Positions 1 to 31,753 of a DNA stretch of 31,753 bases are shown here, piece by piece. The stretch is taken from positions 1-31,753 of IMG/VR virus record IMGVR_UViG_3300020043_002756; one strand, 5' to 3'. Source of the DNA: a virus. Taxonomy: Duplodnaviria > Caudoviricetes. The stretch's first letter is position 1; each line of letters opens with the position of its first letter. The notes under the pieces were generated by a model. That model was given only the letters and a program-made list of their open reading frames with translations, did not search any database and was not told the DNA's origin. The translations under genes and the position numbers were made by a program.

Positions 1-3
1 ATG

Positions 4-76
4 CCATAACTGGCAAACGACCAACGGGAGTGAAGTCCAATGAGCGAAGCGAATGAAGTTGATGGCGTTGTTATGC
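4..76 (-). repeat. attC-like site A1
   Basis: CCATAAC(4-10)...GTTATGC(70-76); contains GTCC and GCGAAGC motifs; the stem is weaker than in the other sites. Confidence 0.65.
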
Positions 77-339
77 GCTGGTGTAGCGAGTTGCCAACAG
101 TTGCAGATTTGAATGGAAAATCAGAGGAATATTACTGGATGCGCGGCGGAGAATTGAATAGGCTAGTTATTGTAAGATGTAACAATGGCGTTATATCGAG
201 CGTCGATTACGGTGTGAGAAAGTTTAGAGCAGAAGTTAATTTTCAAGTTTTTGCTGAAAACTGGAGGAGCTGCATTTGGCGTGATGATTTTCCCGAAGGC
301 TTTGAATTTTATGGGCCAATTGCGAGGCCATTCGCATAA
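40..339 (+). CDS. Cassette hypothetical protein (start at 40 inside attC, or at ATG 73 in the core)
   Basis: 99 aa ORF; GGGAG at 26-30; stop TAA lies within CGCATAAC, the complement of GTTATGCG at 70-77. Confidence 0.7.
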   Translation: MSEANEVDGVVMRWCSELPTVADLNGKSEEYYWMRGGELNRLVIVRCNNGVISSVDYGVRKFRAEVNFQVFAENWRSCIWRDDFPEGFEFYGPIARPFA

Positions 340-387
340 CCCCGCTATTTTGCGGCAGAATGTCCGCCAACAATGCTGTTGTTAGGC
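334..387 (-). repeat. attC-like site A2
   Basis: GCATAAC-CCCGCTATTTTGCGG-CAGAATGT-CCGCCAACAATGCTGTT-GTTAGGC; near-identical to 31384-31438 in reverse. Confidence 0.85.
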
Positions 388-411
388 TGATTTTAACTTG
401 GAGATTGTGAA

Positions 412-630
412 ATGAAACCACAAGAGTTTACTGAATTTGAAAAAGCAAAGCCAGAAAAGAACAAGCACTTGATTGTTACAAATAATATAAGCGCAACCAA
501 TGCGCATGGGGAAATGTCGCACGTTTGGCTGACTACTTTCTGGTGCGAAAGTGAAAAGTATGACTGCATAACAACCTTTGATGAAGGTGACAGGCAAATA
601 CTTGGACTGACTCACTGGAAATACGCCTAA
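412..630 (+). CDS. Cassette hypothetical protein (C-terminal THW motif, as in DUF551-like small phage proteins)
   Basis: 72 aa; GGAG RBS; stop within GCCTAAC, the complement of GTTAGGC at 381-387. Confidence 0.75.
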   Translation: MKPQEFTEFEKAKPEKNKHLIVTNNISATNAHGEMSHVWLTTFWCESEKYDCITTFDEGDRQILGLTHWKYA

Positions 631-698
631 CCGTAGCTGTAAACGGTTGCGAAGCAATCCGATGAACGAAGTGAATGTATTTAACAGCGTTGTTATAC
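625..698 (-). repeat. attC-like site A3
   Basis: GCCTAAC...GCTGT-AAA / TTTAACAGC stem with a bulge...GTTATAC; inner CGG-TTGC GAA GCAATCCG hairpin. Confidence 0.8.
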
Positions 699-714
699 GC
701 TAAGGAGAACGATT

Positions 715-1107
715 ATGAAGAATGCAAGATATATGCGAGTTGATGCAGGTGTGCGTTACTGGGAAGATGCAGAAATAAATGGCGAAAGCAAGGAAGACGG
801 TAGCAATGTGCCATTCAAGAATGGGGGAAGCTGGCAGCCTGTAATTGACTTAATTGATGGCCGAGTTGTTGGATGGCCTGAAGATACAACAGCAAGCTTT
901 CATTTTAAAGTGTGCGATGCTGGGAATTATTATTTGCTTGATGCTGATACAAATATGATAGCAGAAAAACTAAATGGTTATGTGCCGGATGGCTTATGTC
1001 ATGGAGATAATGGCTACGGTGATTACATAATTTTTAATGTAGACAAATACGGTAAAATTGATAAGTACCGTTTGAATATTGATGACGATGAATGGGTGTG
1101 CGTATAA
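715..1107 (+). CDS. Cassette hypothetical phage protein
   Basis: 130 aa; AAGGAG RBS; ends in GCGTATAAC, the complement of GTTATACGC at 692-700. Confidence 0.85.
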   Translation: MKNARYMRVDAGVRYWEDAEINGESKEDGSNVPFKNGGSWQPVIDLIDGRVVGWPEDTTASFHFKVCDAGNYYLLDADTNMIAEKLNGYVPDGLCHGDNGYGDYIIFNVDKYGKIDKYRLNIDDDEWVCV

Positions 1108-1167
1108 CCGTTGCGTAATGGGCTGCGATAGCAGTCCAGCGAAGCGACATTAACGCGGTTGTTATAA
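1102..1167 (-). repeat. attC-like site A4
   Basis: GTATAAC...GCGT-AATG / CATTAACGC stem; GG-CTGC / GCAGTCC inner stem...GTTATAA. Confidence 0.8.
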
Positions 1168-1179
1168 ACCGGAGTATTT

Positions 1180-1791
1180 ATGAAAGTATTAATTGCATGT
1201 GAAAGTAGCGGAACAGTGCGCAATGCGTTCAGGGCGCTAGGGCATGATGCCTGGAGTTGCGATTTACTGGATGCTGATGACGGTAGTCAATACCACATAA
1301 AAGGCGATTGCATGACAGCAATACATGGCTATAAAACATGGGATTTGTTAATAGCACACCCGCCATGCACTTACTTAAGTGTTAGCGGGATGCACTGGAC
1401 GACACGAGGATTGCGTGACCCACAACTAACAGAGGATGCTTTTGAGTTTGCGCGGTTACTATTTGATGCGCCTATTGATAAAATTTGCATTGAAAACCCT
1501 GTTAGCATTATAAGCAGTCGAATTAGAAATCCAGACCAAATTATACAGCCGTATCAGTTTGGCCATGACGCAAGCAAAAAAACATGCTTGTGGCTTAAGG
1601 GATTGCCGTTGTTGCAGCACACAAATTTTGTTCCTGGGCGTGATGTAGCCGGCAAAAAACGCTGGGCAAACCAAACTGATAGCGGTCAAAATAAATTGCC
1701 GCCATCAAAAGACAGATGGAAACTGAGAAGCAAAACTTATGAAGGTATTGCTAAAGCGATGGCTGAACAGTGGGGCGAAATAGGTTTATAA
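1180..1791 (+). CDS. Cassette-borne DNA cytosine methyltransferase-like protein
   Basis: MKVLIACESSG SAM-binding-like start, catalytic-type HPPC, and ENPV motif; bracketed by GTTATAAACC / GGTTTATAAC. Confidence 0.8.
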   Translation: MKVLIACESSGTVRNAFRALGHDAWSCDLLDADDGSQYHIKGDCMTAIHGYKTWDLLIAHPPCTYLSVSGMHWTTRGLRDPQLTEDAFEFARLLFDAPIDKICIENPVSIISSRIRNPDQIIQPYQFGHDASKKTCLWLKGLPLLQHTNFVPGRDVAGKKRWANQTDSGQNKLPPSKDRWKLRSKTYEGIAKAMAEQWGEIGL

Positions 1792-1842
1792 CCATGCTTT
1801 TTAGCGGCTCGCAGAGTCCGCGCTAGAAAGCTGTTGTTAGGC
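1786..1842 (-). repeat. attC-like site A5
   Basis: TTATAAC...GCTTT / AAAGC and CGG-CTC / GAGTCCG stems...GTTAGGC. Confidence 0.8.
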
Positions 1843-1861
1843 GTGCTTTTGGAGAAAAATT

Positions 1862-2215
1862 ATGCGTGGTGAAGAAATAGCACTGCAAGCAATGAAAAAA
1901 GAACATGCTAGACTTAGAAAAATTGCAGATAAAGCAAAAGCTGAAGTTGATGCGTATTGTTCGGTAGGTAGTGAAATGCTTTCTATTTACGATGAATTAC
2001 GAAAAATAATCGAATCGAAAGAAACAGGTAAACACATTCTTGATAAGTTAAGCACATTGCAAAAGCGAGAGAAAGCAGCAAATAAATTAATGGCAGCAGA
2101 CTTTACAGCAATAAGCGAAAGGCAGTATGTAGCTGAAAGCAACGCAATGGCAATTGCTGGTGAAATATCAAGGCTTGAATTTAGGCTAAATTTGCGAAAT
2201 GGTAAGTACGCCTAA
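1862..2215 (+). CDS. Cassette hypothetical coiled-coil protein
   Basis: 117 aa; GGAG RBS; ends in ACGCCTAAC, the complement of GTTAGGCGT at 1836-1844. Confidence 0.8.
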   Translation: MRGEEIALQAMKKEHARLRKIADKAKAEVDAYCSVGSEMLSIYDELRKIIESKETGKHILDKLSTLQKREKAANKLMAADFTAISERQYVAESNAMAIAGEISRLEFRLNLRNGKYA

Positions 2216-2301
2216 CCCCAAGCTAACAGGTGAGCGAATGAACAAAGTGAATGAAGCGAGTCCAGCGAGTGAAACGAGCGATGTTGAGCGAGTTGTTATG
2301 T
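2210..2301 (-). repeat. attC-like site A6
   Basis: GCCTAAC...GCT-AACA / TGTTGAGC stem with an extra G...GTTATGT; long variable centre. Confidence 0.8.
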
Positions 2302-2507
2302 GTCAAAACCCAACATTGCCGAAGGGTAAAAAATACAAAGAAACGCAGTACTCGACTGTTAAAACACGCAGCGGGAAAGAATCTGTTCCGTTCCTTGGAT
2401 TACCATGCGGGATACATACGGTGCGCTTTTATAACGACAAAGGCGAGATGACGGTAAAAATTAAAACTTGGCTGTCTATGTCCGGGTACGCTTGGTGTGT
2501 ACTTTGA
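2238..2507 (+). CDS. Cassette hypothetical protein (start inside attC at 2238, or at ATG 2298)
   Basis: AGGTGA precedes ATG 2238; unit bracketed by a 13-bp perfect inverted repeat, GTTATGTGTCAAA / TTTGACACATAAC. Confidence 0.65.
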   Translation: MNKVNEASPASETSDVERVVMCQNPTLPKGKKYKETQYSTVKTRSGKESVPFLGLPCGIHTVRFYNDKGEMTVKIKTWLSMSGYAWCVL

Positions 2508-2508
2508 C

Positions 2509-2585
2509 ACATAACCCCTTGCTTTGCAGTGACGAGCAGAGCGAGGAATCCAGCCCGAAGGGCGAGCAACAGCATGTTGTTAAAC
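2509..2585 (-). repeat. attC-like site A7
   Basis: ACATAAC...TGCT-TTGC / GCAACAGCA stem...GTTAAAC; contains a GCCCGAAGGGC minihairpin. Confidence 0.8.
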
Positions 2586-2594
2586 GAGGTAGGT

Positions 2595-2849
2595 ATGAGC
2601 GAAAATATTCTTGGAATTGTTGGGATACTGGCAACTTTAGCATGGACGGCGTATATAGTTTTTGCTTCACGATATACATATCCGACAAATTGCAAAACAA
2701 AACGTGAACAGTTGATAAACAAGCATGGAACACTTGCTGAATTTACAACTGCGGTAAGATTAGCAGAAGAACAATTGTTTTGTACTACTGCTGAAGCAGA
2801 TTTGGCTATTAAAAAATATAAAAACGAACTTGATGAATGTGAACAATAG
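2595..2849 (+). CDS. Cassette membrane-anchored hypothetical protein
   Basis: GAGGT RBS before ATG 2595; N-terminal hydrophobic helix; bracketed by GTTAAACGA / TCGTTTAAC. Confidence 0.75.
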   Translation: MSENILGIVGILATLAWTAYIVFASRYTYPTNCKTKREQLINKHGTLAEFTTAVRLAEEQLFCTTAEADLAIKKYKNELDECEQ

Positions 2850-2852
2850 TTC

Positions 2853-2909
2853 GTTTAACCAAAAATGTAACCGGTAGCGCAGCGTATCCGGTTGACATAG
2901 TTGTTATGC
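2853..2909 (-). repeat. attC-like site A8 (best canonical example)
   Basis: The minus strand reads GCATAAC-AACTA-TGTCAACC-GGATACGCTGCGCTACC-GGTTACA-TTTTTG-GTTAAAC, i.e. R''-5nt-L''(8)-VTS-L'(7)-6nt-R'. Confidence 0.9.
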
Positions 2910-2943
2910 GCTGCACAAACTAACTTAACTTTATAGGTGATTT

Positions 2944-3273
2944 ATGACCGAACAAGCAATTGAACAAGAGATACAAGATAAAGGATTAACCGCGCCACGG
3001 TTAACGCCGGAACTGATTGACGCGGCAATACTTGATGAAGATTATCATGTGTTTGAAAAAACCTGCCTAACCGTTTGCTGCCTTACTTTGCAAAATGGAT
3101 TTACTGTAACTGGTGAAAGTGCGTGTGCAAGCCCTGAAAACTTTAACGCTGAAATTGGCAGAAAGATTGCCCGTGAAAATGCGCGCAATAAAATCTGGAT
3201 GCTTGAAGGTTATCTGCTTAAGAATCGCCTTTTTGTTAAGAAGAATTCTGGCGTTAGTGCTTTATTAGGTTAA
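2944..3273 (+). CDS. Cassette-borne N4 Gp49 / Sf6 gp66 family phage protein
   Basis: Characteristic LxNGFTVTGESACASPENFNAEIGRKIA...IWxLEGYLLK; bracketed by GTTATGCGC / GCGCATAAC. Confidence 0.9.
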   Translation: MTEQAIEQEIQDKGLTAPRLTPELIDAAILDEDYHVFEKTCLTVCCLTLQNGFTVTGESACASPENFNAEIGRKIARENARNKIWMLEGYLLKNRLFVKKNSGVSALLG

Positions 3274-3297
3274 TAACGTGCGCCGCTACCAATGGGC

Positions 3298-3351
3298 GCA
3301 TAACCCTGCTATTTTACGGCTGAAAGTCCGCGCAACAATGCGTAGTTAGGC
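3298..3351 (-). repeat. attC-like site A9
   Basis: GCATAAC-CCTGCTATTTTACGGCTGAAAGTCCGCGCAACAATGCGTA-GTTAGGC; same family as A2. Confidence 0.85.
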
Positions 3352-3363
3352 GCGAGGAGAACG

Positions 3364-3606
3364 ATGATGGAAGATAAAATTATACAAGTAAGCGGTTTTG
3401 GAGTTGAGTATAACAGTGCGACACAGTGCAATTATTTGCTTTGTGCGCTAACCGAATCTGGAAAGGTTTTGTTATCAACTGGTGATGGGGTGTGGATCGA
3501 TGTAAGCCCTAAACCTGCAAGCACTAAGGCTGTGAAAGATTATGGCTTTTGTACATATGGAAGCACATTTCCGTGCAATCCTGCATGTGAGAATGGGTGC
3601 GTATAA
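3364..3606 (+). CDS. Cassette hypothetical protein with Cys-rich C-terminus
   Basis: 80 aa; GAGGAG RBS; stop within GTATAAC. Confidence 0.75.
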   Translation: MMEDKIIQVSGFGVEYNSATQCNYLLCALTESGKVLLSTGDGVWIDVSPKPASTKAVKDYGFCTYGSTFPCNPACENGCV

Positions 3607-3716
3607 CACTTTATTTAATGAACATGCCTACATTTAGACAGGTTCGTTAAATACGGGAACGTAATTTTTAAGTGGTTGTTTTATAAATAATTTAATTCAA
3701 AAAGGTTCGTTAAATA
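3601..3716 (-). other. Array-terminal attI-like element, copy 1
   Basis: Core GTTATAC on the - strand; TATTTAATGAAC(3612-3623) inverted against GGTTCGTTAAATA direct repeats (3641-3653, 3704-3716); IHF-like site at 3669-3681; homologous to 30732-30848. Confidence 0.6.
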
Positions 3717-3725
3717 TGGCAAAAT

Positions 3726-3839
3726 ATGAATGACGATGCTAAGGCGCTGTATATGATGCTGCTTGGCTTCGATGAAATTGATTCGGATATTCAAACAGAA
3801 CAGAATTATGATTTGTTTGCTGAAGGTAATGTAGTATAA
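3726..3839 (+). CDS. Small acidic hypothetical protein (37 aa)
   Basis: Hand-translated ORF MNDDAKALY...DLFAEGNVV; weak RBS. Confidence 0.35.
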   Translation: MNDDAKALYMMLLGFDEIDSDIQTEQNYDLFAEGNVV

Positions 3840-3846
3840 TAAACAC

Positions 3847-3954
3847 ATCCTTGGCAGGATATTAAAGAGTAAGGCTTGTTGTGCGTTCTGGGGGTAACTC
3901 TACCCTTCTGCCAACACCTCGCGAGAGGTGAGAACGTACAACAGGCCTTTTTTT
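3847..3954 (+). ncRNA. Structured leader or antisense-type RNA with terminator-like U-tract
   Basis: TATAAT at 3835-3840; 19-bp stem 3871-3889/3931-3949 with two G-U pairs enclosing two hairpins (one with a GNRA loop), followed by a T-run. Confidence 0.6.
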
Positions 3955-3967
3955 ATGGGTGAGATAA

Positions 3968-6163
3968 ATGGAATATGAAGAGTTCTTGGCTAGAAAAACA
4001 ATACAGCCAATTATTAGCGGGCATACTGCTACTGATTTAAATTCTAACTTATTCGACTTCCAAAAGGTAATAGTTGAGTGGGCTTTAAGACGTGGGCGAG
4101 CTGCTATATTTGCTGATACTGGATTAGGAAAAACACTAATGCAAACATCGTGGGCTGATAATGTAGTAAAGCACACTGGAAAGAATGTGCTTATTGTTGC
4201 GCCTCTTTGTGTTGCGCATCAAACAGTCAATGAGTCATCAAAGTTTGGCATTGATGTTAATTACACTCGCAGTCAGGATGGCGTGAAAGATGGAATAAAT
4301 ATAACCAACTATGAAATGCTAGAACATTTTGATATCGATGAGTTCATTGGCGTAGTTTTGGATGAATCTAGCATTATAAAAAACCGTGATGGAAAAACTA
4401 GAAACGCACTGATTGAATCATGCCGCAACGTGCCGTATAAACTTTCATGCACTGCTACTCCAAGCCCTAATGACTTTATGGAATTGGGCAACCAGGCAGA
4501 ATGGTTAGGCATTGTTACTATGGTTGAGATGTTAGCAATGTTTTTTATCAATGATGCTGGAGATACTGGAACATGGATATTAAAAGGGCATGGGAAGGTT
4601 AAGTTTTGGGAATGGTTGGCTACATGGGCAATTGTGATTAAAACGCCATCGGATTTGGGATTTGATGGCGATAAATACATATTGCCAGAATTGAATATCA
4701 TATCTCACGTTGTTGAATCAAAAGTCACTAACGGGTTGTTTGCTGATATTGCTATGGGATTGATGGAAAGAAACGCAGCAAGAAAAGAGAGCATTGATGA
4801 CCGCGTTGCAAAGTGTGCTGAGATAGTTAATAACACCACAGGTCAATGGGTAGTGTGGTGTAATCGTAATGAAGAATCAGAGAAGCTTTGCGCGGCCATT
4901 GCAGGATCAAAAGACGTGAAAGGCTCTGATAGTATCGACTACAAGGAAAAGACAATAGACGCATTTACAGACGGATCATTACGAGTATTGATAAGCAAAG
5001 CATCCATTTGCGGTTATGGCATGAATTGGCAACATTGCAATAATACTGCATTTGTTGGTTTATCTGATTCATGGGAATCTTATTATCAGGCTATACGCAG
5101 GTTTTGGCGATTTGGTCAAAAGAATGCCGTAAATTGTCATGTTATTAGCGCTGAAAGTGAAGGGGCGGTAGTTGAGAATATCCGCAGAAAAGAAGAACAA
5201 AATAAAACAATGTCAGATGAAATGGTGATACATATGAGCACATACGTTAAAAATGAAGTATTTGGAATTGAACCACAAAAGGCAGAATATGAGCGCCGCG
5301 TTCATCATGGAGATGGATACACATTGCACAATGCTGATTGCATAGAATTAGCACGTGAGATTGAATCTGATAGCGTAGGATTTACTATTTATTCACCGCC
5401 TTTTGCTTCATTATTTACTTATTCAAACAGTGATAGGGATATGGGTAATAGTAAAGGCGAGGGGGAATTCTTCCAGCATTTCAGTTATTTGGTTGATGAA
5501 TTGTTACGGATAACTATACCAGGACGGTTAATGGCTGTTCACTGTATGCAATTGACAACATCAAAGGCTAACGATGGCTTTATCGGCATTCGTGATTTTA
5601 GAGGAGATTTAATCAGGATGTTTATTGATAAAGGATGGATTTACCATAGTGAAGTTTGCATCTGGAAAGATCCAGTAGTAGCAATGCAAAGGACTAAGGC
5701 ATTAGGACTATTACATAAAACGATTAAGAAAGATTCTTCAATGTCACGTCAAGGGTTAGCTGATTATTTAATTGTGTTTAGAAAGCCAGGCCAAAACATA
5801 GTACCTATTTCACATACGCCTGAACAGTTTCCAGTTGATATGTGGCAGCGTTATGCAAGTCCAGTGTGGTTTGATATCAACCAGACTCGAACTTTGAATT
5901 TCAGAGAAGCCAGAGAAGAAGATGATGTAAAACATATATGCCCATTGCAACTTGATGTGATTGAGCGGGCTTTAGAGTTATGGAGCGCGCCTAATGATTT
6001 GGCATTTAGTCCTTTTTTGGGTGTAGGCTCAGAGGGTTATTGTTCAGTTAAAATGGGCAGGAGATTTATAGGTTCAGAATTAAAGCCTAGCTATTTTGAT
6101 CAAGCTGTTAAAAACTTAGCTGATGCTAAACGTGATACTTTAGATTTATTCTCACAGTTATAG
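3968..6163 (+). CDS. SF2 (SNF2-like) helicase fused to an N4-C/N6-A DNA methyltransferase
   Basis: Walker A DTGLGKT, DESS, TATP and QAIRRFWRFGQ motifs; C-terminal SPPF, HICP and SPFLGVGSEG methyltransferase motifs. Confidence 0.9.
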   Translation: MEYEEFLARKTIQPIISGHTATDLNSNLFDFQKVIVEWALRRGRAAIFADTGLGKTLMQTSWADNVVKHTGKNVLIVAPLCVAHQTVNESSKFGIDVNYTRSQDGVKDGINITNYEMLEHFDIDEFIGVVLDESSIIKNRDGKTRNALIESCRNVPYKLSCTATPSPNDFMELGNQAEWLGIVTMVEMLAMFFINDAGDTGTWILKGHGKVKFWEWLATWAIVIKTPSDLGFDGDKYILPELNIISHVVESKVTNGLFADIAMGLMERNAARKESIDDRVAKCAEIVNNTTGQWVVWCNRNEESEKLCAAIAGSKDVKGSDSIDYKEKTIDAFTDGSLRVLISKASICGYGMNWQHCNNTAFVGLSDSWESYYQAIRRFWRFGQKNAVNCHVISAESEGAVVENIRRKEEQNKTMSDEMVIHMSTYVKNEVFGIEPQKAEYERRVHHGDGYTLHNADCIELAREIESDSVGFTIYSPPFASLFTYSNSDRDMGNSKGEGEFFQHFSYLVDELLRITIPGRLMAVHCMQLTTSKANDGFIGIRDFRGDLIRMFIDKGWIYHSEVCIWKDPVVAMQRTKALGLLHKTIKKDSSMSRQGLADYLIVFRKPGQNIVPISHTPEQFPVDMWQRYASPVWFDINQTRTLNFREAREEDDVKHICPLQLDVIERALELWSAPNDLAFSPFLGVGSEGYCSVKMGRRFIGSELKPSYFDQAVKNLADAKRDTLDLFSQL

Positions 6164-6277
6164 TATAATAGTTCTGCGCCCGCTGTTCACAGTGTTAAAA
6201 GTGGTTTCCCTAGTTTCCATGGCGCGCTCCAAAAATAACCAGGGGGAGCTTAAACATTAAAACACTATGGGCAGGTT

Positions 6278-7000
6278 ATGCATTATTACCGCTTTAACAT
6301 TGGCGATTATAAAAGCCACACATCTCATTTAGACCCACTTGAAGACATAGCGTACAGGCGAATGCTTGACTATTGCTATTTAAACGAAATTGGGTTACCT
6401 GAAAACATAGAAGAAATTGGCCGGTTAATATCTATGCGAACGCATTGCGAATGCATTGCGAACGTACTGCGAGAGTTTTTCTATATTGAAAATGGCGTAT
6501 ATAAAAACAAGCGAGTAGAAATTGATTTGCATGATTTTAAAAGCAAATCAGAGAAGGCGGCAAACAGCGCAAAAGAGAAATGGCGTAAACATAGGCTTTC
6601 TAGTGATGCGAACGCAGAGCGAACGCAATGCGAAAATGATGCGAACGCTATGCTAACCAATAACCATAAACCAATAACCAATAACCATAAACCAATAACC
6701 AATAACCATAAACCAATAACCAGTAATATAAATCGTCATCATCAAATTATATCCACTGATGATGATGATTTATCTAGCTTGTGTGATTTGCTTGAGCTAA
6801 AAACAAAAACAAAAACGTTTAAGATTACAGAAAAATTTATTGAATCAATTGCAGATTTATATTGTATAAATAAAATTGATTTAAAGGAGTTTCTTTTGGC
6901 TTTATTTGAGCAGGAAAGTATAAAGAATAGGAATGCTAGGGTTAATGATGAAAACGCAAACGGATGGATTCTAGCGTGTTGTAAAAACAAGTATGGATGA
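6278..7000 (+). CDS. DUF1376/YdaU-family phage replication protein
   Basis: MHYYRFNIGDY...HLDPLEDIAYRRMLD N-terminus; internal iteron-like repeats. Confidence 0.85.
   Translation: MHYYRFNIGDYKSHTSHLDPLEDIAYRRMLDYCYLNEIGLPENIEEIGRLISMRTHCECIANVLREFFYIENGVYKNKRVEIDLHDFKSKSEKAANSAKEKWRKHRLSSDANAERTQCENDANAMLTNNHKPITNNHKPITNNHKPITSNINRHHQIISTDDDDLSSLCDLLELKTKTKTFKITEKFIESIADLYCINKIDLKEFLLALFEQESIKNRNARVNDENANGWILACCKNKYG
6435..6722 (+). repeat. Putative origin: 11-bp-period TGCGAACGCA repeats (6435-6472 and 6607-6650) followed by three copies of the 21-bp AACCAATAACCATAAACCAAT
   Basis: Directly visible; lies inside the replication gene, as in lambdoid origins. Confidence 0.7.
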
Positions 7001-7078
7001 TTGATATTTCGTTTTCTGATTTCATGTGTAAATTGAGACATTTAGATAAATCGTGGGTTAATAACTAAGGGGCATATT

Positions 7079-7303
7079 ATGAGAGTAAATATTTTTGGTA
7101 GAGCAATCACTGTTACAGTTGAAAATAATAAAAGATCGAAAGATGAATTGAGGACGGACTTATTAATGCTGAGAGCTAAATTAAAGCAGCTGGAAGACGA
7201 TAGAGAAAAAGTGGTAAATGGCAGCGTTAAATGCAAAGAAATCGGGAAGGCTATGTTTCAGGTGATGATGAAAATCAACGCAACAAAAAGCCTTTTAAAA
7301 TAG
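7079..7303 (+). CDS. Hypothetical protein
   Basis: 74 aa ORF with AAGGGG RBS. Confidence 0.65.
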   Translation: MRVNIFGRAITVTVENNKRSKDELRTDLLMLRAKLKQLEDDREKVVNGSVKCKEIGKAMFQVMMKINATKSLLK

Positions 7304-7334
7304 TAAACATTACAAAACTGTAATAATTCTCTTG

Positions 7335-7362
7335 TTTACATTAGCGCTAATGTAGCTATACT
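7335..7362 (+). promoter_or_regulatory. Sigma70-like promoter overlapped by a perfect 18-bp palindromic operator
   Basis: TTTACA-N16-TATACT; palindrome TACATTAGCGCTAATGTA at 7337-7354. Confidence 0.55.
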
Positions 7363-7398
7363 GAACCCATCAGATAGCAAAACAACCGGAGAGAGAAA

Positions 7399-7671
7399 AT
7401 GAAAATAGTAAAATGCACAGTAAACGTAAACGGTAATGAATTCGCAGTTGATGCAAAATACGCTGGATTTACGCAGGTTGTAATATCGTCTAGCGATGTA
7501 AATTACTCAACATACATTGAAAACGAACAGAAAATTGAACGCGCATTGTCTCGCGCGTACGAAAACGCATCTAATCAGGTTGCTGAACGCAATGATGCAG
7601 CTGGCATATACATCGGTGTAGGAGAACGTAACGGCGTAACTGTTACAGTTGAAATTGATTATGCAGGTTAA
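7399..7671 (+). CDS. Hypothetical protein
   Basis: 90 aa; GGAG RBS; follows the promoter. Confidence 0.7.
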   Translation: MKIVKCTVNVNGNEFAVDAKYAGFTQVVISSSDVNYSTYIENEQKIERALSRAYENASNQVAERNDAAGIYIGVGERNGVTVTVEIDYAG

Positions 7672-7840
7672 GACCTCAAAAGTGGCTCAAAATGCCGCTA
7701 AAACAAATACAGAAATACAGGCTGCGTTCAAAGAGCGACAAAACAAAAAAGGCATCGTTAAAAAATGCTATTGGGCAACCGCTGAACAGCACAAATCAAT
7801 TAAAAAATACGTCATGGAGCTAACATGCTGTACAAAATAG
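7661..7840 (+). CDS. Small basic putative DNA-binding protein
   Basis: AKTNTEIQAAFKERQNKKG resembles small RHH-like phage regulators; start uncertain. Confidence 0.5.
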   Translation: MQVKTSKVAQNAAKTNTEIQAAFKERQNKKGIVKKCYWATAEQHKSIKKYVMELTCCTK

Positions 7841-8007
7841 AAATCGACACCGGATCAACAACGCTGAGTTTTTTCATATCAGCGCGTAATGAAGATAAAG
7901 CCAAACTAGCTGCAATCCGGTACGCAATAGATCAGGACATGATGCGCGCCAGTCAGTCAGAGAGCGTAACCGTGAAAGCTGAGGAAGTAAAAAAATGGAC
8001 GAAATGA
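7825..8007 (+). CDS. Hypothetical protein
   Basis: 60 aa; GGAG RBS; overlaps its neighbours. Confidence 0.65.
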   Translation: MLYKIEIDTGSTTLSFFISARNEDKAKLAAIRYAIDQDMMRASQSESVTVKAEEVKKWTK

Positions 8008-8564
8008 TGGTTAAGCTAAAAAAGATTGAAGAAATGCGGCAGCAAGGTATGGAGTGGGCAGATGTAAGTAAGGAGTTATGCTACACGCATGAGGGCGGGG
8101 CAGCTAAATTTTATTACAGAAACATGGCTAAACTTAAATTTGCGCTATTGCCGGATGATGACGAGATTGTAATAAAAATACGCGATTTAGTAGAAAATGG
8201 AGTTAGCAGGAAAGACGCGGCCAAACAGCTTGGCGTTAGGGTTGTCGATGTCGAGGCAGTTTGCAAGATAAAGTTAATATACAAAAAAAGGGAGTTCAGG
8301 AAGAAGAAGTTTGATGATGTGCTGATAAAATCAATCGGTGAAATGATTTATTCCGGGAAAACAACTGAAGAAATCATAGAAAAAACCGGCATTAATAAAG
8401 CAAAGTTTTTCCAATTGCGCTGGTATTATTTCAACAAAACAAAAAAAGGCACGATAGAAGAACAGGATGTTTACAGTAATATGGACGATTCGCACGGCAA
8501 AGAATCGCTTCTATATCAAATACCAACAGACGTTAAATCGTTACTAATGAGGCCTTTGGCTTAA
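7995..8564 (+). CDS. Putative multi-HTH DNA-binding protein (possible late regulator)
   Basis: Three HTH-like segments (GMEWADVSKEL, GVSRKDAAKQLGV, GKTTEEIIEKTGI); lies just upstream of terS. Confidence 0.6.
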   Translation: MDEMMVKLKKIEEMRQQGMEWADVSKELCYTHEGGAAKFYYRNMAKLKFALLPDDDEIVIKIRDLVENGVSRKDAAKQLGVRVVDVEAVCKIKLIYKKREFRKKKFDDVLIKSIGEMIYSGKTTEEIIEKTGINKAKFFQLRWYYFNKTKKGTIEEQDVYSNMDDSHGKESLLYQIPTDVKSLLMRPLA

Positions 8565-8633
8565 TAAAATATCCATATACAATAATTATTCTTATAATGA
8601 TATACTGTATAAAACAACACTAGGTTTTATACA

Positions 8634-9089
8634 ATGCCAGCGGGAAGACCTTCATTATATACAGATGAGTTAGTACACACTTTCATTTCAAGGCTTGCCA
8701 CTGGTGAAAGTGTAAGAACTATTTGTAAATCTGATGATATGCCTGAAGCTGGCACAATTTTTAGATGGCTTACTGAAAAGCCAGAATTTAATGAGCAATA
8801 CGCGAAAGCAAAAGAATTGGCCGCTGAAGCATTGGCAGAGGATATATTTGATATTGCCGATGATAACTCACTTGATTATGAAGAAGATGGCAATGGACAG
8901 CTAAGAGTCAATAATGATGCTATCCAACGTGCGCGGTTAAGAGTCGATGTAAGGAAGTGGTATTTATCAAAGATAATGCCGAAAAAATATGGAGATAGAC
9001 AACAGCTTGAAATTGGCGGTAAAGATGGAAAGCCAATTGAAACTATAACAACGATAAGACTGGTAGCCGGTGATGGAAGTAACAGTTAA
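8634..9089 (+). CDS. terS: Terminase small subunit (Sf6 gp1-like)
   Basis: GRPSLYT...GESVRTIC...ARLRVDVRKWYLSKIMPKKYGD. Confidence 0.92.
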   Translation: MPAGRPSLYTDELVHTFISRLATGESVRTICKSDDMPEAGTIFRWLTEKPEFNEQYAKAKELAAEALAEDIFDIADDNSLDYEEDGNGQLRVNNDAIQRARLRVDVRKWYLSKIMPKKYGDRQQLEIGGKDGKPIETITTIRLVAGDGSNS

Positions 9090-10296
9090 CCTTCCCCCAA
9101 AGCTAATACCACTATTTTCCTATCCTCGCGGCGAATTACGCTATAGAGGAACATATGGTGGACGTGGATCAGGAAAGTCGTTTTCATTTGCAAAGATGGC
9201 AGCAATATTCGGATACATTGAGCAGCTTAGAATACTTTGCACGCGTGATATTCAAAACTCTATTACTGAGTCATTCCATGCCGAATTAAAAAACGCGATA
9301 AAGTCCGAACCGTGGCTTGAATCCCATTATGATGTAGGGGTTGATTATCTACGTGGAAAAAATGGCACAGAGTTTCTGTTTAAGGGCTTAAGGCACAATA
9401 CTCAATCTATTAAATCAATGGCACAGATTGATATTTGCATTGTAGAAGAAGCTGAAGACGTAGCAGAGCAATCATGGACTGATTTAGAGCCAACCATTCG
9501 AGCGCCAAAATCTGAAATATGGGTTATCTGGAACAGGAAAAAGAAAGGCTCACCCGTTGATAATCGGTTTATAGAGAACCCTCCGCCACGGTCAATGATT
9601 GTTGAAATGAATTACAGCGACAATCCGTGGTTTCCAAGGGAATTGGAAGAGCAAAGAATACACGCACAAAAAACACTTGATCCAGGTAAGTATTCGCATA
9701 TATGGGAAGGAAACTACTTGCAGAATAGTGAAGCTAGGGTGTTCAGGAATTGGATTGTAAGAGAGTTTGAAGCGCCTTTAGATGCTATTCATCGTATCGG
9801 TGCAGACTGGGGCTTTAGTGTTGATCCAACTGTTGCTGTACGTTGCCATATAGTCGGTAAAAAACTGTTTATTGATTATGAGGCCTATCAAATAGGATGC
9901 GAGATAGTAAACACGCCCGCTTTGTTCATGACCATTCCAGACTGTGAGAAGTGGCCGATGGTCGCTGATAGTTCACGACCTGAGACAATTAGCCATTTAA
10001 AAAAGAATGGATTCAAGAATATATTTCCGAGCGTGAAAGGTGCGCGAAGTGTGGAAGAAGGTATTGAGTGGCTACAATCTTTTGAGATTATCGTGCATCC
10101 AAGATGCAAAAACGCCATTCAGGAATTAACCGACTACTCTTACAAGATTGATAAAGATACCGCATTAGTATTGCCGATACTTGAAGACAAGAACAACCAT
10201 ATTATTGACGCAATCCGGTACGCTTGTGAAGGCGCAAGAAGAGCAACACCAAAACCAGTAAACATTCAGCCAATGGCAAGACTAAGTTATTTCTAA
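9073..10296 (+). CDS. terL: Terminase large subunit, PBSX family
   Basis: GGRGSGKS Walker A, VEEAE Walker B, DWGF and NHIIDAIRYA nuclease motifs. Confidence 0.95.
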   Translation: MEVTVNLPPKLIPLFSYPRGELRYRGTYGGRGSGKSFSFAKMAAIFGYIEQLRILCTRDIQNSITESFHAELKNAIKSEPWLESHYDVGVDYLRGKNGTEFLFKGLRHNTQSIKSMAQIDICIVEEAEDVAEQSWTDLEPTIRAPKSEIWVIWNRKKKGSPVDNRFIENPPPRSMIVEMNYSDNPWFPRELEEQRIHAQKTLDPGKYSHIWEGNYLQNSEARVFRNWIVREFEAPLDAIHRIGADWGFSVDPTVAVRCHIVGKKLFIDYEAYQIGCEIVNTPALFMTIPDCEKWPMVADSSRPETISHLKKNGFKNIFPSVKGARSVEEGIEWLQSFEIIVHPRCKNAIQELTDYSYKIDKDTALVLPILEDKNNHIIDAIRYACEGARRATPKPVNIQPMARLSYF

Positions 10297-10305
10297 AGGT
10301 TTATT

Positions 10306-12330
10306 ATGAGCATGACAAAAGAAGAAAGACTGAAAAAGATCCATGCCGAGTTGTTGGATGTGTTCGACAATATCAGCTCTGCAATGCGCGATGAAAGAAT
10401 GCAGTGTTTGCAGGATAGAAGATTTTTATGGATTACTGGTGGGCAATATGAAGGCAATTTAGCGCAGCAATTTGAAAACAAGCCAAAAATTGAAATTAAT
10501 AAGCTGGCTCTTTCCGTAAATAGAATTTATTCCGAGTACAGGAATAATAGGATAACTGTTGATTTTGTTCCGAAAGAGGGCGAAGAACAAGACAAGCTAT
10601 GCGATACGTTAGACGGGCTGTATCGGGCCGATGAACAGGACTCTGTAGCGGATGAAGCCTATGATAACGCCTTTGAAGAGGCTGTAGGTGGTGGGTTTGG
10701 TGCATTTCGTCTTGTGTGTGAGTATGAGAACGAACTGGATGATGACGACGAAAGGCAGCGGATTAGGTTTGAACCTATAACCGATGCTGATTCATGTGTG
10801 TTTTTTGATCTGAACGCAAAGCGACAAGATAAATCTGATGCCAAGTATTGTTTTGTTTTGTCTGGAATGACACCTGAGGAATACACAGATACCTATCAAG
10901 AAGAAATCGCAACAATGCAAAAGGACGTGCAGCAAACACAATTTGACTGGACTACACCAGATATTATTTATATTGCTGAAGCGTACAAGGTAGTGATTAA
11001 GCGTGAAACAGTACGCTATTTCAAGCCGTTAGTCGGTGAAGAAGAATCTTATAGAGATTCAGAGTTTGAAGCTGATGAAACATTACTAGAAAGCTTATTA
11101 GTACAAGGCTACAAAGAAGTAAGAACCAAAAAGATCAAGGTGAAAAAGGTTCATAAGTACATTATGAGCGGCGATAAAATTCTGGAGGATTGCGGCGTTA
11201 TTGCCGGCAATAATATTCCTATTGTTCCTGTGTATGGTAAGCGTTTTTTTATTGATGGCGTAGAGCGATGCATGGGACATGTAAGACTGGCTAAAGATTC
11301 GCAGCGATTGAAGAACATGCAAATGTCAAAGCTTGCCGAGATAGCTGCATTATCTAGTGTTGAAAAGCCTATTCTTTCGCCTGAACAGATTGCAGGGCAT
11401 CAATTGATGTGGGGTGAGGATAACATTAAGGACTATCCATATTTATTGATTAATCCAACGCATGACATGAACGGAAACGAGGTATTGCAAGGCCCTGTTG
11501 CTTATACAAGGTCGCCACAGATACCGCCAGCAATGGCTGCATTGTTACAGATTACTGAAGTTGATATGCAGGAAATACTTGGCAATCAGCAAGCAGCGGA
11601 AAAGATGCAATCGAATATTTCAGGTACAGCAATCGAGTTAATTCAGAATAAATTGGATATGCAAACGTATATCTATATTTCTAACTTTGCCAAGGCTATC
11701 AAGCGTGCCGGCCAGATATGGTTAGGCATGGCGCGGGAGATACTGACAGAGCCAGGGCGCAAGATGAAAACTATTTCAAAGGATGGTGAAGTAAGCCAAG
11801 CGCAACTATACAAACCGGTCATGACTGAAAACGGCGAAGAGTACGAAAACGATTTATCAAAGGCCGACTTTGACGTGTTTGTTGATGTAGGCCCGTCAAG
11901 TTCAAGCAAACGCAATGCAATTGTAAGAGCATTAACTGAAATGATGCAGGTTACTTCAGATCCTGAAACTATGCAGGTGTTATCAGGCATGGCAATGATA
12001 AACATGGAAGGTGAAGGTATTGTAGATGCGCGCAAATACTTTAGAGCCAAGCTTGTTAGGATGGGAGTTATTGAGCCTACAGAGGAAGAGATTAAAGAGC
12101 TGCAGGCAGAGCAGGCTAACCAAGTGCCTGATGCGCAGGCAGAATACCTGAAAGCAGCGGCAGAAGAGGCAGAGGCGAAGGCGGCAGGTGCAAGGGCAAA
12201 TACATTGCTAACTATTGCAAAAGCTGAAGAAACAAAAGCCAATTCAGCGAAGATACAAGCAGAAGCAGAGGCGCAACAACTGGAAAACGATTTAGCTGAA
12301 AGCGGATTAAAAGACATATTAGGTATTTAA
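10306..12330 (+). CDS. P22-like portal protein
   Basis: 674 aa after terL; AYDNAFEEAVGGGFGAFR and GHVRLAKDSQRLKN motifs; helical C-terminus. Confidence 0.92.
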   Translation: MSMTKEERLKKIHAELLDVFDNISSAMRDERMQCLQDRRFLWITGGQYEGNLAQQFENKPKIEINKLALSVNRIYSEYRNNRITVDFVPKEGEEQDKLCDTLDGLYRADEQDSVADEAYDNAFEEAVGGGFGAFRLVCEYENELDDDDERQRIRFEPITDADSCVFFDLNAKRQDKSDAKYCFVLSGMTPEEYTDTYQEEIATMQKDVQQTQFDWTTPDIIYIAEAYKVVIKRETVRYFKPLVGEEESYRDSEFEADETLLESLLVQGYKEVRTKKIKVKKVHKYIMSGDKILEDCGVIAGNNIPIVPVYGKRFFIDGVERCMGHVRLAKDSQRLKNMQMSKLAEIAALSSVEKPILSPEQIAGHQLMWGEDNIKDYPYLLINPTHDMNGNEVLQGPVAYTRSPQIPPAMAALLQITEVDMQEILGNQQAAEKMQSNISGTAIELIQNKLDMQTYIYISNFAKAIKRAGQIWLGMAREILTEPGRKMKTISKDGEVSQAQLYKPVMTENGEEYENDLSKADFDVFVDVGPSSSSKRNAIVRALTEMMQVTSDPETMQVLSGMAMINMEGEGIVDARKYFRAKLVRMGVIEPTEEEIKELQAEQANQVPDAQAEYLKAAAEEAEAKAAGARANTLLTIAKAEETKANSAKIQAEAEAQQLENDLAESGLKDILGI

Positions 12331-12331
12331 T

Positions 12332-13339
12332 ATGGGTAAGCTATCTAAAATAATCAGCAAGATAGACGATATTAAAAGGAATAAAAACGCATCAAGTATG
12401 GCAGTAATTACTGGTGCAGTTGCGTCTGGAGGGTTATTAGGTAGTAGCCAAGCAGATGCAAGTATGATAGGGCAAAGCGCTAAGACTTTTAACAAAGCAG
12501 CTTTGGAAGTTGCGCAAGCAATGGAGAAGCAAGGAGCGCCAATGGAGGCTATCAGAAAGACTACAGGCTATCAGTTCGGAACGCCAATCCATCGTGGTGC
12601 AGATGGTAAATGGAGACAAGAGATTGGCGATTTTGAAAATGACTATGAATCTTATGCAAGGTTAGCCGGAGAAGAAGAGGCAAGGCAAACACAAAAGCGT
12701 ATTGGCTTATCAATGAAGGATCGTATAGATAGGAATCCTGACCTTGATTTTGATACACCTCCAGAGCAGCAAATAGTAAGAGGACAAGCCGGAAGCGCTA
12801 CAACTCCTGTAATGGCTGCAACAGGATTAACAGGATTGGGTTTATCAGGAATTCAGGCTTTAAATGGAGAAAATGCCAAGCAAATATATAAATTTGCAGA
12901 TAAACGAAATAAACGAAAAATGCTGAAAGCGGCCTATGAAAACACGCCATTTTATAAAGGAGTATCTGACATTTCTTCATTAGTAGGTGCTGGCGATGTT
13001 TTACGTGGAATCATGGCAGCAAAATTAGCTGCTACTGGGAAAATGAATGAATACCCAGGAATAGATAAGCAGATATCTGATGCCGAGGCGATGAAAACAT
13101 AAACAGGTAAGAAAATAGAATCTGCATTTGTTAATTCAGTCGCTCCAGTATTGTCCGAATTCATACCGTTTTATGAGCAGCGAATGAAGCAGATACAAGA
13201 CTTTTCACAATCAATGGATGATAGCAGGAATCCAGAATTATCGGCATTGCGTGCTATGAGTATAGAAATTCCTTCATCTATTGGCGCGAGTATATTATCA
13301 ATGCCTGATTATTTGCTTGACACGTTAAACAAGAATTGA
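12332..13339 (+). pseudogene. Degenerate LPD23-like polyvalent-protein gene with an in-frame TAA at 13100-13102
   Basis: RGADGKWRQEI and YARLAGEEEAR motifs; the reading frame stays open past the single stop and is in frame with ORF 13151-13339. Confidence 0.55.
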
Positions 13340-13364
13340 CAATTGTATGACTATACAGTAGTGT
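13336..13364 (+). promoter_or_regulatory. Sigma70-like promoter upstream of scaffold/coat
   Basis: TTGACA-N17-TAGTGT. Confidence 0.5.
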
Positions 13365-13407
13365 ATATATTAACAGCATCCACTAGCTTAAAAGTGAGCA
13401 GAAAAAA

Positions 13408-14253
13408 ATGTTAGATGATAAGGCAGTAGACACCGAAGAAATCGAGATTGAAGAAGGTTTAGAGGTTGAGGCAGTAGAGGAAGAAATTCCAGAAACTGAA
13501 GAAAGCGAAGAACTAGAACAAGTAACGGTTTCCATAGGTGATGAGGAATCGCCAACCTCTGAAGACAGCAAAGCGCCTGATTGGGTACGGGAATTGCGGA
13601 AGAAAAACCGCGAAGACCAAAAGCGCATTAGAGAACTTGAGGAAAAGCTTAACGCTGTGAAAGCAGTAGAAAAGCCGATTACTTTAGGGCAAAAGCCAAG
13701 ACTTGAAGATGAAGGGATTGATTATGATCCTGAAGTTTTTGAGCAAAAGCTAGATGCATGGAAAGAGCAAAAGAGAGCTTTAGAAGAGCAAGAAGCCAAA
13801 GCACGACAAGAGCAAGATGCAGTTAAGCAACAATTTGCACAAAAGCTTGAGACGTACGAAAAGGCCAAAGCTAGTTTAAAGGTTAGTGACTTTGCAGACG
13901 CTGAAGAAAACGTAGCAGATACGTTTAACCAGTTACAGCAAACATTGATACTCTCATACGCTGCTGATCCGGCTGTTGCCATATATGCGTTAGGAAAGAA
14001 CACTCAAAGGGCAAAAGAACTGTCACAAATTACTGACCCGATTCTTTTTGCTATTGCGTTAAAAGATTTGGAGAAAACGATGAAAGTAACATCAAGTAAA
14101 AAACCTGCCCCAGAAACGAGAGTTCAAGGCGGAAAGACTACCGGTGTTAATGATTCAACATTAGAACGATTGAGAGCTGAAGCCTATAAAACAGGTGACA
14201 ATAGTAAAGTAACCGCTTATCGACGACAGCAAATGTTAAAATCCAAAAATTAA
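13408..14253 (+). CDS. Scaffolding protein
   Basis: Acidic N-terminus, coiled coil, located immediately before the coat gene. Confidence 0.85.
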   Translation: MLDDKAVDTEEIEIEEGLEVEAVEEEIPETEESEELEQVTVSIGDEESPTSEDSKAPDWVRELRKKNREDQKRIRELEEKLNAVKAVEKPITLGQKPRLEDEGIDYDPEVFEQKLDAWKEQKRALEEQEAKARQEQDAVKQQFAQKLETYEKAKASLKVSDFADAEENVADTFNQLQQTLILSYAADPAVAIYALGKNTQRAKELSQITDPILFAIALKDLEKTMKVTSSKKPAPETRVQGGKTTGVNDSTLERLRAEAYKTGDNSKVTAYRRQQMLKSKN

Positions 14254-14265
14254 AAGGTGAATTAA

Positions 14266-15540
14266 ATGTCTAACGCATTTAGCAAAGAAGAAGTAGTAGC
14301 ATTTGAAGATGTAATGCTTGGTTTTGAAGATCAGCTGGTTTTAAGTAAAAACGTAAACACATACAACACCGATGGTGTAACAATGGCCCGTGCCAATGAC
14401 ACCATTTGGCGGCCTATCCCGTACATTGGACAATCATTTGATGGCATGGATCAAACATCAAACTTCAGTGATTATACACAGCTTTCAGTGCCTGCTACAT
14501 TGGGTTACAAGAAATCTGTTCCGTTTATCATGGATGCTATGGAATTGCGCGATGCCTTGCAAGAAAACCGTTTAGGCCAAGCTGCAAAACAAAAACTGGC
14601 CTCTGACATTAACCAAGCCATTATGACTGTTGCCGCGTATCAAGGTACCGCTGTTGTTAAACGCACCACGGCTGCTTCCGGCTTTGATGATATTGCGCAG
14701 TGTGATGCGTTGTTTAATGAAACCGGCGTTCCTAACTATGATCGTTGCATTGCATTGTCAAGCCGCGATTATAACGGCATGGCTAACAATCTGTCTGTTG
14801 CATCGCGTAGCTTTGGCAACCGTAAAACTGATTCAGCGTATGAGCGCGCATATCTTGGTCAAGTATCAAGCTTTGACACGTTCAAAATGGATTATGCCCT
14901 GTCATTGACTGCAAAAGCTGGTGTGACTGTTACTGTAAACGGAGCTAACCAATACCATACACCTGCCGCTACATCTACCGCAGGCACTGGCGAGGTTTCA
15001 AACGTCGATAACCGTACTCAATCACTGATAATCTCTGTTGGCGGCGGTACTGTTAAAGTTGGCGACGCGTTCACTATTGCTAACGTGTACGCTGTTCACC
15101 CAATTACCAAACAATCTACCGGGCAATTGAAAACTTTCCGTATCACTGCAATCGTTTCCGGTGCTGGTGGTTCTGGAACAGTGACCATTAGTCCTGCAAT
15201 TGTTTCTAACGGTGGGTCAACAGATGCAGAAGCACAATACCAGAACGTAACTGCTACGCCTGCAAACGGTGCTGCAATTACTTTCTTGAACACCACAACT
15301 GCAAGCATGAACCCTTTCTGGCAAAAAGATGCCATAGAGATCCTGCCAGGCCGTTATGCTGTTGATACCTCTGCTGGAGCTGCGATTATGCGCTCTACCA
15401 CTTCACAAGGTATTGAGGTTGTAATGCAGAAGCAATACGACATTAATACCATGAAGTATAAGTTCCGCTTTGACTGTCTGTTTGGCGTAGTAAATAAACA
15501 GCCTGAAATGTCTGGAATCATACTGTTCGGTCAAGCTTAA
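14266..15540 (+). CDS. P22 gp5-like major capsid protein
   Basis: MSNAFSKEEVVAFED...AAKQKLASDIN...PEMSGIILFGQ; 424 aa. Confidence 0.93.
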   Translation: MSNAFSKEEVVAFEDVMLGFEDQLVLSKNVNTYNTDGVTMARANDTIWRPIPYIGQSFDGMDQTSNFSDYTQLSVPATLGYKKSVPFIMDAMELRDALQENRLGQAAKQKLASDINQAIMTVAAYQGTAVVKRTTAASGFDDIAQCDALFNETGVPNYDRCIALSSRDYNGMANNLSVASRSFGNRKTDSAYERAYLGQVSSFDTFKMDYALSLTAKAGVTVTVNGANQYHTPAATSTAGTGEVSNVDNRTQSLIISVGGGTVKVGDAFTIANVYAVHPITKQSTGQLKTFRITAIVSGAGGSGTVTISPAIVSNGGSTDAEAQYQNVTATPANGAAITFLNTTTASMNPFWQKDAIEILPGRYAVDTSAGAAIMRSTTSQGIEVVMQKQYDINTMKYKFRFDCLFGVVNKQPEMSGIILFGQA

Positions 15541-15544
15541 CGAG

Positions 15545-15564
15545 AGGGGCGAAAGCCCCTTTTT
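15545..15564 (+). terminator. Rho-independent terminator after the coat gene
   Basis: AGGGGC-GAAA-GCCCCT followed by T-run. Confidence 0.85.
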
Positions 15565-15585
15565 ACTTCTCTTTAGGTTCATTTT

Positions 15586-16056
15586 ATGAGCTACACGAAA
15601 TTGCAATTAATAAATGAAGCTTTTGACGTTGTTGGCTTATCTTCATTTGTTTTTGATTTAACGCCTAGTGATTTACAAAGCGCGGCGAGAAAGCTTGATT
15701 CTATGATGTCTTCATGGGATTCGTTAGGTATCCACATTGGCTACCCTGTTTCTACTAATCCACAAAATATTAGCACTAGCGATGAGTCTAACGCTCCATC
15801 GTTAGCTGTTCAGGCAATTGTGTATAACCTGGGAATTAGAATAGCGCCTTCATTTGGTAAGCAGTTATCGCAAGATGTTAAGCAAGTAGCGCGTGAATCT
15901 TATCTGGAATTATTAAGACGTTATAGCCAAGTAAAAGAAATGCAACTGCCTATTATGCCAATTGGTGCAGGTAGTAAAAACATTGATTATCCATTCACAC
16001 AGCAACCAGTCAATTCGGTTGATGTTGATGGCAGCGCGGAGCTAGATTTGATATGA
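15586..16056 (+). CDS. P22 gp4-like head-tail adaptor (DNA stabilization protein)
   Basis: LDSMMSSW...NLGIRIAPSFGK...MPIGAG; position after the coat gene. Confidence 0.85.
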   Translation: MSYTKLQLINEAFDVVGLSSFVFDLTPSDLQSAARKLDSMMSSWDSLGIHIGYPVSTNPQNISTSDESNAPSLAVQAIVYNLGIRIAPSFGKQLSQDVKQVARESYLELLRRYSQVKEMQLPIMPIGAGSKNIDYPFTQQPVNSVDVDGSAELDLI

Positions 16057-16508
16057 GTACAATACAGCAATTACCCGTAGCGGATACGATAGAAGCAGGG
16101 GATGCCATACCTTTTTGGTCAAGCAATGGCGGAAATTCTCAAAGAATATCAGTTACTTTATTGGCTAGTAAAGTCAATGAACTTGCTAACACAACTGGAT
16201 ATGTTAGCGAATACGTCCAGGTATATTCCTCTCCATCATCTACAGGCTTTACAGCTACTGTGACCGATGGGACAGATAATTATTGGCTGATATTAACGCC
16301 TACAGGAACCATGTCTACAGGAACGATTGTATTGCCAACATCTCCTACAGATAATCAACAAGTAATGGTTTTCAGTACGCAAATAGTTACAACATTGACA
16401 ATATCAAGCGCCAAAACCGTAACCGGTGGCCCTACTGCTTTAGCGGCTAACGGTACGTTTACGTTAAAATATTGCGCAGTAAATTCTTCATGGTACAGGG
16501 TGAATTAA
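16053..16508 (+). CDS. Virion structural protein (Ser/Thr-rich)
   Basis: Beta-rich composition within the structural operon; ends in WYRV. Confidence 0.7.
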   Translation: MSTIQQLPVADTIEAGDAIPFWSSNGGNSQRISVTLLASKVNELANTTGYVSEYVQVYSSPSSTGFTATVTDGTDNYWLILTPTGTMSTGTIVLPTSPTDNQQVMVFSTQIVTTLTISSAKTVTGGPTALAANGTFTLKYCAVNSSWYRVN

Positions 16509-16509
16509 T

Positions 16510-17445
16510 ATGTATATACAAGCAAACGCACAGCAATCATTAACTGTACCTGTGGGCGAGTTAATATCGTTATCAAGCTTTGGCGAAGGCCAGACAATAA
16601 TCGAGTACAGTACAGAGCCAAGCGCTTATCCTACTCGATTTTATGAGGTTATGCGCCTTGATGATGAGGCGGTGACGTTAGGGCCATTTGCTGCTGATAG
16701 AGTGGTTAGGGTTACTTCAAACGGTGCGCAAGTTGAATACTCCATAAGTGTTAATCCTAAGCTGAGAGAAACAAGGGCCAAAGATATTAACTATGACGAT
16801 GGGTTAAAGTTTGTTGCTGCTGCTGATACTTTTACCACATTGATATATGAAGATGATTCAGGAAGCGTAAAACTTGTTAGTGCCGGCGCTCATGGATTAA
16901 CTACTGCCGTTTCTGTTGGGGCATCAATCTATGTTGAATGGGATGATGCAGGTGTGAATGGCTTCTATGAAATAACTGCACTGGATTCTGACACAACAGG
17001 CGTAGAAATAACCATTGAGTATGCATATGACACAGGATTCGGAACTCCTACTGTATCTGTAGCTGGCGATGCCGTTAACGTATCCACTAAGCCGCTGTTA
17101 GGTGATAGCGTTGGTTATAACGGGTACATGAATATATTTGCTGTTTATACAATGGTTTCAAGTGCTAACGATAAGATTGTGTCAATTACTTTAGGAGGCG
17201 AAACGATACTGGATTACACAGCAACTACAAGCGCTTCACTTGTTATTGATAAATCATTTATGGCGGCGAATGGTAAGCTTTATGCGTCTCCATTAAACAA
17301 TGCAGGCTATGGCGCATCATCTTCAGCCATTACCGAAGTGGATTTTGATGGCAGTGTTAGGAATGATATTGTTTTTGCTATGTCGTGCGAAGTTGCAAAC
17401 GAACCTATTACCCTGAATGTATATAAAGTCAAAGCGTGGTATTAA
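16510..17445 (+). CDS. Putative virion structural protein
   Basis: 311 aa, beta-rich, translationally coupled. Confidence 0.7.
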   Translation: MYIQANAQQSLTVPVGELISLSSFGEGQTIIEYSTEPSAYPTRFYEVMRLDDEAVTLGPFAADRVVRVTSNGAQVEYSISVNPKLRETRAKDINYDDGLKFVAAADTFTTLIYEDDSGSVKLVSAGAHGLTTAVSVGASIYVEWDDAGVNGFYEITALDSDTTGVEITIEYAYDTGFGTPTVSVAGDAVNVSTKPLLGDSVGYNGYMNIFAVYTMVSSANDKIVSITLGGETILDYTATTSASLVIDKSFMAANGKLYASPLNNAGYGASSSAITEVDFDGSVRNDIVFAMSCEVANEPITLNVYKVKAWY

Positions 17446-18846
17446 ATGCAAATACCTATTTTATCGGGTATATACACGGATGAAAATTCAGACTTCAGGA
17501 CAAGCTACCCAGTGAATATGATCCCTGTGCCTAAAAGTACGGGGATTAATCAGGGTTATTTGCAACCGGCCGAGGGTATTATTCAGTTTTGCGCAACCGA
17601 TGGAATAGATCGAGGCGGAATAAACTGGAATGGCGTTTTATACAGGGTAATAGGTAGTAAATTAGTTAGAGTATCTGATTCAGGAAACATTGTAATCATT
17701 GGTGATGTTGGAATATCTGGCACTGTTACTTTTGATTATTCGTTTGATTATCTTGCCGTATCTTCAAACGGTAAATTCTTCCTATATGATGGTGTAACAC
17801 TTGCACAGGTAACTGATCCTGATTTAGGAATAGTTAATTCCTTTGTTTGGATTGATGGTTATTTCCTAACAACCGATGGAGGTTATATTGTTTGTACAGA
17901 TATTAACGATCCATTTTCTGTTAATCCTCTGAATTATGGCAGCTCTGAAGCTGATCCAGATCCAATTAAGCAGCTTTTACGTTTGCGCTCTGAGGTTTAT
18001 GCGTTAAACCGTTACACAATAGAAGTGTTCGAGAATGTAGGTGGTTCTGGTTTTCCGTTTAGAAGAATCCAAGGAGCACAAATGCAGCGCGGTACATTGG
18101 GCGCAAGGACTGCATGCGTATATGCTGAGTCAATTGCATTTTTAGGTAGTGGCCGTAATGAATCGCCTGCAATCTGGATTGGATCTAATGCCGATACGAC
18201 AAAAATCAGCACGCGTGAAATAGATATAATCATTGGCAAGTATAACGAACTTGAACTGTCGAGCGTAATACTTGAAGCAAGGGCTATAAACGGCCACCAA
18301 TTTCTTTATGTGCATCTAAAAGACCAGACGTTAGTCTATGATGTAGCGACAAGCCAAGCGCTTTCTACGCCTGTTTGGTTCATTCTTTCATCGGCCAGTG
18401 TAGGAACAGATATTTACAAATGCCGTAATATGATTTTCTGTTATGACAAATGGATTTGCGGTGATCCTACAGCTAACAGGTTGGGATATTTAACCGAAAC
18501 TGTATCGAATCATTACGGTGATAGTGTTCGATGGGAATTTGGCACGCAGATAATTTATAACGAGGGTAGAGGAGCAATATTCCACGATGTTGAGTTAGTT
18601 GGATTGCCCGGGCGTGTTAATTTAACAGATACGCCAACAATCTGGATGACGTACAGCCTCGATGGTCAAATATGGAGCCAAGAAAGGCCGATTATATGCG
18701 GACTTCAAGGCCAAAGAGACAAAAGGATTAAATGGTTTAGATGTGGAACTATGCGTAACTACAGAATGCAAAAGGTTTATGGTAATAGTGATGCGCGCTT
18801 ATCAATTGCGCGGCTTGAGATAACATTGGAACCATTAAATGCCTGA
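17446..18846 (+). CDS. P22 gp10-like tail hub (DNA stabilization protein)
   Basis: 466 aa; VTDPDLG, WIDGYF and SSEADPD motifs. Confidence 0.9.
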   Translation: MQIPILSGIYTDENSDFRTSYPVNMIPVPKSTGINQGYLQPAEGIIQFCATDGIDRGGINWNGVLYRVIGSKLVRVSDSGNIVIIGDVGISGTVTFDYSFDYLAVSSNGKFFLYDGVTLAQVTDPDLGIVNSFVWIDGYFLTTDGGYIVCTDINDPFSVNPLNYGSSEADPDPIKQLLRLRSEVYALNRYTIEVFENVGGSGFPFRRIQGAQMQRGTLGARTACVYAESIAFLGSGRNESPAIWIGSNADTTKISTREIDIIIGKYNELELSSVILEARAINGHQFLYVHLKDQTLVYDVATSQALSTPVWFILSSASVGTDIYKCRNMIFCYDKWICGDPTANRLGYLTETVSNHYGDSVRWEFGTQIIYNEGRGAIFHDVELVGLPGRVNLTDTPTIWMTYSLDGQIWSQERPIICGLQGQRDKRIKWFRCGTMRNYRMQKVYGNSDARLSIARLEITLEPLNA

Positions 18847-19429
18847 AAGAATATCGCCATTAACCAGGAATCAGTTAGCAAAGTTTTTGCCTAACCATGA
18901 GACTATCAAGGTTTTTGAAAGCATCCAAACTGCTGTATTTACAGATATACCTGAACTGATTGACGATAAAGTTACAAAGAATGCAGATATAACCGGCGCT
19001 ACTAAAACCAAGATAACCTACGATGAAAAGGGTTTAGTTGTTAGTGGTTCCGATGCGACAACAGCGGATATAGCTGATAGCACAAACAAGCGCTATGTTA
19101 CCGATGCGATGCTAACTTTGATTGCATCTATAACCAAGATTACAACAGGTTCAAACGCTAACGGGTACTGGCTAAAGATAACAGATAAAGACAATAACAA
19201 TTTATGTTTTATTCAGGCGCGGTTCAATTACACATGGTCAGCAAATACAGATACGATTACATGGCCTGTTGCTTTTCCTGATGCGAATTATACTGTAATC
19301 GGCGCGCCTGAAACTGGCAATATTATTTATGGATCGCCTGTAGGCATTACAAAAACAGCTACACAATGCGATGTAACGTGTGCGTTAGGTGTTACGGGTG
19401 GATATGTTGCTCTTTGGTTAAAATCGTAA
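18839..19429 (+). CDS. Tail needle/fibre-like protein
   Basis: Position equivalent to P22 gp26; ITGATKTKITYDEKGLV fibre motif; C-terminal ITWPVAFP. Confidence 0.6.
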   Translation: MPERISPLTRNQLAKFLPNHETIKVFESIQTAVFTDIPELIDDKVTKNADITGATKTKITYDEKGLVVSGSDATTADIADSTNKRYVTDAMLTLIASITKITTGSNANGYWLKITDKDNNNLCFIQARFNYTWSANTDTITWPVAFPDANYTVIGAPETGNIIYGSPVGITKTATQCDVTCALGVTGGYVALWLKS

Positions 19430-19468
19430 AATGTGCTAAAATATAAAGCATAAAATCAGGTGTTTTAA

Positions 19469-20122
19469 ATGAGTATTTTTACAGATGTTCGTGATGCAGT
19501 AACTGGCAAATCAATAATCGGTGCAATTACAGGTTCTGATGCTGCTGCGCAAGCGGCAAAAGATGCGGCGGCAACACAGGCAGCTTCGGCAACTCAAGGC
19601 ATCGAGGAGCAGCGCAGGCAGTTTGATAAAATGGTTAGCCTGATGATGCCTTATGTAAACGCCGGCACTACAGGACTACAAGCACAACAAAACCTATTGG
19701 GTTTGGGTGGCGATGCGGCACAAACCAGCGCAATAAATCAGATTCAAAACTCGCCTGAATTGGCAGCAATGCTTCAGCAAGGTGAGCGCTCAATTCTTCA
19801 AAATGCTTCGGCTACGGGTGGTTTACGTGGTGGCGATGTACAAGGCGCATTGGCTCAATATAGACCTAACATCCTTAATCAGTTGATTCAGCAAAAATAC
19901 TCGAATCTAGGCGGCCTAAGCCAATTAGGCCAAGCTTCGGCAGCTGGACAAGCCAGTGCTGGGTTGAATGTAGGAAGTAATATTGCAAACCTTATGCATC
20001 AACAAGGCGCGGCTATAGCTGGAGGTCAGTTGGCGGCGGGCAATCAACAGCGGCAAATGTTTGGCGATATGTTAAGCATTGGCGGTATGTTTGCAGGTGC
20101 TAAAGCTGGGGGGATGTTTTAA
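19469..20122 (+). CDS. P22 gp7-like DNA transfer/ejection protein
   Basis: Ala/Gly/Gln-rich; GIEEQRRQFD and ASATGGLRGG motifs. Confidence 0.85.
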   Translation: MSIFTDVRDAVTGKSIIGAITGSDAAAQAAKDAAATQAASATQGIEEQRRQFDKMVSLMMPYVNAGTTGLQAQQNLLGLGGDAAQTSAINQIQNSPELAAMLQQGERSILQNASATGGLRGGDVQGALAQYRPNILNQLIQQKYSNLGGLSQLGQASAAGQASAGLNVGSNIANLMHQQGAAIAGGQLAAGNQQRQMFGDMLSIGGMFAGAKAGGMF

Positions 20123-21450
20123 TGCAACCTATTAATTACCTGATGCCACAGCAAAACATTACTGAAAACCTTTTGCAAGGCCTGCAAGTTGGTGCAATGT
20201 TTGGTAATCTCGCGCAGCAATCAAGACAGCGAGAAGAAGAACAGGCGGCAAAAGAAGCCGCCAAACAAACAGAGATTCAATTTAAAGCCGATATGTCAGA
20301 ATATTGGGGCAATCCTACTGCCGACAAAGCAGGCGTGCTTATATCGAAGTATCCACAGTTTAAAGATGCGTTCAAAGAGTCATGGAATGTATTGGATAAA
20401 AGCCAAAAGGAAGAACAATTTGGTTTTGGTTTAAAACTCGAATCCGCATTGTCAAACGGTGGAAAAGATACTGCATTAGAATTGCTGAACGGAAGGATTG
20501 AAGCAAAGAAAAATGCTGGCCAAGATTTTACAGAATTGGAAGATATGAAGGTTTCGCTTGAAGCCGGTGATGTGAATGATGCTCTTGCATCAACGCAAAT
20601 CAAGTTGATGTCAGTTGATGGTGAAAGGTACTCTAAGATTAAAGACGAGTACCGGAAGCAACAAACATTTATTCCGGAATTGCAAGAAAAAAGAGCCAAG
20701 GCATACAGGGAGGCAATTCTTGCTGAAAATCAAAACGAATTATCAGCGGCTGAAATTGCGGCTAAAACTGCTGTCACTAAAAAAGCTTACAACGATATTA
20801 CTAATTCTAATCAGCGGTTAATTCTCGATAAAGAAAAGGCGTTGATGGATTACCAAAAAATGCAAAAGGAAATGGCACAGATACCGCCAGCTATGGAAAA
20901 GGTTTATTCACAATCGGCATTAGACAGAATAGAAAATGATCAGGCTGCTAATGCCGCTTTAGATTTAGCTAATCAGTTTTCACAGGTTAAAGATGTTCAA
21001 GGCGGATTTAAAACAGCGGCTAACCAATGGCTTAAAGAAAAAACAGGGAATGAAGACAGTTATACATTGTTACAGAAAAAATATATAACAATGAAAAATA
21101 TGATAGCTTCAAAGAATATACCAAAGCCTGCATCTAACGTGGATATTGAGTTATTCATGAAAGGCTTTCCCTCTGAAAATGCAAGCCCTGAAGTATTGGC
21201 CGAATATTTAAGACAAGCTGCTGTAGTGAGTAAACATGTTTCACTTGCTGAACAGGCCAAACAAGATTGGATAGATGCCAATAAAAGTATGGGAAGAGCT
21301 AAAGAAGAAACTGTTATAAATGGAATTCCGGTTAAAGCGGGTATGGGCTTTGAGGATTATCAAAAAGCATTTGTAGCGCCAAGAATTTCAGAGTTTGAGC
21401 AGTTTACAAAAGGTACTGCCAAACAGAAAATAATTAAGAGTGATTTTTAA
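20122..21450 (+). CDS. Ejection protein (gp20-like position)
   Basis: Helical 442 aa protein directly after the gp7-like gene. Confidence 0.7.
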   Translation: MQPINYLMPQQNITENLLQGLQVGAMFGNLAQQSRQREEEQAAKEAAKQTEIQFKADMSEYWGNPTADKAGVLISKYPQFKDAFKESWNVLDKSQKEEQFGFGLKLESALSNGGKDTALELLNGRIEAKKNAGQDFTELEDMKVSLEAGDVNDALASTQIKLMSVDGERYSKIKDEYRKQQTFIPELQEKRAKAYREAILAENQNELSAAEIAAKTAVTKKAYNDITNSNQRLILDKEKALMDYQKMQKEMAQIPPAMEKVYSQSALDRIENDQAANAALDLANQFSQVKDVQGGFKTAANQWLKEKTGNEDSYTLLQKKYITMKNMIASKNIPKPASNVDIELFMKGFPSENASPEVLAEYLRQAAVVSKHVSLAEQAKQDWIDANKSMGRAKEETVINGIPVKAGMGFEDYQKAFVAPRISEFEQFTKGTAKQKIIKSDF

Positions 21451-23768
21451 TGCCTTACATTATTGAAACAAAAGACGGCATAAGTGTAGGTAATATCCCT
21501 GATAATATTGCGCAGGATGACCCACAATTAAAATCTATTGTTGAAAACGCAAGGGCAAAAGGTGAAAAATATGCATACTTCAAAACGGAAGTGCAAGCCG
21601 AAGAAGAACAAGTAACACCGCTGAAAGGTTTTGTTGGAAAGGTCACTGGCGAAAGCTTGCAAACGCCTGAAACACAAGCCTTGAGCAATTGGGCAGATAT
21701 GCCAGAAATGGCGCAAATGACTAACGGCATGATGCCTGCTGCTAAAACTGCGTTAGGTGCTGCATTCTCAAGCCCTGAAGAAATAGCGCAGATTGTACAA
21801 TCTAACTTCCCTAATGTTGCTGTGAGACAGGATGCAAAGGGAAATTATGTTATGCAATCTCCATCGGACGGGAAAGAGTATGTAATTCAGCCAGGATGGT
21901 TTAAAGATCCTATTCGCGGTGGCGGTGCTATTGCTGAAATGGGGGCTGGATTGGCAGGTAGAATACCTGTAATGGTAGCAAGCAAGATGGCCTCTCCATT
22001 GGTTGGTGCTATTGAATCAGGCGGATTGCAGGCAGGAATAGAAGGATTACAAGCGGCTACAGGTGGCGAGTTTAACCCATTGCAGGTAGCAACTGCTGGC
22101 GCTCTAGGTGGTGCAATTCCGGCTGTAAGTAATATTGGCAAAGGTACCGCTGATATTCCCGTTGTTGCTAAAGAGGCAATAACTGAAGCTAAACTTCCGC
22201 CTGAACAAATTGAAAGCATTGGCGGTGCTGATCAACAATCGGCATTTGGTGATTTGTTAAAGAAAGCTGCTTCAGGTGATGAAAAAGCTACCCGTGAATT
22301 AGCGTTGCTCACAAATGTGAACAAGGAAGCGAAAAAAGCTGCCGATGATTTAGGCTTATATCTCCCATTAGATGTATTAAGCGACAATCCATTTATAAAA
22401 TCATTGGCAGGTCAGGAAAGATCAATAAGGTCAAGTGATGCTGAATTAAACTTTGACAGGGCGATAGAACGAGCTGCGAGCGATGCCGATACACTGCTAA
22501 AAGGGTTAGGCTTTACGCGTGATTTGGACGGTGTAAATACTAAAGTGTTTACCACGTTGGATGGCTCTTTAAAAGCCATGGGTAATCGTGCAGAAGAGTT
22601 ATACAAAAAGGTTGATGATTCTATCAAGCCTGAAACGCCTGCATCATTAGATAATTTAACTCAGTTAGTTGAACAGATAAAGATTGAACGCCCGGGCATA
22701 AGAACCAAAGGCGAAGACAATCAAATATTTGATTTGGTTGAGCGATACAAGAATACAGGCAAGGAGGGTGTTATTCCACCTACTTATGCCGAATTATCTA
22801 CAGAGCGCAGCATGATAGGAAAGGCTATGCGTGGTGGGAATTCTCCTTATTCAACTATGGATGACGCAAGTTTAAAGCGTATTTATGCAGCCTTATCAGA
22901 GGATAAAACAGCCAATGTTGCGGCTACTGAAGGCGGGGAAATGCTCGTTAAGGATATGAAAAGAGCGGATCAAATATGGAAGAAGAAAGCAGAATTACAG
23001 GATAAGTTAATATCAGTTTATGGCACTAATCTTAACGGTAGTATTACAAAGTCAATCAAGGCCTCATTAGAAGGCGGGAAGAAAGGCGATGTAACGGCAT
23101 TGAATAAAATATTGGCGGTTATACCTAAGTCAATGCGCGGCGAGGCGTTAGGTTCTGCATTGTTAAGCGCTGCAACATCGAGAGCGCATCCAACTAAGGG
23201 GATGTTTGGATTCAATCAATATGCTGATATGTACAGGCAGCTAAGAGAAAATCCGGCTATTTACAATCGTATTATTGCTGAAATGCCAAAGGGTGCCGAT
23301 GAAACTTTACGCTCTTTGTATATTGTGTCTAATCGAATAGCTCAAGCGACAGCAAGGAAAGATACAACAGGAAAGTCAATGCAGGCTTTAACCAATTCAA
23401 TCACTGCTAACAACCTGATTGAAAAAGTGGTTAATGGCGGGCTTTATACTGTTGCTAAGGGTGGGAATTTGATTGGCGCAGGTAGTATGACTACCGGATT
23501 AGCTAACGCAGCTGCAAAGGCAATTAACGTTGATTCTGCCAGTAAAATGAAGGCCGTAAATGACCTTTTAAAATCACAAGAATTTGCAGATTTAGCTATC
23601 AATGCAGTGAAAGAAAAGCCAACAAAACGCGATATAATGAAGCTCATAACGTCAAAGACGTGGAATAATTACGCGAAGCAAGTTGGCATGAAACGCGATT
23701 TAAAAAATTATGAAAGATGGGTTAGCGCAGCATTGCAACCTGTATCATCTACAAGCGAGGAAGAGTAA
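21450..23768 (+). CDS. Ejection protein (gp16-like position)
   Basis: 772 aa; Gly/Ala-rich hydrophobic segments; synteny. Confidence 0.7.
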   Translation: MPYIIETKDGISVGNIPDNIAQDDPQLKSIVENARAKGEKYAYFKTEVQAEEEQVTPLKGFVGKVTGESLQTPETQALSNWADMPEMAQMTNGMMPAAKTALGAAFSSPEEIAQIVQSNFPNVAVRQDAKGNYVMQSPSDGKEYVIQPGWFKDPIRGGGAIAEMGAGLAGRIPVMVASKMASPLVGAIESGGLQAGIEGLQAATGGEFNPLQVATAGALGGAIPAVSNIGKGTADIPVVAKEAITEAKLPPEQIESIGGADQQSAFGDLLKKAASGDEKATRELALLTNVNKEAKKAADDLGLYLPLDVLSDNPFIKSLAGQERSIRSSDAELNFDRAIERAASDADTLLKGLGFTRDLDGVNTKVFTTLDGSLKAMGNRAEELYKKVDDSIKPETPASLDNLTQLVEQIKIERPGIRTKGEDNQIFDLVERYKNTGKEGVIPPTYAELSTERSMIGKAMRGGNSPYSTMDDASLKRIYAALSEDKTANVAATEGGEMLVKDMKRADQIWKKKAELQDKLISVYGTNLNGSITKSIKASLEGGKKGDVTALNKILAVIPKSMRGEALGSALLSAATSRAHPTKGMFGFNQYADMYRQLRENPAIYNRIIAEMPKGADETLRSLYIVSNRIAQATARKDTTGKSMQALTNSITANNLIEKVVNGGLYTVAKGGNLIGAGSMTTGLANAAAKAINVDSASKMKAVNDLLKSQEFADLAINAVKEKPTKRDIMKLITSKTWNNYAKQVGMKRDLKNYERWVSAALQPVSSTSEEE

Positions 23769-26353
23769 TGTTTTCAGTAAGTGCAAACAATAAAGTATTT
23801 ACAGGGAGTGATGGCAATCCGCTTGATAGTGGTTATTTATATTTCGGTGCTATTAATACAAATCCTGAAACTAATCCTATTTCTGTTTATTGGGACAAGG
23901 CGGGGACAATACCTGCATTACAGCCCATACGCACTATAAACGGTTATCCGGCACGCAATGGAGCGCCTGCAATAGTTTATGTATCGGCTGATTTTTCTTG
24001 CACTATGCGAGATAAAAACGGCGTTTTACAATTTACAGCACCAACATCAACCGATTACGGTTTTATAACCGGATTGTTAGGCGGCGCTGGAGGTTCTGCA
24101 TTAATCGGGTACACATTTGATGCTGAAGCAACAACAATTACTGTATACAATGCCTTAAGGAATTTAGGGCCAACAGTAAAAGATTTTGGCGCGGCAGGTG
24201 ATGGGGTAACAGACGATACGTTAGCCATTCAAACTGCAATTAACTGGCTGTCTAACAACGGTGGCGGGACATTACACATACCTGAAGGTGTATATTTACA
24301 CAGTACTTTATATTTCTGCTATGACGCAGAAATCAACCCAGATTTTAATACAGAGACTTTTAGCCAAGGGCGTATAACATTGCATGGCGTAGGGTGTGGT
24401 GATCATACAAATGCACGTGATGGTAACTACATTGGAAGCGTTTTAAAGTACGCTGATACTACTGGAGACGGATTAGTATTTAATCCTGTCAACGCGACAA
24501 CTTGTCGGAATGTTGCTATTCGTGATTTAGCAATAGTCGGTGAAACATCAGACAGGCTTGTTAATCTGTCACAAACAAATACAGCATGCACTATTGAACG
24601 TGTAGTCATTTTTAATGATGGCGAAGGTGTCGCTCTGTTTATGCAGGTTGTTTATAACTTCTCTGTTAGATCATGCTTTATCTTAGGTACAGGGAAAGGT
24701 AAGGGGATATGGCTTAAGCCTACAACCATAGCTGATGGCGTTTTGAAAAACCGTGGCGGTGGTGATCAAATATTCCAGGATGTAACGTGTAATAACTTCG
24801 ACGTTGCATGGGATTTAGGAAACAAGTTTTCTACCGGTATAACCAAGTTTTACAAAAACTTAACATTGATTGGTTGCCAAGGGAAAGCAAGCCGCGTTGG
24901 TATGAGTGTACGCTATGGAATAACAGGATTAGCATTGATTAACTGCTGGTTTGAAGGCAACGGAGGGTCGGAAGGTAGAGATATTCTGTTTTCTTCAGCC
25001 GCTGGTTTTGATGATATAACAAACGACTTTAAAGGCGCATTGACCATTATAGGTGGAAATATTGCATCAAATCCGGTAAGTGATCCTAATGGAATTTGCT
25101 TATCACAAACGCTTGCATCGGCTGGGGCATTAACCATAAATGGTGCCTTTGCTGATGCTGGTGTGGCCACGCTTGATTTTGCCTATCAAGTTTCAATTAC
25201 TTCAGCATCTAACAATGGTGCAAATTATTTTTCAGTAACCGGAACAGATAAAGATGATAATGCGCAAAGTGAAACATTATCAGGCCCCATTGCAAATACA
25301 GTAAAAACAACAAAATACTATAAAACGATTACATCTGTGTCGTGTTCGCCAGATCGCATATATGGTACATGTGAGGTTGGTTTTGATGCATCCTTGTTTA
25401 AAAATATGCAGATTGGATCATATACAGCAGATGTGGAGGGTGTATGCGCTACTCAATCGCCTGGCGGTGCTGGTAACTTAAATATTAACGGAACAAAAGC
25501 TTCAGGAGGATATGCTGATCTTGATGGACTGTATCAAATTACAGTAACGGCATCAACAAACGAAACTGCTAACACTTTCACATTTCATGGCAATGATTGG
25601 AATGGTGACGTACAGATTGAGGCAATTAGCGGTCCTTCGGCTGGTGGTTCTGTAACCGGCACAAGCTATTTCAGTGGCATCTATGCCGTCGAATGTACGC
25701 AAGCAGCGTCGGATGTTCAGGTTGGAATTTATTCAGCCGGCAATGATGCTGTTGGTGCTGTGTCCATGCTTAATACTGTGTTTAACTTTGTTGCTCAATC
25801 AGCAATCAGGAAATACAACGATGCAAACAACGGCGTATTAACGTTAGACAGCTGCGCTTTCCATAATAACGGCGGGAATATACTTGAAATTGAAGATGCA
25901 GTTCAGAATGGTGATATTATCGTACGTGGTAACATGGAAACGGATATAAGTCCGTCTAAGTGGGCAGTTGGGACAACAAGCGGCGATGATGTTTCTGGTT
26001 ATGTTAATTGGGATATACCAGCATTTCTTAAATATATGTCAACTGATGCACAAACATCACAAGGAACATTCAGATTAAACATAACGCCACATTCAAGCGG
26101 TAACTTGATTTATGTTACCGGCGCAGCTGATTTGAAATGGATACAAATTCCGCTTGTTTACAGCTGTGAGATAACGCTGATATTTAGCGAAGCAAAAACA
26201 GTTAAGAATAACAATGGAAGCAACCCAACTGGTTACGCAAGTATTTTATTGGCAGGTGCTGCGGACTTTGTAACAACAGCCAATGACGTTCTGACTCTGG
26301 TATACTGTAGTGATGCAGGTGCTTGGTTAGAAAAATGCAGATCCATCAATTGA
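23768..26353 (+). CDS. Tailspike: head-binding-like N-terminus plus pectate-lyase-like beta-helix
   Basis: GNPLDSGYLYFG...QPIRTINGYP N-terminus; VKDFGAAGDGVTDDTLAIQTAI...IPEGVY motif. Confidence 0.88.
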   Translation: MFSVSANNKVFTGSDGNPLDSGYLYFGAINTNPETNPISVYWDKAGTIPALQPIRTINGYPARNGAPAIVYVSADFSCTMRDKNGVLQFTAPTSTDYGFITGLLGGAGGSALIGYTFDAEATTITVYNALRNLGPTVKDFGAAGDGVTDDTLAIQTAINWLSNNGGGTLHIPEGVYLHSTLYFCYDAEINPDFNTETFSQGRITLHGVGCGDHTNARDGNYIGSVLKYADTTGDGLVFNPVNATTCRNVAIRDLAIVGETSDRLVNLSQTNTACTIERVVIFNDGEGVALFMQVVYNFSVRSCFILGTGKGKGIWLKPTTIADGVLKNRGGGDQIFQDVTCNNFDVAWDLGNKFSTGITKFYKNLTLIGCQGKASRVGMSVRYGITGLALINCWFEGNGGSEGRDILFSSAAGFDDITNDFKGALTIIGGNIASNPVSDPNGICLSQTLASAGALTINGAFADAGVATLDFAYQVSITSASNNGANYFSVTGTDKDDNAQSETLSGPIANTVKTTKYYKTITSVSCSPDRIYGTCEVGFDASLFKNMQIGSYTADVEGVCATQSPGGAGNLNINGTKASGGYADLDGLYQITVTASTNETANTFTFHGNDWNGDVQIEAISGPSAGGSVTGTSYFSGIYAVECTQAASDVQVGIYSAGNDAVGAVSMLNTVFNFVAQSAIRKYNDANNGVLTLDSCAFHNNGGNILEIEDAVQNGDIIVRGNMETDISPSKWAVGTTSGDDVSGYVNWDIPAFLKYMSTDAQTSQGTFRLNITPHSSGNLIYVTGAADLKWIQIPLVYSCEITLIFSEAKTVKNNNGSNPTGYASILLAGAADFVTTANDVLTLVYCSDAGAWLEKCRSIN

Positions 26354-26361
26354 GGTGAAAT

Positions 26362-26712
26362 ATGTTATATTCAGGTAGAGTTCCAGAAATATTTGTTACA
26401 ACGGGAGCCACTGTAGCTACTACAATAACTACAGATGCAATGCCTACACAGTTTGGTTTGTGCTATGTTTATATAGAGTTCAGCGATGATCTTGGCTTTG
26501 GCAGTTTAGTTACCCCATCGGCCGGCACGTGTACTTTAACAGCTTCAGAGAACGGGACAAATTACGGTTCAATTGTAAACGGTACTGGCTTTAGTGTTGC
26601 CACAGCTGATTATAACCGTGTAAATGTTCTTGGCAGTGTAAGAAATATCAAGGCGGTGCCAACAGGTGTAACAGGCGCGACCTACTGGCGTTTACGCGTG
26701 GCGAGGTATTAA
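26362..26712 (+). CDS. Hypothetical virion-associated protein
   Basis: 116 aa; GAGGTG RBS; beta-rich. Confidence 0.7.
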   Translation: MLYSGRVPEIFVTTGATVATTITTDAMPTQFGLCYVYIEFSDDLGFGSLVTPSAGTCTLTASENGTNYGSIVNGTGFSVATADYNRVNVLGSVRNIKAVPTGVTGATYWRLRVARY

Positions 26713-26714
26713 TA

Positions 26715-27509
26715 ATGTGGCCATCATTAAGCAGAGAAGTTTTACAAATAGCTGATACCAATTATTCAGAAATAGCATCAAACACAGGCTATCCAGTAGG
26801 AACCACCTGTTTTTGTCCTGATATAAATCTGACGGTTAGATATAATGATACAGGCTGGGAGCCAGTAGAAACCATTTATAGCATAATGCCGATTCCTAGC
26901 ATGTACATGAATACTTCTCCGCCCAATACTGCATCTTATACTCAATCAGCATATACGGTAACAGTGTCAGGGTGGACAGGCCACGGCATACCTGCGCAAT
27001 ATGACGGCGCAAGGGTTTATTTGCCAGCCAGTACGTCAATTGCAGCTGGATGGTATTACGACCTCACAGTTACCGGCGTGGATAGTTTTACATGCCGCAG
27101 TCTGGTATCACAAACGGTCACAAGCGAAACCCCTGCAAGCAGCACGTCTGAAATCAATTTACCTACCGTTTTAACTGAGCCTACAGGCAGCCAGCTTGTG
27201 CCTATAGGCGCTCAATTGCAAACTGGTCTGTACTGGGACGCGAAAAACTCAGCTGCTACCAAGTCGCTTAGAATGTACAGCTATGGCGTACAGGTAAACA
27301 CAACAGCGACCAGAACTACATCTACTGTTACAGCCGCAGCGTCTGGCTCTACTATTGTTCCAACAGCTGGCGATAAAATTTTTATTATTGGTTCAAACCC
27401 GTCAACACCTGCTAGTAAGATTGACAGCACGCATAAAATATCATTGCAGCATAGCGCAACTGATTCGTGGTCTGTAGTTATAACAGGGTTTATGCAAGTG
27501 CGTAAATAA
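26715..27509 (+). CDS. Ser/Thr-rich putative tail-associated protein
   Basis: 264 aa; coupled to its neighbours. Confidence 0.7.
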   Translation: MWPSLSREVLQIADTNYSEIASNTGYPVGTTCFCPDINLTVRYNDTGWEPVETIYSIMPIPSMYMNTSPPNTASYTQSAYTVTVSGWTGHGIPAQYDGARVYLPASTSIAAGWYYDLTVTGVDSFTCRSLVSQTVTSETPASSTSEINLPTVLTEPTGSQLVPIGAQLQTGLYWDAKNSAATKSLRMYSYGVQVNTTATRTTSTVTAAASGSTIVPTAGDKIFIIGSNPSTPASKIDSTHKISLQHSATDSWSVVITGFMQVRK

Positions 27510-28312
27510 TGGCGGTTATCAATTTCACAGTTAACGGAATAGCCGCCAGGCTCACAACATCGACAGGCTATGGTGTTGGAGAGCCTGACAACCTGATACT
27601 GTTGATACACGGTAACAACGGCAATTATACATATGAGCCTTCCTCCACGTTCAAAACGTACTGCGCAGCTAACAAAATATCGTTTGCTTGCATAAGTGGA
27701 CAAGACTACACGGCAGCCCCATTTGGCTCTAATGCGTCTGGATGGGGTGGTGATGTGCATCGGGTGCGGGTTGTTAATCTGTACGACTACTTGATGAAAA
27801 ACTACGATTTCAATGCGTCGGTTATAGTTATCGGCGCGTCCATGGGCGGGCTGGTTATGGGCCAGCTTGCATACTATAAACCGTTCCCGATAAAGTTTTG
27901 CATTGGTGTCGGGCTAGTGCCGTCGTTAGAGTACATCTTTAAAAACGGTGTAGCTACGCGGCAGCCGCCAATAAGGAACGCATTTGGTATGGCGGCGGAC
28001 GGGTCGCAGGATTCGCAAATAGCCGATTTTATCAGCGGTGCAGACTGGTACAGGATGGGTGTTTTCAATGGATGCGGTGGTATATTAAAGCGAATAGGCT
28101 TTGCACGTATGTACTTGTACGCTGGAAGTGGTGATACTACCTATGCAAACGAGTTCAACGGTGATTCATTGTATCCGGCTATCAGAGATAGTATCAAAGC
28201 GGCCGGTGGATTTTGTGCACTAACTATATTGCCAAGCGTATCTCACGCCAGCGCAACAATTTACGACAGAATAATTTCCGATGATGTATTAGCAAAAGAG
28301 CTTGGAATATAA
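27509..28312 (+). CDS. Alpha/beta hydrolase (esterase-like)
   Basis: LLIHG oxyanion motif, GASMGG nucleophile elbow, GSGD acid and late His (VSH). Confidence 0.8.
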   Translation: MAVINFTVNGIAARLTTSTGYGVGEPDNLILLIHGNNGNYTYEPSSTFKTYCAANKISFACISGQDYTAAPFGSNASGWGGDVHRVRVVNLYDYLMKNYDFNASVIVIGASMGGLVMGQLAYYKPFPIKFCIGVGLVPSLEYIFKNGVATRQPPIRNAFGMAADGSQDSQIADFISGADWYRMGVFNGCGGILKRIGFARMYLYAGSGDTTYANEFNGDSLYPAIRDSIKAAGGFCALTILPSVSHASATIYDRIISDDVLAKELGI

Positions 28313-28321
28313 GGGCGAACT

Positions 28322-28603
28322 GTGGACTTAGAAGAGCGTATGCAAATCTGTGAGAACGAATTGAAAACATTATCTGACAGTATGACGCGGTGTGAAAGAT
28401 TGGTTGAATCCATGTGTGAAGAGCAAAAGGAATACGCTAAAAAGTACACGGGGTTTCTTGATATGCTGATTGAAGAGAAAATGGAAAGCAAGCACCTTAG
28501 AGATAGGGCCATGGATTCAGCTGCCAGCGGTTTGGCTTGGTCAGGCATCACGTTTTTAGGGCTGGCGGTTTGGTATTTTATCAAAGAGCAGATAAAAAAA
28601 TGA
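28322..28603 (+). CDS. Coiled-coil protein with C-terminal TM helix (lysis-module membrane protein)
   Basis: 93 aa; hydrophobic LAWSGITFLGLAVWYFI. Confidence 0.65.
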   Translation: MDLEERMQICENELKTLSDSMTRCERLVESMCEEQKEYAKKYTGFLDMLIEEKMESKHLRDRAMDSAASGLAWSGITFLGLAVWYFIKEQIKK

Positions 28604-28845
28604 GTGGCGATGACACAAGCGAAACAGTACTGAAAGCCGCATTAAAGCGCGGCATCGACGGGAAAGACGCGTTAGAATTGGCGCAAGACGTAGAGCGCGC
28701 ACGTTCAAAACGTCCACTGGCACGATTAAAAAAGTATCTGATTGAGCAGCTTGTGAAGCACATTAAAAAAGCAATCGCTTTAATCCTTGGCGCGGCAATT
28801 ACGCTATTAACGATTTACCTAACGCATTTGACAGGTGCAGTATGA
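28600..28845 (+). CDS. Membrane protein with C-terminal TM helix
   Basis: ATGA overlap with the previous stop; hydrophobic AIALILGAAITLLTIYL. Confidence 0.65.
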   Translation: MSGDDTSETVLKAALKRGIDGKDALELAQDVERARSKRPLARLKKYLIEQLVKHIKKAIALILGAAITLLTIYLTHLTGAV

Positions 28846-28994
28846 AAAAAGCTGAAGCTATCAAGATTTTAAAGAACCGGTTTACATGGGTTATCATTGC
28901 CAGCGCTTTGGCGGCCATAGGCGTTACTGTGCCGGCCGAAACATTGAACGGCATAGCTCAGGTGGTTATTACTGCTGTGGAGGATGTGAAGTGA
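28842..28994 (+). CDS. Putative holin (50 aa, not in the ORF track)
   Basis: MKKAEAIKILKNRFTWVIIASALAAIGVTVPAETLNGIAQVVITAVEDVK; ATGA and GTGA overlaps on both sides. Confidence 0.6.
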   Translation: MKKAEAIKILKNRFTWVIIASALAAIGVTVPAETLNGIAQVVITAVEDVK

Positions 28995-29419
28995 TTAACG
29001 TAAGAGATACAAACCATCTTCACCCTGCTGTAAAAATAAAAGCGCTGAATATGATAAATGAATGCTCGCGTCACGGAATTGACTTGCTTGTAACGTCAAC
29101 GTACCGCGACATTGAATCGCAAAACGCGCTGTACGCTCAAGGTAGGTCATTGCCAGGGCCTAAAGTTACTAATGCCAAAGGCGGCGATTCTTTTCATAAT
29201 TACAAAGTGGCTTTTGATGTTGTTCCACTGCGAAATGGAAAACCGGTGTGGAATACTACCGGATTAGATGCGGCGCTGTGGGAAAAAATCGGCCAGATTG
29301 GTGAATCATTTGGGCTTGAATGGGCTGGCCGGTGGAAAAATTTAAAGGAAATGGCACACTTTCAATATACCAACGGGCTGAAGCTGTCGGACTTTAAAGC
29401 AGGAAAAACGATAGATTAG
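28991..29419 (+). CDS. Endolysin, M15 family L-Ala-D-Glu peptidase
   Basis: YRDIESQNALYAQGR, SFHNYKVAFD and EMAHFQ motifs; GGAGG RBS before GTG 28991. Confidence 0.9.
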   Translation: MINVRDTNHLHPAVKIKALNMINECSRHGIDLLVTSTYRDIESQNALYAQGRSLPGPKVTNAKGGDSFHNYKVAFDVVPLRNGKPVWNTTGLDAALWEKIGQIGESFGLEWAGRWKNLKEMAHFQYTNGLKLSDFKAGKTID

Positions 29420-29429
29420 CTATCGTTTT
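29405..29429. terminator. Perfect 10-bp hairpin at the convergence point of the two arms
   Basis: AAAACGATAG-ATTAG-CTATCGTTTT; the loop holds both stop codons. Confidence 0.45.
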
Positions 29430-29538
29430 CAACCTCGCCACACAGTATAAACGGCATAAGCAATACCGTTGCTGTTATGCCGATGGTCAATGCAAGGCTG
29501 AAGATCAAGCCAGTTAACACTTTGTCAATTATTCTCAT
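29416..29538 (-). CDS. Small membrane protein (40 aa, not in the ORF track)
   Basis: MRIIDKVLTGLIFSLALTIGITATVLLMPFILCGEVENDS; AAGGA RBS. Confidence 0.55.
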   Translation of the reverse strand: MRIIDKVLTGLIFSLALTIGITATVLLMPFILCGEVENDS

Positions 29539-29734
29539 TTTTGTTCCTTGTTTGTTGGTTCCAGGCTTTTAATGCAGCGTCATACGCAACACGATTCAAA
29601 TAAAAATAATCAAGCTCATAATCAGCCTTTTCAAATTCTTGTTTAGCAGCATTGTATCTTTTTTGTAGTCTCGCTGCTTGTGCGTTTGTAGGAACTTTTC
29701 TATTCTGCGACTTCCAATATTCATTGAATGTCAT
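29525..29734 (-). CDS. Hypothetical protein
   Basis: MTFNEYW...AWN; AGGTG RBS. Confidence 0.65.
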   Translation of the reverse strand: MTFNEYWKSQNRKVPTNAQAARLQKRYNAAKQEFEKADYELDYFYLNRVAYDAALKAWNQQTRNKNENN

Positions 29735-29822
29735 AAGTAACACCTAGTTGTTTATGGTGGCCCTAACCGGCACAGCGGGCCAGACTGCTAACAGGTCAAA
29801 TACGCTTAAACCTTGCCACACA

Positions 29823-30494
29823 TTACAGTGCTTCGCGGAGGGTAGTCACGCTAACACCATCGCGCCCATGTGTTATAGGCGTTTGCGATTCTTTTTTTAA
29901 CTGCCTAATTTTGTTTCTGTACATAGCAATAATTGCCCTGTAATCGTCAGGTGTCAATTTTATTTTTGGGTCATGTGTGTTTTCCAATTCTTCCACTTTT
30001 CCCAATCCTATCTTTTTGATCAGATTAACTCTGTATTGCGCTGTAACAGTCTCTGTTTTGACGTTGTGGCCTATAAATCCACCATTGCATATCTTGCACT
30101 GCTTGTGAACGTTAAGCTCATTAAACGCAAGCCAGGGCCTTGCTCCTCGTGATAAATAATGCCCCGCATCCCATAGTTGAGTTAACCCAGAATTGTACAA
30201 ATAAACATCATCGGCATCACACGAAATACAACGCAAATCTTTATCACGCAAACGGATAAACTCATTAAATACGCGCTGCGCCTTTGGCTTTAGTTCTTTA
30301 ACAGTAAGTAATTTTTCTTTTGCTTTTAAGTGCGCTTTCTTTTTGTAAGCTTCAATCCTCTTCTTTTCGTGCTCAGCTCGTTTTATTGCATCAGCCTTTC
30401 CTTTAACTAACGCACATGTGTAGCAGCGCGGCTGCGCAAACTTGAACGGCTGAAACCATTCTTTACAGTCTTTGCATTTTCTTTGCTTGTACAT
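29823..30494 (-). CDS. ninG: NinG/Rap-family endonuclease
   Basis: RKCKDC, AQRVFNEFIRLRD..CISC, WDAGHYLSRGA and NVHKQCKICN motifs; start coupled to the upstream stop. Confidence 0.88.
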   Translation of the reverse strand: MYKQRKCKDCKEWFQPFKFAQPRCYTCALVKGKADAIKRAEHEKKRIEAYKKKAHLKAKEKLLTVKELKPKAQRVFNEFIRLRDKDLRCISCDADDVYLYNSGLTQLWDAGHYLSRGARPWLAFNELNVHKQCKICNGGFIGHNVKTETVTAQYRVNLIKKIGLGKVEELENTHDPKIKLTPDDYRAIIAMYRNKIRQLKKESQTPITHGRDGVSVTTLREAL

Positions 30495-30724
30495 TATTCT
30501 GCGTAATCGCCTTTTAATAAATTTTGAACAAATGTTTGAACCATCCACAACCAATCTTTGCTAACAGGCTGCTTCCCATCTAATAGACCGCCTCCATAAA
30601 TCGACATTAAACCATCTTTGTCATAGCCTATGATTATTCCACATTCAATATCTTTAGCCGCGTTTTCACAAACTATTCTAAAATCATTGGATGGGAAAAT
30701 ATCAACTACCTTCTTGTTATCCAT
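30494..30724 (-). CDS. Hypothetical protein
   Basis: 76 aa; GAGGA RBS. Confidence 0.75.
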   Translation of the reverse strand: MDNKKVVDIFPSNDFRIVCENAAKDIECGIIIGYDKDGLMSIYGGGLLDGKQPVSKDWLWMVQTFVQNLLKGDYAE

Positions 30725-30731
30725 AATTCCT

Positions 30732-30848
30732 CACATTAACGAACCTTTTTAAATTAAACCAAATAAAAACAACAACTTAAAAACCACCCTTCCGTATTTA
30801 ACGAACACGTCTACATCTATACAAGTTCATTAAATAAAAGTGTTAAAC
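30732..30848 (+). other. Array-terminal attI-like element, copy 2
   Basis: TTAACGAAC direct repeats (30736-30744, 30798-30806); inverted GTTCATTAAATA (30825-30836); IHF-like site at 30767-30779; core GTTAAAC at 30842-30848. Confidence 0.6.
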
Positions 30849-31097
30849 GAACTCAAATTCTAGTTCGCTCAAATCCATATCTAGTGTTTCTTTATCTGTG
30901 TGAACACAATAATCATGGTTAGATAACCAATTGAAATTAACTATCTGCCACTTCCAGCCGCCTTTGCATAAAACCCTGCGACATTTTCTTATAACTATTG
31001 TGTCTATGTCATATATAACACCGCCGCTACATCCTATGCCATTTCGCAATGATGAAAATTTTATTTTAACCGGTGCATATAATTTTGGTAATTTCAT
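30843..31097 (-). CDS. Cassette hypothetical protein
   Basis: 84 aa; AGGAGG RBS; bracketed by GTTAAACGAA (30842-30851) / TTCGTTTAAC (31108-31117). Confidence 0.75.
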   Translation of the reverse strand: MKLPKLYAPVKIKFSSLRNGIGCSGGVIYDIDTIVIRKCRRVLCKGGWKWQIVNFNWLSNHDYCVHTDKETLDMDLSELEFEFV

Positions 31098-31110
31098 AAG
31101 TTCCTCCTTC

Positions 31111-31158
31111 GTTTAACTACTAGCCGCATCGGACAAGCCGCTGGGCATGGGGTTAGGC
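31111..31158 (+). repeat. attC-like site B1 (48 bp)
   Basis: GTTTAAC-TACTA-GCCGCATCGGAC-AA-GCCGCTGGGC-ATGGG-GTTAGGC. Confidence 0.75.
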
Positions 31159-31356
31159 GTCATTACTCTTGTCGTAATTGTTGCCTATTTTATTTATTAA
31201 TCCATTACCAATTAAAAATGCTACAGTTTGCGCCATGCTCAAAAAAGCTAATTTAACTAAGCTGAACTCTAAGCCTAAAACGCCACTCCAACCCATGTAC
31301 AAAACTATAAAAATACATATCGGTATGATTATTATATGTGCTGTCAATCTTTTCAT
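31153..31356 (-). CDS. Cassette membrane protein with two TM helices
   Basis: GGAG RBS before ATG 31356; bracketed by GTTAGGCGT / ACGCCTAAC. Confidence 0.75.
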   Translation of the reverse strand: MKRLTAHIIIIPICIFIVLYMGWSGVLGLEFSLVKLAFLSMAQTVAFLIGNGLINKIGNNYDKSNDA

Positions 31357-31383
31357 TTTTTTCTCCAATTTAGTTATCAAAAC

Positions 31384-31438
31384 GCCTAACAAAAGCATTG
31401 TTGGCTGGCACAAGTGCCGCAAAATAGCGGGGTTATGT
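31384..31438 (+). repeat. attC-like site B2
   Basis: Reverse complement is near-identical to A2 (334-387). Confidence 0.85.
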
Positions 31439-31442
31439 GAAT

Positions 31443-31700
31443 TCAATAGCGTATAGTGCTGCCTTTAAAAAGCAGGCCCCCGCATACAGTACCAGTTACA
31501 GTTTTTCCATTTGAGTTTTTTGCAGTAAATCCAGTATGATAAGTATCGTCTTTCCCGCATTCAAAGAATTGGTATCCTGTAAATTTAATATCAGTAAAGC
31601 CTTCATTGTCTAATGCTTCAAATGCTTTGCCTTCATTTGTGCATCCACATAACAACGCTGCTAAAAGGACAGCACTTGCCAGTATTTTAGTTTTGTTCAT
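31443..31700 (-). CDS. Cassette lipoprotein
   Basis: Signal peptide MNKTKILASAVLLAALLCGC with a lipobox-like LCGC. Confidence 0.8.
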   Translation of the reverse strand: MNKTKILASAVLLAALLCGCTNEGKAFEALDNEGFTDIKFTGYQFFECGKDDTYHTGFTAKNSNGKTVTGTVCGGLLFKGSTIRY

Positions 31701-31701
31701 T
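31647..31701 (+). repeat. Degenerate attC-like site B3 overlapping the lipoprotein signal-peptide codons
   Basis: ACATAAC-AACGC-TGCTAAAA-GGAC...TTTTAG-TTTT-GTTCATT; CACATAAC complements GTTATGTG at 31432-31439. Confidence 0.55.
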
Positions 31702-31753
31702 TCAGTAAATCCTCATTGTTAATTAATTTTGTCATGCTGCCTTTTGCAGTCAA

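Follow-up and report, generated by a model that had tools for sequence, protein, structure and literature searches.

Integrons are usually regarded as a bacterial tool. Clusters of attC sites without an integrase (CALINs) have been published from phages (Qi et al. 2023, PMC9892861), and the accessible text of that paper reports that attC sites of the phages PH101 (two sites) and TJE1 recombined with the integron integrase IntI1. Bacterial integrons, in turn, stock anti-phage systems, according to the available portion of bioRxiv 10.1101/2024.07.02.601686.

The window analysed here is the whole stretch of 31,753 nt that forms the IMG/VR record IMGVR_UViG_3300020043_002756 (Caudoviricetes). Its P22-like context, as given in a preliminary description of the same DNA, was confirmed by matches to the P22 portal, coat, gp4, gp10 and gp7 and to the Sf6 small terminase. 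One relative identified through the P22 portal proved to be this same phage, lacking the array regions. The window carries eleven attC-type sites in two arrays (nine and two) together with two candidate entry sites. We consider that the arrays are probably made of integron-type cassettes in mirror layout, likely moved by a host integron integrase and likely inserted at a 115-bp entry site.

Layout and core pairing of array 1

The alternation of ORFs with spacers of 54–92 bp noted in the preliminary description is real: array 1 comprises nine ORFs and nine attC-type sites between positions 4 and 3351, the sites measuring 73, 54, 74, 66, 57, 92, 77, 57 and 54 bp in order. All eight core pairs listed there were found, with perfect complementary runs of 8, 7, 9, 10, 9, 13, 9 and 9 nt across the gene versus 4–6 nt inside one spacer. 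Complementary cores thus flank the gene in eight of the nine cassettes; the mismatch of the ninth, which had gone unmentioned, leaves gene 9 as the sole failing cassette, with a run of 4 nt. The summed run of 78 compares with a mean of 47.2 over all 362,880 possible re-pairings, 16 of which reach 78 (p 4.4e-5). Extended core pairing that re-forms in the excised circle fits these eight cassettes and both complete cassettes of array 2.

The ten intact sites score 5–8 for a one-sided bulge. Site 0 is truncated by the contig start, and comparison with an intact homolog in the related locus L168 identifies the TAAC at 7–10 as its inner L box. A tenth spacer (3601–3715, 115 bp) lacks attC arm geometry and is a different element. 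The sites were not singled out by free-energy folding alone, the native sites folding weakly as ssDNA (z from +2.1 to −3.3, with 3 of 13 below −2). A chain detector based on AAC/GTT pairing alone was dropped as too loose, as it returned chains in most loci.

Polarity of the attC sites

The first extrahelical base selects the strand (available text of PMC2727003). In all ten intact array sites this base fell in the arm that precedes the next gene, although one site scored equally well for having no bulge. As a control, the same bulge score placed it beside the stop codon in every one of 16 Vibrio integron sites, and did likewise for the Shewanella M16-3 arrays and for TJE1, which is canonical by this measure. 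A covariance model search on both strands, proposed in the preliminary description, was performed with a home-built model derived from 52 canonical sites. It did return attC matches, with seven array sites ranking first, and all seven lay opposite their genes' strand; sites 1, 8 and B1 had noise-level scores.

Both the extrahelical base and the model assign the recombining (bottom) strand to the coding strand, a mirror image of the arrangement in bacterial integrons. From this polarity the crossover is predicted at AA|C at the 3′ end of the gene, so that each attC hairpin would move together with the gene downstream of it. The canonical geometry implied earlier, with G|TT on the gene strand and the hairpin belonging to the preceding gene, is opposed by the extrahelical base, the model and the breakpoints described below. 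Core pairing across the gene fits either end, because pairing cannot distinguish the two. A canonical gene cassette has its ORF on the same strand as the attC top strand, with its own attC behind it and expression from Pc; every window cassette that could be oriented is inverted. In a pattern-seeded count over the fetched loci, viral cassettes were inverted in 46 cases and canonical in none, and bacterial cassettes were canonical in 59 cases and inverted in one.

That 59 of 60 oriented bacterial cassettes are canonical argues against a bacterial chromosomal integron fragment that was captured once and is now inert. Such capture is a published route for Vibrio and Shewanella prophages (accessible part of PMC9892861), and site 5 is a member of a family common in bacterial integrons. 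The cargo that can be identified is nevertheless of phage type and is found free of attC in other phages, two opposite arrays have one end element in common, and the idea is largely refuted by swaps in related contigs and in L168, making it extremely improbable.

Cassettes of array 1

Site 0 (1–76, top strand −; 26.5 bits on −) contains in its body an in-frame ATG at 40 behind GGGAG, for gene 1 (40–339, +), which encodes 99 aa from this start or 88 aa from ATG 73. The stop TAA of gene 1 sits inside the core of site 1 (334–387, −; bulge right 5, left 1; 11.2 bits), where the predicted crossover is 339|340 and a related-contig joint lies at 341. Sites 1, 8 and B1 form one sequence family. Gene 2 (412–630, +; 72 aa) is followed by site 2 (625–698, −; 33.8 bits on −; bulge right 8, left 4), the body of which holds a 13-codon leader ORF with its stop just ahead of the ribosome-binding site of gene 3 (715–1107, +; 130 aa). 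Gene 3 has 51 metagenomic homologs, nine of them with an upstream attC that is inverted in every case; the ESM Atlas gave nothing usable for it. Site 3 (1102–1167, −; 33.3 bits on −; bulge right 8, left 1) precedes gene 4 (1180–1791, +), which encodes a 203-aa DNA methyltransferase (phrog_757, E 6e-65).

Site 4 (1786–1842) is of ambiguous polarity, with scores of 7 for a right bulge, 7 for no bulge and 2 for a left bulge, and with 12.7 bits on + (the coding strand) versus 9.6 on −. Gene 5 (1862–2215, +; 117 aa) has a homolog of 50% aa identity in a Methylotenera metagenome-assembled genome (MAG). Site 5 (2210–2301, −; 55 bits on −; bulge right 7, left 1) contains an in-frame ATG at 2238 for gene 6 (2238–2507, +), giving 89 aa, or 69 aa from ATG 2298. 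Site 6 (2509–2585, −; 26.8 bits on −; bulge right 8, left 1), to which related-contig joints run at 2511, is followed by gene 7 (2595–2849, +; 84 aa, hydrophobic N-terminus), site 7 (2853–2909, −; 17.1 bits on −; bulge right 8, left 3) and gene 8 (2944–3273, +; 109 aa), a member of the N4 gp49 / Sf6 gene 66 family (PF13876, E 9e-33). Site 8 (3298–3351, −; bulge right 5, left 2; 8.5 bits, noise level) remains attached to gene 9 (3364–3606, +; 80 aa) in related contigs. No family was found for genes 1, 2, 3, 6, 7 and 9, and none of the 12 cassette proteins matched PADLOC or NCBIfam.

In some cases the hairpin body is likely to provide the gene behind it with a start codon or a leader, given that sites 0 and 5 contain in-frame starts and site 2 holds a leader ORF. 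Together with the use of the core TAA as stop codon in six of the nine genes, these features also fit spacers whose main role is in RNA, where they would start translation, serve as leaders or processing sites, or act as weak terminators, with DNA mobility a relic. Such a reading, which is very unlikely, leaves unexplained the cross-gene pairing, the strand-specific bulge and the reordered cassettes of 95–100% identity, and scans for Rfam families, tRNAs, promoters and terminators gave nothing above background. An RNA role can coexist with integron-type cassettes in mirror layout.

Breakpoints and cassette exchange in related DNA

Breakpoints in related DNA had been suggested as a check, and three of five joints do involve an AAC end, with two lying elsewhere. 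In contigs X3 and X4, gene 1 runs as far as 341 and is connected to 1144 by 37 letters that by eye resemble the site 3 body; cassettes 2 and 3 are therefore missing and gene 4 retains its own hairpin type. In X2, gene 9 is fused to the site 6 body within ATAAC, and in X1 the DNA beyond it differs from 3607 onward. The final AAC of gene 9 is followed by three different sequences, despite the mismatched cores. Loose ends at 3607, 2852, 2856 and 3299 also accord with a crossover at AA|C, and in L168 an identical site 7 body stands ahead of a gene 8 homolog with both flanking neighbours different. The two joints off AAC ends are 2655–3343, with a 5-nt overlap at the opposite end of site 8, and 3525–3754, which bears no relation to the cores.

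Among 19 context pairs, which are non-independent, the body was kept on the predicted (downstream-gene) side in eight and on the other side in none, and both flanks had changed in eight. Cassettes were reordered at 95–100% identity in related contigs, which are mostly shorter than 600 nt, come mainly from one study and may derive from related phages, bacteria or circles. The earlier view of individually excisable, reorderable cassettes is borne out as far as near-identical cassettes with different neighbours are concerned, while excision by an integrase is still a matter of inference.

The pairs with both flanks changed also accord with integron-derived hairpins now shuffled mainly by homologous or microhomology recombination between the attC families they share, through phage or host recombination proteins instead of IntI. 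Near-identical bodies repeat within and between phages, the 2655–3343 deletion has its short overlap, and the phage encodes NinG/Rap but no integrase. Most breakpoints, however, fall exactly after AAC with unrelated bodies beyond, and the outer flank of a body type tracks the far end of its new gene (site 0 type, window and L168), a match that fits selection on the circle form. We regard this kind of shuffling as the main process as rather unlikely. Under integron-type movement, the host integron integrase would likely cut AA|C at gene 3′ ends, and cassettes would be excised through a single-stranded circle.

Array 2 and the terminal elements

Array 2 runs in the opposite direction to array 1, and the two have one common end element. 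Gene b1 (31443–31700, −; 85 aa; phrog_902) shows no clear upstream attC before the contig end; a possible site over its start (31647–31724) had no model match and was not counted. It is followed by site B1 (31384–31438, +; 11 bits on +), gene b2 (31153–31356, −; 67 aa, hydrophobic; cores matching over 9 nt), site B2 (31111–31158, top strand +, opposite its genes; 17.8 bits on +) and gene b3 (30843–31097, −; 84 aa; cores matching over 10 nt). The second terminal element (30734–30848, +) ends the array ahead of a 76-aa ORF and ninG. It is 81% identical to the copy that ends array 1 (3601–3715, −; 115 bp; predicted crossover 3606|3607).

A homolog of the terminal element occupies the equivalent position in L168, and each of the three copies lies beside a different cassette. 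No other match was found in the fetched loci or GenBank phages, a pattern scan for the element returned nothing, and neither the bulge score nor the covariance model detected attC geometry in it. Pattern scans for the site 1 family in genomes and for the left arm of site 5 were also negative. The 115-bp element is a candidate attI-type entry site, proposed from its position, its conservation and a short likeness to Shewanella attI. Cassettes would then likely enter at the element closing each array, and transcription of the genes may start at early phage promoters within the missing segment and run toward the entry site.

Integrase, host and distribution

The record is linear and 86% complete, with about 14% missing. 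Its assembled part holds attC clusters without a neighbouring intI, as in a CALIN, and not the intI beside attI of a complete integron: no match to TIGR02249 and no tyrosine recombinase was found among 46 ORFs. The same system with an integrase encoded by the phage, in the segment missing between the arrays, would fit the incomplete linear genome, and an IntI relative is encoded in 22 viral loci. In the loci L315 and L308, intI is immediately preceded by attC sites of phage-type polarity with ORFs on the same strand; both loci are classed as proviruses, so this intI may belong to the host. Against a phage-encoded enzyme, IntI was above the cut-off in none of 25 records (24 array-bearing), including five at least 90% complete, and the usual intI position beside the terminal element is taken by other genes in both arrays. 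We therefore judge a phage-borne integrase quite improbable. Array-bearing records did contain two tyrosine recombinases, neither of which is IntI.

The host search gave no assignment: among 301 genomes of the G061 family, of which 114 encode IntI, three had DNA matches, all weak. A link to IntI is seen in L217 and L218, where a gene 3 homolog forms an antisense cassette adjoining intI. Another is the Methylotenera MAG, in which a phage-like contig carries an inverted array with the gene 5 homolog beside lysis genes, while a separate contig encodes a full IntI; the array contig may be mis-binned. In G176 a gene 8 homolog occurs near an integron but 1.8 kb past the last attC, and it was not counted as a cassette.

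Among P22-portal relatives (47–100% aa identity) the model matched in 0 of 25 at E 0.001, and the array is therefore not a general trait of that lineage. In GenBank phages only gene 4 and gene 8 homologs were recovered among the best 40 of 223 records, with no site 1 match.

Significance and comparison with known systems

If phages use integron chemistry with the polarity reversed and an integrase borrowed from the host, their early accessory genes, methyltransferases among them, would be open to site-specific shuffling, and phages and host integrons would have a direct route of gene exchange. More tentatively, and with doubt, phages may run their own mirror-image integron, with attI-type entry sites, backwards cassettes and host IntI. 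The flip would then act as a firewall, because host anti-phage cassettes taken up by the phage would land antisense and silent, as would phage cassettes that end up in a host integron. On this tentative view, the occurrence of one hairpin body with unrelated phage genes would mark the arrays as a source of new cassettes, which would bear on the question of cassette origin. The orientation split of 46:0 versus 59:1 is a sharp, testable rule, and the window's eleven natural attC sites and its pair of candidate entry sites suit existing conjugation assays.

The sites resemble those of bacterial integrons, as described in the available text of PMC4889954 and PMC2727003, in R/L box spacing, unpaired central spacer, extrahelical base, circle-form core pairing and a body on one fixed crossover side. 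They differ in that the genes run antisense to the top strand of attC, each hairpin stands ahead of its own gene, no intI is present in cis and an entry-site promoter would read the cassettes antisense. A departure in orientation inside the integron family is also found in the inverted-integrase integrons of the Treponema type (accessible part of PMC4889954); there intI is flipped relative to attC, whereas in the present arrays it is the cargo genes that are turned around with respect to their own attC, and intI is absent.

Among the nearest known systems, the phage CALINs are likewise integrase-less attC clusters, often with DNA methyltransferase cargo, but they hold 2–4 sites per cluster (Table S1 and Figure 2 legend, PMC9892861) against nine plus two here. 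The available text of that paper calls the TJE1 and PH101 arrays typical and contains no report of gene-to-attC inversion, of an entry site in a virulent phage or of natural reordering; by the present analysis the similar-looking sites of PH101 are inverted relative to the annotated gp133–135. As attC clusters in phages are already known, the inverted layout, for which no paper was found in the literature searched, would be the new part.

Cassette structure

The P22-like phage of the window has a real attC cassette system that was shuffled recently. Its layout is the mirror image of the usual one, with each gene antisense to the top strand of its attC and the hairpin 5' of its gene. Array 1 consisted of nine ORFs (genes 1–9, plus strand) in one-to-one alternation with TAAC...GTTA spacers (sites 0–8), and the stop codon was the core TAA in six of the nine genes. 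The preliminary description had matched eight pairs of cores across the genes, and all eight were exact: matching runs were 7–13 nt across a gene and 4–6 nt within one spacer, and only 16 of all 362,880 permuted re-pairings equalled the observed match. The flanking cores of cassette 9 were unmatched, and the tenth spacer (3601–3715, minus strand) was 115 bp long and lacked attC geometry.

Array 2 (31438–30734, minus strand) contained two sites (B1 and B2) and two complete cassettes with core matches over 9 and 10 nt, and ended in another copy of the 115-bp element (30734–30848, plus strand; 81% identical). Read in gene direction, both arrays run away from the missing genome segment. Separately, the ninG frame extends at 29760–29880 (minus strand) into a stretch bearing TAAC and GTTA motifs, which may be a decayed attC and gave no model hit.

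Polarity and crossover end

The core pairing is real but cannot alone tell which end is cut. In canonical attC sites, those in bacterial-integron orientation, the recombining strand is chosen by the first extrahelical base (PMC2727003). Each site was therefore scored for which arm bears the extrahelical bulge. In IntI-associated controls it lay in the stop-codon-side arm (16/16 sites of a Vibrio array, 15/15 detected in Shewanella M16-3 and three in TJE1). The window sites had it in the opposite arm in all 10 intact cases, site 4 being equally well explained without a bulge. A covariance model was trained on 52 canonical sites, and its imposed stem covaries. Array sites made up its seven best matches in the window, and in every case the match lay on the strand opposite the genes. 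Scores for sites 1, 8 and B1 were at noise level, and site 4 scored slightly better on the coding strand. Bulge arm and model strand therefore place the attC bottom strand on the coding strand of the arrays.

Rearrangements were sought by aligning contigs of public runs (among them X1–X4 and X6) to array 1, with joints taken at 95% likeness (n=5); the contigs are short, X1–X4 come from a single study, and a joint could be a circle or a linear relative alike. Gene 1 stops at 341 in X3 (depth 28; shorter side 242 letters) and in X4, and is followed by 37 letters, then by 1144 and gene 4. By eye, this linker resembles the body of site 3. Cassettes 2 and 3 are thus absent, and the remaining hairpin is not site 1 but of the type preceding gene 4. 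Gene 9 was fused at its end to the site 6 body inside a shared ATAAC in X2, was followed by 129 other letters from 3607 in X1, and continued as in the window in X4. Contigs of X1, X6 and X4 begin to match at 2852, 2856 and 3299, respectively, after other DNA, and then extend across the hairpin into the cassette that follows.

In the viral locus L168, the site 7 body is unchanged 5' of a gene 8 homolog (84% aa), an unrelated gene lies before it, and a different hairpin follows the homolog's final AAC. Among 19 pairs, drawn from fetched loci, of the same cassette in two contexts, several sharing members, the body was kept on the side 5' of the gene in eight and on the other side in none; both flanks had changed in eight, two were intermediate and one was unchanged. 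Related DNA thus shows swaps at AAC, but two of the five joints fell elsewhere and count against cutting at the AAC end. Joint 2655–3343 (X1, X2) is a 687-bp deletion that fuses the beginning of gene 7 to gene 9, where the two sides overlap by 5 nt at the GTT end of site 8. Joint 3525–3754 is unrelated to the cores. Positions 2668–2794 had no cover in X1–X4 at 95% likeness. In six further loci (L173, L179, L196 and L214–L216), one cassette has retained the hairpin 5' of its gene, while its AAC is followed by non-attC sequences, perhaps other families of entry site.

Terminal element

Read in attC polarity, the 115-bp element occupies the attI position. Both arrays and L168 have it in conserved form, with a different cassette beside it each time and similarity ending at G/TT. 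Its final bases are similar to those at the end of the Shewanella attI in locus L166. On these sequence features it is a candidate attI-type entry site. Since it also contains a palindrome with 19-bp arms and two 14-bp direct repeats, it may alternatively be a promoter or operator for the genes behind it.

Gene orientation and distribution

A cut at AA/C leaves the core TAA stop with its gene in six of nine cases. In-frame start codons lie in the bodies of sites 0 and 5, and site 2 contains a leader of 13 codons that ends at the following ribosome-binding site. Gene 1 and an unrelated gene of L168 share their first 11 residues, which come from the site 0 body in both. The flipped orientation might let phage early promoters at the distal end read the genes, silence cassettes exchanged with the host, or expose the non-template strand while the genes are transcribed.

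To gauge how general the layout is, loci were retrieved by searching with window proteins and, on both strands, with patterns derived from the sites, and distinct cassettes passing a fixed filter were counted; because the patterns came from phage sites, the following counts are not a census. Viral contigs gave 46 inverted (over 20 contigs), 0 canonical and 17 unclear cassettes, bacterial genome contigs 1, 59 and 8, published phage records 2, 17 and 9, and metagenome contigs 1, 1 and 5, respectively. None of 25 P22-portal relatives had a model hit at E 0.001, so the array is not a general trait of that group. For gene 3, an upstream site was detected in 9 of 51 homologs, all inverted, and in none of the other 42; an ordinary gene thus appears to have been made into a cassette in inverted orientation.

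Phage genome and source of integrase

The window spans its viral record from end to end (31,753 bases). The record is linear and 86% complete (CheckV), and encodes P22-type portal, coat, gp4, gp10 and gp7, an Sf6-type small terminase, a helicase-methylase fusion, an endolysin and ninG. The fusion (731 aa; 3968–6163, plus strand) joins an SNF2-type helicase to an N6/N4 DNA methylase, and two close relatives (80–90% aa; L001, L002 and L032) also have inverted arrays near it. Just 5' of its gene, 3871–3950 (plus strand) is predicted to fold into a three-way RNA hairpin of very high stability (z −6.1), with a U run after it. It has no Rfam match and is a candidate terminator or small structured RNA. 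A 256-aa ORF with an LPD23 (large polyvalent protein associated) domain lies in the portal/scaffold interval (12332–13102, plus strand).

No tyrosine recombinase was found among the 46 ORFs of the window, and no IntI in a six-frame search of this 86% complete record; the cassette system has no integrase of its own in the assembled part of the genome. None of 25 records tested (24 array-bearing and the near-identical L080), five of them at least 90% complete, passed the IntI cut-off, and another tyrosine recombinase occurred in 2 of 18. The simplest reading is that host IntI acts in trans on phage arrays. In Qi et al. 2023 (PMC9892861), IntI1 recombined two sites of PH101, whose annotated genes between attC sites are antisense to those sites. 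L217 and L218 contain a gene 3 homolog that lies antisense within a row of canonical cassettes next to intI. An inverted array that includes a gene 5 homolog and adjoins endolysin and spanin genes occurs in a Methylotenera MAG, which, as binned, also has a full IntI on a separate contig. Viral records with their own IntI contributed 22 loci; two have phage-type sites directly upstream, both classed as proviruses. Besides a full IntI, three viral records (L302–L304) encode another tyrosine recombinase. Upstream of intI, L303 and L304 have the same sequence up to AAG/TT and diverge beyond it; the record that holds L303 is complete, 36 kb long and bounded by terminal repeats.

Comparison with known integrons

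Full-text searches, covering few subscription journals, returned no paper on inverted phage arrays; attC clusters without a neighbouring intI (CALINs) have already been published in phages (PMC9892861). Our verdict is that the arrays work like an integron array. They qualify as CALINs, whereas they do not qualify as complete integrons, nor their units as canonical cassettes.
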